In this document: one piece after another, positions 1 through 64,000 of the stretch
Position numbering within the stretch: position 1 is the first letter of the stretch
How the letters are laid out: each line of letters begins with the position of its first letter
Source of the DNA: Minisyncoccota bacterium
Lineage (GTDB): Bacteria > Patescibacteriota > Minisyncoccia > UBA6257 > GWB1-50-10
Length of the DNA: 64,000 bases
Reading direction: 5' to 3'
Assembly (NCBI GenBank): GCA_041659005.1
Contig: JBAZZD010000002.1
Span: 25,817 to 89,816 of the forward strand
Program-made: the position numbers and the translations under genes
Notes under the pieces: model-generated
Told to the model about the DNA's origin: nothing
The model's input: only the letters and a program-made list of their open reading frames with translations
The model's database searches: none

Positions 1-435
1 AGCTCATCATTTAAAGATGGTGATATGATACCAACAAAATATACCTGTGATGGAGAAGACACCAATCCATTGCTTGAAATTCGTCATGTGCCAGATACCG
101 CAAAAAGTTTAGCGCTTATTATTGACGATCCTGATGCAACGCGTGGGGTTCCATGGGATCACTGGTTATTATGGAATATTCCGCCACGATCTCAATATAT
201 TCAAGAAGGCGTTGTTCCATCGGGGGCGATACAAGGAGTAGGAAGTAATGGAAAGGTAAAGTATATGGGTCCGTGCCCAGTAAAAGGGAAAGATCCACAC
301 CGATATGTATTTTCGTTATATGCACTTGATTGCGCATTGGAACTTACTGAGGGTTCAAAAAAAGATGAATTATTACGTGCGATGGAGGGACACGTTATCA
401 TGCGAGCAGAATTAACGGGGAAGTATGAGAGATAA
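1..435 (+). CDS. PEBP/YbhB-YbcL family protein (Raf kinase inhibitor-like), 5' partial at window edge
   Basis: Frame 1 is open from nt 1. The sequence DGDMIPTKYTCDGEDTNPLLEIRHVPD...DDPDATRGV.WDHWLLWNIP matches the bacterial PEBP pattern (compare the YbhB stretch [21 protein letters not shown]). Stop at 435. Confidence 0.7.
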   Translation, partial: SSSFKDGDMIPTKYTCDGEDTNPLLEIRHVPDTAKSLALIIDDPDATRGVPWDHWLLWNIPPRSQYIQEGVVPSGAIQGVGSNGKVKYMGPCPVKGKDPHRYVFSLYALDCALELTEGSKKDELLRAMEGHVIMRAELTGKYER

Positions 436-440
436 ACATT

Positions 441-516
441 AATTTCGAATGACGAATTTCTAATTTTGAATGAAAGGGAGAAAAAAATTTTAAATTACAA
501 ATTTTGAATTTCAAAT
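441..516. repeat. AT-rich dispersed repeat pair (AATTTCGAATGACGAATTTCTAATTTTGAAT + AAATTACAAATTTTGAATTTCAAAT)
   Basis: First motif at 441-471 matches 53833 and 58842; second at 493-516 matches the 31-mer family at 58729. Confidence 0.65.
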
Positions 517-534
517 AAAAAAGAGGGGAAAATT

Positions 535-999
535 ATGAAACAGCCGAAGAATGATTCTAAATATATTTGGACTACGCATGCGTGGGAAAAAATGCAACAG
601 TATGGAATTTCAGAACAGCGAGTAAAACGCATTGTTCGGTTTCCAAAAAGGACGGAGGAAGGAGTCCTTGATGGTGCGGTTGCGGTAATGTCTCCATGCG
701 GGAGATCCGCTGTAGGAAGACAACCATCGCATACAAGTGAGATGTGGGTGATGTATGTTCTTTTTGATGGAAATCAAAAAGGAATTTCGCCTGCCTGCGC
801 AGGCAGGAATGACGAAATTCGAAATCCTAAACAAGAAAAAGAGAAGAAGAATGAGAGGCCACTTGATAATATACAATCCTTTTTAGGAAATACAGGGAAG
901 AGATTTAAAATTATTACGGTGTGGCGTTATCCTGGAGTAAGTCCGGTGCGAGATGCAATTCCTGATGACGTTTTGTCTGAAATTAGAGCATTATTATAA
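535..999 (+). CDS. hypothetical protein, DUF4258-like N-terminus; reading frame passes through a dispersed repeat (782-826)
   Basis: N-terminal YIWTTHAWEKMQQYGISEQRVKRIV resembles the DUF4258 H..ERM..RGI motif. The ORF contains the GC palindrome plus AT-repeat halves. An intrinsic terminator follows. Confidence 0.4.
   Translation: MKQPKNDSKYIWTTHAWEKMQQYGISEQRVKRIVRFPKRTEEGVLDGAVAVMSPCGRSAVGRQPSHTSEMWVMYVLFDGNQKGISPACAGRNDEIRNPKQEKEKKNERPLDNIQSFLGNTGKRFKIITVWRYPGVSPVRDAIPDDVLSEIRALL
782..826. repeat. composite repeat inside ORF 535..999: GAATTTCG + CCTGCCTGCGCAGGCAGG + AATGACGAAATTCGAAAT
   Basis: The 18-bp perfect palindrome (790-807) sits exactly between the two halves of the AATTTCG|AATGACGAA motif seen intact at 441, 53833 and 58842. 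Confidence 0.65.
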
Positions 1000-1008
1000 A
1001 TTTAAAAA

Positions 1009-1040
1009 AGACGCGAAAGATATTTCGCGTCTCTATTTTT
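1009..1040 (+). terminator. rho-independent terminator
   Basis: Hairpin agacgcgaaa-gat-atttcgcgtct followed by ctattttt. Confidence 0.6.
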
Positions 1041-1368
1041 GAAAGAAAAGTTCCCAGAAAAAGAGATGTCGCAGCCTCCACAGGTTTGCACTATTTTTTT
1101 TCTTAATGAAATTAACAAGAATGAGCACATATTTTTGTTTTGGCAATTCCCGTTTTACTGGAATTTCCCTTTCCAACTCATTGTGACATAGTCGACATAT
1201 GTCGATTGTTTCACTATTCTCAAAAAACCTTTTTGGATATATATGGTGTTTTGATTTTACCCGCTCTCCTTTTGTTGTGTATGGTTTGTTACATGCACAG
1301 CAACGGGGAATAAATTTTCTTTTGTGGTGATCTTTTCTTTTTCCATATTTTCTTTTATGACGTCCCAA
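1033..1368 (-). CDS. HNH endonuclease family small protein
   Basis: CCACNKPY...SKHHIYPKRFFENSETIDICRLCHNELE gives the CxxC...HH..P...N...LCxxCH HNH motif; basic N-terminus. Confidence 0.5.
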   Translation of the reverse strand: MGRHKRKYGKRKDHHKRKFIPRCCACNKPYTTKGERVKSKHHIYPKRFFENSETIDICRLCHNELEREIPVKRELPKQKYVLILVNFIKKKNSANLWRLRHLFFWELFFQK

Positions 1369-1641
1369 TTCTCCTCCGCAATTTTATATATGGGAAAAGG
1401 AAGAACCAGAAAAGTGTCATTTGTGTCATTTTCTTTTTAATGACGCAACTTTTTGGATGGCTGCTTATTATCAGCCTTTTGTGATACCATCGCTCGGAAA
1501 TCATAGCTCCTATCACAAGATAAAAGAACAATACTACTGGCACAATCAAAAAAAGTAATTCCATAGCAACTCCTTTTATTTTTTCGTTTTTTTCTTTATT
1601 ATTTAAATGTTAATTGTACGTTCGTACGATACTATAAATTT

Positions 1642-2637
1642 ATGAAATTGTCCATAGGAATTGTTGGTATGCCAAATGTTGGAAAATCGACACTATTTAC
1701 CATTCTTACAAAACAAAATGTGACTGTTGCGAATTATCCTTTTGCGACCATTGATCCAAATGTTGGAGTTGTCCCTGTTCCTGATGAACGTCTTGATTTA
1801 CTTACCACTTTATCAAAGTCAAAGAAAACAATTCCTGCAGTGGTTGAATTTTATGATATCGCAGGGCTTGTGAAGGATGCACACAAGGGAGAGGGATTAG
1901 GGAACCAGTTTTTAGCGAACATTCGAGAATGTAAGGCAATTATACAGGTGCTCCGTTGCTTTAAAGATTCCGATATCATTCACGTTGAACAAACCACTGA
2001 TCCGGTTCGTGATTTAGATATTATTATAACGGAACTTATTTTTAAGGATCTTGATACAGTTATGAAGCGACTCAATAAGTGTGAAAAAGAAACGCGTGCA
2101 GGAGACAAGCAGGCATTACAAGATATAGAGGTATTACGAGCGGTAAAGAAAACACTTGAGAGTGGTGGACTCACAAAAGCATTTGCACATGAATTAATCA
2201 TGAAAGATCTTTCACTTCTTACCGCAAAAGAGCAGATGTTTCTTCTTAATGGTGACGAAGAAGATGTCCCATTGGAATTGAAAGAAAAAATAACCGAGTT
2301 GGGCGGACAATATATAATAATGAATCTTGGATTTATTGAAGATGTGTCTCCAATTATCGTGAAAGCATATGAAGTTTTAAATCTCATCAGTTTTCTCACT
2401 ACGGGGGAGGATGAAACTCGTGCGTGGACGATTGAGCGTGGTGCGAAAGCACCTGAGGCAGCAGGAACAATTCATACTGACTTTGAACATAAATTTATTC
2501 GGGCCGAGGTAGTGAATTATTCAAAACTCGTGGAAGCAGGAGGATGGAGTCAGGCAAAACAAAAAGGATGGCTCCGCTTAGAAGGGAAGGAATATGTTGT
2601 TCAAGATGGGGATGTGATGGAGATTAGACATGGATAA
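1642..2637 (+). CDS. ychF: ribosome-binding ATPase YchF (Obg-like)
   Basis: MKLSIGIVGMPNVGKSTLF...NYPFATIDPNVG, then a TGS-like C-terminus GDVMEIRHG. Confidence 0.9.
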   Translation: MKLSIGIVGMPNVGKSTLFTILTKQNVTVANYPFATIDPNVGVVPVPDERLDLLTTLSKSKKTIPAVVEFYDIAGLVKDAHKGEGLGNQFLANIRECKAIIQVLRCFKDSDIIHVEQTTDPVRDLDIIITELIFKDLDTVMKRLNKCEKETRAGDKQALQDIEVLRAVKKTLESGGLTKAFAHELIMKDLSLLTAKEQMFLLNGDEEDVPLELKEKITELGGQYIIMNLGFIEDVSPIIVKAYEVLNLISFLTTGEDETRAWTIERGAKAPEAAGTIHTDFEHKFIRAEVVNYSKLVEAGGWSQAKQKGWLRLEGKEYVVQDGDVMEIRHG

Positions 2638-2736
2638 ATTACCTGCGACAAACAACCAAAAACCTATAACTGAAGAGAAAAGAATGGAGAGGAGCAATAC
2701 TGTCTACTTCTTATTTTCTGTTTTATAATATAGTTA

Positions 2737-3495
2737 ATGTATGAATTAAAGTTGGATCAGTATCAAGGACCACTTGATAAGTTATTAGAACTTATTGAAT
2801 CAAAAAAGATGGAAATTGGCACTATAGCGCTTGCGAGTGTTACTGCAGATTTTTTGCATTACCTTGAAGGATTTAAAATTGATTTAGGAATTGATGAAGA
2901 TTCATTGAGTGAGCACGCACAATATGATGCTCCGCTCGAATTACTTGCGGATTTTCTTGTTGTTGCGTCTCGATTATTGCTTATTAAATCAAAAACACTT
3001 CTTCCTTCGCTTGAACTAACTCCTGATGAACAAGCAGAAATACAAGACTTAGAAGTTCGATTGAAATTGTATCAAGAATTTAAACGAACTCAAGAACACG
3101 TTCGTGCGTGTTGGAGCGATATGCCAAAAATGTATACTCGCGAATTTATGCTTTCTGCTCAAGTATTATTTTATCCGCCATCGAGTATTGGACCCAATGA
3201 ATTGTTAGGCGCAATACTCAAAATTTCTGGAGCGCTTGAATCTGCGATGACTCCAAAAGTCAGAGTAAAAAATCAAATTTTAAATCTTCGCACAAAGATT
3301 GAAGAAGTTATCGCGAAACTTACAAATATTCCTCAGAATTTGCGGGCGCTCCACGGGGAGGGGAATAGGACTGAACTTGTTGTGTTGTTTTTAGCGATAC
3401 TTCACCTTATTAAGCAACAAATCGTGAAAGTGGAACAAGTAGATCATTTTAGCGAAATCATGATTGCGAAGATGGATGCGTTAAAGGTAGAATAA
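2737..3495 (+). CDS. scpA: segregation and condensation protein A
   Basis: LDQYQGPLDKLLELIESKKMEIGTIALASVTADFLHYL matches the ScpA N-terminal pattern; lies immediately upstream of scpB. Confidence 0.8.
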   Translation: MYELKLDQYQGPLDKLLELIESKKMEIGTIALASVTADFLHYLEGFKIDLGIDEDSLSEHAQYDAPLELLADFLVVASRLLLIKSKTLLPSLELTPDEQAEIQDLEVRLKLYQEFKRTQEHVRACWSDMPKMYTREFMLSAQVLFYPPSSIGPNELLGAILKISGALESAMTPKVRVKNQILNLRTKIEEVIAKLTNIPQNLRALHGEGNRTELVVLFLAILHLIKQQIVKVEQVDHFSEIMIAKMDALKVE

Positions 3496-3498
3496 ATA

Positions 3499-4116
3499 GT
3501 GAGATATATGGAAAATATTGCAAAACTTGAAGCATTGCTGTTCTTTTATGGTGAGCCAGTTGATATGTCAGTGATTGCTCGAATTCTTGGAATTACATTG
3601 GAAGAATGTGAGAAAGAAGTTTCACATTATGAACAAATATTGAGTTCATCAAACGGACGAGGGCTTTTGATTTTACGAAAGGGAAATTCAATTCAGCTCG
3701 CAACTAAGCCAGAACTTAAAGAGATTGGTGAGGCAATTGTAAAAGATGAATTTCGTGAATCACTTACTCCGGCGGCACTTGAAACACTTGCGCTTGTTGC
3801 ATATCTTAGTCCAGTAACTCGAGCGACCATTGATTATATACGTGGAGTAAATTCTAGTTATTCAATGAGGAATCTCTCGCTTCGTGGGCTTGTCGAACGT
3901 GGAGAGGAAAAGGGCGCGTCATTTCGTTATTCTCCCACACAAGAGTTTTTAAAACATATTGGTGTACAGCACGTAAAAATGTTACCAGAATATGAGCGAT
4001 ATCATTCGTTACTTCAAACATTCGCTCGAACAATGGAGGAAGTTTCGGTTTCTGAACATGAAGAGAAAAATCCAGAAACGCCATTTGATGAAGTACCGAA
4101 AGAAAAAGCTGAATAA
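3499..4116 (+). CDS. scpB: segregation and condensation protein B
   Basis: LEALLFFYGEPVDMSVIARILGI...RGLLILRKGNSIQLATKPEL matches the ScpB winged-helix pattern. Confidence 0.8.
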   Translation: MRYMENIAKLEALLFFYGEPVDMSVIARILGITLEECEKEVSHYEQILSSSNGRGLLILRKGNSIQLATKPELKEIGEAIVKDEFRESLTPAALETLALVAYLSPVTRATIDYIRGVNSSYSMRNLSLRGLVERGEEKGASFRYSPTQEFLKHIGVQHVKMLPEYERYHSLLQTFARTMEEVSVSEHEEKNPETPFDEVPKEKAE

Positions 4117-4121
4117 TACAC

Positions 4122-5045
4122 ATGAAATCGCATGTTCAATTTTTTCTACTCATCTGTCTCCTTATTGTTTCAGTTGTAATCTCTAACCTTCTTTTTAAAA
4201 AAGATGAACCTATAAGGAATGGTGTTGAGCAAGAGAACAAGGTGATTGTTGAAAAAATCAAACAAAAAAAATATCCAACACGAGATTGGAAAGTTTCTGA
4301 TCCAATAATTGATGCAGAAAGTGCAATGATATATTCACTTGATTCAAACTTTTCATATCTAAATTATCAAACATACAAACAATGGCCAATTGCGTCAATC
4401 ACAAAGTTACTGACAACGGTAGTGTTTATTGAAGACATAGGAATTCGTAAAAAAGTTCCAATGACAAAAACAGCACTTGAGACAGAAGGTTTATCGGGTG
4501 AATTTAAAAGTGGTGAGGTATATTCCGGACAGGACTTTATAACGATAATGTTGCTTGCGTCATCAAATGATGCAGCCACCGCGATCGAAGAGGTTGCTGG
4601 TGGGCGTGAAAAATTTGTTTTGTTATTAAATGCAAAAGCAAAAGCAATTGGAATGAATGATACCTATTTTGAAGATGCGTCAGGACTTTCTCCAAAAAAT
4701 GTTTCCACGTCAAATGATCTTATAAAACTTGCGCGATATATTGCGGAAAAACATCCAGAAATTTTGAGTTGGACGCGATTGCAAAGTTTCTTTGCTCAGT
4801 CAACAAACAGCTCAGAAAGCAGAGTCATTTATAATGTAAACCCGTTTGTAAAGGACTTTCCGTTTTTGGGGGGAAAGACGGGAACCTCACCCGAGGCGCG
4901 AGAAAATGTACTTGGGTTCTTCACTTTTCGAGGTGAACGTGTTGTCTGTATAATCTTAGGAAGTTATGATAGGGTAAACACGAAGGAAAAGATATTTAAT
5001 TGGGTACAGTCGGCGTATCCACAAGAAATTAAGACAATACATTAA
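4122..5045 (+). CDS. D-alanyl-D-alanine carboxypeptidase (S11 family, PBP5-like)
   Basis: Signal/TM N-terminus; SITK (SxxK), SSND (SxN) and GGKTGTS (KTG) motifs. Confidence 0.8.
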   Translation: MKSHVQFFLLICLLIVSVVISNLLFKKDEPIRNGVEQENKVIVEKIKQKKYPTRDWKVSDPIIDAESAMIYSLDSNFSYLNYQTYKQWPIASITKLLTTVVFIEDIGIRKKVPMTKTALETEGLSGEFKSGEVYSGQDFITIMLLASSNDAATAIEEVAGGREKFVLLLNAKAKAIGMNDTYFEDASGLSPKNVSTSNDLIKLARYIAEKHPEILSWTRLQSFFAQSTNSSESRVIYNVNPFVKDFPFLGGKTGTSPEARENVLGFFTFRGERVVCIILGSYDRVNTKEKIFNWVQSAYPQEIKTIH

Positions 5046-5051
5046 TCATAT

Positions 5052-6098
5052 ATGGTAGCGTTTGAAGCAATTAGAGTTCTTATGTTGTTTGCCCTCTCAT
5101 TTGTGGTTGCTCTTATTATTACTCCGATTGTATTGCGACTTCTTTTAAAGTTTGGGATAAAGAAGAAAAACATCCGTGATGCGGCTACCGCACCCATATT
5201 TCATCAATTTCATAAAAATAAAGGAGAAACGCCAACGATGGGCGGAGTCATCATTTGGGGGACGGTCGTAATTCTTGCATTATTATTTTTTATTTTTGGG
5301 AAATTATTTGGTGGATTTGCAAATTATTTTAATTTTGTAAGTAGATCAGAAACGTATCTCCCGCTTGGGTATCTTTTATTTGCTGCGATCGTTGGTTTAG
5401 TTGATGATTTTTTGGGTGTACTTCGTATTGGGCCAAAGGGAGGGGGGCTTAGCATGCGATACAAGATTATCATGTACACCGTTGTCTCTGCGGTTGGCGC
5501 ATGGTGGTTTTATTTTCGGTTGGGCTGGAACACACTCTATATTCCGTTTATCGGAGATATAACTATTGGATGGTGGTATTTCCCTTTATTTATGTTTGTA
5601 ATTGTTGCTTCTGCATTTTCAACGAACGAGACCGATGGTCTTGATGGACTTGCAGGAGGAACGCTTTTCTTTATCTTTGGAGCGTTTGCAGTTATTGCTT
5701 TTACAATCAAACATTTCGATCTTGCCGCAATGAACGCGGTGATTCTTGGTGCTCTTCTGGCTTTCTTATGGTTTAACATCTATCCTGCGCGTTTTTTTAT
5801 GGGGGATACCGGTTCAATGTCGCTAGGAATTACCGTTGGAGCAATGGCAATGTTAACCAACACGGTATTCTTTTTACCATTTTTTGGATCAATTCTTGTA
5901 TTTGAATCAGTGACAGTAATTATTCAAATGATTAGCAAAAAAGTGAGAAAAAAGAAAATCTTTCTTTCTACGCCGATTCATCATCACTTTGAGGCTCTCG
6001 GATGGCCAGAAACTCAAATTACAATGCGTTTTTGGTTTATAACGGCAGTAACTACCACAATCGGTCTTACACTATTCTTTATCGCTCGGTTTATATAA
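5052..6098 (+). CDS. mraY: phospho-N-acetylmuramoyl-pentapeptide transferase
   Basis: Multi-TM protein with NETDGLDGLAGG and FMGDTGSMSLG motifs. Confidence 0.9.
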   Translation: MVAFEAIRVLMLFALSFVVALIITPIVLRLLLKFGIKKKNIRDAATAPIFHQFHKNKGETPTMGGVIIWGTVVILALLFFIFGKLFGGFANYFNFVSRSETYLPLGYLLFAAIVGLVDDFLGVLRIGPKGGGLSMRYKIIMYTVVSAVGAWWFYFRLGWNTLYIPFIGDITIGWWYFPLFMFVIVASAFSTNETDGLDGLAGGTLFFIFGAFAVIAFTIKHFDLAAMNAVILGALLAFLWFNIYPARFFMGDTGSMSLGITVGAMAMLTNTVFFLPFFGSILVFESVTVIIQMISKKVRKKKIFLSTPIHHHFEALGWPETQITMRFWFITAVTTTIGLTLFFIARFI

Positions 6099-6118
6099 TC
6101 AATAATTTAATTACATAT

Positions 6119-7075
6119 ATGGATCGCTTTTTTCACCATTATTTTTTAAGAAAGAACAAAAGAGAAGAAATTCTTGAAAATAAGGAAATCTTGAAATGTG
6201 ATCAGGCCATATTGAATGTAGACCAGATTTTAAAAGATGAACAAATTGAATTTATTGCAGAAGAGTCTCTAAGTAAAAAAATTACGCAAAAGGTTTTTGA
6301 GACCTTGCCGCAAAAAATAAAAACTGCTTGCAAAAAAACTGCAGACGAAAACCTTATTGAGAGAAAAGAAGTGGAAGAGAGAAGAAATATAAAAGTAGGA
6401 TCAAATTCGCCAGAATTTATAAAGCTAAAAGATGATGGTTCAGTTGTTTTTAAATCAAAAGAAGGAGAGTTAGACAATTTGCGCACAGCAGTTAAAAAGG
6501 GAACTTATTATCGTCGCGAACGGGCGAGTTATATTGTGGATCGATTTTTTGAATTTGATATGGTGCCAACAACTACAATAAAAGAGATTAAGGATGAGAT
6601 TGGATCGGCTCAACGATTTATTGAAGACGCAAGGGAGTTTTGTGAAATTGATTATGAAAGCAAACAAAAGTACAAATCAGAAATAGCAAAACTTTTTATT
6701 TTTGATTATATTATTTGGAATTCGGATCGTCATTCGAGTAATTTTCTTGTGAAGGAAGATAAGTTGTACGCAATTGATAATGGGCTTTCGTTTGGAAATG
6801 ATAGATTTAAACCGTTTATGATTGATAGTCCCATCGATTTCAATTTTAAGGAAGATTTTATTTTAAAAATAAATGAAATTGCAAAAAATGATAAAATATT
6901 GGATATTATGCGACTCTCTCTTGAGGAACATCTTCCCGAAGAAGAGATAAATGCGTGTATTTGGAGAATAAAAAATATTGCAAAGATTTTAAACGACAAA
7001 AGAATTTTAAGTAAAAAAATTGAGGACCGGAGTAAAATTTCAGGAATGTTTATTTATAATTATGAGAAAAATTAA
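6119..7075 (+). CDS. phosphatidylinositol 3-/4-kinase family protein, PI4K type II-like
   Basis: Track ORF 6002..7075 overlaps mraY; the in-frame ATG at 6119 (MDRFF) is the likely start. GSNSPEFIKLKDDGSVVFKSKEGE (Gly-rich loop plus Lys), ERASYIVDRFFEFDMVPTT, DYIIWNSDRHSSNFLV (DRHxxN catalytic loop) and AIDNGLSFG (IDNGL activation motif) are co-linear with PI4KII-alpha. Confidence 0.75.
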   Translation: MDRFFHHYFLRKNKREEILENKEILKCDQAILNVDQILKDEQIEFIAEESLSKKITQKVFETLPQKIKTACKKTADENLIERKEVEERRNIKVGSNSPEFIKLKDDGSVVFKSKEGELDNLRTAVKKGTYYRRERASYIVDRFFEFDMVPTTTIKEIKDEIGSAQRFIEDAREFCEIDYESKQKYKSEIAKLFIFDYIIWNSDRHSSNFLVKEDKLYAIDNGLSFGNDRFKPFMIDSPIDFNFKEDFILKINEIAKNDKILDIMRLSLEEHLPEEEINACIWRIKNIAKILNDKRILSKKIEDRSKISGMFIYNYEKN

Positions 7076-7322
7076 TATTAAAAAACTTCAAAACAATGGT
7101 TCAACGTCAATTATAGGAACTTTTTCTCTTGATCATAATGGTGTCGTTTCTTATGTTGGAAATGAAACGTTTTGGGAAAATGTTCAGCTGGAGGGGGTCT
7201 ACACTGTAAAAAATGGGGAAGCACGAACATTTTTTCCTAAAGACGGCTCCGCGTTTTTTGATAATTTAAAGTATCACTTTAAGTCCGCTTATTTATTTGC
7301 AGAGGAAGAACAAGAAAAATAA
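7062..7322 (+). CDS. hypothetical small protein
   Basis: In-frame ATG (MRKINIKK) within track ORF 7020..7322, overlapping the previous gene's end by 14 nt. Confidence 0.4.
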   Translation: MRKINIKKLQNNGSTSIIGTFSLDHNGVVSYVGNETFWENVQLEGVYTVKNGEARTFFPKDGSAFFDNLKYHFKSAYLFAEEEQEK

Positions 7323-7349
7323 TTTTGTTTTTACTATAATGAATGTACT

Positions 7350-8855
7350 ATGGCTGTTCTCATAAAAAATGGCTTGGTATATGACGGATTAGGAAATGTC
7401 CCAGAACAGAAGGACATTCTTATTCGTGGACAGATCATTTCAAAAATTGGGACACTGTCTCGAACACGTGGAGATGAGGTAATTGATGCGAATGGGATGG
7501 TTATAACTCCCGGATGTATTGATGTGACATCGCACTCTGATCATCATTATTCTCTTTTTTATGAGCCCAACCAAGAAGATTTTCTTTCGCAGGGAATAAC
7601 TTCAATCATTGGTGGAAATTGCGGAGTTTCTCTTGCTCCATTGTTTGGGGTCCTTCCTGATATCGCTGCGGAGTGGGGAAGCAATGCTGGGATAAATGCA
7701 AGTTGGAATACAATGCGAGATTTTCTTTTATATTTTGAAAAAAAACCACTGGGAGTGAATTTTGGAACACTGGTGGGGTACACCGGACTTCGAAAGGGGA
7801 TTACAAAGAATGTATTTAGAGATCTGACTGATGGAGAATTAAATTCAATATCACGAATGATTGAAATTTCAATTCGTGAGGGAGCACTTGGTGTCTCATT
7901 TGGATTGGAACATATCCATGGGGTTCGAACTCCTTTCTATGAAGTTGAACATATTGCAAAGATGGTCGCACATTGTGGTGGAGTCTGTGCTATTCACATG
8001 CGTGACATGAAAGAAAAAATTCTTGAGTCAGTTCAAGAATGTGTTGAAATTTCTGAGCACTCGGGAGGTAATATACATATTAGTCATATGCAGCCAATAA
8101 AAAAATATGGCAAACAATATGCTGATGCGCTTGCGTTTATTTCGGCGCACGCAAATGCTGCTCATGTGCACTTTGATGTAAATACATTTGAAACAATTCC
8201 GTTACTTTTGTATGAATTACTTCCCGAATGGGCACAGGATGAGTCATTTGAACGAATGTGCGAAGGTATTCAATCAAGTGTATTTTCGTCTCGGATTATC
8301 GAATTTATTAAAAATAATGTCGCGCGAGATTATATAATTAGTCATGTTCCTGATAAAGCGTTGAAATTTCTTGAAGGAAAGTCAATTCGAGAACTTGCCC
8401 TCCGTGAAAACAAATCATATGAATCGATGATTCTCCAATTGATGATTGTAACAAGATTTAGGGCTACTGTGAGCGCTAAAATAGTTGATATGCCGTCAGT
8501 ACAAAATGCAATATATAACTCACAATCAATAATTTCCTCAAATGGTGCTGCGTTTGGCAAAAAGGAGTTTAAGCAGCATCAAGGGACAAATACAATTCCA
8601 GATTTCTTCTCCTTAATACGACAAAACAAGACTATTCCTTTTGAGAAAGCAGTTGAAAAAGTGACGGCTATACCAGCAAAAAAATTTGGAGTTAAAAAAA
8701 GAGGAGGTATTATTGAGGGAAATTATGCGGATATTGTTGTTTGGTCGGACGATAGACCAATGCACGTTTTTATAAATGGATCACAATCATGGAATTTTGA
8801 AAATGGATTTTGCGGAGTGCGTAATGGAATGGTAATTACCTCAACAGTTTCATGA
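7350..8855 (+). CDS. amidohydrolase family protein (N-acyl-D-amino-acid deacylase / D-aminoacylase-like)
   Basis: LIKNGLVYDG...ILIRGQIISKIG...VIDANGMVITPGCIDVTSHSDHHY fits the D-aminoacylase N-terminal metal-binding pattern. Confidence 0.7.
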   Translation: MAVLIKNGLVYDGLGNVPEQKDILIRGQIISKIGTLSRTRGDEVIDANGMVITPGCIDVTSHSDHHYSLFYEPNQEDFLSQGITSIIGGNCGVSLAPLFGVLPDIAAEWGSNAGINASWNTMRDFLLYFEKKPLGVNFGTLVGYTGLRKGITKNVFRDLTDGELNSISRMIEISIREGALGVSFGLEHIHGVRTPFYEVEHIAKMVAHCGGVCAIHMRDMKEKILESVQECVEISEHSGGNIHISHMQPIKKYGKQYADALAFISAHANAAHVHFDVNTFETIPLLLYELLPEWAQDESFERMCEGIQSSVFSSRIIEFIKNNVARDYIISHVPDKALKFLEGKSIRELALRENKSYESMILQLMIVTRFRATVSAKIVDMPSVQNAIYNSQSIISSNGAAFGKKEFKQHQGTNTIPDFFSLIRQNKTIPFEKAVEKVTAIPAKKFGVKKRGGIIEGNYADIVVWSDDRPMHVFINGSQSWNFENGFCGVRNGMVITSTVS

Positions 8856-9982
8856 TAAAAAAATTACGAATTCCTAAAAGTTCTTCTCCTGATTTTGTTT
8901 TTTTGGGATTTCTTGCGGTACTTATTATATTTGGACTTGTAATTCTTACAAGCGCGTCATCTGATCTCGCAAAAACAGAGACCGGGGACAGTATGTATTA
9001 TTTGAAACATCAAATAACAAATGGATTGTCAGTAGGTATAATTGGATTTCTGATTGGATATTTTCTTTATTATCGAATATGGGAAAAAATTTCAGTTCCG
9101 CTTCTTGTTCTTGGAATTGTTCTTCTGTTTCTCGTTTTTACCCCGTTAGTTGATATTCAAAAAGGGGGTGCAAGATGGATTGATTTTCAAATTTTTAAAT
9201 TCCAACCTGGAGAATTTATTAAATTAGCATTTCTTGTCTACCTTTCTGCATGGGTTGGTAAAAATCAAGAGCGGAGCAAAAGTTTTATTGGTGGGTTTAT
9301 TCCGTTTTCACTTCTTGTTGGGGTAGTGATGATATTACTTATATTACAACCAGCAACTTCAACTGCTGCTCTTGTTTTCTTCTCATCACTTATCACTTAT
9401 TTTATTGCGGGTGCAAAACCTAAGTTTTTTATTGGTATGATCCTTATTGGCGCCATCTCTCTTGGCGTACTTATTTTTGCTGTCAAAAATAATGACGGCG
9501 AAAATTATCGGTTAAAACGTGTTGCAACTTTTTTACACCCAGAAAGTGATCCACTTGGTTCTGGGTGGCACATAAATCAAGCGCTTAATGCAATTGGATC
9601 TGGTGGTATATTTGGCGTTGGGTTTGGGAAATCAACTTCAAAACTTTATTTTCTTCCTGAGCCAATAGGAGATTCAATCTTTGCGGTTATCGCCGAAGAA
9701 CTTGGATTTATTGGTGCTGTTGGTTTTCTTTTCTTTTTCCTTGCATTTTTATGGCGTGGATTTAAAATTGCTACACGCGCACCTGACAATTTTGCTAAGT
9801 TTTTGGTTGTTGGGTTTATGAGTATTCTTGGTCTCCAAGCGTTCGTAAACATTGCCGCCATATCAGGAGTTATTCCGTTAACTGGTGTGCCATTGCCATT
9901 TGTGAGTTATGGCGGTACTGCACTCGCAGTATTTCTTACTATGTCAGGCATTATTGCGAATGTATCAAAATATAAACGATAA
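8852..9982 (+). CDS. ftsW: SEDS-family peptidoglycan glycosyltransferase FtsW/RodA
   Basis: Ten TM segments; GDSIFAVIAEELGFIG and PLPFVSYGGT motifs; 4-nt ATGA overlap with the upstream gene. Confidence 0.85.
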   Translation: MIKKLRIPKSSSPDFVFLGFLAVLIIFGLVILTSASSDLAKTETGDSMYYLKHQITNGLSVGIIGFLIGYFLYYRIWEKISVPLLVLGIVLLFLVFTPLVDIQKGGARWIDFQIFKFQPGEFIKLAFLVYLSAWVGKNQERSKSFIGGFIPFSLLVGVVMILLILQPATSTAALVFFSSLITYFIAGAKPKFFIGMILIGAISLGVLIFAVKNNDGENYRLKRVATFLHPESDPLGSGWHINQALNAIGSGGIFGVGFGKSTSKLYFLPEPIGDSIFAVIAEELGFIGAVGFLFFFLAFLWRGFKIATRAPDNFAKFLVVGFMSILGLQAFVNIAAISGVIPLTGVPLPFVSYGGTALAVFLTMSGIIANVSKYKR

Positions 9983-9984
9983 TT

Positions 9985-11136
9985 ATGAGAAAAAATAATG
10001 TAGTAAGAATTGGTATCGCTGGTGGTGGAACGGGTGGACATATCTATCCGCTTCTTGCGGTATGCGATGCATTTTCAAAGAAACGTGGACCCTATGATGA
10101 CACCGTCATTGAATTTCACTATTTTGGAAGACCTGGAATCTATCAAAATGAATTTGATTTTAGAAGCATTCGCGCTCATTCAATTATTGGAAGTAGATTA
10201 CGTCGATATGCTTCAATTCAAAATGTTTTTGATATTCCCAAATTTTTTATAAGCATAGTACAGGCATTATTTTCGCTCCTTTTGGTCATGCCTGATGTTG
10301 TTTTTTCAAAAGGTGGACCTGGATCAATTCCTGTCGTCTTTGCTGCATGGTTTTACAGAATTCCGATAGTAATTCATGAATCTGATGCAGTTCCCGGACT
10401 TGCGAATAGAGTTGCTGCACGATTTGCAAGAAAAATTTGCATTTCATTTCCTGAGTCAAAAGAATTTTTTGATGAAAAGAAAGTTGTAGCGACGGGAAAT
10501 CCGATTCGCGATGAGCTTATAAAAAATAGAATGTCAAAAGTTGGAGCAAAAAACTTTTGGAGAATGGATGAGCATCTTCCACTCGCGCTTGTTGTTGGTG
10601 GCTCGCAGGGGTCGCAACGCATTAATTCATTTATAACAGAAAATCTTGAAGAATTACTTAAAGACGTACAAATACTACATCAGGTAGGACAGAGTAATTA
10701 TCAAGAAATTGAAATGTCCATGCGTGAAATTATGGCGCTTGTTCCGCGGGAACTTCATGGGAGGTATCGGGCAGTTTCGTTTATGGATGTCGAAGAAATG
10801 AAAAATGCAATGACTGCTGCTGATGTGATTATTTCTCGTGCCGGTTCTGGCGCAATTTTTGAGATTGCGTCATTTAAGACTCCAACAATTCTTATTCCAC
10901 TTGAAGAGTCTGCAGGAGATCATCAAAAAGTAAATGCATATGCATATTCAAAAACGGGTTATGCATTCGTGCTTGAGGAAGAGAATATGACGTTGCACAC
11001 ACTTCAATCTCGTATTCGTGCACTCATTTCTCCAGAATTTACACCAAATAATAGAGGAGAAAAAACAGATTTATTCTTTTTTTCTCAATCTGCCGAACGT
11101 ATTGCAGATGAGGTTATGGGCCTTATTTCAGGGTGA
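9985..11136 (+). CDS. murG: UDP-GlcNAc--MurNAc-pentapeptide-undecaprenol GlcNAc transferase
   Basis: IGIAGGGTGGHIYPLLAV N-terminus and GT28 C-terminal domain. Confidence 0.9.
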   Translation: MRKNNVVRIGIAGGGTGGHIYPLLAVCDAFSKKRGPYDDTVIEFHYFGRPGIYQNEFDFRSIRAHSIIGSRLRRYASIQNVFDIPKFFISIVQALFSLLLVMPDVVFSKGGPGSIPVVFAAWFYRIPIVIHESDAVPGLANRVAARFARKICISFPESKEFFDEKKVVATGNPIRDELIKNRMSKVGAKNFWRMDEHLPLALVVGGSQGSQRINSFITENLEELLKDVQILHQVGQSNYQEIEMSMREIMALVPRELHGRYRAVSFMDVEEMKNAMTAADVIISRAGSGAIFEIASFKTPTILIPLEESAGDHQKVNAYAYSKTGYAFVLEEENMTLHTLQSRIRALISPEFTPNNRGEKTDLFFFSQSAERIADEVMGLISG

Positions 11137-11158
11137 CTATTGTAAAATATGAGGTATA

Positions 11159-12553
11159 ATGGGGATTATGAGTGTCCGTGTACGTTTTGCGCCCTCGCCA
11201 ACAGGATTTTTGCATATTGGAGGGGTTAGAACTGCATTGTTTAACTGGCTCTTTGCCAAGCGCGAGGGCGGAGTGTTTATTTTGCGTATTGAGGATACAG
11301 ACAAAGAGCGATCTGAAAAGCGTTTCGAAGATGATATTCTAAAGAATTTTGAATGGTTCGGAATCAGTTCTGATGAACCAATCTGGCGACAAAGCGAAAG
11401 AATTGATGTGTATAAAAAATATCTTTTACAACTTTTAAATAAAGGGAAGGCGTATTATTGTTTTTGCAAAGAAGATGAGCTTGAATCTGAATATCAAGCA
11501 CAAATGAGTCAGGGAATCGCTCCAAAGTATAGTGGACGATGTCGCTCCATTTCTCGTGAGGATGGAGAACTACGTGCAAAAACTGAGCGGGCGGTGATAC
11601 GAATAAAAATGCCAGAGCAGTTAATACAATTTACGGATTCAGTTCGTGGAAAAGTAAGTTTTGATACAAAATTATTTGGTGACATTATTATTGCAAAAGG
11701 GCTTGAAGAACCATTATATAATTTTGCTGTAGTTGTCGACGATCATGAAACAAAAATTACTCACGTAATTCGCGGTGAGGAACATTTACCAAATACACCG
11801 AAACAAATTGTTATTCAAAATGCACTTGGGTTTCCAAGTGTTCAATATGGACACCTTCCGTTAATTTTGGACACAAGCAAAAAGAAACTTTCAAAGCGAT
11901 TTTTACAAGATTCATTGAATCAATATAGGGCGGATGGTTATCTTCCTTCGGCAATTCTTAATTTCCTCGTTTTGTTGGGGTGGCATCCAGAAAATGATCG
12001 CGAGATATTAACAGTTGAAGAGATGAAAAAGGAATTTTCATTAAAGAGAGTTCAAAAGGCAGGGGCGGTATATAACACAGAGAAACTCGATTGGTTAAAT
12101 GCGATGCATATACGAATGGTTCCACTTCCAGATCTTGTTGAGCAGGTTCTTCCTTTTGTTCCTGAGATCTGGAAGGTAGATACTACAAAACTTACTCGAG
12201 TTGTTGAGTTCACGCGAGAGCGAATGAAAAAATTGAGTGATTTTCCTCTTGAGGCAAAACCATTTTTTGAAATTGCTTCGTATGACGTTAAGCTTCTTAT
12301 GTGGAAAGATTTTCCTTTATCTGATTCAAAGAAGCATTTATTGGAGATTTTAACTCTCATTAAGAGTGGGGGAGACAGTAGTGTAAAAATAATGGAATAT
12401 GCAAACAAGGAGGGGAAGGGAAATGTGTTGTGGCCTCTTCGTGTTGCATTTTCTGGTCTTCAAAATTCACCTGGGCCACTAGAGCTCCTTTCAGTATTTG
12501 GACCGATTGAGGCAGAAAAAAGAATAATTGATGCGATTCAAAAGATTTCTTAA
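11159..12553 (+). CDS. gltX: glutamate--tRNA ligase
   Basis: RFAPSPTGFLHIGGVRTALFNW (HIGH motif) and KLSKR (KMSKS motif). Confidence 0.9.
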   Translation: MGIMSVRVRFAPSPTGFLHIGGVRTALFNWLFAKREGGVFILRIEDTDKERSEKRFEDDILKNFEWFGISSDEPIWRQSERIDVYKKYLLQLLNKGKAYYCFCKEDELESEYQAQMSQGIAPKYSGRCRSISREDGELRAKTERAVIRIKMPEQLIQFTDSVRGKVSFDTKLFGDIIIAKGLEEPLYNFAVVVDDHETKITHVIRGEEHLPNTPKQIVIQNALGFPSVQYGHLPLILDTSKKKLSKRFLQDSLNQYRADGYLPSAILNFLVLLGWHPENDREILTVEEMKKEFSLKRVQKAGAVYNTEKLDWLNAMHIRMVPLPDLVEQVLPFVPEIWKVDTTKLTRVVEFTRERMKKLSDFPLEAKPFFEIASYDVKLLMWKDFPLSDSKKHLLEILTLIKSGGDSSVKIMEYANKEGKGNVLWPLRVAFSGLQNSPGPLELLSVFGPIEAEKRIIDAIQKIS

Positions 12554-12554
12554 T

Positions 12555-13886
12555 ATGCAAAAAATACCCAGCATACTATTTGCAATGAGTGTGGTGATAG
12601 TTTTTGCATTTTTTATAACGCAAAAAACATTAGCGCAATCTTCTCCTTTTTCATTTTTCTCTAATGCGCTTGGTGATCTAGAAAAAAGTATTGAAGAAAA
12701 AAACAACGAGCTTCAAAAAATAAAAGAACAAAGAGACTCATTACAACGCTCACTTGATGTAGTGAGTGAAGTTGGGAATTCGTTAAAAAAGGACATTCAA
12801 GTATATAATACCAGCATTAATCAGCTAAATCTTTCGATAAAATCAAGTGCGGTAAATATTGAAAAACTTGATATGGAAATTGATGTTTTGGGAAATGACG
12901 TTCGTGACATGCAGGACGAAATTGAAACAAAGCAGATAGCGATTGGGCGGTTAATAGGGGAGATACAACAGGCCGACAATGAATCATTCATTGAACGAAT
13001 TTTGAAAAGTGAATCATTGAGCGAAAGTATCGCACAAGCGGAAAGTATAAAAACATTAAATTCTGCTTTGTCAACTAGTATAAAAGATTTGCAGTCATTA
13101 CGAACCGAATATAAAAATAAAATTGAATCAACAAAACAAAAGAAGGGACAAAAAGAAACACAAAAAGATACACTATTAACTTTGCAACAAATAACTGCGG
13201 AACAAAAAATAGAAAAACAGAAAATTCTTGAAGTTACAAAATCACAAGAACAGCAATATGCAAAACAGCTTGAAGAGCTTGATAAACGTCAAGAAGAAAT
13301 AGGAAATGCAATTTCTGAAATTGAAGACAGGTTGCGTACGTCGTTCAATCCAAATCTTTTGCCCATACAGCGTTTTGGTGTTTTGAATTTTCCACTTGAA
13401 TCACCATACGTTACGCAATGCTATGGAAAGACTCCCTCTGCACTAAAATTATACAAGACAAAATCTCATAATGGTCTTGATCTTGGAACTCCTGTTGGAA
13501 CACCAGTTTTTGCTGCTGAATCAGGAAAAATTGCAAAGGTAGGAAATAACGATCGAGGAGCATCTCGGTGGTCAAAATATCAATACGGAAAATATATTGT
13601 TATTAAACATGATAATAATCTCGCAACGCTCTATGGACATCTGTCTTCGCAAATAGTAAAAGAAGGAGCGCAAGTAGAAAAGGGTGCTCTTATCGGATAT
13701 TCCGGAAATACTGGGTACTCGTTTGGGCCTCATTTACATTTTGGTGTACTGTGGGCGCCTACACTACAATATAAAGCAATACCACCGGCAGCAGGAGTAG
13801 TACCAATTGGTGTTACGATTGATCCAGCAACATATTTACCCTCAATTGCTGGATATCCACATGGAAGGGATTCTGGATGTAAATAA
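12555..13886 (+). CDS. M23 family metallopeptidase with N-terminal coiled coil (EnvC/LytM-like)
   Basis: TM start, long coiled coil, then LYGHLSS...GNTGYSFGPHLHFGV M23 active site. Start taken at the ATG at 12555 just after the gltX stop; track start 12528 overlaps gltX. Confidence 0.8.
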   Translation: MQKIPSILFAMSVVIVFAFFITQKTLAQSSPFSFFSNALGDLEKSIEEKNNELQKIKEQRDSLQRSLDVVSEVGNSLKKDIQVYNTSINQLNLSIKSSAVNIEKLDMEIDVLGNDVRDMQDEIETKQIAIGRLIGEIQQADNESFIERILKSESLSESIAQAESIKTLNSALSTSIKDLQSLRTEYKNKIESTKQKKGQKETQKDTLLTLQQITAEQKIEKQKILEVTKSQEQQYAKQLEELDKRQEEIGNAISEIEDRLRTSFNPNLLPIQRFGVLNFPLESPYVTQCYGKTPSALKLYKTKSHNGLDLGTPVGTPVFAAESGKIAKVGNNDRGASRWSKYQYGKYIVIKHDNNLATLYGHLSSQIVKEGAQVEKGALIGYSGNTGYSFGPHLHFGVLWAPTLQYKAIPPAAGVVPIGVTIDPATYLPSIAGYPHGRDSGCK

Positions 13887-13897
13887 CAATTTCGTAT

Positions 13898-14329
13898 ATG
13901 AAAAAAATAATTTTATGTAACATCGCAGTAACATTCTTGGTTCTCAATTTCTTTTTCTATTCTAACAAAGTAAATGCGCAGATGATTAATTCGTCGAGTT
14001 CACTGGAATCAATAGTAAAAAGTTTTTTGCCTGATCCCGCAAAAGAAGTTCTCGACATTGCAAATGATGCACGAAAGAAAATCGAATCGAAAATTGGAAT
14101 TGATTTTGAGAAGATGACCGCTAATTGGGCATTGTCTGGGATAAATGCCGGATCTTCACAGAAAATAACCCCAGAATCTACAATAAACCTATTAGAACAG
14201 GTTTCAGGGCTCACAAGTACGGTAAATCCGGCCAACACGCCTGATTTTGTCGGTAGAGTTACGGATATCATCCGACAATTTATAAAATATATTTTTGATA
14301 TCATACGAAATATCCTTGGTATGATTTAG
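13898..14329 (+). CDS. secreted hypothetical protein
   Basis: Signal peptide MKKIILCNIAVTFLVLNFFFYSNKVNA. Confidence 0.5.
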   Translation: MKKIILCNIAVTFLVLNFFFYSNKVNAQMINSSSSLESIVKSFLPDPAKEVLDIANDARKKIESKIGIDFEKMTANWALSGINAGSSQKITPESTINLLEQVSGLTSTVNPANTPDFVGRVTDIIRQFIKYIFDIIRNILGMI

Positions 14330-14745
14330 GAGGGAATTTATAAAAAATCCACATATATCAATTAAAAAGATTTGGTATGTATTTGAAATGTTTGTACTCG
14401 CATTAAAAAGAGTGCATATGTCGTAAAGAGCCACTTATGGAAAACTTTCGTCGTATAGGAGACGCGCCTTTTATTGCGATGGCTATGTCGCAAAAGGTAT
14501 ATTGTGCGACATATCTAAATATCAAAATACCTCTCTTTGTGCACTTCCCCTGGGTTTCCCTATATCCTTTTAAGGTGATCATTTTTTCTCTAATCTGTTG
14601 TATTGCTTGTATTTTTATTCCCAATTTTTATTTTTGAATTATTTCTATATATAAAATTGTTTTTTGAATTGAACATTTTGCTGTTATTTCTGGGTCGGGG
14701 TACTCCCCCATATAATGTGCATTTATCTGTTGTGATGATTATCTA

Positions 14746-14776
14746 GAATAAAAAATCCAGCATTATATGCTGGAAA
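14746..14776 (-). terminator. rho-independent terminator (minus strand)
   Basis: ccagcatataatgctgg hairpin followed by attttttatt when read on the minus strand. Confidence 0.55.
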
Positions 14777-14779
14777 TTG

Positions 14780-15049
14780 TTATTTGTATGTGAATGGAAT
14801 ATTTTTTGTAGTTTGGAAGTGTCCGGGACGTGCAGATATCCCTTCGCGCAACGTGATTTTGCCATTACCGAGCACGTCGTCGTTTGCTGCAGACTTAAGA
14901 TGTTTCTGCGCGTGCTTTTTCGCCTCGGTAGCGTTATTTGCTTGGAACGTGTGGACAAAAATTTCATTTTTCCGTCCCAATATGGTTGTTTTTCCTATTG
15001 GTTTTTTAATGCCGCGTTCTTTCAACGGGTATGCAAGTTTGTAGTACAT
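14780..15049 (-). CDS. hypothetical small basic protein
   Basis: 89-aa ORF with a terminator directly downstream; no family recognised. Confidence 0.45.
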   Translation of the reverse strand: MYYKLAYPLKERGIKKPIGKTTILGRKNEIFVHTFQANNATEAKKHAQKHLKSAANDDVLGNGKITLREGISARPGHFQTTKNIPFTYK

Positions 15050-15250
15050 ATTTATCTCCTTTTAATTAATGTACATTTTGTACCTTACTATTTATATTGA
15101 ATTATGTCAATAAATAAAATAAAAAATCACTGGTACAATTGAATGATATAGTTATGAAAATTAATTTAAACAACACGAAGTCGCAAATCATATCAGAAGA
15201 TGTTTTTGTAATTTGTTTTGATTGCATAAACATTTCCTGTCTTTAACGGG

Positions 15251-16021
15251 ATGGACGATTTTAAAACCGCGGATGAATTTAAGGATGCGTGCGGATATAC
15301 ACTTGATAATGATGTGTGGTATCCTCGCGTAACAAAGATTGTTGAAATAAAAGCGAAACCGGCACTCTACTATTTTTATGCGAAAATGCCAAACTATCGT
15401 GCGGCAGAGCAGGTGAAGGAACAGTCAGCAGTAGAAGGAACAATGATTCATGAGGCAGCCGAGGCGATTCTTATGGGACAGAAACCTGTTATTCCCTACT
15501 CTATTACTCCATCAATGTCTGCGTTCGCTGAATATCTTTTAGAAAACAATATTGAAGTTGATCCAAAACATGTTGAGGTACGACTTACGAGTGATAAACA
15601 TAGATATGCAGGAACACTTGATGCAATTGCACGAATTGGCGGAAAACTTGGAATACTTGATATTAAAACCTCTTTAGAAATCTATCGAGATTATAATATT
15701 CAAACTTCTGCATATTTTTACGCAATGAAAGATTTAGTTCCAGAGCTTTCTACTCGCTGGATATTGCGAATTGATCAAAGTCGGCCTTGTATGAATTGTG
15801 GCGCAGTACTTCGGGCAAAAGGTGGACGCGAACAGGTAAAGATAAAATGGGATGATCCGTTTATGCGCTCGTGTAAACACGAGTTTGGCCCACTTGTTGG
15901 GCATATTGAATTAAAGGAACTTCATAATGTTGAAAATGATTTTGAGGCATTTCTTGGTGCAAAACGATTATGGGAATGGGAACACGAAGAATGGCTCAAA
16001 AAAATTGGATATTTGAAATGA
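15251..16021 (+). CDS. PD-(D/E)XK nuclease superfamily protein (RecB/Cas4-like fold) with Cys cluster
   Basis: GTLDAIARIGGKLGILDIKTS gives a D...D/E-x-K motif; Cys cluster CMNCGAV...SCKHEF. Confidence 0.55.
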   Translation: MDDFKTADEFKDACGYTLDNDVWYPRVTKIVEIKAKPALYYFYAKMPNYRAAEQVKEQSAVEGTMIHEAAEAILMGQKPVIPYSITPSMSAFAEYLLENNIEVDPKHVEVRLTSDKHRYAGTLDAIARIGGKLGILDIKTSLEIYRDYNIQTSAYFYAMKDLVPELSTRWILRIDQSRPCMNCGAVLRAKGGREQVKIKWDDPFMRSCKHEFGPLVGHIELKELHNVENDFEAFLGAKRLWEWEHEEWLKKIGYLK

Positions 16022-16029
16022 TGTAATAA

Positions 16030-16058
16030 AAATCCCCGCTTTTTGCGGGGGTTTGTTT
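16030..16058. terminator. bidirectional intrinsic terminator
   Basis: ccccgc-tttt-gcgggg hairpin flanked by A/T runs, between convergent genes. Confidence 0.6.
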
Positions 16059-16527
16059 ATATCGCTCCACCAATATAACGAAGTTCATATGCTTCACCAA
16101 CATCTTTTTCTGAGATCATTTCTTCACCAGAAAAGAAGTTTAGGTTCCCATGAGAAATATTGATGTATGTGAAATTATATTTCTCATTCTTAAAGAATTC
16201 TGGCCCTCTGTATGGTTTATCTTGATCTACTTCAAGAAGTGCAAGTTTCAGAAAGGAAGTTATATTCTTTTCTGTTCCATTTTTTGCGATTATTCTTCCA
16301 TGATATGACATTCCCCATACCGGTTTTCCTTCGAATAATACGACTTCAGATCCTAGGAAAGAATCTGTTCCAATATATTTATCGGTGTATTCCCAATCAC
16401 CACGTCGTACAATAATTTTTACTGCTCCACTTTTCTCATACTTAATTATTTCAGTTGCGCCTTCTTTATTTGCATATCCGTTCTTTTTTGCAAAGACGAT
16501 AAATGCAATAAGTTCCTTTTCATTCAT
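16057..16527 (-). CDS. hypothetical protein
   Basis: Track ORF 16057..16593. An internal ATG at 16527 is preceded by AAAAGGAG (an SD) and gives MNEKELIAF... Confidence 0.5.
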   Translation of the reverse strand: MNEKELIAFIVFAKKNGYANKEGATEIIKYEKSGAVKIIVRRGDWEYTDKYIGTDSFLGSEVVLFEGKPVWGMSYHGRIIAKNGTEKNITSFLKLALLEVDQDKPYRGPEFFKNEKYNFTYINISHGNLNFFSGEEMISEKDVGEAYELRYIGGAI

Positions 16528-16629
16528 GGTATTTCTCCTTTTTAATGAATGGCTCATTAAAACATTAAATTTGTCTTTTAGCAAGCGATACACTAGTTTC
16601 TATATAAAGAAATCGGTATTATTAAATAT

Positions 16630-17064
16630 ATGAATGATGCAAATCACGAATATTGGCCAAAGGTAGGTGTTGCCGTGATGATCCTTAAAAATGGTAATGT
16701 TTTAATGGGAAAAAGAAAGAGCACACATGGTGTGGGAGACTTATCATTTCCTGGTGGAAAGATGGAACACATGGAGTCGTTTGAGGAGTGTTTACGACGT
16801 GAAGTTCGTGAAGAAACAGGAATAGAAATCAAAAACATTAAATTTCTTCGTCTTTTAAATCTTAAGGGGTATCCTCCAAAACACTTTGTTGACGTTGGCT
16901 TTGTTGCTGACTGGGCGTCAGGAGAGCCCACAACTATGGAACCAGAAAAATGTGAAGGGTGGGAATGGTATCCACTTGATGCAATCCCGATGGAACGATT
17001 ATTCTATCGTTTGGATACATTTTTTGAAGCATACAAAACAGGAAAGAATTTCTTTGATGAGTAA
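16630..17064 (+). CDS. NUDIX hydrolase
   Basis: Nudix box GGKMEHMESFEECLRREVREETGI. Confidence 0.8.
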   Translation: MNDANHEYWPKVGVAVMILKNGNVLMGKRKSTHGVGDLSFPGGKMEHMESFEECLRREVREETGIEIKNIKFLRLLNLKGYPPKHFVDVGFVADWASGEPTTMEPEKCEGWEWYPLDAIPMERLFYRLDTFFEAYKTGKNFFDE

Positions 17065-17131
17065 TAATTGACTCTGGTTATTTTTGAGTATATTCTAAGG
17101 ATGATTTTTTCAAACAAAATATGGAGACACT

Positions 17132-17368
17132 ATGTCTGAGTTAGCAACCCAAAAAGGAAAAAAGTTTGCACTTGAACAGTTGGAAAAACGTAGGAAGAAC
17201 AAGCCGGAACAGATTGATAATACATCACTCTATGCTGGTTCGCCAATGTATTTCTATTGCAAAAGCTGTGGTCACCTTGCAGATACCCTACCGGAATCAT
17301 ATATCTCAAAACCAAAAGATTTATGCGATGAATGTCAGGCTCTCAAAGATCTTGGCTGGCTCGAGTAA
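17132..17368 (+). CDS. zinc-ribbon small protein
   Basis: CKSCGH...CDEC Cys pairs; followed by a terminator. Confidence 0.45.
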   Translation: MSELATQKGKKFALEQLEKRRKNKPEQIDNTSLYAGSPMYFYCKSCGHLADTLPESYISKPKDLCDECQALKDLGWLE

Positions 17369-17379
17369 TAAAAGATAAC

Positions 17380-17410
17380 AAATCCCCTCTTTCGAGGGGA
17401 TTTATGTTTT
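17380..17410. terminator. bidirectional intrinsic terminator
   Basis: aaatcccctc-tttc-gaggggattt hairpin followed by a T-run. Confidence 0.6.
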
Positions 17411-17415
17411 ACATT

Positions 17416-19920
17416 TTACTGTCCGTGACATTTCTTATATTTTTTTCCTGAACCGCAATAACATGGATCGTTTCTTCCTATATGCTTAGCATCAGCCGGA
17501 GGAATAACTTTTTGTGCTGGTTTGTTTAATTGAATATTTGATATATCCATTTCAAATATTGGAAATATTGAATTGAATACTAATTGTTCGTATGCGCGAA
17601 GCAGTCGCTCAAAAAGAATGTGTGCCTCACGGCGATACTCAACGATCGGTTCGTGTTGACCATATGCCCTAAGGTTTACTGTGTCTCGAAGGGACTCCAA
17701 GTGCTCCAAGTGTTCGATCCATAACGTATCAAGAATTCGAATAAGTTGTTGACCTACAATGAATGCTCGTTCGTTTTCAATTGATTCAGGAACTTTCGTG
17801 CGAAGCATTTTTGCTTCGTCTAATTTTTTTATATCTTCTTCATCCAAATTTTCTGAGCCGTGTCTTATTGCTGCTTCGTAGTGATTCAAAAATGAGTCAA
17901 GAAGATCGCACGCTATTGGGAGGATAGTATTATTTTCGCCTGTGCGTAAAATGTTTGCTCTGCGTCCATAGAGTGCTCCACGTTGTTTATTTAACACATC
18001 ATCAAACTCAAGAAGATGTTTGCGGATATCAAAATTATTTCCTTCCACTTTTTGTTGTGCCTGATTTACTGCTTTTGAAATAATTTTTGATTCAATTGGA
18101 ATGTCATCGGGGACATTCATCATTTTCATTATTGATCCGATGCGATCTCCTCCAAATATACGCATTAAGTCGTCCTCAACTGAGAGAAAAAATTGTGAGG
18201 ATCCTGGGTCACCCTGTCGTCCTGCACGTCCACGAAGCTGATTATCAATGCGTCGTGCTTCATGTCGTTCTGTGCCGATTACGTGCAGTCCTCCCAATTC
18301 TTTTACTTTTTCTGCAAGTTCTTTATTAAATGGAATACCGCCAAGAATAATATCAACTCCTCGTCCTGCCATATTTGTCGCGACGGTTACCGCTCCGAAT
18401 TTTCCTGCTTGTGCAATGATCGCTCCTTCACGTTCGTTATTTTTTGCGTTTAAAATTTCATGAATAATTCCCTCTTCCATAAGATATTGAGAGATTGCCT
18501 CGTTATTAGTAATAGATGTTGTGCCGATAAGAATTGGTTGTCCTTTTTCGTGACGCCGTCTCACTTCTTTTGCAATTGCACGATATTTTGCATCTTTTGT
18601 TTTATAAATAACATCCTCCATGTTGTTCCTAATTGTTGGACGGTTTGATGGAATTGAAACAACGTCAAGTTTGTAGGTTTTGTGAAATTCTTCAGCAGAC
18701 GTTTGTGCCGTGCCAGTCATTCCCGCGATCTTTTTATAAAGTCTGAAATAATTTTGGATTGTGATCTGTGCATATGTTCTATTTTCTTCTTTTACAAATA
18801 CTCCCTCTTTTGCCTCAATTGCTTGATGGAGTCCCCCGGAGTATCTTCGTCCTTGGAGTATTCGTCCGGTAAATTCATCAACAATGATAATTTCTCCGTT
18901 GCGCACGACGTATTCCTTGTCTTTGTGGAATAGTGACTTTGCTCGTACGCTTTCTTGAAGAAAATGAACGAGACGAGCATTTTCTGGAGTATACATATTT
19001 TCAATGTTCATTTCCCGTTCAACCTTTTCAATCCCTGATTCCAATATTGAAACTGTTTTTAATTTCTCATCAATTGTATAGTCCTCTTCTGGAATAAGTC
19101 GTTCTGCAATTCGCGCAAATATTTTATAAAATCCACTTGATTCGGTATCTGAGGCGGCAATAATAAGTGGGGTTCTCGCCTCATCAATTAAAATTGAGTC
19201 AACTTCATCAATAATTGCAAAGTTGTGTTCACGTTGAACTTTTTCTTTTTGTGAGGAGACAAGATTATCGCGCAAATAATCAAAACCAAATTCATGGTTT
19301 GTGCCGTAGGTAATATCTGCTGCATATGCTTCTCGTCGAGAAATTGGGCGTAAAAATTTTTCAACAACTCTAAAACTTCCAAGCTCATCACGTTCTTTAT
19401 CTGCATCAGTTCCCTCATATGTCGGATCATACATATACGCATTGTCGTGGACTATGCATGATGTTGTGAGTCCCACTGCGTGATAGATTTGCCCCATCCA
19501 TACTGTGTCGCGTTGTGCGAGATAGTCATTTACTGTAACCACGTGCACCCCCATACCTCCAAGTGCATTAAGAAATACCGCAGAAGTTGCGGTGAGAGTT
19601 TTCCCTTCTCCGGTTAACATTTCAGTGATTTTTCCTTCGTGCAACACAATTCCACCCATAAGTTGAACATCGTAATTGCGTTGTTTAAGCTTTCTTTTTG
19701 TCGCTTCGCGTGTAAGCGCAAATGCACGAGGAAGTGTACTATTTAGTGCTTCTTCAGTATCAGAAGAAGCAAGAATTTTTTCTTTTAATTTCTGTGCAGA
19801 ATCTAATAATTCAGCATCAGAAAGTTTCTCAAGTTCTTGTTCAAGTGCGTTAATTTCAGCCACACGTTCACGTAAGACCTTAATTTCATCAAATCCAAAT
19901 AATTTTGAGAACAGTGACAT
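17416..19920 (-). CDS. secA: preprotein translocase ATPase SecA
   Basis: 834 aa with DEAD-like motor, preprotein cross-linking region and C-terminal zinc-binding CYCGSGKKYKKCHG. Confidence 0.95.
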   Translation of the reverse strand: MSLFSKLFGFDEIKVLRERVAEINALEQELEKLSDAELLDSAQKLKEKILASSDTEEALNSTLPRAFALTREATKRKLKQRNYDVQLMGGIVLHEGKITEMLTGEGKTLTATSAVFLNALGGMGVHVVTVNDYLAQRDTVWMGQIYHAVGLTTSCIVHDNAYMYDPTYEGTDADKERDELGSFRVVEKFLRPISRREAYAADITYGTNHEFGFDYLRDNLVSSQKEKVQREHNFAIIDEVDSILIDEARTPLIIAASDTESSGFYKIFARIAERLIPEEDYTIDEKLKTVSILESGIEKVEREMNIENMYTPENARLVHFLQESVRAKSLFHKDKEYVVRNGEIIIVDEFTGRILQGRRYSGGLHQAIEAKEGVFVKEENRTYAQITIQNYFRLYKKIAGMTGTAQTSAEEFHKTYKLDVVSIPSNRPTIRNNMEDVIYKTKDAKYRAIAKEVRRRHEKGQPILIGTTSITNNEAISQYLMEEGIIHEILNAKNNEREGAIIAQAGKFGAVTVATNMAGRGVDIILGGIPFNKELAEKVKELGGLHVIGTERHEARRIDNQLRGRAGRQGDPGSSQFFLSVEDDLMRIFGGDRIGSIMKMMNVPDDIPIESKIISKAVNQAQQKVEGNNFDIRKHLLEFDDVLNKQRGALYGRRANILRTGENNTILPIACDLLDSFLNHYEAAIRHGSENLDEEDIKKLDEAKMLRTKVPESIENERAFIVGQQLIRILDTLWIEHLEHLESLRDTVNLRAYGQHEPIVEYRREAHILFERLLRAYEQLVFNSIFPIFEMDISNIQLNKPAQKVIPPADAKHIGRNDPCYCGSGKKYKKCHGQ

Positions 19921-19954
19921 AAATTTTGTAAGACAAAACGGTATCAGGATTCGT

Positions 19955-20021
19955 GGGCGACTACGGTGGTGACCTCCATTTTAACAATGTTGTTGAGCGA
20001 GTGCGCAATCCGTAGTCGCCC
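19955..20021 (-). promoter_or_regulatory. long stem-loop in the secA 5' leader enclosing an 11-codon uORF
   Basis: 12-bp stem gggcgactacgg / ccgtagtcgccc around a 43-nt loop, located 35-100 nt upstream of the secA ATG. Confidence 0.4.
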
Positions 20022-20123
20022 GCGCCGCCCAATACCGCTATGGATACATAGTAACATACCATTTCACTAAGGCAATATATTACATGAGAAAAGAAATGAA
20101 GTCCCAGCGTTAGTAGAAACCCC

Positions 20124-20152
20124 TTGCTTTTTTCATAGATGTATGCTACAAT
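20124..20152 (+). promoter_or_regulatory. sigma70-like promoter (TTGCTT-17-TGcTACAAT)
   Basis: -35 at 20124-20129, extended -10 at 20144-20152; no + strand CDS downstream. Confidence 0.45.
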
Positions 20153-20213
20153 GACCGTGTTGAGTGAGTGAATTTACTCTTGCCCTTACAGGCATAAGGA
20201 AATTCTTCCATTT

Positions 20214-20246
20214 CCCACCTCGCGCAAGCGAGGTGGGTTTTTGTTT
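20214..20246 (+). terminator. intrinsic terminator
   Basis: cccacctcgc-gcaa-gcgaggtggg followed by tttttgttt. Confidence 0.6.
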
Positions 20247-20273
20247 ACCCAGAACTGGTTGAGGGGTTTATCT

Positions 20274-21170
20274 CTACTTTTTAATCGAAAAATTAGAAAA
20301 TTGGTCTTCGTAATTAAGTGCAAAATGAAACTCAAGTTCTTTGTCATTTACTACTACTCTTCCTCCTGCTTGTTTCCGATTTATGTAATTCGCGAGTCGT
20401 TTTGTTGCAATTGGTCGCGCAATAAAACGTTCGATATAATCACCAACGCGCCCATTAAGAAGCAACTCAATATATCGCTTTATATTACTTGATTGGTGTA
20501 ATATTTTTTTTGCTTGTTCGATATTTAATACTGAAATGTCTGCCCAGTTATTTTTTTCAATAAATTTAGAAAAAGAATCTCCTGTAATAAAAATGGGAAT
20601 CATGTGTCGGTACAATTCATACCGATAATAATTGTGCGGTTCTTTTTCGTATGTTTCGGAGGTTACAATATGGTTAAAACAAAATTTGTTCGGACTGCTT
20701 GCTTCAAGATCATCAAGACGGCGTGCGCGCAAAAGAGAAAATAATGCACCCGCAAGATAACGTGCGGTAAAGATTCTCCCCTTCCTTACTCCGAGGATAA
20801 TATCAAAATCAGATGATGCACGAATTGCGCCAAATGAAATTGATCCGCTTACTGCCGCAAAATCAATAAATGGAATGTATCGAAACCATCGAGCGCCTCG
20901 CAGTAACCGTTTCCATTTTTTATCTAAATAGAAATCTTGTATGGTTCTTGTATTTAAGAGGTTTGAATGTTCTTTTGGTGCATAAAAACCATTTCCAAAA
21001 ATAATTTTCTTTTTTTTGATTAAGATGTCTAATGCATCAAATATATTACTGATAGAGATTTCTGTTTTAATGGGTGCGCGGGTTTTAATTTCCATGAGCG
21101 AGGTTGCTCGTCCCATAGCTCCATAAAACGAAATAAATTCGTATACGTGTTGTTCCAATGTGTTATTCAT
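20274..21170 (-). CDS. nucleotidyltransferase-fold hypothetical protein
   Basis: VSGSISFGAIRASSDFDIILGV gives the G[SG]x10DxD polymerase-beta-like motif. Start probably the MNNTLEQ at 21170 (8-nt overlap with rmuC); track ORF runs to 21203. Confidence 0.5.
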   Translation of the reverse strand: MNNTLEQHVYEFISFYGAMGRATSLMEIKTRAPIKTEISISNIFDALDILIKKKKIIFGNGFYAPKEHSNLLNTRTIQDFYLDKKWKRLLRGARWFRYIPFIDFAAVSGSISFGAIRASSDFDIILGVRKGRIFTARYLAGALFSLLRARRLDDLEASSPNKFCFNHIVTSETYEKEPHNYYRYELYRHMIPIFITGDSFSKFIEKNNWADISVLNIEQAKKILHQSSNIKRYIELLLNGRVGDYIERFIARPIATKRLANYINRKQAGGRVVVNDKELEFHFALNYEDQFSNFSIKK

Positions 21171-22230
21171 CTCTCTCGGGAGTAATAAGAGTAAGTGGTT
21201 CAATTCCGGTGTTTGTTCCTGTAATTCGTAACACGTCCTTATCTATTTTCCCTAATTCTTTGGATGCTTTATTGTAATGATTTACTGTTGTCTCAAGTGA
21301 CTTTCCCAGTGATTGCATAAACTGATCATGTGCGCCGATGTGTTTCCCGAGTTCCTCAACACGCTTTCGAATTTCTTTTGTGGATTCTTCAATCTGCATT
21401 GCCTTAAGTCCCTGAAGCACCGTTTGAAGGTATGCAAGAAATGATGTCGGAGAAACAATAATTACCTTGTATTTTCCTGCTGCACGTTGGATTAAGCTTT
21501 CAGTATTTTCATCTTTTAATACTCCGATTTTATTAATGAGTAAATCATAATAAATTGCCTCGTGAGGAATAAACATAAAAGCGAATTCCATTGTATTTTG
21601 TTCTGGACGTATATATTTTGACGTTTCCTCTATTCGAAGTTTTAAGTCTCCAACAAATTTCTTTTCGAGACGTGCGCGCTCTACTTCGTCATGTTCTTCA
21701 ACAAGACGGTTATAATTTTCAAGCGAAAATTTTGAATCAATTGGAATTATCTTGTCTTTCACAAATACCACCGCATCAACAATGAGTTCCTTCCCCTCAT
21801 CATCTCTTCCCATATGATATTGCATTTCATAACTCCCTGGTGGAAGAACATTTTTTAATAGTGTCTCAAGATAATACTCACCAACGATTCCTCGTTGTTT
21901 TGGATTTTTAAAAATGTCTTGTAGCGATTGTAATTGATCGGCAAATCCAACTACCTGCCTATTTGTTTCATCAAGTTTTGCAAGTCGATCAGTTACATCT
22001 TTTATAATTTTATGTGACTCGCCATATTGAGTTTGCATAAAACGAGATGATTCATGGAGTCGTGAATCGATCGCTCGAGAAAGTTCTTGAATTTGATTTT
22101 GCAATAACAGCAATGACGAATTATCCTCTTTTGGTGGTGTTTTTTTAAGCAAGCGGATAATAAAAAGAAATGCAACGCCAACCGCGATGATTAAGAAAAT
22201 AAATATTGTGATAAGTATTCCCGTGTTCAT
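21163..22230 (-). CDS. rmuC: DNA recombination protein RmuC
   Basis: N-terminal TM, coiled coil, then GEYYLETLL...IPIDSKF RmuC core. Confidence 0.8.
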   Translation of the reverse strand: MNTGILITIFIFLIIAVGVAFLFIIRLLKKTPPKEDNSSLLLLQNQIQELSRAIDSRLHESSRFMQTQYGESHKIIKDVTDRLAKLDETNRQVVGFADQLQSLQDIFKNPKQRGIVGEYYLETLLKNVLPPGSYEMQYHMGRDDEGKELIVDAVVFVKDKIIPIDSKFSLENYNRLVEEHDEVERARLEKKFVGDLKLRIEETSKYIRPEQNTMEFAFMFIPHEAIYYDLLINKIGVLKDENTESLIQRAAGKYKVIIVSPTSFLAYLQTVLQGLKAMQIEESTKEIRKRVEELGKHIGAHDQFMQSLGKSLETTVNHYNKASKELGKIDKDVLRITGTNTGIEPLTLITPERDE

Positions 22231-22235
22231 AATCT

Positions 22236-22595
22236 TTAGTTATTAGAAAGTAATACGGTAATGATAATAAACACCATTAATGCAAGAAATGCATTTCCAG
22301 CAGCAAAAAGATATGAAAGAAATCGTTCACGATTCCAGAATTCATACATAAGCACTCCATTTATGCCAAGTATGGTAAATCCTAAAAGCCAAATTCCCCA
22401 CATACTATTTTTTTCACCAAATACACTCACTCCCTTTAATTGGTCAAACTTGATAATTATTGATTCTGAAAGTGTTCCATAATTGGTGATCGTTATTAAA
22501 AGTGAAACGAACGAAAAAGCGACACTCAAAAGAATAAGCGCAGTATAGATTTTATGATGTTTGAAGAATGGTAGATACTTGACCATTGGATTCAT
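22236..22595 (-). CDS. hypothetical membrane protein
   Basis: Three predicted TM helices. Confidence 0.5.
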   Translation of the reverse strand: MNPMVKYLPFFKHHKIYTALILLSVAFSFVSLLITITNYGTLSESIIIKFDQLKGVSVFGEKNSMWGIWLLGFTILGINGVLMYEFWNRERFLSYLFAAGNAFLALMVFIIITVLLSNN

Positions 22596-22740
22596 TATAT
22601 ACGAAAATTTTTAATTTTGTAATTTTAACGAGCAAGCTCTTTTTCCCACGTCACTCGAATAAAATACAAATATTATTTGCTATTTTACTTCTCGCTAGCG
22701 GTAATAAATAAACGCAGAAAAACTTAATTTTTAAATAAAA

Positions 22741-22772
22741 AAGAACCCGCTATTGAGCGGGTTTTTGAAGAA
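22741..22772 (-). terminator. intrinsic terminator overlapping the stop codon
   Basis: aacccgct-caat-agcgggtt followed by cttttttattt on the minus strand. Confidence 0.55.
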
Positions 22773-23211
22773 TAAATAGCACACAATACCACCCCCCTAG
22801 ATATAAGAATATAGGGAGAAAGAGGAAAAGAACAAAGAAAAAATACTCACCGAATGTAATATCGGCAGTATCAGCAGAAAAATAGATTTTTGCCATCATG
22901 TGGTATATGTCAGATGGCATCCATGATGCGTTTAGATAAACCACTAGTTCGGTTCTGAAAAACGAGGTTGAATGCCAATTTCCTATCTTCAGGAATTTTT
23001 CTTGCATGAGAATTTGATTTCTTTCCGTAAGGATGGAATCTAATTCTCCTGAAAATCTAACACCTCGTTGTTGATGATCATCAACAACTTGTTCAAACTT
23101 TTCAGCAGTTGCCGAAAGTTTATCGCGCATTGTAAATTGATTCATAACGAATGAAATTGGGAGATATACCAGAAAAAGAAATAGTGTGATTCGCGCTAGT
23201 TTGCGTACCAT
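22750..23211 (-). CDS. hypothetical membrane protein
   Basis: N- and C-terminal TM segments. Confidence 0.5.
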   Translation of the reverse strand: MVRKLARITLFLFLVYLPISFVMNQFTMRDKLSATAEKFEQVVDDHQQRGVRFSGELDSILTERNQILMQEKFLKIGNWHSTSFFRTELVVYLNASWMPSDIYHMMAKIYFSADTADITFGEYFFFVLFLFLPIFLYLGGWYCVLFILQKPAQ

Positions 23212-23263
23212 TTTGCGTTTCCTTATTAAGTTTTTAATGATAGTCGTATTATATCACACTATA

Positions 23264-23292
23264 TTGACAAAGTCAAGTAGATATGATATAAT
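23264..23292 (+). promoter_or_regulatory. consensus sigma70 promoter TTGACA-17-TATAAT
   Basis: TTGACA at 23264-23269 and TATAAT at 23287-23292, about 170 nt upstream of tRNA-Leu. Confidence 0.6.
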
Positions 23293-23298
23293 GCAAAT

Positions 23299-23424
23299 AC
23301 ATTAATAATTTGATTGCGGAGTTAAAAGATGTTTGACCCATACTTTTCGCCGAATTAATGATTTCTTTTGGCCTTATCATTATTCGGCGTACATAAAGGC
23401 CAGCCCCTCCAAATGGAGGGGTTT
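23299..23424 (+). ncRNA. candidate leader or small RNA between the promoter and tRNA-Leu
   Basis: Structured segment: cgccgaattaatgat...atcattattcggcg stem, then cccctcc-aaat-ggagggg followed by tttactatttt (terminator-like). Confidence 0.3.
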
Positions 23425-23464
23425 ACTATTTTCCGACATTTTGTATACTGATTCAGTTAATAAT

Positions 23465-23548
23465 GCGCGGGTGGCGAAATTGGTAGACGCACTACCTTGA
23501 GGTGGTAGCGCTCGCAAGGGCTTGCAGGTTCAAATCCTGTCCCGCGCA
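23465..23548 (+). tRNA. tRNA-Leu (anticodon GAG), CCA not encoded
   Basis: Acceptor gcgcggg/cccgcgc, D-arm with GG, anticodon loop ttGAGgt, long variable arm, T-arm ggttcaaatcc. Confidence 0.85.
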
Positions 23549-23558
23549 CTAATAAAAT

Positions 23559-23586
23559 AACATCCGCAATGCGGATGTTATTTTAT
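23559..23586 (+). terminator. intrinsic terminator after tRNA-Leu
   Basis: aacatccgca-at-gcggatgtt followed by atttt. Confidence 0.55.
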
Positions 23587-23711
23587 GCGGATAGAATTTG
23601 AACGAGGGGTGGGTCGCCCCGCAATGCGGGGCGTGGTTAGCTATTCGAAACCGCAAGGTGTCAGAAAATTTCGTCCGCGAAATTTTGTTCAATTCCCTGT
23701 CCCGCGCACAA
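23587..23711 (+). other. tRNA-like element or pseudo-tRNA with inverted T-arm/acceptor-like ends
   Basis: 3' end tgttcaattccctgtcccgcgca copies the tRNA-Leu 3' end; 5' end gcggatagaatttgaacg is its approximate reverse complement; no valid cloverleaf. Confidence 0.4.
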
Positions 23712-23723
23712 ACAAAAAATATC

Positions 23724-23754
23724 CCGATGAATGGGATTTTTTTGTGTCACACGA
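23724..23754. terminator. bidirectional terminator hairpin
   Basis: atcccgat-gaa-tgggat flanked by aaaaaat and ttttttt. Confidence 0.5.
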
Positions 23755-23900
23755 AAGCGGATTTGAACCGCGGGCTCCCTGTTTTCTTAGCAAATGAAAT
23801 GAGTTTAGAAAACAGCAGTGTCGCATATTATGCGACCCGCAATCTTTGATTTTGAAGCCGTAGGTTTCGAGCACGGCAGCCCAGTAGGTGATTTTACTAA
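23750..23900 (+). other. second, more degenerate tRNA-like element
   Basis: Begins gcggatttgaaccgcggg (same 5' motif family); 3' end ccgtaggtttcgagcacggcagccca is weakly T-arm-like. Confidence 0.25.
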
Positions 23901-23917
23901 ATCATGCGAGAGGCAAA

Positions 23918-23950
23918 TCCCCGCCTATCGGCAGGCAGGCCGTCCTGCGC
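23918..23950. repeat. variant copy of the GC-rich palindromic repeat
   Basis: ccccgcctatcggcaggcagg is a near reverse complement of the 59492 copy cctgcctgccgtaggcagg. Confidence 0.5.
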
Positions 23951-24008
23951 ACTAAAACGCGAAAAGAAAGAATTTTCTTCCCCCTTTTTTTCGTTGTATA
24001 ATAAAAAA

Positions 24009-24794
24009 ATGAATTTTTTCAGCGAGGGTTTTATATCAAAAAGATCTAAGCCTTTAATTTCAAGTGAATCAATAAATTCTTTGAAATCAGAACATCTGAA
24101 AGAGGGTGTAAGTCCGATTATTGCTTGTATAGAAACTCCCAATCAAGCTTTTAATGATCATAATATAAAAGATTTTTTAAAAAATAGCACAAAACTTACT
24201 GATGTGGATTATTTTGGTGATTCCATTGAGCAAAAAGTGCGTGGATTTAAAAATATGGGAGATGGTTCATTTGTTATATCACCGATAGACAGTTCGGATA
24301 AATTTTCTCAAAAATTTCTCGATTGCACCGGATTAGTAGTAGCCGGTCAAAAAAAAGAAACAAAAGAAAATATATCACTATTAAGTCATCAAAATCCCGC
24401 TCATTTTTTAAATGAAGAATTTTGGAAAACAAATTTTAAAAATGACCTTAGACAACAATTGCAAGAATTAAAGAAAAAAAGTGTGGATAAAACTGTTGAT
24501 GTGGTAATTGTTGGTGGAAATCATTTTTTAAATGGCGAGTATAGCAATAGCAAAGAATATAGAGATAATTATCTTGATTCAATCAAACAATTATCTGAGG
24601 TGGTTGTCGAAGTTTTCAATTTTGAACCCGTTGTTATTACAGGACCAAAAACAGTTCGAGGAAGGCAAACTGATGACGTATATTATGATAATGAACATAG
24701 GAGATTATATATAGTGCGCAAGGACATTGGTGATACAACTACCGAAAGTTTTCTTCCTCGTGATATAGAGAAGCAAGAAAAAAAATGGAAATGA
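24009..24794 (+). CDS. hypothetical protein
   Basis: Track ORF 23904..24794; likely start is the in-frame ATG at 24009 (MNFFSEG), downstream of the repeat and tRNA-like elements. Confidence 0.5.
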   Translation: MNFFSEGFISKRSKPLISSESINSLKSEHLKEGVSPIIACIETPNQAFNDHNIKDFLKNSTKLTDVDYFGDSIEQKVRGFKNMGDGSFVISPIDSSDKFSQKFLDCTGLVVAGQKKETKENISLLSHQNPAHFLNEEFWKTNFKNDLRQQLQELKKKSVDKTVDVVIVGGNHFLNGEYSNSKEYRDNYLDSIKQLSEVVVEVFNFEPVVITGPKTVRGRQTDDVYYDNEHRRLYIVRKDIGDTTTESFLPRDIEKQEKKWK

Positions 24795-24832
24795 GAGCAA
24801 ATTAAATCCCCCATCAATGTGGGGGCCCGGTT

Positions 24833-25066
24833 TTAGTAGTTTTGTATATTAAAATTTGGAAAGTTAATTCGTGCATAGAAATTTCGGTAAAGCGCGCCAC
24901 TGAGTTCGCTAAGTAGGGCACTTTCAAGTAGGAGATAAGAAACGATAAATACTAACATGGTTAGTGGAAACAGTATTATTGGCATCATGAAAATCATCCC
25001 AAAAAAACAAGAGACTGTCATTGCCGCCAGGTACGAAATGTTTATCTGAAAAATAAGTTCATCCAT
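24833..25066 (-). CDS. hypothetical small membrane protein
   Basis: 77 aa with two TM helices. Confidence 0.35.
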   Translation of the reverse strand: MDELIFQINISYLAAMTVSCFFGMIFMMPIILFPLTMLVFIVSYLLLESALLSELSGALYRNFYARINFPNFNIQNY

Positions 25067-25140
25067 CGGTATTCCTCATTTATTTTTAATGAATAGATCC
25101 ATTGTTTATCAATTTTATGGGAAAAGCAACCCTATGTTCA

Positions 25141-25323
25141 CTAACGGGAAAAGTTTTTCTCTATAACGATTTTTGCGGGTTCATTTCCCCTTCCATAGAA
25201 ATATCCCAGAGAGAAGAAAAATACGCTTATAAGGGCAATTACGAGCCAAAAAAGAGCTCTTTTAACCCACTGTGGACTCTGGTGTTCGTCCGGTTCTATC
25301 GGGAGTTTTGTAAAATTAGACAT
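25141..25323 (-). CDS. hypothetical small membrane protein
   Basis: 60 aa with a single TM helix. Confidence 0.3.
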   Translation of the reverse strand: MSNFTKLPIEPDEHQSPQWVKRALFWLVIALISVFFFSLGYFYGRGNEPAKIVIEKNFSR

Positions 25324-25550
25324 CTTTTAATTAGTATAAACAATTTCTTTCCGCTTACGGAGAATATCATTTCGAATAAATATGTCGGAATAAAATAGAT
25401 AAATTACTGAGTAAAAGGAATTAAGAAATAGACTTTTTTGCATCGTTCAAATCCCTTTAGGTTGCGTTTGCAATAAAGTGTATTTCTTTTACTTTTACGA
25501 AGATTATTTATATTTTATGGAGACCATTTATAAGAAATGATATTCGTAGT

Positions 25551-25580
25551 CCTTGACATAGAATGCACATCTAGATTATT
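25551..25580 (+). promoter_or_regulatory. sigma70-like promoter for rpmA (TTGACA-18-TATTAT)
   Basis: -35 at 25551-25556 and -10 at 25575-25580, about 20 nt upstream of the rpmA ATG. Confidence 0.55.
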
Positions 25581-25599
25581 ATATATTGGTTAATAAGTT

Positions 25600-25872
25600 A
25601 TGGCACATACCAAAGCAAAAGGATCTACCAAATTAGGACGAGAGTCAGAATCTAAACGTCTTGGCGTGAAGCGTTTTGATGGACAAGTTGTAAAAGCGGG
25701 TGAAGTTTTGATTCGTCAGCGTGGAACAAAATATCATCCAGGAACTAATGTTCTTCGTGGTGGCGATGATACATTGTACGCGAAAGTTCCGGGAACGATA
25801 AAATTTTCGAGTAAACAAAAAGTAAATTTCGATCGATCAAAAAAACGGGTATCAGTAATAAACGTAAAATAA
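25600..25872 (+). CDS. rpmA: 50S ribosomal protein L27
   Basis: [51 protein letters not shown] is canonical L27. Confidence 0.9.
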
Positions 25873-25874
25873 TA

Positions 25875-25908
25875 ATTGAAATAAAAAACCACGAGCTTAC
25901 GCTCGTGG
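25875..25908 (+). terminator. intrinsic terminator after rpmA
   Basis: ccacgagc-ttac-gctcgtgg followed by ttttttg. Confidence 0.65.
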
Positions 25909-25920
25909 TTTTTTGAATGG

Positions 25921-25966
25921 TACATAAAATATAAATATTTAAACGGTCGTTTAGATATTTATATTT
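25921..25966. repeat. AT-rich 18-20 bp inverted repeat between convergent rpmA and rplI
   Basis: Left arm aaatataaatatttaaacg, right arm cgtttagatatttatattt (one mismatch). Confidence 0.5.
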
Positions 25967-25967
25967 A

Positions 25968-26408
25968 CTAATTTTCTTTTTTTACCTCAACAAGAATTTC
26001 TGTGGTAATTCCCTCTCCGAGATCAATTGTAACTTTATGTTCACCAAGCGATTTAATTGGATGATCAAGAATTGCTCGAGCGTCATGTGCATCATATTTA
26101 ACAATATCTTTTTCAATATCTTTTGTACTTACTGAGCCGAACAATTCTCCTTTTCCTCCCGCTTTGAGTGAAAAATGAAGCGTAGCATTTTTCATTGATT
26201 CTGCAATCTTTTTTAATGATTGCACTTTTCGTTTGTATGCCTCGCCTTTTTCTGATTGCTCTTTGTTAACCTTATTAATAATTCCTGAGGTTGCCTGAGC
26301 ACCTAGCCCTTTCGCAATAAAAAAGTTACGAGCATATCCATCGTTTATTTCTTTTATTTCTCCCTTTTTCCCCACTCCTTTTACATCTTTCAAAAAAATT
26401 ATTTTCAT
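25968..26408 (-). CDS. rplI: 50S ribosomal protein L9
   Basis: [36 protein letters not shown] is canonical L9. Confidence 0.9.
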
Positions 26409-26411
26409 AAA

Positions 26412-27620
26412 TTACTTCATTTGTTTTTCTATAATTTCAAGCGCTTTTTCGAGCTGAGGATCTTTTTTCTGTTCAATATCTTTTTCGGTCATTTTCACTT
26501 TTATATCTGGTTCAATTCCAAGTTTATCAATTTTCACTTTTTTGGGCGTAAACCAATGTGCAATAGTTACTTTTAGTTTTGATCCATCCTTTAAATCAAT
26601 CACTTCCTGCACACTTCCCTTTCCAAATGTTTTTTCTCCAACAAGTGTTACTCCGCGTATATCACGAATTGCTCCCGCGAGGATTTCAGATGCCGATGCA
26701 CTTCCCTCATTTACCAATATTACAAGCGGAATATTTATAAACAATTGATTTCCGTGGGCAGAGCGAACTGTTTCTTCTCCTGTTCGCGTTTGTTCAATTA
26801 CTACTGTTTTTCCAGATTCTAAAAACCAACCGCCTAAATCAACTGCCACGTCAAGGAATCCTCCTGGGTTATTTCTTAAATCAAGAATAATTCCATCGGC
26901 GTTTTGTTGCCTTGCCTCAACCGCCTTTTTATAAAAGATTTCTGAGACATTTGCATTAAAATTATAAAGATGCATGTGCGCAACTTTTTTTCCACTTGGA
27001 AGTGTTTTCATTTCAAGATCAAGAGTCGGAACCTGAACGATTGCACGAGTTATAGTAAACTCTTTTGGCTCTTTGAATGAGTCACGATAAATAAGCAAAC
27101 GGACAACGGTTCCTGGTTTTCCGCGAATGATTTTTACCGCGCTTTCTGTAGACATGTTTGTTGTGGTTGTATTGTCTATTCGAAGAATTTTATCAAGTGG
27201 CAATAATCCAACCTTTTCCGCTGGATTCCCTTTCAGTGGCGTAACAATAGTAATTTGTCCGTTTCTCAGTCCGATTTCTGCCCCAATGCCACCAAATTCG
27301 CCAGCAAGATCTTCGTCAAATTTCTTTGCATCCGATGGATCAAAAAAATCTGAATAAGGATCTTCAAGTGAAGCGACCATTCCACGAATTGCTCCATATA
27401 ACATTGAGTCATCTTTTATTGCACTTGCATCAACATATTTATTTTGTACTACATCAACTGTCTCCCAAAATAATGAGAAGTCAGATTTTATCAGTGCGCG
27501 CGGATCAGTTATTATTACTGATCGTTTATTTCCGTATGAATATCCAACAAATAATGATGCACCAATGATTACTAAGATAAGCAATGCACCAACAGAAACC
27601 CTCCATTTATTATTCCACAT
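26412..27620 (-). CDS. carboxyl-terminal processing protease (S41 family) with PDZ domain
   Basis: TM anchor, PDZ region, GSASASEILAGA S41 motif. Confidence 0.85.
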   Translation of the reverse strand: MWNNKWRVSVGALLILVIIGASLFVGYSYGNKRSVIITDPRALIKSDFSLFWETVDVVQNKYVDASAIKDDSMLYGAIRGMVASLEDPYSDFFDPSDAKKFDEDLAGEFGGIGAEIGLRNGQITIVTPLKGNPAEKVGLLPLDKILRIDNTTTTNMSTESAVKIIRGKPGTVVRLLIYRDSFKEPKEFTITRAIVQVPTLDLEMKTLPSGKKVAHMHLYNFNANVSEIFYKKAVEARQQNADGIILDLRNNPGGFLDVAVDLGGWFLESGKTVVIEQTRTGEETVRSAHGNQLFINIPLVILVNEGSASASEILAGAIRDIRGVTLVGEKTFGKGSVQEVIDLKDGSKLKVTIAHWFTPKKVKIDKLGIEPDIKVKMTEKDIEQKKDPQLEKALEIIEKQMK

Positions 27621-27680
27621 AGTGTCTTAATTAAATCAGAGTTCGTGAATGTATGCAAAAATGTGAAAGAATGTCTCTCA

Positions 27681-28226
27681 TCAATTTTCTATTTTGAAAT
27701 AATTTGGACCCTGTGGAGTGAGCTCTGACTCAAAAAGTGTGAGTTCTGTTGGATGAAATGTTTCGCTAAATTGTGTGTAAATTGGTTCAAGCCGTTCTTT
27801 CGCGCGTGCGTTAAATCGAGCAAGTGTTACATGTCCATTAAAGTGAGAAAGATTTTCTCGTTCCCACTGGATTCCGTTTCGATACAAATTCGCTTCAAGC
27901 GATAATTTTATTAGTTCTATCTCTTTAGATGTTTCTCGAGTGAGCGATGCCCATACCATTCGTTTTTCATATGTTGGTGGGCCATAATCAATTGAGTGAA
28001 ATTGAATGGAAAGCGATTCTGGAATTAATGTTCCCTTGAGTGACTCCATTATTCCATGAATTAGCTCATCATTCTGATCACCGAGAAAGGAAACGGTAAT
28101 ATGCAAGTTTTCATAACGAACAATGCGTGCGTCAAGCGGCAATTTTTTCACAAAGGAAGAGAGCGCCACATCAATAGAATCCCGTGTCGCTTTAGGCAGT
28201 TCGAACGCTACGAACAACCTTTTCAT
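27681..28226 (-). CDS. thpR: RNA 2',3'-cyclic phosphodiesterase (2H phosphoesterase, LigT/ThpR)
   Basis: Two H-x-T/S-x motifs: HITVSFLG and HVTLARF. Confidence 0.8.
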   Translation of the reverse strand: MKRLFVAFELPKATRDSIDVALSSFVKKLPLDARIVRYENLHITVSFLGDQNDELIHGIMESLKGTLIPESLSIQFHSIDYGPPTYEKRMVWASLTRETSKEIELIKLSLEANLYRNGIQWERENLSHFNGHVTLARFNARAKERLEPIYTQFSETFHPTELTLFESELTPQGPNYFKIEN

Positions 28227-28255
28227 ACAATAAATAATAGCATAGAATAATTGAA

Positions 28256-28624
28256 ATGCCGCTTGATCCGAATTATTTAGAGTTATTAAAAAAGCGGGGC
28301 GAAGAGAGTCATGTGTATAGGAATTATCAACTTACTGGACTTGAAGTTGCCGAAATGCTTCATGATCAGGCGCATAAAGCACTGTACATGAAACTTGCAA
28401 AACAACATGGTGCAACTGCATTGCTTTCAGTCGCTAAGCGAATTTCAGAACAAAAAGAAATAAAAAATAAAGGGGCGTATTTCATGAGGGTTTTTTTCTC
28501 TGAATTTGGAAAGCTCAACAATCAAAAAGAAACACGCAATGAATCAAAAAGAAGTAAAACCAATAGTAACAATACAAGAGGGAAAAGGAGAAGCGTTTCT
28601 GCGAAAGAAAACAGTCTTGTTTAA
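28256..28624 (+). CDS. hypothetical protein
   Basis: Its 3' end overlaps the inferred def start by about 86 nt in another frame; the C-terminal part may be spurious. Confidence 0.35.
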   Translation: MPLDPNYLELLKKRGEESHVYRNYQLTGLEVAEMLHDQAHKALYMKLAKQHGATALLSVAKRISEQKEIKNKGAYFMRVFFSEFGKLNNQKETRNESKRSKTNSNNTRGKRRSVSAKENSLV

Positions 28625-29051
28625 TTTTGATAATTACACAGACAAAGAATTGCGTGCGCTTATTAAAGTAATGCGCGAGACAATGAAACGTGCGAATGGT
28701 GTTGGGCTTTCAGCAAACCAGATAGGACTTGATGAACGATTTTTTGTTGCAGAGGCTCCCGATAGTCAGGGGAAACAGAAGTTTTATGCGATATTTAATC
28801 CAGTAATAATAAAATCTTCCAAAGAAATTTCAACTGTTGAGGAGGGATGTTTGAGCGTCCCAGAAACATGGGGTCCGACTCCTCGCGCATATCGCGTAAC
28901 TCTTGAGGGACAAGATATAAAAGGAAAAAAGATAAAACTAAAAGTGTGGGGGCTTCTTGCTCGTATTTTTCAACATGAGGTGGATCACTTAGATGGACAT
29001 CTATTTATTGATAGAGCAAAGAGCACAAGAAAGATCCAAATAAAAAAATAG
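28539..29051 (+). CDS. def: peptide deformylase
   Basis: GVGLSANQIG, EGCLS and QHEVDHLDG motifs. Start taken at the in-frame ATG at 28539 (MNQKEVKPIV) to keep the N-terminal helix. Confidence 0.85.
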   Translation: MNQKEVKPIVTIQEGKGEAFLRKKTVLFNFDNYTDKELRALIKVMRETMKRANGVGLSANQIGLDERFFVAEAPDSQGKQKFYAIFNPVIIKSSKEISTVEEGCLSVPETWGPTPRAYRVTLEGQDIKGKKIKLKVWGLLARIFQHEVDHLDGHLFIDRAKSTRKIQIKK

Positions 29052-29056
29052 CACTC

Positions 29057-29920
29057 ATGTCATATATTTTTTTCGGTACTCCAAAGTTTGCAGAAATAGT
29101 GCTGAAGCATCTTATTGATGCAGGACACATACCCGTAGCAGTTGTGTGCAACCCCGATCGACCAGTGGGAAGAAAAAAAGTTATTACTCCCCCACCAGTA
29201 AAGCAATACCTCAGTGAATTATCCGAGCCAATAAGAAATTCAATACAAATATTCCAACCAGAAAAATTAATTGAGATTGAAGCAGTGCTTAAAGAAATGA
29301 ATGTTGATTTATTTGTGGTTGCTGCGTATGCAAAAATAATTCCACAAACAATTCTTGATATTCCAAAATATGGAACGGTAGGCGTTCATCCATCGCTCCT
29401 TCCAAAACTTCGTGGTTCATCTCCCATTCAATCCGCAATTTTATTTGGAGAAAAAGAAACAGGAGTTTCATTATATTTTATTGATAAGGACGTTGATCAT
29501 GGGCCAATAATAAAAACAGATTTCTTAAAAGATTTTGATTGTGACGCAGTAACCTTTTTAGAACTCCATGATGCGCTCGCGCATCTTGGGGGCACAATGC
29601 TTTCTGAAATTATTGCCGAACTTATGAATGGAAAAGAAAAAGGTGCCGAACAAAATCATTCTGAGGCAACATTTACAAAGAAATTTGTTTCGCAAGATGG
29701 ATTTATTGATCATGATGATTTGCAACTTGCGATGCAGGGAGAAAACGAGCGGGCTAAAAAAATTAATAGAATGGTTCACGCGCTCAATCCAGAACCTGGG
29801 GTTTATACGCTCGTGAATGAAAAAAGAATGAAACTACTTAAAACAGAAATTAAAGACGGCAATTTGAAGCTTTTGCGTATTCAGATGGAGGGAGGACTGC
29901 CACAAGATATGCACTATTAA
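29057..29920 (+). CDS. fmt: methionyl-tRNA formyltransferase
   Basis: IFFGTPKFAEIVL...VVCNPDRPVGRKK...HPSLLPKLRGSSPIQSAI; def-fmt operon order. Confidence 0.9.
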   Translation: MSYIFFGTPKFAEIVLKHLIDAGHIPVAVVCNPDRPVGRKKVITPPPVKQYLSELSEPIRNSIQIFQPEKLIEIEAVLKEMNVDLFVVAAYAKIIPQTILDIPKYGTVGVHPSLLPKLRGSSPIQSAILFGEKETGVSLYFIDKDVDHGPIIKTDFLKDFDCDAVTFLELHDALAHLGGTMLSEIIAELMNGKEKGAEQNHSEATFTKKFVSQDGFIDHDDLQLAMQGENERAKKINRMVHALNPEPGVYTLVNEKRMKLLKTEIKDGNLKLLRIQMEGGLPQDMHY

Positions 29921-29969
29921 ACATTAAATTGACAAAATAATATATTTATTATATTATTAAACCACTATT

Positions 29970-31355
29970 ATGAATCGAAACGGAAAGGGATTCCACGGGT
30001 TTGGTATTGCACCAGCCATTTTGGAAGTGCTTGCAAAACTAAATTTTATTACTCCAACTCCTATACAAGAACAGGCACTTGCTGCCCTGTTAGAAGGAAA
30101 AGATGTTATGGGAATTGCACAAACGGGAACAGGAAAAACCCTTGCGTTTGGTATTCCACTTATCCAGAATGCAATTCAGAAAAAAGGAATATCACTTGTT
30201 GTTGCACCGACTCGTGAACTTGCACTTCAAATTGATGAGGCAATTTCGGCTATTGGAAAACCACTTGGAATAAAAACCGCAGTGTTAATAGGTGGCGAGC
30301 CATTTGGAACACAGTTGCGACAGCTTTCAAAAAATCCAAGTATTATTATTGGAACTCCAGGAAGGATTGTCGATCATACCGAACAAAAAACGGTATCATT
30401 TCAAAATGTAAAAATTCTTGTACTTGATGAGGCAGATAGAATGCTTGATATGGGATTTGCTCCACAATTAAAGAAAATTCATATGCTTCTGCCAAAACAA
30501 CGACAAACAATGTTGTTTTCAGCAACGATGCCCGAATCAATTGTTTCAGTTGCTCGTATGTATTTGTCACTTCCGATACGTGTTGAAGTTGCGCCACAAG
30601 GAAGTACCGCAAAAGACGTTGCGCAGGAAGTATTTTTTGTTCCTCATGAAGACAAGCCACGACTTCTTGAAAAAATTCTTCAAGAGTATCAGGGATCAGT
30701 ACTTGTGTTTGCTCGAACAAAACATGGAGCAAAACGCATTGCTTTTATGGTTCGTGGGTTTGGAAATCCAGCAACTGAAATTCATTCAAATCGTTCACTT
30801 AATCAAAGAAAAGAAGCGCTACAAGGATTTAAAAATGGAACGTATCGCGTGCTTGTCGCGACTGATATTGCTGCGCGTGGTATTGACGTGAAAAATATTG
30901 AACTTGTTATTAATTATGATTTACCAGAAAACGCAGAGGATTATGTACACCGAATTGGTAGAACGGGACGAGCGGGAGAGGTCGGGCGGGCAATATCATT
31001 TGCACGACCTGATGAAAAACGTGATGTTCGTGTCATTGAACAATTAATCTCGAAAGAACTTCCTGTTTCAAAACTTCCTGTGCTTCCTACGGCACATCCA
31101 CTACACAGAATTGAACAACGAGAAGAGCGACGCCCTTCGTTTTCTCGTTCTCATAGACCATCACGAGGTCGTTCTCAAGATGATAGACCACGACGATCGT
31201 TTAGTTCTTCTCATTCACGCTCAAGCGCACCAGCTCATACACATTCGTTTTCTCAAGAACGTAGATCAACAACAACAATGCCATCAAGAAATGGAGGAGA
31301 TCGAAGGCCAGCAGCTCCTTCAAGGAATGGAGTGAGGCGCAGGTTCAGACCTTAA
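29970..31355 (+). CDS. DEAD-box ATP-dependent RNA helicase with Arg/Ser-rich C-terminal tail
   Basis: AQTGTGKT, DEAD, SAT and HRIGRTGRAG motifs; tail RPSFSRSHRPSRGRSQDDRPRRSFSSSHSRSS. Confidence 0.9.
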   Translation: MNRNGKGFHGFGIAPAILEVLAKLNFITPTPIQEQALAALLEGKDVMGIAQTGTGKTLAFGIPLIQNAIQKKGISLVVAPTRELALQIDEAISAIGKPLGIKTAVLIGGEPFGTQLRQLSKNPSIIIGTPGRIVDHTEQKTVSFQNVKILVLDEADRMLDMGFAPQLKKIHMLLPKQRQTMLFSATMPESIVSVARMYLSLPIRVEVAPQGSTAKDVAQEVFFVPHEDKPRLLEKILQEYQGSVLVFARTKHGAKRIAFMVRGFGNPATEIHSNRSLNQRKEALQGFKNGTYRVLVATDIAARGIDVKNIELVINYDLPENAEDYVHRIGRTGRAGEVGRAISFARPDEKRDVRVIEQLISKELPVSKLPVLPTAHPLHRIEQREERRPSFSRSHRPSRGRSQDDRPRRSFSSSHSRSSAPAHTHSFSQERRSTTTMPSRNGGDRRPAAPSRNGVRRRFRP

Positions 31356-31361
31356 TAGTTT

Positions 31362-32045
31362 TTATAGTTCAGTTAATAAATCAACGAGAATAGTATTTTC
31401 GTTGATTTTTTTACCAGTTATCTTTGCACGTTTTCCATCTTCAAATGAAGGTGTGCATTGGTTATTGTCACTTTCGCATTGCCAGTTCGAAAAATCGAGC
31501 GTTGTGGTAAGTGCCGGTTTTCCTGGTTCTTCATATACAAATAACCATTCTCCATTTTTCTGTACAATATTCCCTTCTTTTTCGAATTGAGCAGCAGTTG
31601 TTATATCTGTTTTTGGCATATCGCCACAAATGACATCAGTAATTTTCCATAATGCATTTTCACGTGCTAGGGAGATTTTGATATCTTTAACGATTGTATC
31701 AAAGTATTCGCGGACGCTTACTTCAGCATTTTCACCATTTGTGGCAATCGGAAACACTTCAAAGTTATTAGGAATATCTTGTGCACATACAATTGGATCG
31801 TATCCCCCACTTGAAAATGATGAGACAATCGAGTCAATCTTTTTTTTAAAATTTAAAGAAAGTTGATCCGCGTTTTGATACGAACCATCTGAAAGCATAA
31901 ATTTTCCTTGAAACCACGATTCATAAAACGTAGTGACTGCTCGATCTGGTGTGGTTACCGCTGAATTTGAGGTGATAAGAAAAACAAGCATGACAAGCAC
32001 GACAATTCCAAAAATACCTGCAACTACCATTTTCTTCATATTCAC
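31362..32045 (-). CDS. membrane-anchored hypothetical protein
   Basis: N-terminal TM then a soluble domain with conserved Cys residues. Confidence 0.5.
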   Translation of the reverse strand: MNMKKMVVAGIFGIVVLVMLVFLITSNSAVTTPDRAVTTFYESWFQGKFMLSDGSYQNADQLSLNFKKKIDSIVSSFSSGGYDPIVCAQDIPNNFEVFPIATNGENAEVSVREYFDTIVKDIKISLARENALWKITDVICGDMPKTDITTAAQFEKEGNIVQKNGEWLFVYEEPGKPALTTTLDFSNWQCESDNNQCTPSFEDGKRAKITGKKINENTILVDLLTEL

Positions 32046-32129
32046 AGTATACTCCCGTTTTAAATTGAAATACCAACCAGTAGAATCTTGCCCGTTGGGT
32101 CGGTTCAGTTTCCACTAGTTGAAAACAAA

Positions 32130-32160
32130 AGAAAAACCCCTGTCGGGGGGTTTTTCTTTT
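32130..32160. terminator. intrinsic terminator hairpin
   Basis: aaacccc-tgtc-ggggggttt flanked by A/T runs. Confidence 0.55.
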
Positions 32161-32166
32161 TAGAAT

Positions 32167-32532
32167 TTACTGCAAAAGTTTTTCATCTGGCGCTGATTGT
32201 TCATTACTATTAGGAATAGTTTTTGCTTTATTATATACACATCCTCCATTCTGTTGATTTTGAAATCCGTATCCACTACGCATCATCCCAGTTCCATATC
32301 GTCCAAAAGAACGTGATCCTCCGAAGTTCTCTCCATTTATTACTCCTTTTATTTCTCCGATTTTTACTCCACCCATAAATACTGCCCAGAGAATTAAAAG
32401 ACCTAAAATCCAACGAAAAACATGGCAACCTTTGTGCATTCCGTTGTGACTGTGCATCATTTTCCCTCCTTTGCAGAACATGCAACATGATCCTACATTT
32501 TCTGTATTATTTTTTTCTTCTGTCATACACAT
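32167..32532 (-). CDS. Cys/His-rich N-terminus, single TM, Gly-rich C-terminus hypothetical protein
   Basis: SCCMFCKGGKMMHSHNGMHKGCH, then a TM helix, then a G/N/Q-rich tail; directly downstream of lexA on the same strand. Confidence 0.45.
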   Translation of the reverse strand: MCMTEEKNNTENVGSCCMFCKGGKMMHSHNGMHKGCHVFRWILGLLILWAVFMGGVKIGEIKGVINGENFGGSRSFGRYGTGMMRSGYGFQNQQNGGCVYNKAKTIPNSNEQSAPDEKLLQ

Positions 32533-32556
32533 ACTACGTTAAAGTATGGGAAAATA

Positions 32557-33213
32557 TTACATCTTTGGTTTTTTGATAACCTGCACCACTTTTCCATTAA
32601 TGATATAGTTGTCATTTTCATGAATATAGATTGGTGGGAAATCTTGATTTGAATCAGAAATAAGAATAATTTGTTTATTTTCGTCATCTTTATAGAAACG
32701 CTTTATGTTTGCCATTCCGTCAATAATAGAAAGAACAATATCTCCATTTTTTGGACTTCGATCGGTAGTATCCACAATTACATAATCGCCATCCTCAATT
32801 TTTTTCTTTTCAATCATTGCCTTGTTCATACTTGGTCCTTTTACACGAATTGCAAAAAGAACATGCGAAGTTGGTCGTGGACGAATAAGCGATTCCGATA
32901 TACGAAGGAATCCTTCAATATTTTCTTCTGCAATTGCAGTTGCGGGCCCTGCGCTTGCGTATCCAAGAATTGGAATGCTTAACAAGGTTCCCTGTCCTTT
33001 ACTTGTTTTTTTACTCCAGTTATCTCGTGTGTTCTTTATAATTCCCTTTGCCTTATCAATATTTAAGAGTCCACGCTTTTCAAGTTGACCCATATGATGT
33101 TTTATTTTCTGTGGTGAGGTTTCACCGATAAACGCACCAATTTCTCGCAAAGAGAACAATGCAAGATTTTTCATTTTGGCGAGTTCTAATAATTTTTCTT
33201 GTATGGTGTGCAT
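32557..33213 (-). CDS. lexA: LexA-family transcriptional repressor (S24 peptidase)
   Basis: N-terminal wHTH; VKGPSMNKAMI (Ser nucleophile) and ...GMANIKRF (Lys) in the C-terminal S24 domain. Confidence 0.8.
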   Translation of the reverse strand: MHTIQEKLLELAKMKNLALFSLREIGAFIGETSPQKIKHHMGQLEKRGLLNIDKAKGIIKNTRDNWSKKTSKGQGTLLSIPILGYASAGPATAIAEENIEGFLRISESLIRPRPTSHVLFAIRVKGPSMNKAMIEKKKIEDGDYVIVDTTDRSPKNGDIVLSIIDGMANIKRFYKDDENKQIILISDSNQDFPPIYIHENDNYIINGKVVQVIKKPKM

Positions 33214-33250
33214 ATGTTTATTTCATAATTGTATCATACTCCCGTAATGC

Positions 33251-33268
33251 TTGACACTGTGGACAGCT
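33251..33268. promoter_or_regulatory. candidate LexA operator / promoter overlap (TTGACA + CTGTggACAG palindrome)
   Basis: CTGT-N2-ACAG palindrome at 33257-33266, 45-55 nt upstream of the lexA ATG, overlapping a -35-like hexamer on the lexA strand. Confidence 0.3.
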
Positions 33269-33294
33269 TCAATACAACGAAATAAATCAAGTGT

Positions 33295-33708
33295 TTAGTC
33301 AAATAGGAAAAATGCAGCAATTGTGGCACCAATCCAACTCATCGCTGACAAGGTTCCACTAAGGAATAATGGCCACTTCTCCCCTTTTGTAAGTGAGGAG
33401 AATGATTTTTGTGTTGCCACATGAGTGAGTTTTCCGATCAAGAATCCATTTCCTACAAGAATGGCGACAAACACCATTTTGATGATAAAAAATGGATTAT
33501 GTATTAAATAGTTTCGGGCGGGATAAAAAAGAAATCCACCAGTAATGATAAGTGCAATTAAACCAATCCACGTGGCGATGTGAAGACGATCTATTTTTTT
33601 ACTATCCAGTACTTTAATTTTTCCTCGAAACCACGAAAACGCATCATGGTCGGCAATCAGAATAATAATTCCTGAAAAAATAAGTGAAATAATGTGTGCA
33701 GTAAACAT
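33295..33708 (-). CDS. hypothetical membrane protein (4 TM)
   Basis: Hydrophobic profile only. Confidence 0.5.
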   Translation of the reverse strand: MFTAHIISLIFSGIIILIADHDAFSWFRGKIKVLDSKKIDRLHIATWIGLIALIITGGFLFYPARNYLIHNPFFIIKMVFVAILVGNGFLIGKLTHVATQKSFSSLTKGEKWPLFLSGTLSAMSWIGATIAAFFLFD

Positions 33709-33714
33709 AATTAA

Positions 33715-34122
33715 TTATTGTGTTGCTAATACTCCGATTTTCATTGTTTCAAGTATTGTTTCCATTTTTTCATTTCCTCCGTGTTTATCTACGAATGCCT
33801 CAGTGCCATCTGTTCCACATCCTGTGAGGATTGGATCAGTTCCTCCGGGATGTTTTGGAATAAATGCAGTAACATCGTATACATTGCCTCGGATAATAGT
33901 GTAACAACTTGTTTCTAAATTATGTTTTGCAACATCAGCAGCAGAAAATGTTTGTGATACTGCTAGTGTTGTACTTGTACCTTGCTGTGCTTTTTGATTA
34001 TTATTGATAACCGAAACTTGTTCTGGCGCTGGCGTGCTATATTGTCGTTTATTTGAAAATATATATATTCCCCCACCTATAACAGCTACCACAACAATGA
34101 CCCCTAAGACAGTTTTATTCAT
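33715..34122 (-). CDS. cytochrome b5-like heme-binding domain protein, membrane anchored
   Basis: N-terminal TM; ...KHNLETSCYTIIRGNVYDVTAFIPKHPGG... (HPGG motif). Confidence 0.7.
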   Translation of the reverse strand: MNKTVLGVIVVVAVIGGGIYIFSNKRQYSTPAPEQVSVINNNQKAQQGTSTTLAVSQTFSAADVAKHNLETSCYTIIRGNVYDVTAFIPKHPGGTDPILTGCGTDGTEAFVDKHGGNEKMETILETMKIGVLATQ

Positions 34123-34244
34123 ATATTATATTATACAATTTTGGTGGTCTGTTTATTTCAAAAAACCTTGAACTACTTCATGAAAAAACTACTGCAACCT
34201 CCGGCGTCATTACTGAAGAAATTATTAAAGAGTGCAAGAAGATT

Positions 34245-34276
34245 AAATAAAAATTTCCCCGCGATATGCGGGGATT
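34245..34276 (-). terminator. intrinsic terminator
   Basis: tccccgc-gatat-gcgggga flanked by A/T runs. Confidence 0.55.
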
Positions 34277-34612
34277 TTAATCAAGAAGGTTAAGTGCGAC
34301 AGCGATAATTGCCCATGCTTCTTTTTCTTCAATTTTTAATTTTTCTTGAAGTTTGTTGGCAAGAGAGATATAGAGAAAATCTCTATATTGAGATTGAAGA
34401 ACTTGAAGATTTGGACTATTTATCAGCGTTTCAACAGAAATATTATTATGTTTTGCCACAAGACTATTAATATCCGTCTGGTTACTTGAAAGCTTATCAT
34501 CAAGATCTTTTTCTATTTCTTTGAACGTCTCTTCCATTTTTTTGTCTGGAACCTTTTTTGAAACAGAAACAAGAGCTTCGATTAATGCAAATTTTGAATA
34601 TTGGAGTTTCAT
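34277..34612 (-). CDS. hypothetical protein
   Basis: 111-aa ORF bounded by a terminator. Confidence 0.45.
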   Translation of the reverse strand: MKLQYSKFALIEALVSVSKKVPDKKMEETFKEIEKDLDDKLSSNQTDINSLVAKHNNISVETLINSPNLQVLQSQYRDFLYISLANKLQEKLKIEEKEAWAIIAVALNLLD

Positions 34613-34984
34613 TTTTTCTCCTTTTTAATTGTGAAAGAATAAAACAACAATATCGCTTTTGGGCGGTATTAGCAAGGTTTACTCCAAAATTCCTATTTTT
34701 ATATGAAATCTTCATACAATATAAATTCAACTCAAAAAGGAAATGAAAAAAATAATCCACAGCAAACTCAACGCCTTGGGCGCCTCAAACAGTGCTGCGG
34801 ATTATATTTTCAAGTTTCCCTTTTTCGTGAATTTATTTATTGTATTCCGACGTACGTATAAAAACAGGAATTCTTTCGTCTGGGCGTATATTGCGAACTC
34901 AGCACCCGAGGTGCTTCAAACAACGCTATAGATTATGTTTTTTTTAATCTTCTTCTCTTCACAATTTATACAGCGCACTCCAAA

Positions 34985-35002
34985 CCTGCCTGCGCAGGCA
35001 GG
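34985..35002. repeat. GC-rich perfect palindrome CCTGCCTGCGCAGGCAGG (dispersed repeat copy)
   Basis: Identical 18-mer to 790-807. Confidence 0.7.
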
Positions 35003-35042
35003 CGTATGCATAAAAGAGTGATTTTTTTGTCTAGGTGTTTTA

Positions 35043-35438
35043 TTACCAGTTGAGTACGGTCACGGTAACTTGAAGAATGGTTGCGAAATAGACCCATGCA
35101 AGATATGGGAAGTTTACTATCGCTACCCAACGAGCTCGTGGCCAAATTACTTTCATTGCCCACACGAGAGTTCCAAGGACTAAAAGGATATCAATAGTGG
35201 CAAGGATATTACTTTTTAATCCAAATTGAATTGGGGTGAATGCAATATTAAAAATCGCATTCAAAAAAAATGGCAAAAATATTCCTGTCGCATATTGTTT
35301 CTTTGTATATTTTATTAATACATATCCAAATGAAACAATGATGATAAGATACAATACCATCCACACTGGACCAAAAATCCACGCGGGCGGAGCCCATGAT
35401 GGTTTTAACAATTCACTATAGTATGCATAGTTTTCCAT
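35043..35438 (-). CDS. tspO: tryptophan-rich sensory protein TspO/MBR
   Basis: LKPSWAPPAWIFGPVWMVLY motif; five TM helices. Confidence 0.85.
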   Translation of the reverse strand: MENYAYYSELLKPSWAPPAWIFGPVWMVLYLIIIVSFGYVLIKYTKKQYATGIFLPFFLNAIFNIAFTPIQFGLKSNILATIDILLVLGTLVWAMKVIWPRARWVAIVNFPYLAWVYFATILQVTVTVLNW

Positions 35439-35538
35439 TGATTTTATTATAGACGATTTGCCGAATCATAAACCTTGACTAATCAACTATTTGCTGTTAT
35501 CCTATATTTATCATTAACAATTTCAGTGGAGAAGAAAA

Positions 35539-36030
35539 ATGAATGTTGATAAACTCATTCAAGAAATTTCCGGACTTGTCGGAAAAGTTCTTGATGTTGA
35601 ACACATCAAGAAAGAAGGACGAACCGGAGTTTTTATTCACATTTCGGACAAGAACACAAAGGGTTTGATCGTTGCGCAAGCATTTGGGGTACTTACACCG
35701 GAAAAGTACAAAAAATATTCCCTTTTTGCAAATAAAAAGGCATATTGGTTGAATAACAATCCCAACGCACTTTCAACTGTTGAAAGCAATGGAGATGTCC
35801 CTGGTGGAGGTGTTTCGGGAGAAAACTATATTGTCACCGTTTCGGGACTTAACCCAAAAGACGATTCGGCGCTTGCCATCTTAATCCTCTCATTATTGGA
35901 AAAAGAAGAAAGATGCATCTTTCGAAGAATCCAATGTGTTGAAAAGGCGGGATGTAGAAACGAAATAAATGCTTTTATTTTTCATATAGTAAATAAAGCA
36001 TTTGCAGGATTAAAAGAACCGCGCACATAG
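35539..36030 (+). CDS. hypothetical protein, paralog 1 of a tandem pair
   Basis: Shares HIK..K.GVFI...DK.T..LI....FG.LT...WL..NP.A.S..ESNGDV.GG.SG...V.VSGL...D.SALA.L.L..LE...KA.C.NE with the next gene; RBS GGAGAAG present. Confidence 0.55.
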   Translation: MNVDKLIQEISGLVGKVLDVEHIKKEGRTGVFIHISDKNTKGLIVAQAFGVLTPEKYKKYSLFANKKAYWLNNNPNALSTVESNGDVPGGGVSGENYIVTVSGLNPKDDSALAILILSLLEKEERCIFRRIQCVEKAGCRNEINAFIFHIVNKAFAGLKEPRT

Positions 36031-36040
36031 CGCGGCTTTA
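36010..36040 (+). terminator. intrinsic terminator between the paralogs
   Basis: ccgcgc-acata-gcgcgg followed by ctttatatttt. Confidence 0.5.
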
Positions 36041-36134
36041 TATTTTAGGATTTTGGTAATAGTTCTTGTTCTTGACTATTGGGAGTTTTACTCATATTTT
36101 AGATATATCATTAACATTTATTTCGGAGAACGTG

Positions 36135-36647
36135 ATGGGACGGAAAAAGAAATTTAAGCAAATATCCGAAAGGATAAAAGATCTTATTACCTGCGTGCTG
36201 GAGATGGAACATATCAAAGACTTAAAGAAAGCAGGAGTGTTTATCCAAGTCTTTGATAAAAAAACTGGAAATCTTCTTATCGGGAAAACCTTTGGATTAT
36301 TGACTTCGGATATGTGTGACGAATATTCAGGTGTTTCACAAAAAAAAGCAGTTTGGTTATACCTAAATCCACGGGCAACCTCGTCTTTAGAAAGTAATGG
36401 AGATGTTTCCCCGGGAGCAATTTCAGGAAGACGGCACGTTGTTTCGGTTTCTGCAGGATTGGAGTCTGGAGATGAATCTGCGCTTGCGGTTCTCGTTCTT
36501 GCCGAACTTGAATGCCGGAGAAAAGATTTTTATCGCCGTAATATCTATATTGCGAAGGCGGAATGCAAGAATGAGTTGTTTGATATTCTTGATTTTCTCG
36601 AAACAGTGTTTGACTGGAATCTCTTTCCCAATTTTGATATTGATTAA
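36135..36647 (+). CDS. hypothetical protein, paralog 2 of the tandem pair
   Basis: Track ORF 36066..36647; in-frame ATG at 36135 preceded by GGAGAA; conserved ESNGDV core. Confidence 0.55.
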   Translation: MGRKKKFKQISERIKDLITCVLEMEHIKDLKKAGVFIQVFDKKTGNLLIGKTFGLLTSDMCDEYSGVSQKKAVWLYLNPRATSSLESNGDVSPGAISGRRHVVSVSAGLESGDESALAVLVLAELECRRKDFYRRNIYIAKAECKNELFDILDFLETVFDWNLFPNFDID

Positions 36648-36675
36648 GACCGTGCAATGCACGGTTTTTATTTGA
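36648..36675 (+). terminator. intrinsic terminator
   Basis: accgtgca-atg-cacggt followed by ttttatttg. Confidence 0.6.
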
Positions 36676-36737
36676 CAATAATTGTGTAATAATGCATAAT
36701 CATCGTAGAATTATTTAACATAACGATAGGAGAAAAA

Positions 36738-37403
36738 ATGAAAACGGTACAAGGAAGTTTGCCCGCAATTATTCGTAATGATAGTAATCTTTACGAGGGC
36801 AATCTCGCTAAATATTTTAGGGCGATCTTTTTAAATGCCCAAAATTTGAAATATCCTTATCACAACTTTCGTCACATGTTCCACGTGCTGTGGTTGTGTT
36901 ATCAGGCATGTGTTTTTTATCGTGGAGTATTACCTTCGCGAAAGATGCGCAATTTACTTATTGCAGCATTATTCCACGATTTCGATCATTCCGGCCTTAT
37001 GGGGAATGATGATTTGAACATTGAGAGGGCCATACGGGGACTTAAGAAATTTATCCTCGAAGAGGATAAGAAATATATTGAGGAGATTATCATATTAGTT
37101 CGATCCACCGAATTTCCTTATAAAGTTCCATCTGGAACTCTTTCGTTAGCTGAACGAATCATTCGGGATGCCGACATGAGTCAGGCACTCTGCGAAGCAT
37201 GGATTCAACAAATTGTGTTCGGCCTTTCGGCCGAGTGGAACAAAAAACCGATTGAGATTCTTGAAGCGCAAGGCGCGTTTCATAAAAATCTTGAGTTCCA
37301 CACAGAGTGGGCGCAACAAATGTTTCCGCAGAAAGCAATTGATGACAAAATTGCAGAAGCTCATGATCTTTTGGAGCTTCTCAAAGACGAAGAGCCCGCT
37401 TAA
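36738..37403 (+). CDS. HD-domain metal-dependent phosphohydrolase
   Basis: HNFRHMFHV and ALFHDFDH (H...HD...D). Confidence 0.75.
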   Translation: MKTVQGSLPAIIRNDSNLYEGNLAKYFRAIFLNAQNLKYPYHNFRHMFHVLWLCYQACVFYRGVLPSRKMRNLLIAALFHDFDHSGLMGNDDLNIERAIRGLKKFILEEDKKYIEEIIILVRSTEFPYKVPSGTLSLAERIIRDADMSQALCEAWIQQIVFGLSAEWNKKPIEILEAQGAFHKNLEFHTEWAQQMFPQKAIDDKIAEAHDLLELLKDEEPA

Positions 37404-37436
37404 ATTTATTCCGCCGATTAACCGGCGGATTTTTTT
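37404..37436. terminator. bidirectional intrinsic terminator
   Basis: tccgccg-attaa-ccggcgga flanked by A/T runs. Confidence 0.6.
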
Positions 37437-37942
37437 AGAATGGTGTTTATATATTCTGTTTTTTTACTATAATACTCGCGTGTGGAGAGTCCGCTCCCCT
37501 GTTCTTTTAATTGTTCGTATCGAGTAAGTTCTTTTGGGTGAGTTTTTAAATAGGTCTCAAACAAAATATGATTTTTCCAATTTGCTTTGCGTTTATTAAT
37601 TAAAAATACATCAATTCGCTTATTTTGTTTTTTAAAAGTAAATCGCACCCTTTCTTCTTTGTAGATACTTTTTGGATTTCCGAATAGTTTTGAAAGTTCT
37701 TTTGTGTATTGCTTGAATTGATTATTTAAAATCGGAACAAAAATATCAATTTCGTCTTGTCCTGAAATTTTGAGTGCTGTTGCTCCCCCATGCACTACTT
37801 CTTGAATATCAGTATTTATCTCAATTATTTTCTTAACGCTTTGAAATATCTTTTCTGCATTAGTATCAAACGGAACGATAGTTATTTTATTTTCGTTTGA
37901 GAGATGCCCAATCCATTGTTTCTGCTTTACGGTGAGTGACAT
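37418..37942 (-). CDS. GrpB/UPF0157 family protein (nucleotidyltransferase-like)
   Basis: VHGGATALKISGQDEIDIFV matches the GrpB HIGSTAVPG...IDI motif. Confidence 0.65.
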   Translation of the reverse strand: MSLTVKQKQWIGHLSNENKITIVPFDTNAEKIFQSVKKIIEINTDIQEVVHGGATALKISGQDEIDIFVPILNNQFKQYTKELSKLFGNPKSIYKEERVRFTFKKQNKRIDVFLINKRKANWKNHILFETYLKTHPKELTRYEQLKEQGSGLSTREYYSKKTEYINTILKKSAG

Positions 37943-37981
37943 TACGCCTATTATAGTTGAAAAAACGCATAAAAACGTGTT

Positions 37982-38746
37982 TTATTTCCTTGCCATCCAA
38001 TGCAATCTATGACTGCTTAATTTTATACTCTTCGTATTAAATCTTTTACTTATATTTTCTAGGTATATCTTATCTTTAATTTTATTGAAATGAGGAATTA
38101 TCGGAGCTCTCTCGAGAATTTCTATAACCTCATTTATCGAAGGATAAATTTGATAATACAAAAAATATTTTGATTCAATCAACTTCATTCCGGATTGTTT
38201 CAATAACTTCTTTACTGATTTGAGTTTCGTTTCTTGTATTGGATAATTTTGTCCTCTTCCAAAAATTTTCTTTAATTCACTTTTATCTTTTTCACCAATC
38301 GTTTCTTCAAACATAATTCCTTCTTTTTTAAGAACACGTGATCCTTCATTCATAAAATTGATATCTGCAGAAAGTGGACCCCTTGAACTAAAAATAATAT
38401 CAAAATATTCATTTTTGAAGGGTAATTTTCTTCCGTCCTCAATTCGGAAAGTAACATTTTTGATGCCATCATTCTTTTTTTGTTGCTTTGCAGTTTTTAT
38501 ATATTCTTTAAATGGATCAATACCAATAATTTTCTTGAAGTATGGAGAAAGTTTTAGAGTTAATTCTCCAGACCCGCATCCCACATCCAATACGTTAAAA
38601 TTTCTATTTGCATGTTTTTTAAGATATTCAAAAAAATTTGGCTGTTCGCCTTGAGTCAATCTTCCCTGTCCATGGAATTCATATTTTCGATATGTCCTTG
38701 AACTTTTCTTATAAAAATTATTATCATCCTTATCCATAAGCTTCAT
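37982..38746 (-). CDS. class I SAM-dependent methyltransferase
   Basis: VLDVGCGSGELTLKL motif I. Confidence 0.8.
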   Translation of the reverse strand: MKLMDKDDNNFYKKSSRTYRKYEFHGQGRLTQGEQPNFFEYLKKHANRNFNVLDVGCGSGELTLKLSPYFKKIIGIDPFKEYIKTAKQQKKNDGIKNVTFRIEDGRKLPFKNEYFDIIFSSRGPLSADINFMNEGSRVLKKEGIMFEETIGEKDKSELKKIFGRGQNYPIQETKLKSVKKLLKQSGMKLIESKYFLYYQIYPSINEVIEILERAPIIPHFNKIKDKIYLENISKRFNTKSIKLSSHRLHWMARK

Positions 38747-38868
38747 TCTATCAAAAAAACTTCCTCTTCTGCGACGCTCCGCATTTTGGCGAAAACACCG
38801 ATTCTATTTTTTGGCTGCGGGTGTTGGACGATTTTCGAACCAATCTCAAGAGCTTATAATTCTTCTTT

Positions 38869-39396
38869 TTAATATATTTTGAATTCTGATATGTTCAGTA
38901 ATTTTCTAATCTCTGTTGCTTGTTCTGCATTTTTTGTATTTTGTGTCGAAGTTTCAGAATCAAAAAAGGAATTTGATAGAGCCATAAGAATTGTTCCTGC
39001 TTTTAATGCATCTTCTTTTTCCATTTTTATGAGTTTAATAATATAAAAAAATGAATAAAAATTAATGTTGCTTGTTTTTACTTGTAAGAGTGCTGAAAGT
39101 TCCCGTATTCTACTTGAAGCAATTTTGTATTCTTCTTTCATGATGTCGCAAAAAATAGTATTTCCGTAAAAATTTGCATATTTGATTAAATCGACAGCAA
39201 TTTCTTCAACTATCTTTTTTTGGTTATTAATTGGTTTTAAATATTGATTTTCAATTATTCTCTGAAGTGAAAAAATAATTATTGCAATAATTATTGCGCC
39301 GAGAATATTACCGTTTTGCGTAATATATCGAAAACTCAAACCAGAAACAACGCCAGTAATAAAGATTAGAACAAGTAGATATAGATATTTCCTCAT
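38869..39396 (-). CDS. hypothetical membrane protein
   Basis: Two N-terminal TM helices. Confidence 0.45.
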   Translation of the reverse strand: MRKYLYLLVLIFITGVVSGLSFRYITQNGNILGAIIIAIIIFSLQRIIENQYLKPINNQKKIVEEIAVDLIKYANFYGNTIFCDIMKEEYKIASSRIRELSALLQVKTSNINFYSFFYIIKLIKMEKEDALKAGTILMALSNSFFDSETSTQNTKNAEQATEIRKLLNISEFKIY

Positions 39397-39398
39397 TG

Positions 39399-39698
39399 TT
39401 AATTAATTTGTTTATTTTTGTATCGTTTTGCGATGAATCTCGCAAACAATCTCTTGTGAAAAGATGACATTTGTTTTACTGTTTTTTCTGCCTTGCGTGG
39501 GTTACTACTTTGAAAGGCTGCTAATGGTTTAAACCAAGTGCCACGACTTGTATATTTTCCACCCCAACCCCTCATATGCTCGTGCCATCGACGCCAAACG
39601 GGTCTTCGCGTCATTCCAGCATAAATTTGTTTAGATCCATCTGGTCTTGTGCTTTCTCCAAGATATACAGTTCCAGGTTTTGTTTTTTTAAAAAACAT
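39399..39698 (-). CDS. GIY-YIG nuclease superfamily small protein
   Basis: GTVYLGES...KQIYAGMTRRPVWRRWHEH gives the GIY...YIG...R..EH motif. Confidence 0.55.
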   Translation of the reverse strand: MFFKKTKPGTVYLGESTRPDGSKQIYAGMTRRPVWRRWHEHMRGWGGKYTSRGTWFKPLAAFQSSNPRKAEKTVKQMSSFHKRLFARFIAKRYKNKQIN

Positions 39699-39702
39699 TT
39701 GA

Positions 39703-40095
39703 TTATTTCTTATAAATTTCTAATTCAATTTTTTTATCTATATCTAATAATGCCTGCTTCATCTCACTAATGACGTTGTGGTAAAAATCCCTCCTTTTTT
39801 TTGGATCTTTCTCATTTATTAAAAGATCAAAAGCGGAACAGACGTTTTGAGGAAATAGATATAAAAAATCAAAACACATTTCAGCTTCATAGGTTCCATT
39901 TTCCATACCATCTATAAGCTTCTCTTTGTATTCCTTAGTTTTTCTATCTAAGCTCTCCCTTTTATTTCGTAATGATTCAATTATTCTTTCTTTTTGCCAC
40001 TTTTTTAGATCAGAGCGTGAAGATATAATTTGAACTATTATTCCGATTAAACCTCCAATAATAACCCCAGTAAGGCCTATGATTGTTTCCGTCAT
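39703..40095 (-). CDS. hypothetical protein with N-terminal TM
   Basis: TM then charged coiled region. Confidence 0.45.
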   Translation of the reverse strand: MTETIIGLTGVIIGGLIGIIVQIISSRSDLKKWQKERIIESLRNKRESLDRKTKEYKEKLIDGMENGTYEAEMCFDFLYLFPQNVCSAFDLLINEKDPKKRRDFYHNVISEMKQALLDIDKKIELEIYKK

Positions 40096-40426
40096 AACAT
40101 ATATGATAATCTAAAGAAATCAGACTGCAATAAGAGGGGGGCTTTTATGTTATTGTTGACACCAAATGGAGAAGAAATAATAATGTAAGAAGATAGTCTG
40201 ATCTTTGACGTGACAGCACGGGATATAGTTATGCTGAGCTCATATAGAGCTTGGCCAAACTCCAAATAAAAAGGTACAGTGCTAAAAGAAAGAAACCGAA
40301 AAAAGTATGCGGTTTTTTTGTTTTATACTGTGTTGGTTTACGTCGAAAATAGTGCTCATTTTCGACGCGATTCATACTCCTATTTATATTTGCACCTTAC
40401 GGTGCATTCTCCTTCGTTAAATCGGC

Positions 40427-40563
40427 TGCGGGACCGGAGTCGAACGTCGCTCGTAATTCACTCGCTCCCTAAAACCCCTCGGTTTTAGTATTTCCGCCAA
40501 GGAAGACTAAGTGTTCTTCCTTCGCCATCTCCTATTCGAATCCAGTATCCCACAAACGCAAGG
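40427..40563 (-). other. tRNA-like element downstream of tRNA-Gln with tmRNA-like 5' motif
   Basis: Minus-strand 5' end GUGGGAUACUGGAUUCGAAUAGG (CUGGAUUCGA matches the tmRNA D-analog); 3' end UUCGACUCCGGUCCCGCAGCC copies the tRNA-Gln 3' end; 5' and 3' ends are mutually complementary; too short for a canonical tmRNA. Confidence 0.35.
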
Positions 40564-40569
40564 CACAAA

Positions 40570-40600
40570 AATATCCGTTATTAATAACGGATATTTTTAT
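40570..40600. terminator. bidirectional AT-rich terminator hairpin after tRNA-Gln
   Basis: aaaaatatccgttattaataacggatattttt is a perfect palindrome. Confidence 0.5.
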
Positions 40601-40620
40601 TGTGTGCATTGCTGCGGGAC

Positions 40621-40689
40621 CTGGATTCGAACCAAGATTGACGGATTCAGAGTCCGCTGTCCTACCATTAGACGATCCCGCAATTATAT
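40621..40689 (-). tRNA. tRNA-Gln (anticodon CTG), CCA not encoded
   Basis: Minus strand reads gcgggat...gcgga-ctCTGaa-tccgt...cttgg-ttcgaat-ccagg-tcccgc-a; acceptor, anticodon and T stems all pair. Confidence 0.8.
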
Positions 40690-40789
40690 TTGTCCTACCA
40701 TTTTAGTTTATCCGCCGTAGGCGGAATCCCGCAATAACAGGTGAATATTACCAAAAAACCTATATAAACTCAAACCTAACAAACGAGTT

Positions 40790-41941
40790 TCATTTTTTAT
40801 GTGTAATCCCCTCTATACCCCCAAAAAAGAAAAATCTTTTTATATCATAGTCCCTTTTAATTTTCTTTAAATGAAGCGCTACTGCTTTGTCGTATGTAAA
40901 GTTTTTATCTAACAAAAGCTTAGATCCCTTAACTATCTCTGAGATTTTCTTTTTTAATAATTCATCAGAGACACAAATTGCTTTTTTGCCTTTATCTAAT
41001 AACTTATTACATTTCTTGTCCTTATCCATCATTGAAGGGTAAGAACCACATTTTGGAAGTACCGAATAAAATGGTAAATCATTAAAAAAGTATGCGGGCC
41101 AACGACACGTAGCAATTTCAAGCCAAGGAGTTCCCACAAGTGGAGGAATAAATGCAAAACCTGTGTGAGGTGAGATAAAAACGTCACATGTTGCAATAAA
41201 TGCTATTTGGTTCCATATGCCAACATCATAAACAATTTCAGCATTTGGTAATTGGTTTATTAGAAGATTTATTCTTACTAAAGAAAAATCACTTGTATCT
41301 GTTCTCCTATTATTACTTTTGCTTACGCCAGTAAAGTAAATTTTTAGATTTGGAATTGATTTGAAGAGTGCAAGACAAATTTTTAACCACATATCAATGC
41401 TCGGACTCTGTTTGGCGCCCGCAGAACCGCCAAGCATAATACAAATTTTCGGACCCCTATGTTTAAATTGTTTAGCAAATTTCTTTGCTTCTTTTGGAAT
41501 TGGAAGTGTAACTTTTGGATTAGGAACTATAGGCAAAATACTACTTTTGTGATATCCACTTTGTTCAACATATCCCTTATCAATTTTTGCGATTAGATGT
41601 TTATCAAGTATTTTATGTGCATTAATAAGATCTACGTCGTCATAGTCGAGGTTAAAATGACGAGCTCGATTATCAATACTGATATAATCCCATTTTTTTG
41701 GAATTTGTTGTATTGATTTTGCTTGTTTTCCAGATTCTTTAATTTCTTTTAACGATACGGAATATACCCTTTTTATCCACGGACAAGCTCTTGCTAATTC
41801 AACGGGAGAATCTGCATTGAGAATTAAATATATTTCTAAGTTTTTATTTGCTAGAAAATATGCCTTCGTAATTTTCAGAGGTTCAATAGCATGTCCTACT
41901 GGACGGTAGTATAGCCAGTTTACGAGAAGTTTTTTCTTCAT
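40790..41941 (-). CDS. glycosyltransferase family 9-like protein (heptosyltransferase fold)
   Basis: CIMLGGSAGAKQSPS...DVFISPHTGFAFIPPLVGTP resembles GT9 C-terminal motifs. Confidence 0.55.
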   Translation of the reverse strand: MKKKLLVNWLYYRPVGHAIEPLKITKAYFLANKNLEIYLILNADSPVELARACPWIKRVYSVSLKEIKESGKQAKSIQQIPKKWDYISIDNRARHFNLDYDDVDLINAHKILDKHLIAKIDKGYVEQSGYHKSSILPIVPNPKVTLPIPKEAKKFAKQFKHRGPKICIMLGGSAGAKQSPSIDMWLKICLALFKSIPNLKIYFTGVSKSNNRRTDTSDFSLVRINLLINQLPNAEIVYDVGIWNQIAFIATCDVFISPHTGFAFIPPLVGTPWLEIATCRWPAYFFNDLPFYSVLPKCGSYPSMMDKDKKCNKLLDKGKKAICVSDELLKKKISEIVKGSKLLLDKNFTYDKAVALHLKKIKRDYDIKRFFFFGGIEGITHKK

Positions 41942-41962
41942 TGATAAATTATAACAGGATTT

Positions 41963-42553
41963 TTGCTTATTTCCCCATTTGATATTGATAAAGTGTTTTA
42001 TTTATTGGATAATTTTAACGACCCAATGAATGATAATAATATATATTTTATATCGGGAAGTTGTGGTGTGGGGAAAACTTCAGTATTGAAAGAATTAAAA
42101 AATAATTTATCCAAAGAGTTATACGACTTTCATGATCTTGATGAACGTGGATATAAATCAATTGAAGGATGGAGACAAAGTGAACTTAAGTTTTTCAAAG
42201 AGCAAGCAGAGAAAAATTTGGAAAAAGGTATTTCCACTTTTATTTCAGGGTTTTCTAGGCCCACCGAAGTTTTTGATTCTTTAAAAGAAAATAAATACAT
42301 TACATTTATTCTTCTTCACGCAGAACCAGAAACAATCAGAGAAAGGATCATTAATCGTTATCCCACAGAGGAAGGCAAAAAAGCATTTTTTCAAAAACAC
42401 AATAAGACCGTTGAACAGTTTTCTGACGATAATGCGAACTATGTCGCCACTCTTAAAAAGGATTTTGAATTATTCCCAATTCATGTTATTAACACCGACA
42501 ATTTTTCCCCAAAAGATGTTGCAGAGAAAATTATTGATTTTATAAAAAAATAA
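41963..42553 (+). CDS. P-loop NTPase / nucleoside kinase-like hypothetical protein
   Basis: Walker A GSCGVGKTS. Track start is TTG at 41963; an in-frame ATG at 42026 (MNDNNIYFISG) is an alternative start. Confidence 0.55.
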   Translation: MLISPFDIDKVFYLLDNFNDPMNDNNIYFISGSCGVGKTSVLKELKNNLSKELYDFHDLDERGYKSIEGWRQSELKFFKEQAEKNLEKGISTFISGFSRPTEVFDSLKENKYITFILLHAEPETIRERIINRYPTEEGKKAFFQKHNKTVEQFSDDNANYVATLKKDFELFPIHVINTDNFSPKDVAEKIIDFIKK

Positions 42554-42554
42554 A

Positions 42555-43790
42555 ATGAAAAAGACGATTCGACTTTGGTATTTATACGACTTTGCAAACT
42601 CTTTTGCTTCTATTGTTTTAATCTTTTACTATCCGCTCATGCTTACCGAAAGAGGTGCAAGTGACGCATGGATTGGTGTCTCCGCATCTATTGCTACTGG
42701 GTTGCTCATGTTGTTTCTCCCCTATTTTGGTAGTTGGTCTGATAGAACGGGACAACGAATATGTTTTATTAAAATCGCATCAATGGTAATGGTGGCATCA
42801 CTTTTTGTAATGGCTTTTATGATGCAAGGAATTAATTCGTTTAGTGTGCTTGCATTATGTGTTCTTTCATTCTTTTATATACTGTTTCAGGTTTGTTTTC
42901 AGGGATCATATGTTTTCTATTCAGCAATGTTGCGACAGATAACTACCACCGATAACAATGCAAAGGTGTCTGGAATTGGATTGGGGTTGGGACAACTTGG
43001 AAACGCTGTTGCGCTTGCAGTAATAGGACCAATTATTGGGACACCATTAATAATCGCTGGATTGAACGGAAAACCGCTGTCTCTTCTCCTTGGGGGTGTT
43101 TTGTTCGCATTTATTTCGATTCCCTTTTTTCTTCAGAAAGACACAAAGAGCACCCCAAACGAGACGCATTTTTTATATAAGAAGTTCTTTCGAAAGATCT
43201 ATAACGAAAAACGAATATTTTACTTTATTCTTGGGTATGCACTTTTGTCAGATGCCATACTCACTTTTCAACTTTATGTTGCTATTTATGTTAAACGAAT
43301 ATTTTTCTTTTCGGACCAACTTGTTACATACGCGGGTATTACTGGATTAGCATTTGGATTGGTTGGCGGATTTATGGCGAATAAATTAGCAATAAAACTA
43401 AAAGACAAGGAAAAGGCACTGTGGGTTTCTGCAATCTTATATGCATTTTGTTTTTGTCTGTGCGCTTTTATTCCACGAATTTCGTCGCTTGTCTTTATTT
43501 CCCTTGCTATTTGTGGGCTTGCGTATGGATTGCTATTTTCGTTGGCACGAACTGTTTACTCAGAAATTTCTCCCCATAATGAGCAGGCGGAGTTTTTTAG
43601 TATTTTTACTGTATTTGAGCGAGCCGCCTCAATTGTTGGACCACTCTTATGGCTTCTGATTTTTTTCTCACTTAGGGAATTTGGTGAAAATATTCAATAT
43701 CGAGGGTCGGTGCTCTTCTTGATTATTATTTGTTTGGTGGGGCTCTATTTTTTGAAAAAAAGTAGAAAATATTTAATTATTGCTAAATAA
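42555..43790 (+). CDS. MFS transporter
   Basis: About 12 TM helices; GSWSDRTGQR MFS motif A. Confidence 0.8.
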   Translation: MKKTIRLWYLYDFANSFASIVLIFYYPLMLTERGASDAWIGVSASIATGLLMLFLPYFGSWSDRTGQRICFIKIASMVMVASLFVMAFMMQGINSFSVLALCVLSFFYILFQVCFQGSYVFYSAMLRQITTTDNNAKVSGIGLGLGQLGNAVALAVIGPIIGTPLIIAGLNGKPLSLLLGGVLFAFISIPFFLQKDTKSTPNETHFLYKKFFRKIYNEKRIFYFILGYALLSDAILTFQLYVAIYVKRIFFFSDQLVTYAGITGLAFGLVGGFMANKLAIKLKDKEKALWVSAILYAFCFCLCAFIPRISSLVFISLAICGLAYGLLFSLARTVYSEISPHNEQAEFFSIFTVFERAASIVGPLLWLLIFFSLREFGENIQYRGSVLFLIIICLVGLYFLKKSRKYLIIAK

Positions 43791-43934
43791 TATGAAAAAA
43801 ACATTACTTCTTCCTGTATTGTTGTTTTCGTGCTGATTACCACATTCCGCGCATGTCTTGCATGGTATCAAACGTCCTTGCATATTACCACATATAATTG
43901 ATTTTTCTTCTTAGTCAAGGTATAATGTTTAGGT

Positions 43935-44315
43935 ATGGAAAGGCAAAGGCATTCGCTCGAAAAAAATCACAAAAATAAGTCAGAAGACAGAGAGGCTAAC
44001 TTATCTCCAGAAGCATGTGTCAATTTGTCGGATGATATTTTGCGTGGAGAGGAGAAAAAACTAGAAACGAAGTTACGGATAATCAAGGGTTTACAGAAAA
44101 TGAATCTAACAGTAATGACTTGTATTGGTCTTGTTATTTTAGGTAAAGTTTTCGGAGGAGAAAATGAAGCTCGTCAACTATTACCTTTTATCGGTAGTAC
44201 TGTTGCTCTGGGAACATTTAATAATGTATTCCAGCACCTTGGTCCGAAGATCACCGAAAAACTAAATCGAGTACATGAGAAGATGAAGGGGTCGAAGATT
44301 GAACCGAAAAAATAA
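43935..44315 (+). CDS. hypothetical protein
   Basis: ORF with charged N-terminus and one TM helix. Confidence 0.4.
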   Translation: MERQRHSLEKNHKNKSEDREANLSPEACVNLSDDILRGEEKKLETKLRIIKGLQKMNLTVMTCIGLVILGKVFGGENEARQLLPFIGSTVALGTFNNVFQHLGPKITEKLNRVHEKMKGSKIEPKK

Positions 44316-44332
44316 AAAATATATTTAATATT

Positions 44333-44647
44333 ATGGAACCAATTTCCAAATCAAATTCGCAGAATAAAATAAATGTTTTATCTAGCATTTTAGATTCGAT
44401 CGGCCTAACTTCCGATCAAAAAGTAAAAACACTGGATAACCTTTCGCGGGCAATATACTTAAACGTGCTTTATCAGCTAAGCGACAGACTTTCCGATAGT
44501 CAGAAAGATGAATTGGAGAAGAAACAGCCACAGGGACAGAAAGAGATTGCAGAATCCCTTTCAAGCTTTTTTGCACCGGATGAAATAAGCAGATCATTTG
44601 AATTCGCCTGTAATGATGTGTTGGGTAGATTTCTGGACAAGATATGA
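44333..44647 (+). CDS. hypothetical protein
   Basis: ORF only. Confidence 0.4.
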   Translation: MEPISKSNSQNKINVLSSILDSIGLTSDQKVKTLDNLSRAIYLNVLYQLSDRLSDSQKDELEKKQPQGQKEIAESLSSFFAPDEISRSFEFACNDVLGRFLDKI

Positions 44648-44696
44648 GATTGGCATCTTCGTTTTCTGGTATTGAAGAAAGACAAAAGTAATATCT

Positions 44697-45233
44697 ATGC
44701 ACTGTTTACTTCTTCCTGGGTGGATGGAATCGTTGCACTTATATGAGGATCAAAAGGATCTCCATGTTTGTATTGGAAAATTAGACGGAGAGTGCACGTC
44801 TTCTGATTGTGTCGTGGGGTTAAGTCTAGGCACTCTTTCTGTTCTTAAAAGTATTAAACAGATTAAAGGGAAAATTATACTTGTTAATCCCCTACTTCCA
44901 CGAAGGAATATATTTAGATGGTTTGTCCAATGGCTTAATTATGTAACACACGAGGGACTTTTTTTAGAAAGACAAAAATTTACTAAAAATCCTATACGAT
45001 ATAGCAAAGAAATATTTCGTTGTGTACGGCTCTTGAGAACGGATTTTTCAATTATTTTTGACGACCCAATACAAAATAAAAATATTACGGTAGTTCATGG
45101 GAAAAATGACAGATATTTTTGTGACGAGCAAGCAGTGAAATTTCTGCGTTCAAAAGGAATTATGGTTATTGAGGTTGAGAGCGGACATAACTGGAATGAA
45201 GAGATAGAAAAGAGAATTTTCTCAATCACATAA
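44697..45233 (+). CDS. alpha/beta hydrolase-fold small serine hydrolase
   Basis: GLSLG nucleophile elbow (GxSxG) with downstream HGKNDRY and SGHNW. Confidence 0.5.
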   Translation: MHCLLLPGWMESLHLYEDQKDLHVCIGKLDGECTSSDCVVGLSLGTLSVLKSIKQIKGKIILVNPLLPRRNIFRWFVQWLNYVTHEGLFLERQKFTKNPIRYSKEIFRCVRLLRTDFSIIFDDPIQNKNITVVHGKNDRYFCDEQAVKFLRSKGIMVIEVESGHNWNEEIEKRIFSIT

Positions 45234-45237
45234 AAAT

Positions 45238-45262
45238 AACGCCCCAATGGGGCGTTGTAAAA
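45238..45262 (+). terminator. intrinsic terminator
   Basis: aacgcccca-atg-gggcgtt. Confidence 0.5.
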
Positions 45263-45279
45263 TTGTGATAAAAAAGTTT

Positions 45280-45882
45280 TTATTGCGGAACTGTGTAACG
45301 TATTCCCATTGAATATAATGGGAATTTATTCGTCATGTCGTAACCAGCAGAAGCGTAGCATTTCCATCCGCTGTTTATTTGTTGTGTGTATTTTAAGTCT
45401 ACACACCGCTTCCATACTTTCGTAAAACCGAGTACTGCATACGTTGCATCAAAATTGAATGCTGAAATTGTAGCTGAATGATAATTAATAAACTCGTTCA
45501 ATTTCCATTCTGGTTTATCGGGAAGGCCGGCCATAATTCCATACCAATGTAGGGTCGAAAAGAATTTAACTGGTTGAAATGCAACTTGTACTCCACCCCA
45601 TGCAGCGTCTTTGTAGAATCCTGCAGTCACCCCAAGTTTTAGAGTTGGAATAAGTTTTGTCAGTTGGAACCGTCCATAAACACGGCTTTGATTTCCAGTG
45701 AGACGGAATGTAGTGTTTTCACTTTTGAATGCGACATTCATATCAATGCCGCTCGAAAGTATTCCTCTCCCAAAACTTATATCAACACTTTCTAACTTCA
45801 ATTCGTCCTGTGCAAATGCACGATTTGGAATGATAAAAGCGATAACGAGCGCAAGCAAAAAAACAGTTGATAACTTTTTCAA
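45280..45882 (-). CDS. secreted beta-rich hypothetical protein
   Basis: Signal peptide ...PNRAFAQD; alternating hydrophobic pattern. Confidence 0.5.
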   Translation of the reverse strand: MKKLSTVFLLALVIAFIIPNRAFAQDELKLESVDISFGRGILSSGIDMNVAFKSENTTFRLTGNQSRVYGRFQLTKLIPTLKLGVTAGFYKDAAWGGVQVAFQPVKFFSTLHWYGIMAGLPDKPEWKLNEFINYHSATISAFNFDATYAVLGFTKVWKRCVDLKYTQQINSGWKCYASAGYDMTNKFPLYSMGIRYTVPQ

Positions 45883-45975
45883 TTTCTTCTCCTTATTAAT
45901 AAATTAATGATGTCTGCATTATATCACCAAATATATAATTTGTCAATAATTCGTTATACATAAATATGTGCATTT

Positions 45976-46422
45976 TTGCGGTATACTATTCCTATGGACG
46001 AGAAAAAATTTGATATATTAAAAACCGAGTTTTTATTAACTCAACAGCAAATGGACAAATATGATCAGTCCTCTACCACAATCAAAGCGTGGTCAGTCAC
46101 GCTATGGGTGGCAAGTTCTGGGTGGGCACTTCAATCAGGAAAACACGAATTGTTTCTATTAGGCATTGTTCTTGTACTTACTTTTTGGTTTTTTGACGGG
46201 ATTAACAAAACATTCAGAACAAATTATAAGAAGCGTAGGGATGAGGTTGCGGTGCTTTTGGCTAAGGTCTTCAAAGGAGAAGAAATTTCTTCTGATGTTG
46301 TTTCTCCAAGTCTTCCAAAATACGACCTAAGCCATGTGTTTTCTTATTCATTTACTCCGCACATTGCTCTTCCCTATATAGTGTTTCTCGTGCTTTCATT
46401 AGTATTCTTTTTTATTAATTAA
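45976..46422 (+). CDS. hypothetical membrane protein
   Basis: Three TM helices. Confidence 0.45.
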   Translation: MRYTIPMDEKKFDILKTEFLLTQQQMDKYDQSSTTIKAWSVTLWVASSGWALQSGKHELFLLGIVLVLTFWFFDGINKTFRTNYKKRRDEVAVLLAKVFKGEEISSDVVSPSLPKYDLSHVFSYSFTPHIALPYIVFLVLSLVFFFIN

Positions 46423-46774
46423 TTTTAGAGGAAATTGACCTTACTACATATACGGTGGTATAGTATCGTCAGTTTTTTACAAATTAATCTGGAGATATAA
46501 ATGAAAAATATTATGCTTTTTTTCATGTTTTGGGCCCTTTTTGTGTTTTTTGTTCTCTTTGTACATCTTTTTGATGTTAATGAAGTCATAAAGTGCCCAC
46601 TTATTACTTTTGATGTAATATTTTCACTTCTCGCCGCGTTTTTTTTCTTTAAGCTTTTTTCAGAAAAGTTAAGGAAACGTAATGTAACCAAAGCGCTATA
46701 GTGGTACACTAAATAGTAGAGAAAGAATTAAAAAAATAAACCCTCGATGTCATTCGAGATTAAGGAGTTCTAAA

Positions 46775-47212
46775 TTGAAACGATACTTTCTTTTTTTATT
46801 TTCTCTTCTCTTCTTGAGTGGGTGTTACACCCAAATTCAAAAAGAAACAAGAGAATATTCACATGAATCGACCGTCGTTGATTCTGCGCGAGGAATTAAT
46901 CCTCATATATTAATATTAAGGAACGATCCGTATCTATTCCCTTACTATCAGTATCCATTTTGGAGGGAAAACTGGTATCCTTTTGGGTTATATTGGGATA
47001 TGCATCACCGGTTTGGTTTCTGGGATTATCGTTATAATCGACCATGGATACACTATCCACCAAAATGGAAGAATCCGATTTTATCAAAATCCCGTCCGTC
47101 TATTCGAATACGAAACGATTCTTCCGGAGAACGAGGAACTGACCGAAATAAAAATAGGGATCTTCCCTCAAGAGAAAAAGATAGGTCAAAAAAAGATTCT
47201 CCACGGAAATAA
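46775..47212 (+). CDS. lipoprotein, aromatic-rich
   Basis: Lipobox LLFLSGC; W/Y/F-rich middle; basic tail. Confidence 0.5.
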   Translation: MKRYFLFLFSLLFLSGCYTQIQKETREYSHESTVVDSARGINPHILILRNDPYLFPYYQYPFWRENWYPFGLYWDMHHRFGFWDYRYNRPWIHYPPKWKNPILSKSRPSIRIRNDSSGERGTDRNKNRDLPSREKDRSKKDSPRK

Positions 47213-47227
47213 ACGTGATATGAACGA

Positions 47228-47262
47228 AAGCGTTAAATAAACCCGTCCTCATTTTGGACGGT
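47228..47262 (+). terminator. intrinsic terminator
   Basis: ccgtcc-tcatttt-ggacgg followed by tttttttta. Confidence 0.6.
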
Positions 47263-47341
47263 TTTTTTTATTTATATATATGTGTGTACTTCTTAATATT
47301 CGCTCGCTAGACATGGTTGCCGTTTCTTGTATGTTTTTGGT

Positions 47342-48565
47342 TTATTCAAATCTCAATGCCTCAATTGGATTGAGTTTTGCGGCGCGACTTGCGGGATAGT
47401 ATCCAAAGATTATTCCAATTGCTGCAGAAATACCAAATGCAAACAAAACAGAATTCAGAGAAACTTTTGTTTGCATAATACCAAAATACGAAACACCATA
47501 TGCAACGAGCCACCCCAGAATTACCCCAATAATTCCTCCAACAAATGTTAGTGCAATTGATTCTACTAAAAATTGAAAACTAATATCGGCACGTTTTGCT
47601 CCAATTGCTTTTCGAAGTCCAATTTCACGCGTTCGTTCAGTTACGGTAGTAAGCATCATATTCATGATTCCAATACCACCAACAACAAGCGAGATTCCTG
47701 CGATAGCCCCCAAGAGAATAGTAAGTGTGCCAGTAATACTTGAGGCTGTTGCCACAATATCGCTTTGATTCATTGTGCTAAAATCGGCGAGCGTTGGATC
47801 TGAAATATGGTGTCGTTCTAAAAGTAGCGTGGTAATTTGCGACTGTACATCACTCATTACATCAGGTGATTCTGCTTTTACACTTATTGTTGATACGTAA
47901 TCATCTCCCGCAAGGAATTTTTGTGCGGACGATAGTGGAATAAAAATCATATCATCTTGACTTCCAAAACCACCGCTTCCTTTTGCTTTAGTTATTCCAA
48001 CGACTTTAAATTCAATTTGTTTTATTCTAATTGTTTGTCCAATTGGATCCACTCCTTCTCCAAATAAGTCGTCTCTAGTAGTTGGTCCAATTACTGCGAT
48101 TTTTGCTAAGCTTCGAATATTTTGGTCGGTGATAAATGATCCGTTATCAAGTTCTATATTTCGCACATCTGGATAATTTGTGACCGTACCAACAACTTGT
48201 GTGTTTGTATTTGTTCCTTTTCCTGTTATCTGATATCTACCAGAAAGTTCAGCGGCAGTTGAACTAATTCCAGTTACCGTATTTATAATTGCATCTGCAT
48301 CGCTTTGAACAAGAGTTCGTGCAGATCCGCGTCCTTGACTTACCTGAACTCCAACGCCACGTTGTGCTCCTGGTGTTACCAAAATGAGATTTGAACCAAT
48401 TGATTGGATATTTGATTCAATAGTATTTTGTGCTCCCTGCCCAATTGAAACCATTGCGATAACTGAAGCAATTCCAATTACAATACCAAGCATGGTAAGT
48501 CCTGAACGTGCTTTGTTTCCAGTGATTGCCTCATATGTTTCTTCTAGTGTATCAGCAAGTTTCAT
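47342..48565 (-). CDS. ABC transporter permease, MacB/FtsX-like
   Basis: N-terminal TM, large periplasmic domain, C-terminal 3-TM FtsX domain. Confidence 0.85.
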   Translation of the reverse strand: MKLADTLEETYEAITGNKARSGLTMLGIVIGIASVIAMVSIGQGAQNTIESNIQSIGSNLILVTPGAQRGVGVQVSQGRGSARTLVQSDADAIINTVTGISSTAAELSGRYQITGKGTNTNTQVVGTVTNYPDVRNIELDNGSFITDQNIRSLAKIAVIGPTTRDDLFGEGVDPIGQTIRIKQIEFKVVGITKAKGSGGFGSQDDMIFIPLSSAQKFLAGDDYVSTISVKAESPDVMSDVQSQITTLLLERHHISDPTLADFSTMNQSDIVATASSITGTLTILLGAIAGISLVVGGIGIMNMMLTTVTERTREIGLRKAIGAKRADISFQFLVESIALTFVGGIIGVILGWLVAYGVSYFGIMQTKVSLNSVLFAFGISAAIGIIFGYYPASRAAKLNPIEALRFE

Positions 48566-49284
48566 ATTGTTTCTTTTATTGCGTGGTGTGCCATTCGACG
48601 AGTATGATTTTTTTTGTCTTCTACAATTAGACCATCACGTATGTGAATGATTCGTTCAGCATGTTCTGCAACATCTGTTTCATGTGTTATAAGAATAATG
48701 GTTCTTCCCTTTTCTTTATTCAGTTTTTGGAATGTTCCTAATACAATTTCTCCCGTTTTTGTATCAAGATTTCCCGTTGGTTCATCTGCTAATATAAGCG
48801 ATGGATTGTTTACTAATGCTCGCGCAATTGCAACACGTTGAATTTGTCCTCCTGAAAGCTGATTTGAACGATGAAAGAAGTGCGTTTCTTCAAGACCAGC
48901 ACTTTTTAACGCCTCTCGTGCTCTTTGTTCGCGTTCGTGCGCACTTATTCCCGCATACATTAGTGGAAGCATACAATTTCGCAACACGGTCGCGCGAGGT
49001 AAAAGGTTGAATGCTTGAAATACAAAACCAATCTTGTTTTTTCTAATATCGGCGAGCTCATCATCAGAAAAGCGAGATACATCATGATTATCAAGAAAAT
49101 ATGATCCGCTTGTTGGCGTATCAAGCGCGCCCAAAATATGCATTAACGTTGATTTCCCCGATCCTGATGGTCCCATGATTGCAACAAACTCTCCATCGTG
49201 AATTTTGAAACTTACTCCATTTAGCGCGATAGTTTCAATGTCCGCAGTTTTATAAATTTTTTTTACATCAAGAATTTCTATCAT
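48562..49284 (-). CDS. ABC transporter ATP-binding protein (MacB-type)
   Basis: GPSGSGKST, LSGGQIQRVAIARAL and ILADEPTGNLD. Start taken at the MIEILDVKKIY ATG at 49284 (1-nt overlap with the upstream gene). Confidence 0.9.
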   Translation of the reverse strand: MIEILDVKKIYKTADIETIALNGVSFKIHDGEFVAIMGPSGSGKSTLMHILGALDTPTSGSYFLDNHDVSRFSDDELADIRKNKIGFVFQAFNLLPRATVLRNCMLPLMYAGISAHEREQRAREALKSAGLEETHFFHRSNQLSGGQIQRVAIARALVNNPSLILADEPTGNLDTKTGEIVLGTFQKLNKEKGRTIILITHETDVAEHAERIIHIRDGLIVEDKKNHTRRMAHHAIKETI

Positions 49285-49285
49285 T

Positions 49286-51085
49286 TTAATGTGGTATTGC
49301 CGATCGTGTTCCGCCGCCACCAAACAAACTTGGGGTTGTTGATTTAGTTGCTGCGGTAGTTGCCGAGATTGTACGCACAACAACATGTTCGCCCTCCGTA
49401 AGACCGGAAATTATTTCTGTATAACTGTCGCTTGCAATCCCTGTTTCAATTGTTTTTTCTGTTGGTATTTCTTTTGTCGTAAATCCAGTAGATGCGGTGC
49501 CATTCGTTGGAATGACGGAAAATACTTGAACATAATTTGTATTCCCTTGTGTTTTTATTGCGCTATCAGGAATTGCAAGTACGTCTTGTTTCATATCAAT
49601 AATAATTGAAGCACTTACACTCATTCCTGATTTTATGCGATTGTCCTGTGTGTCAAAACTTATTTTTACCGCATATGATACTACGCCCTGAGAAACAGCA
49701 CCGAGTGCATCAACTGAAGCAACTACCCCAGAGATACTCAAATCAGGAACGGCGTCAAAGGTAAGGGTCGCTTTTTGCCCATTTTTAATTTTTGCAGCAT
49801 CAATCTCATTTAAGGAAATTTCCGCAATTTTTTGTTTTGTTATTAGCGACCCAAAAACTGTTCCTGAACTTACTGAGTCGCCATTTTCAATATCAACACT
49901 CGCAATTACTCCGTCAAACGGAGCTCTAACTGTATAATCGAGAAGTTCATCTTTTAAATCTGCAAGCGTATCCCTCTTTTTTTGGACTGAATTTCTTTCT
50001 GACTGTAGAGAAAGTGGGTCATTACCCTTTTCATTGTTGATTTTATAAACAGCTATCCCCTGTTCAGTTTCTAATATTGTATCTTTTAGATTTTTAACGG
50101 TGCGATCTTGTGTGGATAATGCGGAAACTTGCGTATTAGCAATCCCAATTTTGCTTGCAAGAGTCGTTTGGGTGGTTGAAATATATGAATTTAGTCTAAT
50201 ATCTTTTTGTTCTGCAATATCAAGAACTGTATCGATAAGATTTTTTTCGCTTTTTAATGCTTGTGTAATTGCAACTGCCGCATCAGAAGAATCTAATAAA
50301 ACATTTTCTATCTCTTCATTGTTTGAGTACATTGTGAGTACTTTAAATTTGGAAATAGAAGTATCATATTTTTCTCTTGCGATTGCATAATCACGTTTCG
50401 CGATTTCTGCAAAAGAAGTGATTTTGTCTTTGTCGTCCTGGTTATTAAATGGATTGCGATATGCATCAACATTCCATTGTCCACCTTGACTCAGATCTGT
50501 TCCATGAAGAACATTTTCTGCCGTTGTCATTACTGATGGAAGATTGAGAAACGCATTTGAAATAGTTATAAATGAATCGTCATATGCATTCTCAAGACTT
50601 TCTTTTGAGTCTTGTAGTGTTTTTAATTTTTTACTGTAATCGATTGGTGCTTGTGCGGTATCTTGTTCTAACGAATATTCTGCTTCTCGAAGTGCAGATT
50701 CTGCATCACGAATGCTTTTTTGTGCTGTTGTTGAATCAATTGAAAAAAGTGCCTGACCCTTTTTAACCTCAATGCCAGCTCCAACGCCTATCCAAGTAAC
50801 ATCTCCAGAAACTTTTGGTTTAATTTCAACTTGATTTTTTGCTGAAACCTGACCGCTTCCGCTTACAGTAACCATGATGGTTTGCTTAGATACGTTTGCA
50901 GTTACATATTTTGTTGGCACTATTGCGGGTGAAAAACCACCAAAAATCCAATAGATAACAACAAAAAGAACTATCAGAATGATGGCTGATAGTAATTTAT
51001 GTAATTTTATATACGAAAGGACGCGACGAGAACGATTTAATTTATGTTCGCTTTTCATAAAGATAGAACTATATATATAATACAC
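49286..51085 (-). CDS. HlyD-family periplasmic adaptor with very long coiled coil
   Basis: TM anchor, beta-barrel/lipoyl segments flanking a coiled coil of over 250 aa; operonic with the ABC ATPase and permease. Confidence 0.8.
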   Translation of the reverse strand: MYYIYSSIFMKSEHKLNRSRRVLSYIKLHKLLSAIILIVLFVVIYWIFGGFSPAIVPTKYVTANVSKQTIMVTVSGSGQVSAKNQVEIKPKVSGDVTWIGVGAGIEVKKGQALFSIDSTTAQKSIRDAESALREAEYSLEQDTAQAPIDYSKKLKTLQDSKESLENAYDDSFITISNAFLNLPSVMTTAENVLHGTDLSQGGQWNVDAYRNPFNNQDDKDKITSFAEIAKRDYAIAREKYDTSISKFKVLTMYSNNEEIENVLLDSSDAAVAITQALKSEKNLIDTVLDIAEQKDIRLNSYISTTQTTLASKIGIANTQVSALSTQDRTVKNLKDTILETEQGIAVYKINNEKGNDPLSLQSERNSVQKKRDTLADLKDELLDYTVRAPFDGVIASVDIENGDSVSSGTVFGSLITKQKIAEISLNEIDAAKIKNGQKATLTFDAVPDLSISGVVASVDALGAVSQGVVSYAVKISFDTQDNRIKSGMSVSASIIIDMKQDVLAIPDSAIKTQGNTNYVQVFSVIPTNGTASTGFTTKEIPTEKTIETGIASDSYTEIISGLTEGEHVVVRTISATTAATKSTTPSLFGGGGTRSAIPH

Positions 51086-51128
51086 GAAACATTATAAATA
51101 TATTACAGAACTTTATCCCACTCGAAGA

Positions 51129-51941
51129 ATGCCTTATACTGACTACATGAAATGGCCAACGACACTCATCTTTGTTCGTCACGGAGAATCAGCGTTTAAT
51201 GCACTAAAAATAAAGAAGCAGCACATTGAGCATTATGAGGAATTTAGAAAATTATTTAGTAATGAATTTTCAGTTGCCACAACACCCGATTGGCCAAGTA
51301 AAAAATTAACCGATATGGCGAATGAGATATGGGATGAGTGCAGGCTAGATCAAAATGACTATGATACTCCCCTTACTGACATGGGACGCGCGCAGGCACG
51401 AACAACAGGAGAACAACTTTCAAAACAGTCGTATATTCCCGATGTTGTGTTTGTCTCTCCTTATTTACGAACACGTCAGACATTGGAAGAAATTCAGAAG
51501 GGTTGGCCGGCACTTAGAGATGTACGCGTAGTTTCCGAAGAACGAATTCGAGAACAAGAACATGGACTTTCAACGCTCTATAATGATCGAAGTGTTTATT
51601 TTACACTGAATCCGCTTCAAGGACTTTTATACAAACTTGAAGGAGATTATGGATATCGATATCCCAATGGAGAAAATAAAGCAGATGTGCGAGATAGAGT
51701 ACGAAGTTCTTTAAGTACCACTGCGCGTGAATATTCTGAAAAAATAGTACTTTCAATTTCACATCACCTTACCCTTTTGTCTCTACGCGCGAATCTTGAG
51801 CGATGGGACAGAGAGCAGTTTATGAAGGTTGATTATGAAGATTTTCCAATAAACTGTGGGGTGACTATTTATAAAGGGAATCCGCAGAAGGGACAGAGTG
51901 GACGACTTGAACTTGAGTCATACAATCAAAAGCTTTACTAA
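51129..51941 (+). CDS. histidine phosphatase family protein (phosphoglycerate mutase-like)
   Basis: LIFVRHGES (RHG motif) and downstream His. Confidence 0.75.
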   Translation: MPYTDYMKWPTTLIFVRHGESAFNALKIKKQHIEHYEEFRKLFSNEFSVATTPDWPSKKLTDMANEIWDECRLDQNDYDTPLTDMGRAQARTTGEQLSKQSYIPDVVFVSPYLRTRQTLEEIQKGWPALRDVRVVSEERIREQEHGLSTLYNDRSVYFTLNPLQGLLYKLEGDYGYRYPNGENKADVRDRVRSSLSTTAREYSEKIVLSISHHLTLLSLRANLERWDREQFMKVDYEDFPINCGVTIYKGNPQKGQSGRLELESYNQKLY

Positions 51942-51952
51942 TAATTTACTAT

Positions 51953-53059
51953 ATGCGGTATCTATTTATTATTGTTTTATTGCTTATACAAATAATTCTT
52001 TTTGGTGCACATTATATTTTGTATCGTGGAATTATTGATATTTTTATAATAAAAAATACTAATATATTATTTACACTTAAAATACTATTGGGGTTACTTT
52101 CTGTTAGTTTCCTGATCGCATCGCTTGTCGGCTCAAAAATATACTCTTCATTTACTGAAACATTTTACACTGGAGCTGCTACATGGCTTGGATTATTGTT
52201 ATATCTATTTGTTGCTTCAGCAATATTCTTTTCTGTCCGATTTGGTTTTGGAAACATTTTTTCAATAACAATCATTCACGGAATAGGAACGATACTTCTT
52301 TTTATCGGACTTGGTGCGGGAGTGTATGGATTATATAATGCTCGCACTATACAAATATCAGAAATTACCCCAGCAATAAAAAATCTTCCTGATGCATGGA
52401 GGGGAAAAACTGCTGTATGGATAAGCGACATTCATATCGGGCAGGTATATTCGACATCATTTAGCAAGAAAATTGCGGAAAAGATTCAATCGCTTAATCC
52501 TAATATCGTTTTTTTAGGTGGAGATGTTTTTGATGGAACTGCTGGAAATTTAAAAGAAGCAGTAACTCCACTTGCGAATATAAAAAGTAAATACGGAACC
52601 TATTTTATTAGTGGAAATCATGAGGAATTTTCTGCAGATGATTCATTCATTAATGTGGTAAAAGAAAGTGGTATAACGGTATTAAAAAATGAGTCGCTTG
52701 TTATTGATGGGGTAAATATTGTCGGTGTAGATTATCGAGATTCAGAAAATAGGGACACATTTACTACTACACTGAAAAGACTCATAAAACCTGAACTTCC
52801 AACAATTCTCTTAAAACATGCACCGACAAATCTAGATATTGCGTCTGATGCGCATGTTGCATTTCAAATATCGGGACACACGCATGTTGCACAGGTGTTT
52901 CCATTTATGTACATAACAAAAATGGTATATGGGATATATGAATATGGACTACATCCTTATAATGATATGAGTGTATATACATCAAGTGGCGTTGGAACGT
53001 GGGGCCCCCCTCTTCGCGTAGGCACAAAATCAGAAATTGTAAAAATATTATTTCAATAA
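51953..53059 (+). CDS. membrane-anchored calcineurin-like metallophosphoesterase
   Basis: Four or five TM helices then SDIHIGQ, GGDVFDG, GNHE, GHTH. Confidence 0.8.
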   Translation: MRYLFIIVLLLIQIILFGAHYILYRGIIDIFIIKNTNILFTLKILLGLLSVSFLIASLVGSKIYSSFTETFYTGAATWLGLLLYLFVASAIFFSVRFGFGNIFSITIIHGIGTILLFIGLGAGVYGLYNARTIQISEITPAIKNLPDAWRGKTAVWISDIHIGQVYSTSFSKKIAEKIQSLNPNIVFLGGDVFDGTAGNLKEAVTPLANIKSKYGTYFISGNHEEFSADDSFINVVKESGITVLKNESLVIDGVNIVGVDYRDSENRDTFTTTLKRLIKPELPTILLKHAPTNLDIASDAHVAFQISGHTHVAQVFPFMYITKMVYGIYEYGLHPYNDMSVYTSSGVGTWGPPLRVGTKSEIVKILFQ

Positions 53060-53086
53060 TTATTAACGTTATCTTATAATAAAAAT

Positions 53087-53824
53087 ATGAACAAAACAGC
53101 GGTTATTGTTGCTATTGTAGCGCTTATGGCTGCTCTAGGACTTACGGGATATAAGATCGTGAAAGACACTGGCGCGCCAGTCCCTTATGCGGTTGATACG
53201 GATTTGCAGATGGTTTCCAATGTTATTGATGGGGACACGTTCACAATTTTAGATGGCCCCAAAATTAGACTTATTGGTATTGATGCTCCAGACGAAAAAG
53301 AGTGTTATTTTGCGAGTTCAACGGAATATCTTAAATCGCTAATTGAAAACAAGAAAATAAAACTTGAAAAAGATATTTCAGGAACGGATGAGTATGGACG
53401 ATTGCTTCGATATGCTATATTCCCCAATCCTGATGTAACAGAAGACAGTATCTTGATAAACGAAAGAATGGTTCGTGAGGGATATGCGGTGCGACAACAG
53501 GAATCGCCCGACAATCGATATCGTGATTTATTTGCAACTGCCGAGGCAGAAGCAAAGAAACTTGGAAAAGGACTTTGGAGTGCGTGCAAGGCTGCATCAA
53601 CAACTCCGGCAAATGAGGAACGAGAAATTGATCTTGGTCCCCCATTTCCTGAATGTATAGTAAAGGGAAATATTTCAGAAAAAGGATATGGAAAAACCTA
53701 CTTAGTTCCTGGGTGTGACAATTACGAAAAGACAAAAATTGATGAGCGGAAAGGAGAGCAGTATTTTTGTTTTGAAGACGATGCCATTGAGGCGGGATTT
53801 AGGAAGGCAGAGAATTGTCCATAA
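53087..53824 (+). CDS. thermonuclease (SNase-like) with Cys-containing C-terminal extension
   Basis: VIDGDTF...RLIGIDAPE...GRLLRY; extra C-terminal domain with four Cys. Confidence 0.8.
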   Translation: MNKTAVIVAIVALMAALGLTGYKIVKDTGAPVPYAVDTDLQMVSNVIDGDTFTILDGPKIRLIGIDAPDEKECYFASSTEYLKSLIENKKIKLEKDISGTDEYGRLLRYAIFPNPDVTEDSILINERMVREGYAVRQQESPDNRYRDLFATAEAEAKKLGKGLWSACKAASTTPANEEREIDLGPPFPECIVKGNISEKGYGKTYLVPGCDNYEKTKIDERKGEQYFCFEDDAIEAGFRKAENCP

Positions 53825-53832
53825 GGACAGTT

Positions 53833-53864
53833 AATTTCGAATGATGAATTTTGAATTTCTAATT
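53833..53864. repeat. AT-rich dispersed repeat copy (AATTTCGAATGATGAATTTTGAATTTCTAATT)
   Basis: Matches 441-471 and 58842-58870. Confidence 0.65.
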
Positions 53865-53964
53865 AAAAAGATATGCATCCAAATAAGAACAGGAATTGCA
53901 GATGCAATAGTTGCTGTTTGTGACCAATTTTCAAAAAATTGAAAATAAAACCCCCATTTGGGGG

Positions 53965-54417
53965 TTATTTAATTTTTGCAACCAAAGTAGTGTCATAAAA
54001 TTCAACCGGTGCATTATCGTATTTCCTGACAGCATTTTCGCCATTGTGAAGTGGTTCTATTTTTACAAAGGTCCAGCGCGAATTGAGAAACCTGTCACTG
54101 TCGGAATTATCTACCGGCATCGGACAAGAGATGAATTCATCTCCAATATTTAAATCTCTAAATGTCAGTTTGACATCTGAATCAACGACAAGTGTTAAAT
54201 GATGTTTTTCCAAAAAACTTTTTAAAAATAGATAAAATGCAGCCTTTTTTTCTTGTATTAACTCAAGACGAAAGCCATTATCTGATGCATACGAAATCTT
54301 TTTCACACAAACAGACGGAGATTCGTTTAGGGATTTTCGAAAGTCAATAACATACTCATACGGAACTTGCAAATAAATGCATATATTCTCGGATACGATT
54401 TTTACTGATTCAGCCAT
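53965..54417 (-). CDS. hypothetical protein
   Basis: Track ORF to 54540; ATG at 54417 preceded by AAAGGAG; terminator downstream. Confidence 0.45.
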   Translation of the reverse strand: MAESVKIVSENICIYLQVPYEYVIDFRKSLNESPSVCVKKISYASDNGFRLELIQEKKAAFYLFLKSFLEKHHLTLVVDSDVKLTFRDLNIGDEFISCPMPVDNSDSDRFLNSRWTFVKIEPLHNGENAVRKYDNAPVEFYDTTLVAKIK

Positions 54418-54840
54418 TTTCGGCTCCTTTTTATTTTTGTAAATGAATAAACATACCTTACAATAAATTTCATTCAATAGCAAACAAGCGAGAGAGCAAT
54501 AAAAAGCCGGCTCGATATGAGCCGGGGAAGAAATAAACAATTTATAAGTTTAATCACCACTGTTGATTTTCACTCATCATTATTTATTGGAGGAAAAATC
54601 TCAAATAAGGGCTTATCCGACTACCATTGGATATTGGTTCGGAATTTCCACTTTACACACAAGGTGTTGGATATTTTAATCCTTGTGTGCGTGGTATGTT
54701 TTTTTATTCCACTTTGAGATCTTTATATGCACGGTTCGCAAGTAGTGCAAGGAACTATAAGTAGTGTAGCAAAAGAAATTTGACATGGCAAATATACGGA
54801 ATATCCTGTACGTAGAACATAAACATTAAGAGGATTTATC

Positions 54841-55371
54841 ATGAAAGCGAAAAATATTATAGTGGTCAGAATTTCAGAACTTGAGAAAGAAAGGACTACT
54901 GCCGAAAGAGAGCTAGAAAAAGAGAGGGCACTTATTTTTAATGACATGGTTGAAAGCTTTAATTGTGAAATTACAAGCACTAAACTTCTTGAACAAAAAA
55001 TAGAAAGAATTAATCGTGCACTTGCAATTCTCTATGAAGTTCGAGATGAAAATTTTGTTATTTCAGATTTGCAGGAAAAAACGCTTGCAGAGCAAATCAG
55101 TCAGATAAAAAATAAAATATCTGAGTTGTTCGCCAACCTTGCTGATCTTGCAGTAATAAAAAACACGAATTCATTTGCCCACTCATTAATTAAAAATGGA
55201 TTTAGTAACGATGAGCAATATGATCCCACGGTGTGCATTTGCGATTGTCACGTAATAACCAAAGAAGAGAAGAAACACGAGAGCGCGATCCCGTGTTGTA
55301 CTGTTTGTTTGCGGTGCGGAAAGAACATCAATCTTGGCCTCATGGAAGCGCATGAGAAAATATGCAATTAA
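54841..55371 (+). CDS. coiled-coil protein with C-terminal Cys-rich zinc-ribbon
   Basis: Coiled-coil N-terminal half; CICDCH...CCTVCLRCG...HEKIC. Confidence 0.5.
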   Translation: MKAKNIIVVRISELEKERTTAERELEKERALIFNDMVESFNCEITSTKLLEQKIERINRALAILYEVRDENFVISDLQEKTLAEQISQIKNKISELFANLADLAVIKNTNSFAHSLIKNGFSNDEQYDPTVCICDCHVITKEEKKHESAIPCCTVCLRCGKNINLGLMEAHEKICN

Positions 55372-55480
55372 ATTGTCCCCACAGATGTGGGGATTTTATT
55401 TTAAAAAAAATGCAGCGATACCAACTATAAGAATGAATATACACACACCGATAAATATCTTTCCAAGTGATCTCATTTGA

Positions 55481-55624
55481 TTAGGGTTTTTTCGATTTGA
55501 ACCAATATGCGACGATAAAAAATATAACAATCCACACTAACCAAAAATAGAGATTCCATTCTATTAGTGCAACCGCAAAGAGAAGTAAAATAGTAATTAT
55601 TAAAAGAATAACGTCTTTTTTCAT
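55481..55624 (-). CDS. 47-aa hydrophobic peptide translationally coupled (ATGA) to the upstream gene
   Basis: ATG overlaps the stop of 55621..56496. MKKDVILLIITILLLFAVALIEWNLYFWLVWIVIFFIVAYWFKSKKP has two TM segments. A second 26-aa hydrophobic ORF follows at 55396-55476. Confidence 0.35.
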   Translation of the reverse strand: MKKDVILLIITILLLFAVALIEWNLYFWLVWIVIFFIVAYWFKSKKP

Positions 55625-56496
55625 TTAGAAGCTCTTACTTGTTTATTGGGTTCTTTAAATCGATACAACGCATTGGAAATTGTGAATGAAGCATTATCAT
55701 TCCAATATTGTTGGTTTACCCCAATTTTTTCTTTTAGTTTTTCTTTTGCCCATAGGCGGATAGCATCATATTTTTTTGCGATCTCAATTCTTTCATTTCG
55801 CCTCGCAAATGAACCAAAGACATTCCCCTGTTCTATAAATTTCTCCAATATCTGAATTCGTAACGGATGTTTTGCAAGTTTTTCCATATTTTTTTCCATC
55901 CATAGTTCATTTAATTCTTGTACAGTTTTTACATCTGCAGCAATTATGATTCTTGGAATATCTTTTATTCCAACTTTCCCTGTTTCCTCATCAAGAAAAT
56001 ATTTAACTTCTGGAAGATGATCTGAAACAATATCATTGTGAATTCGTTCCATTTTCTTTTCGATTCCCTCATTTAATGGCCCACCACCAACAGAAAGAAT
56101 ATCAATTGCAAGCGTCATTTCTTCCTTTGTTTCAGGATTAATAACGCGTAACACTTCATCTATTCCGTGCGCAATGTCGTCAAACTCATTTGTTTTTATT
56201 GCTTGAAGACCATCTATCCAATCTCCTTTTTTGAAACGCATATGTGTAATCGCTTCTAAAATAGTTGCACAGTTAGATCCGTATTCGTCTATTTTGTTTT
56301 TTTCAAATTTTTCTTTGCGATTTGCAACATATGCCTTATCTGCATGGATATTTTCAGAACCAAAAAAAGATTCAAACTTTTCAAAAGGAACCTCTTCTTT
56401 TTTTATCACATTTTTTGCTCGTGTTACTCCTTGCTCAAACGAAATTTTGTTCAAAGACGGCAAGTTAAAATCGTTTCCACCAAAATTTCCTCTCAT
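55621..56496 (-). CDS. hypothetical protein
   Basis: 291-aa ORF; no family recognised. Confidence 0.5.
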   Translation of the reverse strand: MRGNFGGNDFNLPSLNKISFEQGVTRAKNVIKKEEVPFEKFESFFGSENIHADKAYVANRKEKFEKNKIDEYGSNCATILEAITHMRFKKGDWIDGLQAIKTNEFDDIAHGIDEVLRVINPETKEEMTLAIDILSVGGGPLNEGIEKKMERIHNDIVSDHLPEVKYFLDEETGKVGIKDIPRIIIAADVKTVQELNELWMEKNMEKLAKHPLRIQILEKFIEQGNVFGSFARRNERIEIAKKYDAIRLWAKEKLKEKIGVNQQYWNDNASFTISNALYRFKEPNKQVRASK

Positions 56497-56517
56497 GTTT
56501 TTAGCATACTTAATTTT

Positions 56518-57210
56518 TTATATTTTGACAATTTCTGATATTTCTTTCCCACTTAGTTGTCTTCCTTTTCCTGGCTCCAAGCCACGACCGGTAAGAGAAC
56601 CAATTCTAATACGTTTTAATTTTGTTACTGTCCACTGTACAACATCTGCCATCCGACGAACCTGATGTTTTTTACCCTCCCGAAGGACTATTCTAAATCT
56701 ATGTGGACCAACTAATTTTGTTATCGCGGGCAATGTTTGAATTCCATCAATCAAAACTCCACGACTTAATAGTTTTAATTTGTCTTGAGAAACATCCTCG
56801 CGTACATCTACCTCATATTCCTTTTCAATTTTTCGTTCTTCTCCCGTGACTGCTTTTGTTACTCGTCCATCATTAGAAAGCAAAATCAATCCCTCACTTT
56901 CTTTGTCTAATCTTCCTACAGTATTTAGTTGCATGAATTCAGGAAATAATACAAAAATGCTCGGTCCCTCATCCCGCGATTTTGTACACGTATATCCTCT
57001 TGGTTTATAGCATAACAAAGTAATTTTCCCTTGTGTTTCGGTTATCTTTCTTGGAATTATGAGTTCAATTTTATCTTTTTCTGAATCAATTTGTATTCCC
57101 ATTTCACGTACTACCATGCCGTTTACTTTTATATATCCACGTTTAATATAATCTTCAGCCTCTCTTCGGGAACATAATCCTTTTTCCGAGCAGTATTTTT
57201 GGATCCGCAT
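56518..57210 (-). CDS. pseudouridine synthase, RsuA/RluB family, with S4 domain
   Basis: S4 N-terminus MRIQKYCSEKGLCSRREAEDYIKRG; catalytic GRLDKESEGLILLSNDG. Track ORF extends to 57333. Confidence 0.8.
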   Translation of the reverse strand: MRIQKYCSEKGLCSRREAEDYIKRGYIKVNGMVVREMGIQIDSEKDKIELIIPRKITETQGKITLLCYKPRGYTCTKSRDEGPSIFVLFPEFMQLNTVGRLDKESEGLILLSNDGRVTKAVTGEERKIEKEYEVDVREDVSQDKLKLLSRGVLIDGIQTLPAITKLVGPHRFRIVLREGKKHQVRRMADVVQWTVTKLKRIRIGSLTGRGLEPGKGRQLSGKEISEIVKI

Positions 57211-57269
57211 ATATGCACATGATACATTGAATTGTCGCAAAATAAAACCGCCCATATTGGGCGGGAAAC

Positions 57270-57575
57270 TTATTCTTTTTTTACCTTTTTTTGGGAGGCG
57301 CATAACTTTTCGAAAAACTTTGTATGTAAACATTTTTTTGGTTCGTATAATTTGAACATTGAACCGGTTAATTTCATCTTCCTTCCTTTTACCTCCACCG
57401 TTATAAATTGGTGGTGTCCAAGAGCTTCTATTTTTTCCTCGGGTATTTCCTCAACCGCGAGAACCATAAATTCATTTTTCCCAAAGAGTTTTTTATATTC
57501 TGCTTTTTTCTCATTAGTGAGGACAGGAGTTTGAGTATCAAACACCACTAAACTTTGCCGATTGAAATTAATCAT
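57270..57575 (-). CDS. hypothetical protein
   Basis: 101-aa ORF. Confidence 0.4.
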   Translation of the reverse strand: MINFNRQSLVVFDTQTPVLTNEKKAEYKKLFGKNEFMVLAVEEIPEEKIEALGHHQFITVEVKGRKMKLTGSMFKLYEPKKCLHTKFFEKLCASQKKVKKE

Positions 57576-57703
57576 TTTTTTCCTATTTTTTTGTGAATTT
57601 GCAATTGGATTTTCATTATCGCACAGACCGATGAGGATGTCAATCCCCCACTAACTAACAACACACAACCGACGACCAACAACTCGAGAAGACAGATCCA
57701 CAA

Positions 57704-58681
57704 TTAAGTATAATTTTTGATGATGAATTTTGTCTCGTTAATATCTTTTGAGTTCATTAATTTTATGCGAAGTTCTTTCGCGCCGTCAAAATCAGATATA
57801 TATATTTTAAAAAACTTTTTCAAATAATCAAATTTTCTTATTGATGATTCTTTGTCATTTTTATACATCCCTTCAAATTGTTTTATGTGATCCGATAAGA
57901 TCGTGATCCTATCATCAATAGTTAATATTTTTTCTCGTTTCCTGAATGCGTAGATATTTGAAAATATACCACGCCCAATCATAACACCATCAACCCCGTA
58001 TTTTTCACATTTTTCTATTGCTTCTTGCCTATTTAAAACGTCGCCATTTCCCAAAATTATTGGACATGTTCGCTTCGTATTATATGAGCGGATAATATCG
58101 GTAGCGCGTTTAATTGCGTCCCAGTGTGTGGGAACCTTAGAGGCCTCTTTCATTGTTCTACCATGTATTGTAATTGCATCAAGACCTGATTCCGCTAATA
58201 GTGGAATCCACGTTTCTACTTCGTCTTTAGAATATCCAATTCTTGTTTTCACCGATACAGGAATTTTTCCTGCTCCTTCTTTGGCCTTCGCAATAATTTC
58301 CACTGTTCGCCTTGGATTTTTTATAAGTGCGGCACCCGCACCCTGTCGGATAACTGACTTGTCTGGACATCCCATATTAATATCAATTCCATCAAATCCC
58401 AGAGAAGCAACCAATTTCGTTGCCTCATATATTTTCTCTGGATTTGAAGAAAATAATTGCGCAACAATTGGGTGTTCCCTTTTTGAAAACTTTAGATCGT
58501 GAAGGAGTTTTTCCCTCCCCTTCTGACTACAGAGACCATCTGCGGAGACAAACTCAGTCCACATGACGTCCGGTTTCCCATATTTTGTAAGAATTGCGCG
58601 AAAAGCAACATCGGTTACATTTGCCATCGGTGCGATTGCTACAAACGGTTTTTCAATTGTTTTCCAAAACCCTTTTGGCAT
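57704..58681 (-). CDS. tRNA-dihydrouridine synthase
   Basis: AIAPMANVTDVAFRAI and FDGIDINMGCP motifs. Confidence 0.85.
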   Translation of the reverse strand: MPKGFWKTIEKPFVAIAPMANVTDVAFRAILTKYGKPDVMWTEFVSADGLCSQKGREKLLHDLKFSKREHPIVAQLFSSNPEKIYEATKLVASLGFDGIDINMGCPDKSVIRQGAGAALIKNPRRTVEIIAKAKEGAGKIPVSVKTRIGYSKDEVETWIPLLAESGLDAITIHGRTMKEASKVPTHWDAIKRATDIIRSYNTKRTCPIILGNGDVLNRQEAIEKCEKYGVDGVMIGRGIFSNIYAFRKREKILTIDDRITILSDHIKQFEGMYKNDKESSIRKFDYLKKFFKIYISDFDGAKELRIKLMNSKDINETKFIIKNYT

Positions 58682-58728
58682 AGATGAATCATGACATTAT
58701 ATAGAACTGACAACAAGATACAGAGAAA

Positions 58729-58913
58729 AATTTCAATTTATAATTTACAAATTTCAAATGAGAGAATGAAGAGAAAGGAGAATTTCAATTTATAATTTAC
58801 AAATTTCAAATAAACGAGAATTAAAGAGTTTGGAATAAAATAATTTCGAATGACGAATTTTGAATTTTCTGCCCAAGGCAGATCAGTCTAAGGCTGACAA
58901 TTTATAATTTACA
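58729..58913. repeat. tandem and dispersed AT-rich repeat array (2.5 copies of the 31-mer AATTTCAATTTATAATTTACAAATTTCAAAT plus one AATTTCGAATGACGAATTTTGAATT copy)
   Basis: 31-mers at 58729-58759 and 58781-58811 (period 52), partial at 58888-58913; AT-motif copy at 58842-58870; hairpin ctgcc-caag-gcag at 58863-58875. Confidence 0.7.
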
Positions 58914-59012
58914 AATCTCAAATGGTGAAATTCATTTTTTTTAAAATAAATGGAGAAAATATAAAAAAGATAAACCCTTCGACAAGCTCAGGGTATTTTT
59001 GTTAGCAAAAAT

Positions 59013-59040
59013 AAAGACCCCGCATTAGCGGGGAAAAAGA
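59013..59040 (-). terminator. intrinsic terminator
   Basis: ccccgc-taat-gcgggg followed by tctttattttt on the minus strand. Confidence 0.6.
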
Positions 59041-59388
59041 TTAAGACAGAGGTTCGATATCACACCAAAACGGACTTACTGAAAGTCGATCGCCAGTTTT
59101 TAGAATTTTAAAAACTACCCACCAATGTTGTTCATGTTCCCATTTATAAATCTCATCGATATAACAAGAACCGAATCCGAGGAATTCACACTCCCCGATC
59201 AAGAACGGATCAAGAATTTTAACATTGTATTTTTTTCCAATATCTTGTGCGAAAAGATTCGTCGCGCTCCCATTTGAACATCCGCTAACATGCTTAAAAT
59301 TCGAAATTGGAGTTGTAAGGGTCGCACTGTGACCAAATTCTCTTATTTCTCCGAATAAATTATATAAGTAGAGTTTTTCCTTAGGCAT
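59041..59388 (-). CDS. hypothetical protein
   Basis: 115-aa ORF with a terminator. Confidence 0.45.
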   Translation of the reverse strand: MPKEKLYLYNLFGEIREFGHSATLTTPISNFKHVSGCSNGSATNLFAQDIGKKYNVKILDPFLIGECEFLGFGSCYIDEIYKWEHEQHWWVVFKILKTGDRLSVSPFWCDIEPLS

Positions 59389-59471
59389 TACTGCCTCCTC
59401 TTTTTATTATTAAATATGATAATATTCTGCCATGTATTAATACAAATTGCAATGGTTGATACTTGATTCTC

Positions 59472-59510
59472 CCCCGCCAAAAGCGGGTCAGCCTGCCTGC
59501 CGTAGGCAGG
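59472..59510. repeat. GC-rich palindromic repeat variant (CCTGCCTGCCGTAGGCAGG) with adjacent cccgcc-aaaa-gcggg hairpin
   Basis: Same CCTGCC...GGCAGG arms as the 790 and 34985 copies. Confidence 0.55.
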
Positions 59511-59538
59511 GATGATGGAGAAAAATAAAAAGCCCCTA

Positions 59539-60228
59539 TTAGGGCTTTGAAAGTGTGTATGCTTTTACCACTATGCTTATAATGGCAAATGGAAGTGAAA
59601 TTGCAAACAGGATATTTGCAAATGAAATTTCACTAAATGCTATTAAGAGGATTCCAATTGCTTGGAGAGAAAATTTCACTTTTCCGAAAATGTTGGAACG
59701 AAAATTTGTATTCTCTTTTTTCTTTAATCCTTGCAATGTAAATCCCACGAGTGCAATGATTAGCAAAAATAATTCAATCCCAATCATTGGAAATATAACC
59801 CAATGAGAAAGCTGACCAAGAAATGGCATTACAATAATAATAAGGGACACCTTATCACAGAGAGGGTCAAACCATTCACCGAATGCGGTATGTCCATCTA
59901 TTTCTGCCCATGCCCCGTCAAATTTATCGGTGAGTAGGGCAATAATTACTATCGGTGACACAAAATACCATGGAACGCCGTATGTCTGCATTATCATTGC
60001 TATTGTGATGAGAAATGGTCTTAGGACTGACAAAAGATTAGGAACAGTAACAATCGCTTCTCCTTGAACTCTCCAATTGAGGATAGTTGTTATCAATTCC
60101 TCATGTTTGTCTTCTCTGCGTTCGCGACGTTTTTTTATCCATTCGCGAGTACTTATCGCATATGGACGAAGAACATTCGCTATAACACGATTTAGCGCAT
60201 TGTATGCGCCCTCCATAAATTTTTGCAT
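59539..60228 (-). CDS. CDP-alcohol phosphatidyltransferase family protein
   Basis: DKFDGAWAEIDGHTAFGEWFDPLCDKV gives D-G-x2-A-R/W...G-x3-D-x3-D. Confidence 0.75.
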   Translation of the reverse strand: MQKFMEGAYNALNRVIANVLRPYAISTREWIKKRRERREDKHEELITTILNWRVQGEAIVTVPNLLSVLRPFLITIAMIMQTYGVPWYFVSPIVIIALLTDKFDGAWAEIDGHTAFGEWFDPLCDKVSLIIIVMPFLGQLSHWVIFPMIGIELFLLIIALVGFTLQGLKKKENTNFRSNIFGKVKFSLQAIGILLIAFSEISFANILFAISLPFAIISIVVKAYTLSKP

Positions 60229-60372
60229 ATATAACTCCTTTTAATTTACTAAAGTTATTTTATCATAATTTTGAAGAGTTGTCCATTTTAATAACCAATA
60301 ACAGACAACCTATGACCCACAACATAAAAATCCAACCTTGTAACAAGGTTGGATTTTTAATAAATCTACGTC

Positions 60373-63300
60373 CTATTTCTGAATGCTTGGAGGTTTTACA
60401 ATCATTTTATCTATTGTCTCGAAAGTTAAGTTGGAATCAATAATTCCCGTTGGTGTTTTAAATTCAAATATATCGGGCGCACTTTGCCTTACAAGCCCAA
60501 CAACTGGCTCGGAAATATTATTTGGTGAAAGTAAACGTGGTTCCCAGAACGAAGATGTTGCACCATCGGGAATTGAAGGAGGTGTTGTGAGAGTCTCAAG
60601 CTCGTGAAACTTACTAATTGCTCCTTGGAAATTATCTGAAAGAAACGAACCAGTTTCTGGATCGGTAAATTGAGTAAATGTTTGCTCGTTCATTTCGTGT
60701 CCTTGTGCAATATAGTCCGTAAACGATTGTGCACGATAGGTATCCAATCCATATGTCTTTGCAAGTCCAGTTGTTTCTCGCATTAAATCTACATTGTCAG
60801 AGCTATTAAGAAATTTAAATGCACCACCCTCATGAAGTTCATCAACAAGATTGTTGGTGTGAATTTCACGAAGTGCGTCGCGCACCGCCCCAATTTTAAG
60901 ATATTCTGGATGTTGCTCAGTAAGTTTTACTAAACTTTCAGCTCCGTTTGCTTTTGCCCAGTCTTGTGGTTGAGTTCCTTCAACAAAATTTGGATTTCCT
61001 TTGTAATTTAAATATGCTTGGGAAAGCTCGTTATTTCCTTTGATATCAATTGGAAGTTCTTTTGTTGTTTCAACGCCAAATGCGTCAGTTCCCTTTACTA
61101 CAAATGTTTCTGTCTGCCCTTCGGGAGTCACCACCACTTCGTTAAGTACATTGGTTTTTGCTCCCAATATTTCATGCGAAACTTTTGGTTTCATTGATTC
61201 AAGAAACGCCGCACGTTGAGAAGCATTGGATTGCATGATGCTTTCCATTTGCTCGCGTGAAAGATGTTTTGCTGACTCAAGTGCATTTTGAATATCCTGA
61301 TTATTTTCAAATAAAGAATCTAATTCCTTTCCGTATCCAACTTTTATTTGATCAGCATTTTCCAATCCAAATTTATGTGGATCGGCAGTTACCTGATCTT
61401 TCAAGTGATCAATGAAATAAGTTTTTTGTGCCTCATTTAGATCACTGAATCCTTTTACATTCTTTGCTGAATCTTCTTCAATAAGCCTCCATACCGAGTC
61501 GCCTTTGTGCGCAGTTGCAAGATCTTCAACGTGTCCTGAAGATGGAGGAATATGTTCTGGGTTTATTTCTCCAGATTTTGGACCGTTCACAATATGCTCC
61601 GCCCCTGTTGAGGCAACAGCCCCCATCGCTACGTCTGCACCCGTATCAATGAGTTGTGCACCAAGATTTCCTCCAATAACACCGGTTAGAACCGTCATAA
61701 GTCCACGATTCCATTTTCGATATTTATTTGCTACCGCCTCTTTCTTTCTAAATTCTAAATCAACCTCTTTCCCATATGCATAATTTTTTTCTGCAAAGGT
61801 ATCAAAATTTCTCTGTAACACTAATTCCCTCAATTGTTCATCTCTGGTTAACTCGTCTGCTTTTACTTCAACAGTTTCTTCATATGCCTTGCGAACATCA
61901 TGCGAATACGTTGAATCAACTATTTTTTCTCCAACATATTTTTGGAGGTAGTACCCAAACGTTCCGCCAGTTACTGAACGGATTGCACGATATCCGATAT
62001 AAAGTGGAACAGACATTGCTGCCGCAGTAACTGCTCCGGCGCCCAATGCAAGACCTCCACCGGCAACTACTGCACCAATAATTGCGGAACGATATGGACG
62101 TTGAATTTTAGAAAGTTGAGTCATCGCTTTCTTGAAAATCCCCGGATGCTTCAGCTGTTCCGCCTCATAAATTTCTTCAATTTTTCTCTGGTCTATCTGT
62201 TGTTCACGGAACACCATCTTCAAAAGGAGTTGTTCGTATGAGTTTGTTAGATTTACTTCTTCATATTCTCCTTTCTTTCCATTAAAAATACGCGTCTTTT
62301 TTCCTGTCACTATTTTTTCAACAAGGAGTGCATCAATTTGTTCTGGTGTATATCCATGTCCCTTAAATTCTTCTTCCAAGGCTGCCGCTTTGTCTTTAAG
62401 CATCAATGTTTTTAGCTCCTTGAGCGTTGGCTCAAAACGGTTGCTTAGTTCAAGATTTGAATAGGAGCGATCTCCCTCACGAAGCTTGCTCTTCATTATT
62501 TTAAGAGAATCTTCATATGAAATTCCTTTTTCTTTTGCGTGTCTCAAAACATCTATGCGGATTGCTTCGCGTGCATCTTTGATTTCATACACTTCAAGTG
62601 CTTTATCAACTACTCTCTGTGTAAATGTTCTTTCAATGACTGGAATAACTTTTGCCTTATCTGCGGGAGAAATCATTTTCCAGTCCTTTTTAAGAATATC
62701 TTGGAGTAATGTTCTATCGTCCGCACTTGCATTATATGCAACAAGAGAAAAATCACCATTCCCACAAAGAAGATCTAACACTTTTCGTGCTTGATCGGGT
62801 GTATATTCCTTTTTTGGGCCTCGCTCTACGGATATTGGAACACTTGGAGCAACATTTCGTATTGCTTCAGCTGTGCGAGCAGTTGCGGGTGGTGCATCAC
62901 GATTTACTGCTGGGGCTTCCACATTATTACTAGTAGTTCGTGGTTCAGTTTCCTGATTTAATGATGGTGGATTTTCTGGTCTTGGTGGCTCTTCGTGGAG
63001 AATAACTGGAGGCTCTATTTTTGAGTCACTTTCTTTTTTTTGATTATAAAAATCTTTTAGTTCCTCGTTTGTTTGTTTTATAGCTCGCGCGTTCTCTTCA
63101 TCGCTTCTAATTCCGTATTTGGAAATTTCTTCTGGAGTAAAATCTGGTTTTTTCTTTTCTTTCCCCCTTTTTGTATTGGGTATTGATTCAGATTTTGATC
63201 TGTCACCATCGGGCTTCTTTTCCTTAGAAAGATCAATGTCTTCTTGCATCTTTTTCTCTAGATCCCTCTTCTCCTTTAAAATAAAATAGTCTTCTAAAAC

Positions 63301-63639
63301 TCCTTCTCTGATTTCCTCTGGAATCTCTTCCGCCCTTTTTGGGTCAGAAATAATTTTACTTATTTCGTTTAAATCTCTTTGTGTGTTTTTTAGACTGTTT
63401 AAATTTTCTTCGCTTTCACTTTCTTCCTTCTCTTCTTTTATTTCACTTTTTGCGTCATAACTATCCTTCGATTCTTCAGAAATAGAATTCAACTGTTTTT
63501 CCTTTTCGTCTTCATTTGCTTCACCGATTTTCAAATCAACCACACGTTGTTTAAGTGTGGGTGTAAAAGAATCCACCATCTTTTTTTTGGCTTCCTCTAT
63601 TTCCTTTTGTGTTTTTGGTTTTGGAGGTTGTTCGCTCAT
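60373..63639 (-). CDS. very large (1088 aa) membrane/surface protein, acidic coiled N-terminal region
   Basis: E/K-rich low-complexity N-terminal 250 aa, two Gly/Ala-rich TM segments mid-protein, large C-terminal domain. Confidence 0.6.
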   Translation of the reverse strand: MSEQPPKPKTQKEIEEAKKKMVDSFTPTLKQRVVDLKIGEANEDEKEKQLNSISEESKDSYDAKSEIKEEKEESESEENLNSLKNTQRDLNEISKIISDPKRAEEIPEEIREGVLEDYFILKEKRDLEKKMQEDIDLSKEKKPDGDRSKSESIPNTKRGKEKKKPDFTPEEISKYGIRSDEENARAIKQTNEELKDFYNQKKESDSKIEPPVILHEEPPRPENPPSLNQETEPRTTSNNVEAPAVNRDAPPATARTAEAIRNVAPSVPISVERGPKKEYTPDQARKVLDLLCGNGDFSLVAYNASADDRTLLQDILKKDWKMISPADKAKVIPVIERTFTQRVVDKALEVYEIKDAREAIRIDVLRHAKEKGISYEDSLKIMKSKLREGDRSYSNLELSNRFEPTLKELKTLMLKDKAAALEEEFKGHGYTPEQIDALLVEKIVTGKKTRIFNGKKGEYEEVNLTNSYEQLLLKMVFREQQIDQRKIEEIYEAEQLKHPGIFKKAMTQLSKIQRPYRSAIIGAVVAGGGLALGAGAVTAAAMSVPLYIGYRAIRSVTGGTFGYYLQKYVGEKIVDSTYSHDVRKAYEETVEVKADELTRDEQLRELVLQRNFDTFAEKNYAYGKEVDLEFRKKEAVANKYRKWNRGLMTVLTGVIGGNLGAQLIDTGADVAMGAVASTGAEHIVNGPKSGEINPEHIPPSSGHVEDLATAHKGDSVWRLIEEDSAKNVKGFSDLNEAQKTYFIDHLKDQVTADPHKFGLENADQIKVGYGKELDSLFENNQDIQNALESAKHLSREQMESIMQSNASQRAAFLESMKPKVSHEILGAKTNVLNEVVVTPEGQTETFVVKGTDAFGVETTKELPIDIKGNNELSQAYLNYKGNPNFVEGTQPQDWAKANGAESLVKLTEQHPEYLKIGAVRDALREIHTNNLVDELHEGGAFKFLNSSDNVDLMRETTGLAKTYGLDTYRAQSFTDYIAQGHEMNEQTFTQFTDPETGSFLSDNFQGAISKFHELETLTTPPSIPDGATSSFWEPRLLSPNNISEPVVGLVRQSAPDIFEFKTPTGIIDSNLTFETIDKMIVKPPSIQK

Positions 63640-63646
63640 GTGAATT

Positions 63647-63961
63647 TTATGATAAATGTGCCGGCATCATCATTTCTTTATACTTTGCGACTTCTTCACG
63701 AATAATTTCTTCAATAGAAGGAATATTTTGCTTTAAGAAGTTTGTGATTTCTGCGTGATCGGTCGCAGTATCAATAAGTGTTTCCAATGATTCTGCCTGA
63801 GCTTCATTAAGGTTATCCATAATACGAAGCCAAATTGCGCGTGCAATTAATTCTGACATTTCATCAAGTATATTTTTTCGTTCTGCATCGGGAAGACCAT
63901 CAAGATGAAGTTCCTTTATAAGATCGACATTCAGCAATGACTCAATTTTTTTTGTATCCAT
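63647..63961 (-). CDS. hypothetical protein
   Basis: 104-aa ORF just upstream of the large protein on the same strand. Confidence 0.45.
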   Translation of the reverse strand: MDTKKIESLLNVDLIKELHLDGLPDAERKNILDEMSELIARAIWLRIMDNLNEAQAESLETLIDTATDHAEITNFLKQNIPSIEEIIREEVAKYKEMMMPAHLS

Positions 63962-64000
63962 TTTTAATTGTTTGTATTATACAACGACTTACGCCATAAG

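Follow-up and report, generated by a model that had tools for sequence, protein, structure and literature searches.

An 18-bp GC-rich palindrome as an apparent footprint-free, in-frame insert in a conserved gene of a low-GC CPR bacterium

Introduction

REP sequences and REPINs are palindromic hairpins of about 20-40 bp that are non-coding, repeated and mobilised in trans by RAYT transposases (Y1 HUH enzymes); they usually number more than 100 per genome, form inverted doublets (BIME/REPIN) (PMC2817692) and have a palindrome with a conserved tetranucleotide, GTAG or CGTC, on one side (PMC3733652). They are extragenic and species-specific, and they come with a RAYT gene (PMC2817692, PMC3733652). 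Elements of the IS200/IS605 family, which transpose by peel-and-paste, and their miniature derivatives have hairpin DNA as the recognised structure and leave no target duplication; their left and right ends are distinct, imperfect hairpins, and insertion requires a fixed target of 4-5 nt on the 5' side. The DNA uptake sequences (DUS/USS) known from Neisseria and Haemophilus are short identical motifs that are frequent in genes, take preferred frames and permissive positions, occur in related species, arise by substitution and reach about one copy per kb.

Two further systems are known in which palindromes lie inside genes or AT-rich spacers. The palindromic elements of Rickettsia (RPEs; described by Ogata et al. 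2000 and summarised in PMC10969869) are about 100-150 bp long, contribute tens of residues, occur in Rickettsia only and encode no transposase; they sit in frame in unrelated, often housekeeping genes, which they leave intact, at apparently permissive places. GC42-type clusters of yeast mitochondria show a putative AG target duplication, are mostly intergenic and are exchanged by flanking homology (PMC4478555). Together with the RHEs of sponge mitochondria (PMC2800124), they are GC-rich hairpins in AT-rich spacers that are polymorphic between close relatives and that nest or merge, and the mechanism of their mobilisation is unresolved.

Here we analyse a palindrome, P, in a 64-kb stretch of DNA (the window) from a Candidatus Paceibacterota (CPR) genome with about 36% GC. 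A preliminary description of the window had proposed that P is a small REP- or MITE-like hairpin element inserted at a specific site in an AT-rich repeat unit within an open reading frame. We compared this locus with orthologous and unrelated loci, numbered with the prefix L, and with the systems above.

Results

P is the GC-rich perfect palindrome CCTGCCTGCGCAGGCAGG, 18 bp long, which starts with CCTG and finishes with CAGG. It matches the window exactly at 790-807 and at 34985-35002 (expected matches in window shuffles, 0.00), the second copy being identical to the first as previously reported; together with a 19-nt variant, the window holds two exact copies and one variant, with no doublets (Table 1). 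Folded as single-stranded DNA, P forms a stem of 7 bp capped by a GCGC loop (-6.5 kcal/mol). The segments GAATTTCG (782-789) and CGAAATTC (813-820) on its two sides in the window pair with each other, generating a composite fold of -13.1 kcal/mol (z = -4.4). An Rfam search of the window returned two tRNAs only, with no match at the palindromes. The copy at 34985 was considered as an intrinsic terminator and rejected, as it did not match the terminator pattern (GC-rich hairpin plus T-run); the copy within the gene matched this pattern on the minus strand only, and the terminator-like hairpin of gene 535-999 is found at 1009-1032.

Table 1. Features of the window related to P, the AT-rich motif and the sister hairpins.
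Feature	Position	Strand	Context or basis
Intact AT-rich motif	441..459	+	Hypervariable intergenic region 436-534, upstream of gene 535-999; orthologous copy in L001 at 9968
Host gene; conserved 154-aa protein, weakly DUF4258-like, hypervariable loop at residues 82-119	535..999	+	Pfam, homologues, synteny, AlphaFold
30-nt twin-hairpin insert, TCTCCATGCGGGAGA + TCCGCTGTAGGAAGA, partly decayed	691..720	+	In frame, codons 53-62 (SPCGRSAVGR); second loop of host gene
Left part of split AT-rich motif, AATTTCG	783..789	+	Comparison with orthologues
P, arms CCTGCCTGC and GCAGGCAGG	790..807	.	In-frame insert, codons 86-91 (PACAGR), frame 0 of ORF 535-999
Right part of split AT-rich motif, AATGACGAA + ATTCGAAAT	808..825	+	Site B (816/817) inside
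Second exact copy of P	34985..35002	.	Intergenic; 40 nt past stop of minus-strand gene 35043-35438; flanks unlike AT motif
AT-rich motif with one mismatch (GATGAA)	53833..53851	+	Motif comparison
Intact AT-rich motif	58842..58860	+	Immediately left of the 58868 twin hairpin
30-nt twin hairpin, TCTGCCCAAGGCAGA + TCAGTCTAAGGCTGA	58868..58897	+	Intergenic; splits AT-rich repeat unit AATTT^CAATTTATAATTTACAAAT; fold -7.4 kcal/mol (DNA)
P-family variant CCTGCCTGCCGTAGGCAGG, 19 nt	59492..59510	.	Intergenic; 4 nt from hairpin CCCGCCAAAAGCGGG (59473-59487)

The first of these copies lies inside ORF 535-999, as had been stated; the accompanying suggestion that it disrupts this gene, or that the ORF is read-through of a mobile element, did not hold. 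The host gene is genuine and conserved, with 54 database homologues (97-171 aa) that share invariant N- and C-terminal blocks and vary in length in two places only; its ORF is intact in all orthologues, and in relatives the gene order is always PBP-family gene, host gene, ychF, scpA, scpB. The match of its product to DUF4258 in Pfam (E = 7e-4) is below the curated cut-off, and a Foldseek comparison of the model with the PDB produced no significant match. In an AlphaFold model built on the family alignment, residues 82-119 have pLDDT values below 50 and form a loop between two strands, and the P-encoded residues PACAGR are predicted to fall in this disordered loop between two beta strands. Because P has a length that is a multiple of three and is free of stop codons in all six frames, the host gene remains intact and gains six residues. 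Recombination is also apparent within the gene, as L009 combines a window-type gene body with a linker of the outgroup type (L157), and the intergenic modules upstream of it are swapped among relatives. A reading of ORF 1033-1368 in the window, and of an ORF in L046, as HNH nucleases was discarded, the basis for it being a Cys/His pattern and a single sub-threshold Pfam match, in an orthologue only.

P separates the two parts of an AT-rich motif. The complete motif, AATTTCGAATGACGAATTT, is found exactly at 441-459 and 58842-58860; of the three copies previously listed as intact, these two are exact and the third, at 53833, differs at one position (expected matches, 0.02). In the host gene, positions 783-816 read AATTTCG, then P, then AATGACGAA, with ATT rather than TTT as the final three bases of the motif, confirming the reported division between AATTTCG and AATGACGAA. 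The search for empty sites in relatives that the preliminary description had recommended was productive, with the orthologous genes of L001, L002 and L155 carrying the uninterrupted motif, GGAATTTCGAATGACGAATTTCGAAATCC, at the same place. The split is therefore not a coincidence of alignment, and the intact paralogous motifs at 441 and 58842 show the uninterrupted form to be canonical. Palindrome-free orthologues had been named in advance as grounds against an insertion, and in fact they are evidence for one. That a small hairpin was inserted into an AT-rich unit is further supported by the copies elsewhere in the window and in other genomes, and by a nested copy in L154.

We designated the position of P in the host gene site A, and a second position 9 nt downstream site B. 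In the empty state (L001, L002 and L155), the gene reads GGAATTTCG / AATGACGAA / TTTCGAAATCC, with strokes marking sites A and B, and is in frame as GISNDEFRNPK. The window carries P at site A with the junction TTTCG^AATGA, and its filled allele exceeds the empty allele by exactly 18 nt, or six codons, without target duplication or loss of flanking sequence. In L003, site A holds P with one substitution (CCTGTCTG...) and site B holds a sister palindrome of 21 nt, CCTTGCCTACCGGCAGGCAGG, which consists of a 20-bp palindrome and one extra T; L004, L006 and L007 carry the 21-mer at site B only. In L154, the closest relative by protein (91% identical, with 84% identity across the gene region at the DNA level), site A is occupied by a 36-nt form, CCCGCCTGC-CCTGCGTGCGCAGGCATG-GCAGGCAGG, in which one 18-mer is nested in the centre of another, and nested hairpin units are also present upstream of the host gene in L007. 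All inserts at both sites are multiples of three and none has a target duplication; junction ambiguity amounts to one G (1-nt microhomology) at site A and is absent at site B. As far as a comparison of alleles can tell, P entered the host gene as a discrete 18-bp unit with a blunt junction and no footprint.

In a neighbour-joining tree of the conserved gene parts (363 aligned sites), neither clade is uniform, with filled and empty states interspersed in each. The site-B 21-mers share their odd extra T and so have a single origin, and this origin combined with their patchiness implies allelic recombination or precise loss. Given this patchy distribution, we argue polarity (gain as opposed to precise loss or recombination between alleles) from parsimony and from the intact motifs at paralogous sites rather than from the phylogeny. 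We read the filled state as derived because the uninterrupted motif is found at non-orthologous sites (441 and 58842 in the window, 9968 in L001), because P exists alone in unrelated contexts, because no flanking repeats are available to drive precise deletion, and because nothing but a gain can account for the nested form in L154.

Further hairpin families accompany P. By codon comparison, the 30-nt insert at 691-720 in the host gene sits exactly between Met52 and Gln-Pro, the window reading AVM(SPCGRSAVGR)QPSHTSEMW as compared to A(A/G)MQP(A/S)GKQEMW in L001, L004 and L008, from which the insert is absent; in L197, whose orthologue is more distant, the twin hairpin at this position, TGTCCTTACGGGACATCTCCCGCAGGGAGA, is well formed. 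The twin hairpin at 58868-58897 shares the 6-3-6 / 6-3-6 design of the 691-720 insert, and uninterrupted paralogues of the repeat unit that it splits lie at 58729-58760 and 58781-58812. Hairpin arms are prefixes of a (CCTG)n series with variable inner ends (9+9, 10+10, 10+9, 6+10 and 6+6), and the arms of the twin hairpins and of the TCCGCCAGCTGGCGGA family differ from this series. Extended palindromy of the flanks of P, as expected if insertion at hairpin tips were the rule, was not above chance, and it is present for some copies of the TCCGCCAGCTGGCGGA family.

We then examined P in other genomes. The exact 18-mer was found in at least 119 genome stretches of GTDB (one genome per species), and abundance and taxon shares from this exact-match scan are those of a sample. 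Among the matches listed, 46 of 80 are labelled CPR and represent all major classes (WWE3, Microgenomates, Saccharibacteria, Paceibacteria and others), and the non-CPR matches listed include Bacteroidota, two isolates (Litoribacter and Rosettibacter) and some high-GC genomes, where chance is a plausible source. Most P loci among the matches listed have 32-46% GC, for which a zero-order model predicts about 4e-7 copies per Mb by chance. A second copy of P was present in just 5 of the 119 sampled loci of 8 kb. A link to phage was considered and rejected, as viral contigs yield 25 matches to the 18-mer that are mostly at 58-67% GC and compatible with chance or composition. A search of the open-access literature yielded no description of the 18-mer, the 20-mer, the 16-mer, the encoded peptides or CPR palindromic elements.

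The flanks of P are unrelated across 95 copies in low-GC loci, except for a purine at -1, equivalent to a pyrimidine at +1, which is present at 152 of 190 flanks (p = 2e-17), in coding and non-coding copies alike, with no copy lacking it on both sides. The AT-rich motif of the window is confined to this lineage and flanks none of these 95 copies, which argues against the site-specific insertion initially proposed, and no second composite of AT motif and P was found in about 1.4 Mb of loci. Junctions in the host gene and topA likewise differ (TTTCG^AATGA, GACGAA^TTTCG and TGCGG^AGAAA). For 49% of 80 copies of P, a reading frame stays open for 40 codons or more in each direction, as compared to 67% of random positions in the same loci; copies termed coding here are thus defined by stop-free spans rather than curated genes, and ten were confirmed by Pfam. 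The 39 coding copies are unevenly distributed over frames (26 x-LPAQAG, 8 PACAGR and 5 CLRRQ, p = 2.4e-5), and copies in the LPAQAG phase turn the split codon NR^Y into NRC, retaining the original residue.

Essential genes are among the hosts, and the ten longest host ORFs encode, according to Pfam, TopA, PolA, a UvrD/AddA-like helicase-nuclease, HsdR, DnaG, RecJ, CysRS, GatB, a class II aaRS and a Mur ligase. TopA is filled in L020 and three close homologues (P0094, P0055 and P0057), which read CPLCG(LPAQAG)EKKKK, and empty in most orthologues of 80-88% identity (CPLCG-EKKGK...), with no target duplication; other TopA orthologues have different GC-rich inserts at the same zinc-ribbon turn. 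These data establish topA as a second, independent presence/absence polymorphism of exactly six codons. P is retained in places where it does no harm, namely disordered loops, turns of zinc ribbons, AT-rich repeats between genes and a tRNA fragment that is non-functional, and GIY-YIG genes adjoin P-bearing tRNA-Gln fragments and the L197 orthologue.

Discussion

P resembles REP/REPIN sequences as a non-coding, repeated palindromic hairpin that, on our reading, would be mobilised in trans, but it differs from them in several of the properties by which they are recognised (PMC2817692, PMC3733652). In the material searched, it has no GTAG or CGTC tag, it is not extragenic, it has no fixed target and no RAYT gene was found with it. 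Using phmmer with E. coli RayT and IS608 TnpA as queries (single-sequence probes of limited reach, the latter validated against PDB entry 2a6m), we detected no Y1 transposase in the window, and 1.39 Mb of related loci produced one weak RayT-like match, in a WOR-3 locus. Membership in the REP/RAYT or IS200/IS605 families, as first proposed, is not supported by these data, and neither is the action of a distant Y1 enzyme on P. IS200/IS605 elements share with P the absence of target duplication, but P is one symmetric, perfect 18-bp palindrome as opposed to two distinct end hairpins, and no target is conserved beside its 95 copies. The two 9-bp arms of P are formally the inverted repeats of a DDE MITE, but there is neither a target-site duplication nor any internal sequence. 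P thus lacks defining features of REP/REPIN sequences, of IS200/IS605 derivatives and of DDE MITEs.

The systems functionally closest to P are the Rickettsia palindromic elements and the GC clusters and hairpin elements of mitochondria. RPEs resemble P in their in-frame, apparently permissive placement in unrelated and often housekeeping genes that remain intact and in encoding no transposase, whereas P is 18 bp long, adds six residues, is a perfect palindrome and extends across CPR classes and some other phyla; the likeness implies no relationship in sequence. Mitochondrial clusters and RHEs (PMC4478555, PMC2800124) match P in base composition, AT-rich setting, polymorphism between close relatives and nesting, and the 30-nt twin hairpins recall the "double hairpin" designs of mitochondrial elements. 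Unlike the GC clusters, P shows no AG/TAG duplication at site A, site B or topA, has about half of its copies in ORFs and belongs to a bacterial genome rather than an organelle.

Taken together, we consider P to be, probably, a very small, non-autonomous, non-coding, GC-rich palindromic insertion module that is widespread in low-GC CPR (Patescibacteria). Machinery that acts in trans, and that P does not encode, would use existing copies of P as the source of new ones and insert these where DNA is broken, and selection may then purge insertions that are out of frame or harmful; a length divisible by three, six frames without stops and the bias towards LPAQAG point to such a selective filter. 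Surviving copies would build up in loops that tolerate them, in intergenic AT-rich repeats and in other "junk", and would later decay under AT mutation pressure, as suggested by the insert at 691-720 and by the copies with substitutions in L003 and L154. As a lead only, candidates for the machinery are the free-standing nucleases of GIY-YIG or HNH type near several hot spots. Two observations sit less easily with this insertion module. The apparently low number of copies per genome (two exact copies in 64 kb, and a second copy in so few of the 8-kb loci) is unusual for a proliferating element, and a neutral parasite would hardly keep 18 bases identical across whole phyla without machinery that is highly conserved or horizontally spread.

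P might instead have no dedicated mobility and spread by homologous or illegitimate recombination (gene conversion, or transformation between co-occurring strains) between P-bearing AT-rich units. The L009 allele, with its window-type body and L157-type linker, is an instance of allelic recombination, the upstream intergenic modules are swapped, type IV pilus genes are encoded at the loci, and exchange through flanking homology is what yeast GC clusters undergo (PMC4478555). However, recombination between such units cannot place P into unrelated flanks (topA, polA, dnaG and others) or into its own centre (L154), and the roughly 1.4 Mb of loci contain no further composite of AT motif and P, making recombination unlikely as the complete explanation.

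Precise loss could also generate the observed alleles, from an ancestral composite that held both palindromes, as in L003, and gave rise to empty (L001, L155) and half-filled (window, L004) alleles by precise excision. Perfect palindromes are prone to deletion, each clade of the gene tree is a patchwork of filled and empty alleles, and the site-B 21-mers with their extra T are found in both clades in spite of their single origin. We nevertheless regard precise loss as rather improbable, because flanking direct repeats are lacking (1-nt microhomology at site A, none at site B), because the motif is uninterrupted at 441, 58842 and L001 9968, which are not orthologous to site A, because P occurs alone in unrelated contexts, and because the nested copy in L154 is a gain.

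It is quite improbable that P is a signal used by the host, a site for a conserved DNA- or RNA-binding factor (uptake signal, nucleoid or topology site, or RNA hairpin) that is kept by selection or biased uptake. P is identical in very distant lineages, CPR genomes carry competence-type pili, and the frame-biased presence of P in coding sequence is reminiscent of the uptake sequences of Neisseria and Haemophilus. In contrast to those sequences, P arises as an indel relative to orthologues rather than by substitution, and its density of two per 64 kb is orders of magnitude lower. Its position relative to genes is inconsistent, with the 34985 copy not resembling a terminator, and copies decay in place (L003, L154 and 691-720).

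A break-repair scar is a similarly improbable source, in which double-strand breaks, perhaps made by free-standing GIY-YIG/HNH nucleases or at hairpin tips, would receive an identical short arm of the (CCTG)n type at each end before the ends are joined, producing palindromes de novo rather than by copying of an element. Such a process would fit arms that are (CCTG)n prefixes with variable inner ends, the lack of duplication or a fixed target, the insertion at the centre of an existing palindrome in L154, and the GIY-YIG genes that adjoin P-bearing tRNA-Gln fragments and the L197 orthologue. However, the 36-nt form consists of tandem 9-nt arm units rather than continuous CCTG and is better explained by nesting of a preformed 18-mer, central deletions could equally produce variable centres, the arms differ in the TCCGCCAGCTGGCGGA and twin-hairpin families, and we know of no bacterial enzyme with this arm-adding, break-healing activity. 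Finally, a self-complementary oligonucleotide built into contigs during library preparation or assembly would account for an identical short palindrome in many unrelated assemblies but is scarcely credible, given that independent samples, with point variants among them, carry P at one and the same codon (L003, and L154 in nested form) and that P is biased in frame and flanks, occurs in genomes of isolates (L064 and L066) and is enriched in low-GC lineages only, in contigs that are continuous and syntenic on both sides.

Returning to P as an insertion module, it is possible, although doubtful, that P and its sister families (the 20/21-mers, the TCCGCCAGCTGGCGGA family and the 30-nt twin hairpins) constitute a previously unrecognised class of minimal insertion modules, being either the smallest propagating DNA units known or palindromic scars of healed breaks from GIY-YIG/HNH-type nucleases, present throughout CPR and beyond and adding short loops (LPAQAG and others) to essential enzymes. 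If true, P and its sister families would be a significant source of protein-length variation in reduced CPR genomes. Confirmation would establish a mobile or recurrently generated unit of 18 bp, smaller than REPs, MITEs and RPEs, that inserts without a footprint, remains unchanged across a huge bacterial radiation and is tolerated in genes for topoisomerase, polymerase, primase and aminoacyl-tRNA synthetases. Annotators should treat such inserts as neither frameshifts nor pseudogenes. P would also serve as a strain-level marker for the population genetics of uncultured lineages, would give the problem of GC-cluster movement in mitochondria a tractable counterpart in bacteria, and would help to explain the odd low-complexity peptides (LPAQAG, PACAGR, PAGRQ and SASGG-type) and length polymorphisms of CPR proteins.

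Other GC-rich hairpins and palindromes

Besides the 18-bp GC-rich perfect palindrome P, a second class of element was observed, the 30-nt twin hairpin, in which two hairpins adjoin in a 6-3-6 + 6-3-6 design (see table). Another GC-rich perfect palindrome, TCCGCCAGCTGGCGGA, recurs at unrelated low-GC CPR loci, in some of which it lies no more than ~50 bp from P and in some of which it occupies the middle of a longer palindrome. A variant differing by one base is found in distant orthologues of the window gene (L167-L170), within the linker, the hypervariable loop region in which in-frame inserts occur. Flanked by two minus-strand genes, an intergenic GC-rich hairpin pair consisting of CCCGCCAAAAGCGGG and a 19-nt P variant (window 59473-59510) is situated just upstream of a terminator-like hairpin (59530-59547). 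The second P copy of the window stands at the end of a ~430-nt stretch (34613-35042) that has no convincing ORF in an otherwise compact genome, produced no Rfam match, and contains short GC-rich hairpins (e.g. 34901-34915).

Positions of the TCCGCCAGCTGGCGGA palindrome, twin hairpins and P-bearing tRNA-Gln loci
Feature	Locus	Position	Strand	Context
TCCGCCAGCTGGCGGA palindrome	L075	2075-2095		
TCCGCCAGCTGGCGGA palindrome	L090	1712 and 7270		
TCCGCCAGCTGGCGGA palindrome	L105	7447		
TCCGCCAGCTGGCGGA palindrome	L113	4959		
TCCGCCAGCTGGCGGA palindrome	L115	5735		
TCCGCCAGCTGGCGGA palindrome	L120	5467		
Twin hairpin	window	691-720		in frame, another loop of window gene; partly decayed
Twin hairpin	window	58868-58897		intergenic, within AT-rich repeat
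Twin hairpin	L197	751-780 (approximate)		well formed; orthologous codon position in distant orthologue of window gene
P-bearing tRNA-Gln locus	L036	1723-2105		
P-bearing tRNA-Gln locus	L118	389-780	minus	
P-bearing tRNA-Gln locus	L047	6730-7200	minus	
P-bearing tRNA-Gln locus	L046	3528-4013		
P-bearing tRNA-Gln locus	L051	360-487		

Mosaic spacer, linker and neighbours of the window gene

Short AT-rich modules form a mosaic in the spacer between the upstream PBP gene and the window-gene start (window 436-534), and this spacer differs wholly among close relatives (window, L154, L006, L007, L009, L004 and L008). Another set of modules is common to L009 and L004, the L007 spacer combines an AT unit with a twin hairpin in which a P-like 20-mer is nested, and part of the window spacer, AATTTCGAATGACGAATTTCTAATTTTGAATGAAAGGGA, is found again within the coding linker of L006. 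The L009 gene (628-1035, versus window 535-999) has a body closest to that of the window, the region around it being 82-92% identical at the DNA level, but its linker is of the same type as in the outgroup L157/L158 (ENSKLKAQKSKVGE), a combination that indicates recombination inside the gene.

Convergent with the window gene, a small conserved protein is encoded on the minus strand (window 1033-1368), and its pattern CxxC...KHHIYPKRFF...LCRxCHNELE resembles that of HNH/treble-clef nucleases. The sole support for this putative assignment is a sub-threshold Pfam HNH_5 match (E = 0.02) of the L001 orthologue, and searches against PDB and homologues gave nothing informative on HNH likeness. The window-gene orthologue of L197 has a GIY-YIG gene directly adjoining its start.

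P in host genes and tRNA-Gln fragments

Of the ten longest ORFs that carry P, six encode DNA-metabolism enzymes (TopA, PolA, UvrD-like, HsdR, DnaG and RecJ; loci L020, L037, L053, L079, L128 and L049), a share that may simply be a gene-length effect.

In five CPR genomes, the exact P 18-mer lies within a partial 5' tRNA-Gln copy, after about nucleotide 10 (..GGATCG[P]TCTAATGGTAGGA..), with an intact tRNA-Gln nearby. A small free-standing nuclease-type ORF adjoins the intact tRNA-Gln: between fragment and intact tRNA-Gln, L036 encodes a GIY-YIG ORF (Pfam E ~1e-13) and L046 a putative nuclease-type, Cys/His-rich ORF of 111 aa, while the GIY-YIG ORF of L047 lies beyond the intact tRNA-Gln, on its far side. 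L118 and L036 have a GIY-YIG N-terminus in common. These P-carrying tRNA-Gln loci with a nuclease-type ORF look like homing-type cassettes, and such a cassette might serve P as a vehicle or as a source of breaks.

Follow-up and report, generated by a model that had tools for sequence, protein, structure and literature searches.

The cell-wall gene cluster of the Minisyncoccota bacterium analysed here is interrupted by a two-gene cassette that encodes an atypical kinase and a small partner protein, and we are confident that this cassette is an inserted, autonomous module unrelated to the dcw genes around it. In the window, by which we mean the whole stretch of 64 kb of DNA that was analysed, the genes follow each other in the order dacA-like S11 peptidase, mraY, kinase, small ORF, amidohydrolase-like gene, ftsW and murG, which agrees with the neighbourhood given in a preliminary description of this DNA. 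As to the function of the cassette, the case is evenly poised for a toxin (or effector) kinase that is encoded together with its cognate immunity protein or antitoxin and that landed in the cell-wall cluster by chance.

The insertion is apparent from a comparison with related loci. MraY, the product of the left flanking gene (5052–6098, plus strand; Glycos_transf_4 108.8 bits and the MraY signature), lies outside the module and was used as anchor: 80 related metagenomic loci with an MraY 58–95% identical were collected and the neighbours in the window were mapped onto them. The order ScpB-DacA-MraY-amidohydrolase-FtsW-MurG(-GltX-M23) is found in 48 of the 80 loci. The amidohydrolase-like gene, which forms the right flank outside the module (7350–8855, plus strand; Amidohydro_3 40.9 bits), comes after mraY in 48 related loci, in most of them directly, and is the ancestral neighbour of mraY in the clade. 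Other continuations after mraY are a class II aminoacyl-tRNA synthetase with MreB, PGK with a DHH protein, or an aminotransferase. The kinase had been said to sit where murD usually is; in fact, murD follows mraY in none of the 80 MraY-anchored loci, and Mur ligases are encoded nowhere in the 64-kb window. The cassette occupies this site in the window and in a single one of the 80 loci (L022, of the same lineage as L001/L002), to which the synteny of mraY, kinase and ftsW is confined. It is absent from L023 and L024, whose MraY is 95% identical, and from the 77 other MraY loci. With blastn, positions 4001–6098 and 7335–9997 of the window align to L023/L024, where 13 unaligned nt lie between the two blocks; position 7335 onward is the stretch just upstream of the amidohydrolase gene, and 6099–7334 has no counterpart in either locus. 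Relative to these close relatives the cassette is therefore an insertion of 1236 bp (6099–7334, plus strand), a delimitation that GC content and synonymous divergence (dS) also support.

A functional tie to the dcw cluster, as well as a replacement of murD by the kinase, is ruled out by the 80 MraY-anchored loci together with the exact insertion boundaries. The link to envelope biogenesis that had been drawn from the position of the gene is not supported either, since the position is specific to the window and one sister lineage (L001/L002/L022) and is not found in L023/L024. Distant homologs of the kinase sit in unrelated neighbourhoods. The proximity to mraY and ftsW carries no functional information here, which corrects a tempting error.

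The cassette has a GC content of 30.6%, compared to 37–38% in its flanks. Between the window and L001, dS is 0.32 for the kinase and 0.56 for the partner, compared to 0.92–1.10 for six flanking genes; dN/dS is 0.27 for the kinase and 0.15 for the partner and both genes are, therefore, under purifying selection. The absence from close relatives, the low GC content, the low dS relative to the flanks and the purifying selection indicate that the cassette was horizontally acquired, is selectively maintained and has been exchanged since the host genomes parted. Inspection of the cassette ends revealed no terminal repeats (direct or inverted), target duplication, promoter or terminator above chance, and no recombinase. 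With its adjacent, co-oriented genes, its patchy distribution and the signs of horizontal transfer, the cassette shares traits with type II toxin-antitoxin systems.

The first gene of the cassette (6119–7075, plus strand), an uninterrupted ORF of 318 codons, encodes an atypical kinase of 318 aa whose fold resembles that of PI4KII. Its ATG at 6119 lies 20 nt past the mraY stop (6098) and its stop codon is at 7073–7075. The product is 100% identical to WC842_00815, listed at NCBI as a 'hypothetical protein' of a metagenome-assembled genome of Candidatus Paceibacterota. Residues 1 to ~75 are disordered and lineage-specific, the core comprises residues ~80–300, and there is no MuF domain in the protein, which is stand-alone. 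The preliminary description had assigned to this ORF a PI3/PI4-kinase signature of the type II PI 4-kinase kind, and this assignment was borne out: the ORF is where it was placed, and the segments GSNSPEFIKLKDDGSVVFKSK, ERASYIVDRFFEFDMVPTT, DYIIWNSDRHSSNFLV and AIDNGLSFG that had been quoted in its support were all found. The catalytic residues K112, E134, D203, R204, N208 and D220 do not vary among 26 aligned homologs. K112 (codon 6452–6454, plus strand) is the ATP-binding Lys of an FK(S/P)K motif that aligns with FKPKNEE of PI4K2A, and corresponds to the FKPK Lys of PI4KII. The catalytic loop D203-R-H-S-S-N208 (DRHxxN; 6725–6742, plus strand) aligns with DRGNDN of PI4K2A/B, and the segment A-I-D220-N-G-L-S-F (6770–6793, plus strand), the Mg-binding start of the activation loop and the equivalent of DFG, corresponds to AIDNGLAF of PI4K2A. 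Within this segment A218 and D220 are invariant and I219, N221, G222 and F225 nearly so in the same alignment.

Profile searches agree with these motifs. Pfam PF00454 (PI3_PI4_kinase) matched residues 157–255 with 48.8 bits and an E value of 1.2e-12, well above its gathering cut-off of 27.1. A profile of the family searched against the PDB retrieved PI4K2A (E 3.5e-16) as well as PI4K2B (E 8e-16), and the motifs FKPKxxE, YxxExAxxLVD..L.L.VP.T, GSxQxF, DYIIxNxDRxxxN and AIDNGLxF correspond between the profile and PI4K2A/B. PI4KIIalpha/beta are the top match in structure as well as in sequence. Fam20C (23.4 bits; cut-off 26.8) and HipA_2 (17.6 bits; cut-off 27) scored just below their cut-offs, and HipA_C gave no match in the Pfam scan. 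The top NCBIfam match, TIGR03843 (the SCO1664 family), covers most of the core (residues 82–288) with 64.8 bits and misses its cut-off of 172.4. Sequence profile and predicted fold both mark the kinase as truly homologous to type II PI 4-kinases, with an intact catalytic apparatus. Neither of the outcomes that the preliminary description had named as refuting this relation, a missing PF00454 match or a best structural match in an unrelated fold, occurred. It looks active, and we predict a catalytically competent, cytoplasmic enzyme of the PI4KII/Fam20 fold.

Relatives of this fold act on a lipid (PI4KII), on secreted proteins (Fam20C) and on a sugar (Fam20B). In the preliminary description the kinase was seen as a lipid or protein kinase linked to envelope biogenesis or host interaction; considered here is a PI4K-like kinase of lipids or other small molecules that would serve the envelope or host membranes and be tied to the division and cell-wall cluster. 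The best structural and sequence match is indeed a lipid kinase, PI4KIIalpha/beta, and sugars are phosphorylated by the same fold (Fam20B). However, the core homology to PI4K2A and PI4K2B, which comprises the FKPK Lys, DRxxxN, IDNGL and the PI4KII fold, goes along with several differences. The family is bacterial or phage-borne and consists of the core only (about 260 aa). The CCPCC palmitoylation insert is missing: the stretch from K112 to E134, SKEGELDNLRTAVKKGTYYRR, is without Cys, and PI4K2A has ~20 extra residues between the equivalents of K112 and E134 in the HMM alignment. The insert of ~20 aa before IDNGL, which gives PI4KII its long loop behind the catalytic loop, is also missing. As far as can be read from the sequence there is no membrane anchor, and no transmembrane segment or signal peptide was noticed in kinase or partner when both sequences were read by eye. 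In addition, the kinase is usually paired with a small partner gene in conflict-system contexts, inositol or lipid genes are linked to it in no locus examined, and the small ORF is its only conserved neighbour. Since the synteny with mraY and ftsW is limited to two sister lineages and arises by insertion, the position of the gene cannot be called upon either. We therefore regard a lipid substrate of the window kinase as unlikely, and the envelope kinase as a whole as improbable. A cell-wall precursor is a conceivable target for a toxin, since zeta-toxin kinases, which phosphorylate a peptidoglycan precursor, also occur fused to MuF (PMC5512222). With HipA/HipT, CtkA and the T7 kinase as analogies, our guess is a protein Ser/Thr target; a small molecule or lipid may also be considered.

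The second gene of the cassette (7062–7322, plus strand) shares its first 14 nt with the end of the kinase gene, and by virtue of this overlap is predicted to be translationally coupled to it. It codes for a protein of 86 aa, the proposed immunity protein or antitoxin, with the conserved motif FPKDGxxF(L/F)xxLKxxFKS(G/A)YLxA. Its family comprises at least 372 cluster representatives, nearly all of 84–97 aa, and those representatives with a named source are all from Patescibacteria. The partner matches no Pfam or PADLOC family and a DNA-binding domain was not detected in it. The AlphaFold model (pLDDT 92) predicts a small beta-beta-beta-alpha-beta-beta-alpha-beta domain that weakly resembles HipA N-subdomain 1. 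All of 71 bacterial partner sequences have Ser75 and Tyr77 of the FKSGY motif, which are placed in a conserved surface loop before the last strand.

The linkage of the two genes was surveyed in the loci of nine kinase homologs and eleven GTDB genome matches, each of which was searched with one HMM for the kinase and one for the partner. In the window, L001/L002, L003, L004, L005, L008–L012, L014, L016 and L017, the gene that follows the kinase codes for a partner homolog. The window and L001/L002 have common flanks and were counted once, which gives 12 independent bacterial contexts. The spacing between the two genes ranges from the 14-nt overlap to a gap of ~60 nt, and the genes that flank the pair differ in nearly every locus; examples are UPRTase and an ABC transporter, a glycosyltransferase and a Tricorn-like protein, a sigma factor and DapB, ribosomal proteins and HicA, or AbiEi and AbiEii. 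In two of these loci the pair adjoins another conflict module, HicA in L008 and AbiEi/AbiEii in L009. Three of the 16 informative loci (L006, L007 and L015) have a kinase and no recognisable partner; two further loci end too soon to judge and were left out of the 16. Natural fusions of kinase and partner were not found among the 150 best kinase representatives. The small protein is the putative cognate binding partner of the kinase.

An exhaustive profile search over 1.84 billion cluster representatives (50% identity) gave 598 representatives of the kinase family at E<=1e-30 and 4657 at E<=1e-10, numbers that do not agree with the earlier notion of a kinase rare in bacteria. Most members are stand-alone proteins of 250–300 aa, a few are giants with 2–4 domain copies, and the long bacterial homologs show no informative domain fusions, just kinase repeats and DUF4347. 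A scan of IMG/VR revealed 41 viral loci that encode the kinase domain. There, it is mostly the C-terminal part of proteins of 630–1050 aa, whose N-terminal parts are Phage_Mu_F (L104, L106, L114, L115), Phage_min_cap2/SPP1 gp7-like (L110, L139) or LPD1 (L128); the kinase domain of L133 has an ADP-ribosyltransferase toxin domain behind it. The genes for the terminase large subunit and the portal protein are upstream of the phage kinase fusions. The slot after terminase and portal is the classical position of MuF/gp7 head proteins, and MuF proteins are minor head components. Of 37 non-redundant phage cases, 14 have a partner homolog directly downstream of the kinase that the bacterial HMM recognises; one iteration of the HMM raised this number to 20, which leaves 17 cases without a recognisable partner. 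The phage homologs keep the FPKDGxxFxxxL core and have FSNSS, YHGSR, YTGTY or FSGSY at the Ser75/Tyr77 motif. L105 and L110 have in common a different small ORF downstream. As to other phage and defence databases, PHROGs contains a single matching family, phrog_3162, of unknown function, GenBank phages gave one weak match, and the PADLOC matches of the kinase are marginal (E about 1e-4, catalytic loop only).

A toxin with its immunity protein would account for this distribution in the following way. The kinase would phosphorylate a cellular target, by which the cell would be arrested or reprogrammed, and in the cell that encodes both proteins the partner would bind the kinase and hold it inactive. 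In phages the kinase domain would be the C-terminal cargo of MuF/minor-capsid head proteins, packaged in the capsid and delivered along with the DNA, and the partner gene immediately 3' of the fusion would serve as immunity. In Patescibacteria the stand-alone pair would work in the manner of a kinase toxin-antitoxin or defence module of the HipT/HipS or hipJS type, and the spot between mraY and amidohydrolase/ftsW would be an accident of insertion, unconnected with cell-wall function. The data above show the homology, fold and intact catalytic residues of the kinase, its linkage to the partner gene, the insertion, the patchy distribution and the phage fusions; from them we infer that the two proteins bind, that the partner inhibits, that the kinase is toxic and what its substrate may be.

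Several observations sit uneasily with a toxin and its immunity protein. If the toxin is lethal, one would not expect kinases without a partner (3 of 16 bacterial and 17 of 37 phage cases), unless there are other types of immunity. The partner is without a DNA-binding domain, unlike most type II antitoxins, and lipid, secreted proteins and sugar are the substrates of those characterised proteins to which the kinase is most closely related. The lack of a recognisable promoter, terminator, terminal repeat or recombinase in the cassette and the marginal PADLOC matches also count against this reading.

Gene linkage and overlap are equally expected if the partner is an obligate helper of the kinase, i.e. 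an activating subunit, a chaperone or a specificity factor, perhaps like a split-off HipA N-subdomain. Active HipA contains N-subdomain 1, to which the partner bears a weak resemblance, as an integral component. The pair would then be an effector without self-toxicity, for example a phage kinase for anti-defence or host takeover that was domesticated by Patescibacteria: the partner-less kinases of L006, L007 and L015 suggest that the kinase alone is tolerated, and there is precedent for kinases that phages inject to reprogram their host, among them the T7 kinase (discussed in PMC5512222). However, a helper needed in the target cell would have to be co-injected, yet the partner is a separate small protein that is not fused to the head protein, and it is fused to the kinase in none of the 150 best kinase representatives. 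Moreover, polymorphic-toxin systems, those of MuF included, normally have the immunity gene as the small ORF right after the toxin (PMC5576092). We consider a helper unlikely.

The tight gene pairing, and the invariance of S75 and Y77 in 71 bacterial partners within a conserved surface loop, would also fit a partner that is the physiological substrate of the kinase, phosphorylated on Ser75 or Tyr77 in a signalling module that resembles SpoIIAB/SpoIIAA partner switching. Here, the phage homologs are instructive, since the Ser position is lost in them (FSNSS, YHGSR, YTGTY, FSGSY), and a substrate gene beside a capsid-delivered effector makes little biological sense. A phosphatase or a downstream output gene is not linked, and a cassette that is mobile and patchy is unlike core signalling modules. 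Such a switch is, in our opinion, quite unlikely.

The idea of a kinase toxin with its immunity protein can be compared with established kinase systems. In HipT/HipS (HipBST, hipJS; PMC6581861, PMC8262856, PMC10627512, PMC9325769) HipS, a protein of ~100 aa, binds directly to the Gly-rich loop of HipT, a short HipA-like kinase, and thereby neutralises it (PMC10627512), and the predicted hipJS modules consist of a short core kinase followed by a HipS-like putative antitoxin of ~100 aa (PMC8262856). The cassette, with a short core kinase and an adjacent gene for 86 aa, may be comparable in architecture. However, its kinase motifs are of the PI4KII type and not of the HipA type (there is neither a GAQEK-like Gly-rich loop nor DxHxKN), the partner has no sequence similarity to HipS and its likeness to HipS is marginal and structural only, and a third gene for a HipB-like DNA-binding protein, as in HipBST, is lacking. 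The phage members are reminiscent of the MuF polymorphic toxins with their immunity genes (Jamet et al. 2017, PMC5576092) and of the polyvalent proteins (Iyer et al. 2017, PMC5512222), since they carry their kinase domain as C-terminal cargo on Phage_Mu_F, minor-capsid-protein-2 or LPD1 proteins. The position of the small gene directly 3' of the kinase, at 7062–7322 in the window and with a homolog in 20 of 37 phage cases, also is that of a MuF immunity gene. The window kinase differs from the MuF toxins in that it is stand-alone, has no MuF domain and is encoded in a bacterial chromosome and not in a prophage. Kinase cargo is not mentioned in the searched text of PMC5576092, and the kinases in polyvalent/MuF proteins that are described in PMC5512222 are truncated Ser/Thr/Tyr kinases and zeta toxins, i.e. 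other types than this family; a PI4KII-like kinase is named among the MuF/polyvalent cargo domains in neither of these papers.

From the Fam20 secretory-pathway kinases, CotH and CtkA the window kinase differs in a score under the Fam20C cut-off, in the lack of any noticed signal peptide and in its biological context. TIGR03843/SCO1664, an uncharacterised actinobacterial family, is the best NCBIfam match, yet far under its cut-off, and taxa and gene neighbourhood differ; no functional data were found in the literature on SCO1664/DUF3090/TIGR03843. Likewise, the literature searched on bacterial PI4KII-like kinases and on PF00454 in bacteria yielded no description of the kinase family, of its partner or of the MuF-kinase fusion. 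We therefore rate the toxin fold and the immunity family as new, and the logic of the cassette as that of familiar toxin-immunity cassettes. It is tempting to go one step further, and we do so tentatively: the pair may represent a new, widespread family of kinase toxins with immunity proteins, composed of a compact toxin of the PI4KII/Fam20 fold and a previously unnamed immunity fold of 85 aa, and spread as phage MuF cargo and as a stand-alone cassette of Patescibacteria.

If this is true, bacterial toxin systems would use a third kind of kinase beside the HipA type and the zeta type, together with a new immunity protein, and phages would bring a PI4KII-like kinase into cells by loading it onto their head proteins. 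For the Patescibacteria, whose biology is largely unknown, the pair would provide a conflict module that can be tested. The family would also be a large and compact prokaryotic sister group of the type II PI 4-kinases, useful for tracing their origin and for structural work on a minimal fold. The nearest prokaryotic relatives of the eukaryotic type II PI 4-kinases, and perhaps of the Fam20 secretory kinases, would then be weapons in the conflict between phages and bacteria, which would suggest that these eukaryotic membrane-traffic kinases originated in a conflict system.

The amidohydrolase-like gene downstream of the cassette (7350-8855, plus strand; Amidohydro_3) has PRK09061 as its top NCBIfam match, with a score far under the cut-off of that model. 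In 48 related loci (among L023-L101, anchored on MraY) a gene of this type, with identities of 29-84%, separates mraY from ftsW, and it is a constant member of the reduced cell-wall cluster throughout the clade. The HxH metal motif that is usual in such proteins appears changed in the window protein (IDVTSHSDHH). No Mur ligase gene (murC, murD, murE or murF) turned up in a scan of the 64-kb window (1-64000) that covered every ORF of 50 aa or more in 1-16000, inspected by eye, and ten large ORFs beyond this region, compared to Pfam. The only dcw genes found among these ORFs were a dacA-like gene, mraY, ftsW and murG and, therefore, the dcw cluster of this organism is fragmented.

The cassette of kinase and partner (6099-7334) has a GC content of 30.6%. 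Between the window and L001, the sister-lineage locus with the same cassette at the same site, synonymous divergence is 0.32 for the kinase (6119-7075) and 0.56 for the partner (7062-7322), whereas it is 0.92-1.10 for six flanking genes. This lower divergence of the cassette suggests that it was swapped between the two lineages after their split or, alternatively, that it is subject to unusual codon constraints at this low GC content. The partners of these two lineages also share a deviation from their family, in which C21 and C30 (alignment numbering) are close to invariant: both have Phe and Ser at these positions. A disulfide or redox feature may have been lost from the partner in the window/L001 lineage.

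In a Saccharibacteria contig (L013:5831-5965) the first kinase is followed by a second kinase fragment, where the contig ends. At L018:4507-5213 a frameshift divides the kinase, and this could reflect a pseudogene or an assembly error. P0029 (3184 aa) carries four tandem copies of the kinase domain and a DUF4347 domain, and P0094 (1327 aa) has the kinase domain twice in tandem; both look like polyvalent or polymorphic-toxin-like proteins.

In two phage contigs, the kinase occurs together with ADP-ribosyltransferase exotoxin domains. One MuF-like protein (L133:3807-6584) contains the kinase followed by the ADP-ribosyltransferase, and in the other contig (L104:1077-3191) the latter is on a separate protein, encoded upstream of the MuF-kinase gene. 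Four further viral contigs (L103, L108, L123 and L124) have a tandem pair of kinase genes with one small ORF after each, an arrangement similar to that of polymorphic toxin loci in which the toxin-immunity cassette is duplicated. A second type of small ORF, unrelated to the partner, is found downstream of the kinase in two viral loci (L105:795 and L110:5752). Both of these ORFs have the motif IP(A/S)R(G/L)SNLSR(V/I)(I/V)F in common, and this type may represent an alternative immunity family.

Follow-up and report, generated by a model that had tools for sequence, protein, structure and literature searches.

Downstream of a tRNA-Leu(GAG) gene, the 64,000-nucleotide stretch of DNA analysed here (the window) carries two small units, E1 and E2, which belong to core families A and C and are read, with a probability of about 0.55 and on the basis of sequence comparison, as RtT-like tRNA-trailer RNAs that would be acquired, lost and exchanged as cassettes between repeats. 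The window is a housekeeping stretch (secA, rmuC, rpmA, rplI, ctp protease) of a Parcubacteria (Patescibacteria/CPR) chromosome, whose closest relative in the genome collection is the MAG LiPW_41. The tRNA-Leu gene does not encode CCA, and its last ~24 nt, comprising the T-loop and the 3′ strands of the T-stem and acceptor stem, are copied downstream in both orientations, giving the following arrangement:

23465–23549, plus strand: tRNA-Leu(GAG) gene (ARAGORN; Rfam RF00005, 53.7 bits)
23552–23586, plus strand: spacer 1, a perfect 17-bp palindrome with an A-run and a T-run, resembling a bidirectional terminator
23587–23709, plus strand: E1, whole unit
23587–23603, plus strand: 5′ arm of E1, GCGGATAGAATTTGAAC, antisense of the T-loop, the T-stem 3′ strand and part of the acceptor 3′ strand of tRNA-Leu
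23604–23686, plus strand: core of E1 (family A), a purine-rich junction followed by helices P2, P3 and P4 in a predicted four-way junction
23615–23633, 23646–23664 and 23665–23686, plus strand: helices P2, P3 (GCAA loop) and P4 (UCCG loop) of E1, respectively
23687–23709, plus strand: 3′ arm of E1, a direct copy of the tRNA 3′ end with the last 14 nt exact and the T-loop portion changed
23710–23745, plus strand: spacer 2, with a hairpin at 23721–23737 followed by seven T; terminator-like
23753–23952, plus strand: E2, an expanded family-C unit
23753–23775, plus strand: 5′ arm of E2, with an 11-nt perfect T-loop complement at 23759–23769
23939–23952, plus strand: 3′ arm of E2, the third copy of the tRNA end, GCCGTCCTGCGCAC
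23953–23996, plus strand: original tRNA trailer, homologous to the sequence right after tRNA-Leu in the empty-site loci L202, L203 and L205

The last 13 nt of the tRNA, CTGTCCCGCGCAC, start at 23537 and are found again at 23697, without mismatch, and at 23940, with two mismatches (direct-repeat spacings of 160 and 243); since three such matches were reached in none of 100 shuffles, the downstream copy of the tRNA 3′ end described in an earlier sequence-only reading is confirmed. The same applies to the inverted copy reported at the 5′ end of the first element, as complementarity between the 5′ arm of E1 and the T-loop/T-stem of tRNA-Leu reaches 87% and the arm pairs with the 3′ copy as a closing helix (P1) in the minimum free energy (MFE) fold. 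Closed by its two arms, E1 forms a four-way junction also kept in relatives, and its core scores 84 bits against covariance model R1; the earlier statement that neither element forms a cloverleaf is therefore correct in the tRNA sense, with no match by ARAGORN or Rfam, but misses this conserved fold. E2 had been recognized as a second, degenerate unit, which is real and has a 5′ arm starting at 23753; the end previously assigned to it (23903) was too short, since the unit runs to 23952. Because it shares four collinear blocks (including 23860–23872 and 23906–23920) with the units of L182 and L116, E2 is placed in family C, with insertions. A hairpin with a T-run is present both before and after each unit, the one that follows the third tRNA-end copy extending to about 23996, and spacer 1 together with the 5′ arm of E1 makes a long imperfect palindrome that takes in the 3′ end of tRNA-Leu.

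In the MFE structure predicted for the co-transcript of tRNA-Leu and the units, the 3′ half of the tRNA is paired, through the terminator, with the 5′ arm, and the 5′ acceptor strand of the tRNA with the distal copy; the arms could thus act in cis, in tRNA maturation or terminator extension, and not just as a closing helix. The junction J1/2 of family A (23604–23614 in E1) is purine-rich and GGGAAAGGGG-like, and complements the pyrimidine-rich 3′ strand of the T-stem and acceptor, G-U pairs included, so that the 3′ arm or the tRNA could serve as an alternative pairing partner.

The only strong promoter near tRNA-Leu, a perfect TTGACA-17-TATAAT at 23264–23292, is located upstream of the tRNA. 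This sigma-70 promoter, which also has a TG, is followed by a ~135-nt unit (23264–23432, plus strand, promoter included; folding z = −4.1) with a strong terminator at 23402–23423, just before tRNA-Leu. The unit includes a 9-codon ORF, MFDPYFSPN (23329–23358), which L202 (MFDPYFLPDQ) and L204 (MFDPYFLPN) retain with synonymous changes; the unit may act as a leader peptide/attenuator or as a small RNA. At 25440–25462 (plus strand), in a variable region upstream of rpmA, there is an isolated T-loop/T-stem-like fragment, CGTTCAAATCCCTTTAGGTTGCG, perhaps left over from a further copy of a tRNA end.

The behavior of the units at the DNA level emerges from close strains, picked by their identical L27 protein. 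In L202, L203 and L205, whose flanks are 85–92% identical to the window at the nucleotide level, tRNA-Leu is followed directly by TAAAACG..AAAGAATTTTCTTCC, a sequence that in the window starts at 23953, after the third repeat; this empty-site junction identifies positions 23550–23952 (403 nt) as an indel bounded by tRNA-end repeats, with its right edge marked by the trailer that begins at 23953. L204, 99% identical to the window over tRNA-Leu and spacer 1 (the spacer itself being identical), has at the same site a single family-B unit, which is 92% identical to the unit of L001, and a C>T change is common to the distal repeats of L204 and the window. The 5′ arm of L204 continues the terminator palindrome seamlessly, and a perfect palindrome with 28-nt arms (L204 2128–2180) spans the acceptor end of tRNA-Leu, the trailer and the terminator, reaching into the first bases of the family-B unit. 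One genus-level clade therefore contains three occupancy states, namely empty (L202, L203, L205), family B (L204) and A plus C (window). The region 3′ of tRNA-Leu is a variable hot spot among relatives, and in the window the distal repeat is decaying and the tRNA-proximal copy intact. At other loci the repeat reaches 45–58 nt past the tRNA, through the terminator (L187, L116, L162); units occur in tandem (L025, L034, L061), in L061 with small ORFs between them; and L185 has two B units at different tRNAs that are 93% identical, spacer included. In another occupied/empty pair, L037/L051, the spacer is replaced and there is no clean interruption. The units thus behave as cassettes, and the combination of repeat boundaries, differing occupancy and tandem copies suggests that gain, loss and swapping most likely proceed via recombination between tRNA-end copies.

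A further unit of the window trails a tRNA gene on the opposite strand and scores 89.6 bits against the family-A covariance model:

40611–40682, minus strand: tRNA-Gln(CTG), the second tRNA in the window with a trailing unit (ARAGORN, Rfam)
40425–40553, minus strand: family-A Gln unit, with a P2/P3/P4 core as in E1
40534–40553, minus strand: 5′ arm of the Gln unit, antisense of the tRNA-Gln T-loop/T-stem
40425–40445, minus strand: 3′ arm of the Gln unit, a copy of the tRNA-Gln 3′ end
38814–38841, minus strand: degenerate third repeat of the T-loop and 3′ end of tRNA-Gln

Downstream of the Gln unit, the degenerate third repeat closes a ~1.6-kb segment (38814–40445, minus strand) with three small ORFs, of 130 aa, 99 aa (weak GIY-YIG match) and 175 aa (weak DpnII/MboI-like match), which looks like a small repeat-bounded island beside the cassette. 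Small stand-alone GIY-YIG nuclease-like ORFs (83–105 aa) are also found 8–200 nt from tRNA genes in L061 (3555–3839, between two family-B units), L143, L002, L146, L090 and L118, as at 39399–39698 of the window, a recurrence that is no measure of enrichment because the loci had been picked around tRNAs.

Related loci were gathered via rmuC and, in metagenomes, via the 5′ half of tRNA-Leu(GAG). About a fifth of such tRNA genes in the gathered loci are followed by a 95–200-nt unit that ends in a copy of the gene's own 3′ end, and the cores of the units fall into families A (window E1, L023, L130, L187, L162, L161), B and B2, C (L182, L116, window E2), D and E. When BLAST and nhmmer profiles of unit interiors were run on 1.58 Mb of related Parcubacteria loci, 45 of the 46 nhmmer matches (families A–E) were either located 18–95 nt 3′ of a same-strand tRNA or formed the second copy of a tandem. 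The tRNAs concerned belong to at least 12 species, namely Leu-GAG, Leu-CAG, Gln-CTG, Gln-TTG, Glu-CTC, Lys-CTT, Arg-CCT, Arg-TCT, Arg-TCG, Val-TAC, Val-GAC and His-GTG. Two profile-independent tests agree with this distribution: a tRNA's own 3′ 14-mer is copied downstream in 30 of 261 cases, compared to 2 upstream, and an antisense copy of the T-loop/T-stem is found within 140 nt downstream of 23 of 260 tRNAs and upstream of none. Moreover, the 5′ arms pair more strongly with their own tRNA than with others (−21.5 versus −16.3 kcal/mol; 36/40, p = 8e-7), and the terminal inverted repeats are specific to the adjacent tRNA and are not transposon ends. In families B–E the left edge of the repeat is sharp and falls at T-loop position 56/57, and some family-B copies lack recognizable arms (L200, L059, L022). 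The family A core is retained at syntenic sites of the window and L023, despite about 65% protein identity. Literature searches returned no prior description of such units in CPR/Patescibacteria; these small structured elements trailing tRNA genes appear, from the sequences compared, to be widespread, modular and previously undescribed in Parcubacteria.

Individual loci show further variations in arm structure. A family-B unit behind tRNA-Val(TAC) (L103 974–1376) combines a Val-specific 5′ arm with a 3′ arm like the 3′ end of the neighboring tRNA-Ile(TAT), a mixture that may reflect recombination of units belonging to different tRNAs. In L066 (~9050–9260, minus strand), a family-D unit comes after a tRNA-like 3′ end, GGGGGTTCGAATCCCCCCACCTCCAC, for which there is no ARAGORN call; its 5′ arm complements the acceptor strand over the full length, and an inserted hairpin separates the acceptor part of the arm from the T-stem part (compare L001, L156 and L204).

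The interiors of the units bear the marks of conserved structure. In a seven-sequence alignment of family A, 82% of the cells expected to pair in the four-way junction do so, against 39–52% in slid controls; compensatory changes are observed at 15 pairs, against 3–7 in the controls, and the covariation score was reached by none of 500 shuffles. The covariance-model search of the loci covered their first half. In family B, an anchored motif count reveals that the three-bp helix at the base of P2 switches between GGC/GCC, GCC/GGC, CCC/GGG and GAC/GUC around a conserved G(G/C/A)A / GA internal loop, and two hairpin loops, YAGCAGR and GAGCGRCGGCGA, are conserved; the structure of this family was not recovered by MAFFT and RNAalifold, the alignment being of poor quality. 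GNRA/UNCG-type loops are common among units, and in 38 of 43 the tRNA-sense strand has a more stable fold than the antisense (mean −5.9 kcal/mol, p = 1e-7). The strand asymmetry and hairpin covariation could also be compatible with a site that folds as single-stranded DNA. As the spacers (18–95 nt) consist mostly of hairpin and leave no space for a promoter of the unit's own, we infer that the units are probably co-transcribed with the tRNA.

Homologous units with compensatory changes, present behind many tRNAs in many Parcubacteria, favor the second of two readings originally offered for the locus, a family of small tRNA-derived structured RNAs, over the first, remnants left after excision or decay; that the elements are decayed is contradicted by their interior, which is a conserved structured module. 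Covariation in relatives, named at the outset as an observation that would speak against a scar, is found in families A and B.

No Rfam family accounts for the units. In the window and six loci, Rfam 15 returned tRNAs only, at gathering as well as permissive thresholds, and the RtT model (RF00391) had no match at E ≤ 10 in window positions 23300–24100 or at E ≤ 0.5 in the six loci; neither did ARAGORN detect a tmRNA or pseudo-tRNA at E1 or E2, so that the tRNA, tmRNA, pseudo-tRNA and Rfam checks proposed earlier all come out negative for the units. Their architecture is nonetheless that of RtT RNA (rttR, RF00391), which at E. coli tyrT/tyrV comes immediately after a same-strand tRNA gene. E. 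coli RtT has at its end a copy of the final 19 nt of tRNA-Tyr, beginning inside the T-loop like the 3′ arms of the Parcubacteria units, which copy the terminal ~16–22 nt of their tRNA; it opens with GGGGAAGGAU, the antisense of this 3′ copy, and the Rfam consensus pairs both as a closing helix, again as in the Parcubacteria units; and it has a multi-helix, GA-rich interior and occurs in tandem repeats (four units in MG1655). This RNA is reportedly released from the tyrT transcript by processing (Bosl & Kersten 1991; Rossi et al. 1981). Unlike RtT, the Parcubacteria units have several unrelated cores (A–E), trail at least 12 tRNA species instead of one, leave RF00391 unmatched, are preceded by a terminator-like palindromic spacer, lack CCA because the tRNA genes encode none, vary in presence, absence and cargo among close strains, and belong to the phylum Patescibacteria. 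They are thus best described as RtT-like in architecture and outside RF00391; rttR, tpr and the tyrT operon are mentioned in a recent preprint (bioRxiv 10.1101/2024.07.17.603846). Bacterial Y RNAs (YrlA) and other tRNA mimics resemble the units in being small RNAs that combine a long 5′/3′ stem with a tRNA-derived module; in the units, however, the T-loop sequence is base-paired, so that there is no T-arm/D-arm mimic, and there is neither an Rfam match nor an rsr neighbor.

If the units are tRNA-trailer RNAs, the tRNA promoter would drive their transcription by read-through; the closing helix, together with the 3′ end, would mimic the acceptor/T-arm stack recognized by tRNA end-processing enzymes, releasing stable RNAs of which the cores would be the functional part; and homologous or site-specific recombination of the tRNA-end copies would allow cassettes to be gained, lost and exchanged. 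Several features temper this scheme. Since the spacers resemble strong intrinsic terminators, read-through may be limited; 3–8 nt of the acceptor copy often stay unpaired in the closing helix, which makes the mimicry of a processing substrate imperfect; and the arm-less copies of family B, together with the decaying distal repeat of the window, suggest that the arms may partly be a by-product of unit insertion. The relic-like state of that repeat counts against the scheme, as does the pairing of the 5′ arm with the tRNA in the modelled co-transcript, which would be harmful to the latter.

The properties of the units as DNA raise the alternative that they are mobile cassettes and nothing else, miniature integrative units without ORFs that would be functionally comparable to attC sites or to the hairpin attP of CTX phage, in which the sense and antisense tRNA ends would fold into a duplex mimic of the target site, a recombinase supplied in trans would insert them at tRNA 3′ ends and any RNA would be incidental. 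An indel exactly bounded by tRNA-end repeats, differing cargo at one site, repeats that run through the terminator in L187, L116 and L162, the 28-nt-arm palindrome of L204, the 93%-identical copies with the same spacer at different tRNAs of one genome (L185), arrays with small ORFs (L061 and the Gln island) and the sharp repeat edge at T-loop 56/57 in families B–E would all fit such elements. The parallel with integron attC sites and ORF-less cassettes extends to units of 60–140 nt with imperfect inverted repeats around a variable branched tip, to head-to-tail arrays at one attachment point and to strand-specific folding; in contrast, the attachment point is here a tRNA gene, the arms vary with the adjacent tRNA, and the base of the stem, where integron core motifs would be expected, lacks the RYYYAAC/GTTRRRY boxes, the GAAC/GTTC motifs at the inner end of the stem being a partial fit to the consensus. 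No recombinase is encoded in or near any unit whose neighbors were examined: Pfam searches of neighboring and window ORFs revealed no integrase, RT or TnpB, no IntI is present among the window ORFs scanned, and the proteins that recur within 3.5 kb downstream of 30 units are products of housekeeping genes only. Scanning viral contigs with the family A core gave one chance match, inside a phage ORF, and with the family B core none, and blastn of the region plus a B unit against 50,697 phage records found no match; these scans lend no support to an origin from phage attP. Furthermore, a circle of 150–200 bp would be implausibly small, the L037/L051 pair is not a clean insertion, and both the conserved GNRA/UNCG loops with tandem G-A motifs, which are RNA features, and the persistence of cores at syntenic sites over the distance that separates the window from L023 speak against this alternative. 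On balance, cassettes of DNA alone are a rather unlikely reading.

A more ambitious proposal is that of a tRNA-anchored system in which the sense/antisense pair of tRNA ends, as folded DNA or as an RNA guide, would steer a trans-encoded recombinase that inserts, excises and exchanges small RNA or ORF cassettes at the cognate tRNA gene. This is a speculative and improbable scenario; if true, it would constitute an integron-like or guide-programmed platform with tRNA genes as attachment sites in CPR bacteria, and E. coli RtT would be a fossil of that cassette process.

The earlier suggestion that the repeats are the scar of an integrase-mediated insertion, with a larger island at the 3′ end of the tRNA reduced by deletion to about 130 bp, must be considered very improbable and is largely refuted already by the conservation of the families. 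Like tRNA-integrated islands and prophages with their attL/attR sites, the locus has direct repeats of the tRNA 3′ end, a segment missing in close relatives, an intact proximal and a decaying distal copy, and tandem occupancy; the hot spot downstream of tRNA-Leu and the real 1.6-kb, ORF-bearing segment with a third repeat behind tRNA-Gln can be added to these similarities. The suggestion is right in that the 403-nt segment is an indel bounded by tRNA-end repeats, but no integrase lies in or next to it; the segment (23550–23952) contains no ORF, and hence no integrase inside, and the comparison of related genomes, although it yielded empty sites (L202, L203, L205) and a different cassette (L204), did not disclose an integrase-bearing island between the repeats. 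Differences from such islands include the length of 150–400 nt, the lack of any integrase, integrase fragment or other gene, the internal antisense att copy and the conserved RNA-like core; unit sizes are narrow, and structured interiors are common to many genomes and tRNAs. A tRNA-specific antisense 5′ arm, moreover, is foreign to att scars and has no explanation in a simple one.

Degenerate tRNA duplicates, pseudogenes or an unusual tRNA/tmRNA-like gene are most improbable, for in spite of a 3′ end identical to that of the tRNA, a four-way junction and a family A stretch, GUGGCGGAAAU, that recalls the D-arm region of tRNA-Leu, the ARAGORN and Rfam tRNA/tmRNA models find nothing at the units, the same core is present behind tRNA-Gln with Gln-specific arms, and the 5′ end of the units is the antisense of the tRNA 3′ end and not a copy of the tRNA 5′ end.

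Other candidates were rejected as well. Retro-copies of a mature tRNA or a primer-binding site do not agree with copies that lack CCA and follow the gene sequence, or with an antisense arm that mostly stops short of the tRNA 3′ terminus; a split or permuted tRNA or an intron in the T-loop, raised by the co-transcript fold, has no feature in its support, and bacteria are not known to have the splicing endonuclease required; and a MITE is at odds with arms that vary with the adjacent tRNA and with the lack of a short target site duplication, the repeat being a 14–60 nt tRNA end.

In summary, a design that for about 35 years was known from RtT RNA, an isolated enterobacterial curiosity with no clear function or origin, is now seen in a distant, genome-reduced phylum, with several core families, a dozen tRNA species and turnover at the strain level. 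For Parcubacteria, tRNA-end repeats are unreliable markers of integrase-borne islands, and among the conserved non-coding RNAs of CPR bacteria the units may represent a class overlooked by current annotation (Rfam 15). Comparative data are now at hand for testing the role of the cores and the way in which the units spread, and the combination of sense and antisense tRNA ends may be a general way of making or moving small RNAs at tRNA genes.

Follow-up and report, generated by a model that had tools for sequence, protein, structure and literature searches.

In Neurospora mitochondria, PstI palindromes of 18 nt (CCCTGCAGTACTGCAGGG) were reportedly described by Yin et al. in 1981. The GC clusters of yeast mitochondria have conserved stems and variable loops, are prone to merging, have been transferred between species and are mobilized by a mechanism that is unknown (PMC4478555). 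In bacteria, the RPEs of Rickettsia, whose genome is reduced and AT-rich, are palindromic repeats that occur in frame in housekeeping genes unrelated to one another, adding a peptide at tolerated positions (PMC10969869). REPs are extragenic, carry a GTAG/CGTC tag, number hundreds per genome, are species-specific and often form REPIN pairs beside a RAYT gene (PMC3733652, PMC3116915).

Here we analyse a family of GC-rich palindromes in a 64,000-nucleotide stretch of a Minisyncoccota genome (hereafter the window). The genomes of Patescibacteria are tiny and streamlined and are generally considered to hold few classical mobile elements. The palindromes form a real, strongly non-random family, and the best reading of the evidence is that it is an extremely small variant of the mobile-palindrome kind that is widespread in Patescibacteria. 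From its features, the element appears to work most like the yeast mitochondrial GC clusters and the Neurospora PstI palindromes. It shares with both (GC42 and GC18 among the yeast clusters) the scattering of short GC-rich palindromes through an AT-rich genome, and with the GC clusters also stems that are more conserved than centers, nesting or merging with other repeats, and presence or absence among close relatives (PMC4478555). Unlike the GC clusters, the palindrome is bacterial rather than organellar, is identical across phylum-level lineages and lies mostly in open reading frames (ORFs), whereas the clusters are only occasionally intragenic; the short direct repeats (AG/ACT) that flank the clusters are lacking at those filled and empty sites of the palindrome that are resolved at the DNA level. 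In-frame entry into genes is shared with the RPEs, but these are approximately 100–150 bp long, encode 30–50 amino acids and are restricted to Rickettsia, in contrast to the 18–21 bp and 6–7 amino acids of the present palindrome, which is found in many Patescibacteria lineages. A search of the accessible literature for the sequence, the LPAQAG peptide that it encodes and palindromic repeats of the CPR found no description.

Palindromes in the Window

Two exact copies of the 18-mer CCTGCCTGCGCAGGCAGG (form A) are present in the window (table 1), as a reading made from the sequence alone had stated; the GC content of the window is 30–40%, and 100 dinucleotide-preserving shuffles of it gave no match to the 18-mer with three or fewer mismatches. 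The pattern CCTGCC-N2-12-GGCAGG recovered one additional copy, at 59492, also noted in the sequence-only reading. It corresponds to a sister 20-mer, form B (CCTGCCTGCCGGYAGGCAGG, written CCTGCCTGCCGGTAGGCAGG), lacking one G. A second B copy, CCCGCCTATCGGCAGGCAGG, had been placed at 23918 and is real, although its position should be 23920–23939 on the minus strand. The window therefore has four copies, two exact ones of A and two decayed ones of B, a density of approximately one per 16 kb. Form B follows the general pattern CCTGCCTGCCGG(T/C)AGGCAGG, is exact in L151 and L102 (L numbers label the genome loci compared here) and has variants in a dozen other low-GC loci, none of which had been fetched for B.

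The sequence-only reading was right in its central point, that GC-rich palindromes of one family are dispersed through an AT-rich genome. Their number greatly exceeds chance expectation both in the window and across genomes, where the wider pattern search that the reading proposed found many more copies. It had also counted a hairpin at 58863 as a degenerate member; the hairpin exists but is part of a different element (see below). All copies except that at 790 had been called intergenic, which holds for 34985 and 59492. The copy at 23920 overlaps a mechanically listed ORF (23904–24794), falling within its first 105 nt; this copy is probably noncoding because it lies upstream of the in-frame ATG at 24009 and inside a tRNA-Leu 3'-end-like fragment.

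Table 1. Palindrome copies, uninterrupted counterparts and the host gene in the window
Feature	Position	Strand	Remarks
A-type palindrome, exact 18-mer	790..807		In frame (PACAGR) in ORF 535–999; splits an AATTTCG/AATGACGAA unit
A-type palindrome, exact 18-mer	34985..35002		Intergenic, 40 nt past the TspO stop (35043–35438, minus strand)
B-type palindrome, one G deleted, CCTGCCTGCCGTAGGCAGG	59492..59510	+	Intergenic, just past the gene for CDP-alcohol phosphatidyltransferase and its canonical terminator
B-type palindrome, 2 substitutions	23920..23939	-	Within tRNA-Leu 3'-end-like fragment, caaatcc^...^cgtcctgcgcac
Paralogous empty unit ACGCCCAGACGAAAGAATTCCTGTTTTTATACGTACG^TCGGAATACAAT	34826..34886	-	Flanks match the filled unit in L151
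Hairpin-pair element CTGCCCAAGGCAG-ATCAGTCTAAGGCTGA, non-member, empty target	58868..58897	+	Filled by form B in L124/L125 and L206
Uninterrupted AATTTCGAATGACGAATTT unit	441..459	+	Corresponds to insertion sites 1 and 2 in the empty state
Uninterrupted AATTTCGAATGACGAATTT unit	58842..58860	+	Empty counterpart
DUF4258-like gene	535..999	+	Middle segment is a hotspot of palindrome insertions

Structure of the Element

The arms CCTGCCTGC and GCAGGCAGG are common to A (18-mer) and B (20–21-mer), and the two forms differ in the center. Centers of GC, CGT, CGGT, CGGC, CAGCG and CGTCG were seen between constant arms, giving palindromes of 18, 19, 20 or 21 nt, and this combination of conserved arms and variable center is that of the mobile yeast mitochondrial GC clusters (PMC4478555). 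A single strand is predicted to fold into a hairpin of 7–8 bp (-11 to -12 kcal/mol as RNA and -6.5 to -7 kcal/mol as DNA). The 18-mer amounts to six codons and contains no stop codon in any frame.

Flanking sequences were compared for approximately 97 low-GC copies among the matches listed. They are unrelated between copies, and the sole signal is that purines predominate at position -1 beside each arm (79% over all copies, 75% over the noncoding ones), so the element consists of the palindrome alone. In 732 kb of low-GC loci only three copies with one mismatch were found, and none with two or three. The apparent invariance of the 18-mer is partly a matter of ascertainment since the scan sought exact copies, and the B copies, which were not ascertained by the scan, are more variable than A.

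Distribution across Lineages

A scan for the exact 18-mer, using one genome per species, matched at least 119 genome stretches. Approximately 70 among the matches listed are titled as Patescibacteria and have GC contents of 32–50%. Based on record titles, the carriers include WWE3, Microgenomates, Woese-, Gottesman-, Beckwith- and Shapirobacteria, Dojkabacteria, Saccharibacteria, Paceibacteria/Parcubacteria, Kaiser-, Uhr- and Magasanikbacteria, and others. Several Bacteroidota are also among the matches listed, with at least seven stretches originating from a single Sphingobacteriales MAG, and two matches listed are from cultured isolates, Litoribacter ruber and Rosettibacter primus. The remaining matches listed are mostly from high-GC genomes, where a chance coding match is possible. 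In DNA of approximately 36% GC, the base composition gives a chance of about 4e-13 per site for the 18-mer; the low-GC matches therefore cannot be due to chance. Viral contigs contributed 25 matches, nearly all high-GC and chance-like, and gave no sign of a phage vector.

The 18-mer is nested inside other repeats in both Bacteroidota and CPR. In the Sphingobacteriales MAG it is a module within a longer intergenic repeat found in both orientations around housekeeping genes (L033 3380–3620 and 5600–5840; L012, L071, L077, L082 and L101). The two copies in L033 are 2.2 kb apart, with housekeeping genes and no transposase between them. A second perfect GC-rich palindrome, TCCGCCAGCTGGCGGA, is common to four loci of different genomes (L066, L111 and two others), which suggests that several such palindrome families exist.

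Filled and Empty Sites

Where filled and empty sites could be resolved at the DNA level, the boundaries are exact: the palindrome enters DNA as a precise block of 18–21 bp, without target-site duplication and with a purine preferred outside each arm. Its targets are spacers, other small repeats, tRNA-derived fragments and protein-coding genes. Copies are gained and lost among close relatives, the pattern of filled sites varying between genomes whose proteins are 75–90% identical, which indicates turnover, and they recur at particular sites.

The conserved DUF4258-like gene at 535–999 lies in a conserved synteny (PBP, this gene, YchF), and its product matches a protein of a Candidatus Paceibacterota MAG at 100% identity. 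In the window the 18-mer is inserted between TTTCG and AATGA (site 1), and the orthologue in L122 is empty (GGAATTTCGAATGACGAATTTCGAAATCC). L121 has CCTGTCTGCGCAGGCAGG, with one mismatch, at site 1 and a 21-nt relative of B at site 2 (GACGAA/TTTCG); L123 and L124 have site 2 alone filled. The window and L121 differ by another indel in this gene, GRSAVGRQPSHTS versus GK, so by this marker the two lineages with a filled site 1 are not each other's nearest relatives. The indel may itself be a decayed palindrome. Across the family (ORF 535–999 and its homologues P0002–P0021) the middle segment is hypervariable and made up of repeat units and palindromes. An AT-rich spacer repeat family (AATTTCGAATGACGAATTT and AATTTCAATTTATAATTTACAAATTTCAAAT) occurs in the window at 429–524, 53821–53871 and 58717–58924, and the same unit encodes ISNDEF within the variable middle segment of the protein family.

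Downstream of TspO, following a shared ATGCATACG, the window holds A and L151 holds the 20-mer B, the two TspO proteins being 90% identical. A paralogous unit reads ...TACG^TCGGAATAC... in both the window and L151, with nothing inserted. The surrounding region (34613–35042, minus strand) comprises two paralogous units of approximately 130 nt with the motif TTGARGC-hairpin-GAGTTY (34919–34895 and 34788–34764). This motif is kept in L151 (2180–2350) with compensatory stem changes (GCACC/GGTGC versus GCGCC/GGCGC, and in the outer stem CAGCA/TGCTG versus CTGTG/CACAG), and may be a small structured RNA; it has no match in Rfam. A search of 34560–35080 at permissive E-values returned chance-level hits only, including CRISPR-DR28 (E = 2.5), and the whole window at the gathering threshold yielded two tRNAs only; the palindrome itself matches no Rfam family.

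Another small repeat has also served as a target. A hairpin-pair element (CYGCCCAAGRCRG-ATCAGYCTWAGRCTGA) stands empty in the window, but its counterparts in L124/L125 and L206 have a B-type 20-mer exactly between the two hairpins; the hairpin at about 58863–58882 (TCTGCCCAAGGCAGA) is the first half of this element. A further small GC hairpin, CCCTTCGACAAGCTCAGGG, is located in the same repeat-rich spacer at 58973–58996.

Parts of tRNA genes are interrupted as well. Five Parcubacteria-type genomes carry the 18-mer between nucleotides 10 and 11 of a tRNA-Gln-like 5' part adjoining an intact tRNA-Gln (L027 1724–2105, L109, L037 3529–4013, L042 360–487 and L038 6740–6914). The interrupted tRNA-Gln of L038 is full-length and in tandem with the intact gene, the two bodies being 100% identical. 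The small ORFs that separate fragment from intact gene resemble GIY-YIG in L027 and L109 (MWYVYILKS...) and HNH in L037. In the window, the copy at 23920 splits a tRNA-Leu fragment at a position where the real gene reads ttcaaatcc/tgtcccgcgcac without interruption. The tRNA-Leu gene (23465–23549) is followed by two 3'-end-like fragments, ending at 23710 and 23953, with a terminator-like hairpin after each; these fragments may be remnants of integration or duplication, or tRNA-like 3' ends of small RNAs.

The copy at 59492 is missing from the relative L206; no orthologous empty site could be defined for it, the region being rearranged in relatives. In L207/L209 a HisRS gene directly follows the CDP-alcohol phosphatidyltransferase gene, whereas in the window that gene is followed by a 115-aa ORF without known family (59041–59388), a repeat-rich spacer and Dus, which indicates local rearrangement.

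Palindromes within Coding Regions

A simple gene call on the low-GC loci placed 53 of the 83 classifiable copies among the matches listed inside genes, and 77 copies among the matches listed lie in stop-free ORFs of at least 150 amino acids. The sequence-only reading had proposed a test for association with gene ends; such an association was not seen, the copies in tandem spacers being nearer the 3' end of a gene in 7 cases and nearer the 5' end in 11, and most copies being intragenic. Intergenic copies among the matches listed occupy convergent spacers (9) more often than divergent ones (3), which is consistent with avoidance of promoters.

Reading frames are strongly biased: among the matches listed in low-GC loci, 41 copies are read as LPAQAG, 11 as PACAGR and 3 as CLRRQ (chi-square p = 3e-10). 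The purine preference at -1 would, if anything, favor the least-used frame, so we infer that the frame bias derives from selection on the peptide. In all five proteins tested (Mn-SOD, UvrD/PcrA, DnaG, DHFR and GlyRS), solved homologues have a gap of 6–9 residues exactly at LPAQAG. The hallmark of RPEs, in-frame insertion at tolerated positions of protein-coding genes, is thereby found here as well.

Alternative Explanations

The main rival, which we consider unlikely, is that the host selects the palindrome as the DNA target of a conserved dimeric protein, as with parS, Noc-binding or matS sites. Such sites are exact palindromes of low copy number and may be intragenic, and a perfect 18-bp palindrome of low density that is identical across lineages, tolerated in genes and accompanied by few decayed copies would suit such a role. 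Against it, positions turn over among close relatives, the center and length vary, copies are block insertions that enter even pseudo-tRNA fragments and other repeats, and we know of no candidate protein. A function in protein binding or as an RNA hairpin, both raised in the sequence-only reading, is conceivable, but would leave unexplained why copies insert cleanly in coding loops, in tRNA fragments and in other repeats. An RNA-level element, with a stable hairpin acting in termination, 3'-end protection or processing, is improbable on further grounds. The predicted stability of the RNA hairpin, the location of two window copies shortly downstream of stop codons and the excess of convergent spacers point in its direction, but most copies are in ORFs in a preferred reading frame, tandem spacers show no 3'-end preference, and exact identity across lineages exceeds what a purely structural constraint would need. 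An intrinsic terminator in particular was rejected, as the palindromes are not followed by a T-run, were not flagged by promoter or terminator scans and have neighboring genes with canonical terminators of their own (59548–59529 and 34256–34274). DNA-uptake sequences are known to show reading-frame bias in coding regions. A signal of this type would accumulate in Patescibacteria that are naturally competent, through uptake bias together with recombination; conservation across lineages and the frame bias of the palindrome would agree with such a signal, which could spread through flanking homology. Known uptake sequences occur, however, at approximately one per kb and arise by substitution, in contrast to the sparse block insertions seen here, and the palindrome is also present in Bacteroidota; we consider this explanation very improbable.

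The resemblance to REPs suggested in the sequence-only reading proved superficial. Both are small, GC-rich, dispersed and apparently non-autonomous hairpins without target duplication, as expected of single-strand HUH transposition, but the flanks of the approximately 97 low-GC copies contain neither a GTAG/CGTC tag nor a target tetranucleotide, the copies are singlets rather than inverted doublets, mostly intragenic and as few as four in 64 kb, and the sequence is common to many classes and phyla instead of being species-specific. A tblastn search with an approximate IS200 TnpA query, a weak test, found no Y1 transposase in 1.3 Mb comprising the window and fragmentary loci. There is little likelihood that the palindrome is a true REP or REPIN moved by a RAYT-type Y1 transposase. 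With DDE-derived MITEs the family shares terminal inverted repeats, the lack of coding capacity and an occasional intragenic location; MITEs are, however, 50–500 bp long, with target-site duplications and a recognizable parent IS. A DDE-type MITE was rejected because we found no target-site duplication and no parent element with matching terminal repeats. Likewise rejected was a transposon with the arms as its terminal repeats: in 777 kb there was no longer element bounded by the arms, all solo half-sites were decayed palindromes, and the pair in L033 encloses housekeeping genes. A chance match, compositional effect or assembly or adapter artefact can practically be dismissed. Some matches in high-GC genomes and viral contigs do look like chance coding matches, but no copy is expected in the window by chance, independent NCBI, JGI, ENA and Logan assemblies show the same sites with mutated variants, and the reading-frame bias implies selection in living genomes. 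To our knowledge, no adapter carries the 18-mer.

A Proposed Trans-Mobilized Palindrome

Clean block insertion and the identity of the 18-mer across distant Patescibacteria indicate that the palindrome behaves like a tiny mobile element and not like a terminator or REP. On balance we lean towards the explanation that it is an ultra-short palindromic insertion module mobilized in trans, distinct from REPs. Such a non-autonomous module would be copied by a structure- or sequence-specific enzyme recognizing the arms, which most plausibly would act on the hairpin or cruciform form. Selection would then purge harmful copies; those that persist would be intergenic or, inside genes, would be in frame and located in surface loops, mostly read as L-P-A-Q-A-G, a mild frame.

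Sites have been filled recurrently, at nucleotides 10/11 of tRNA-Gln in five genomes, at site 1 in two lineages and in the TspO unit with A or B. Recurrent filling may reflect target specificity; it may also reflect recombination or conversion between copies, or function, rather than fresh transposition. The low copy number (four in 64 kb) and the few decayed copies would also fit a selectively kept sequence. A bolder proposal, which is possible but which we hold only tentatively, is that the 18-bp palindrome alone makes up an entire mobile unit, which would be the smallest known. A putative conserved enzyme specific for hairpins or cruciforms and shared across Patescibacteria would insert it without duplicating the target; the unit would be exchanged with Bacteroidota, would continually seed six-residue LPAQAG loops in essential proteins and would mark tRNA-gene duplications. 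We know of no precedent for an 18-bp element as a complete transposable unit.

The palindrome explains odd six-residue insertions and spurious small ORFs in CPR annotations (the PACAGR, LPAQAG and CLRRQ peptides), and annotation should avoid labelling GC hairpins of this kind as terminators or REPs. If the interpretation as a pan-lineage module is true, it would represent a previously unreported source of indels in essential proteins of Patescibacteria; it would also mark gene flow between lineages that are very distant from one another and offer a way to find a new DNA-insertion activity.
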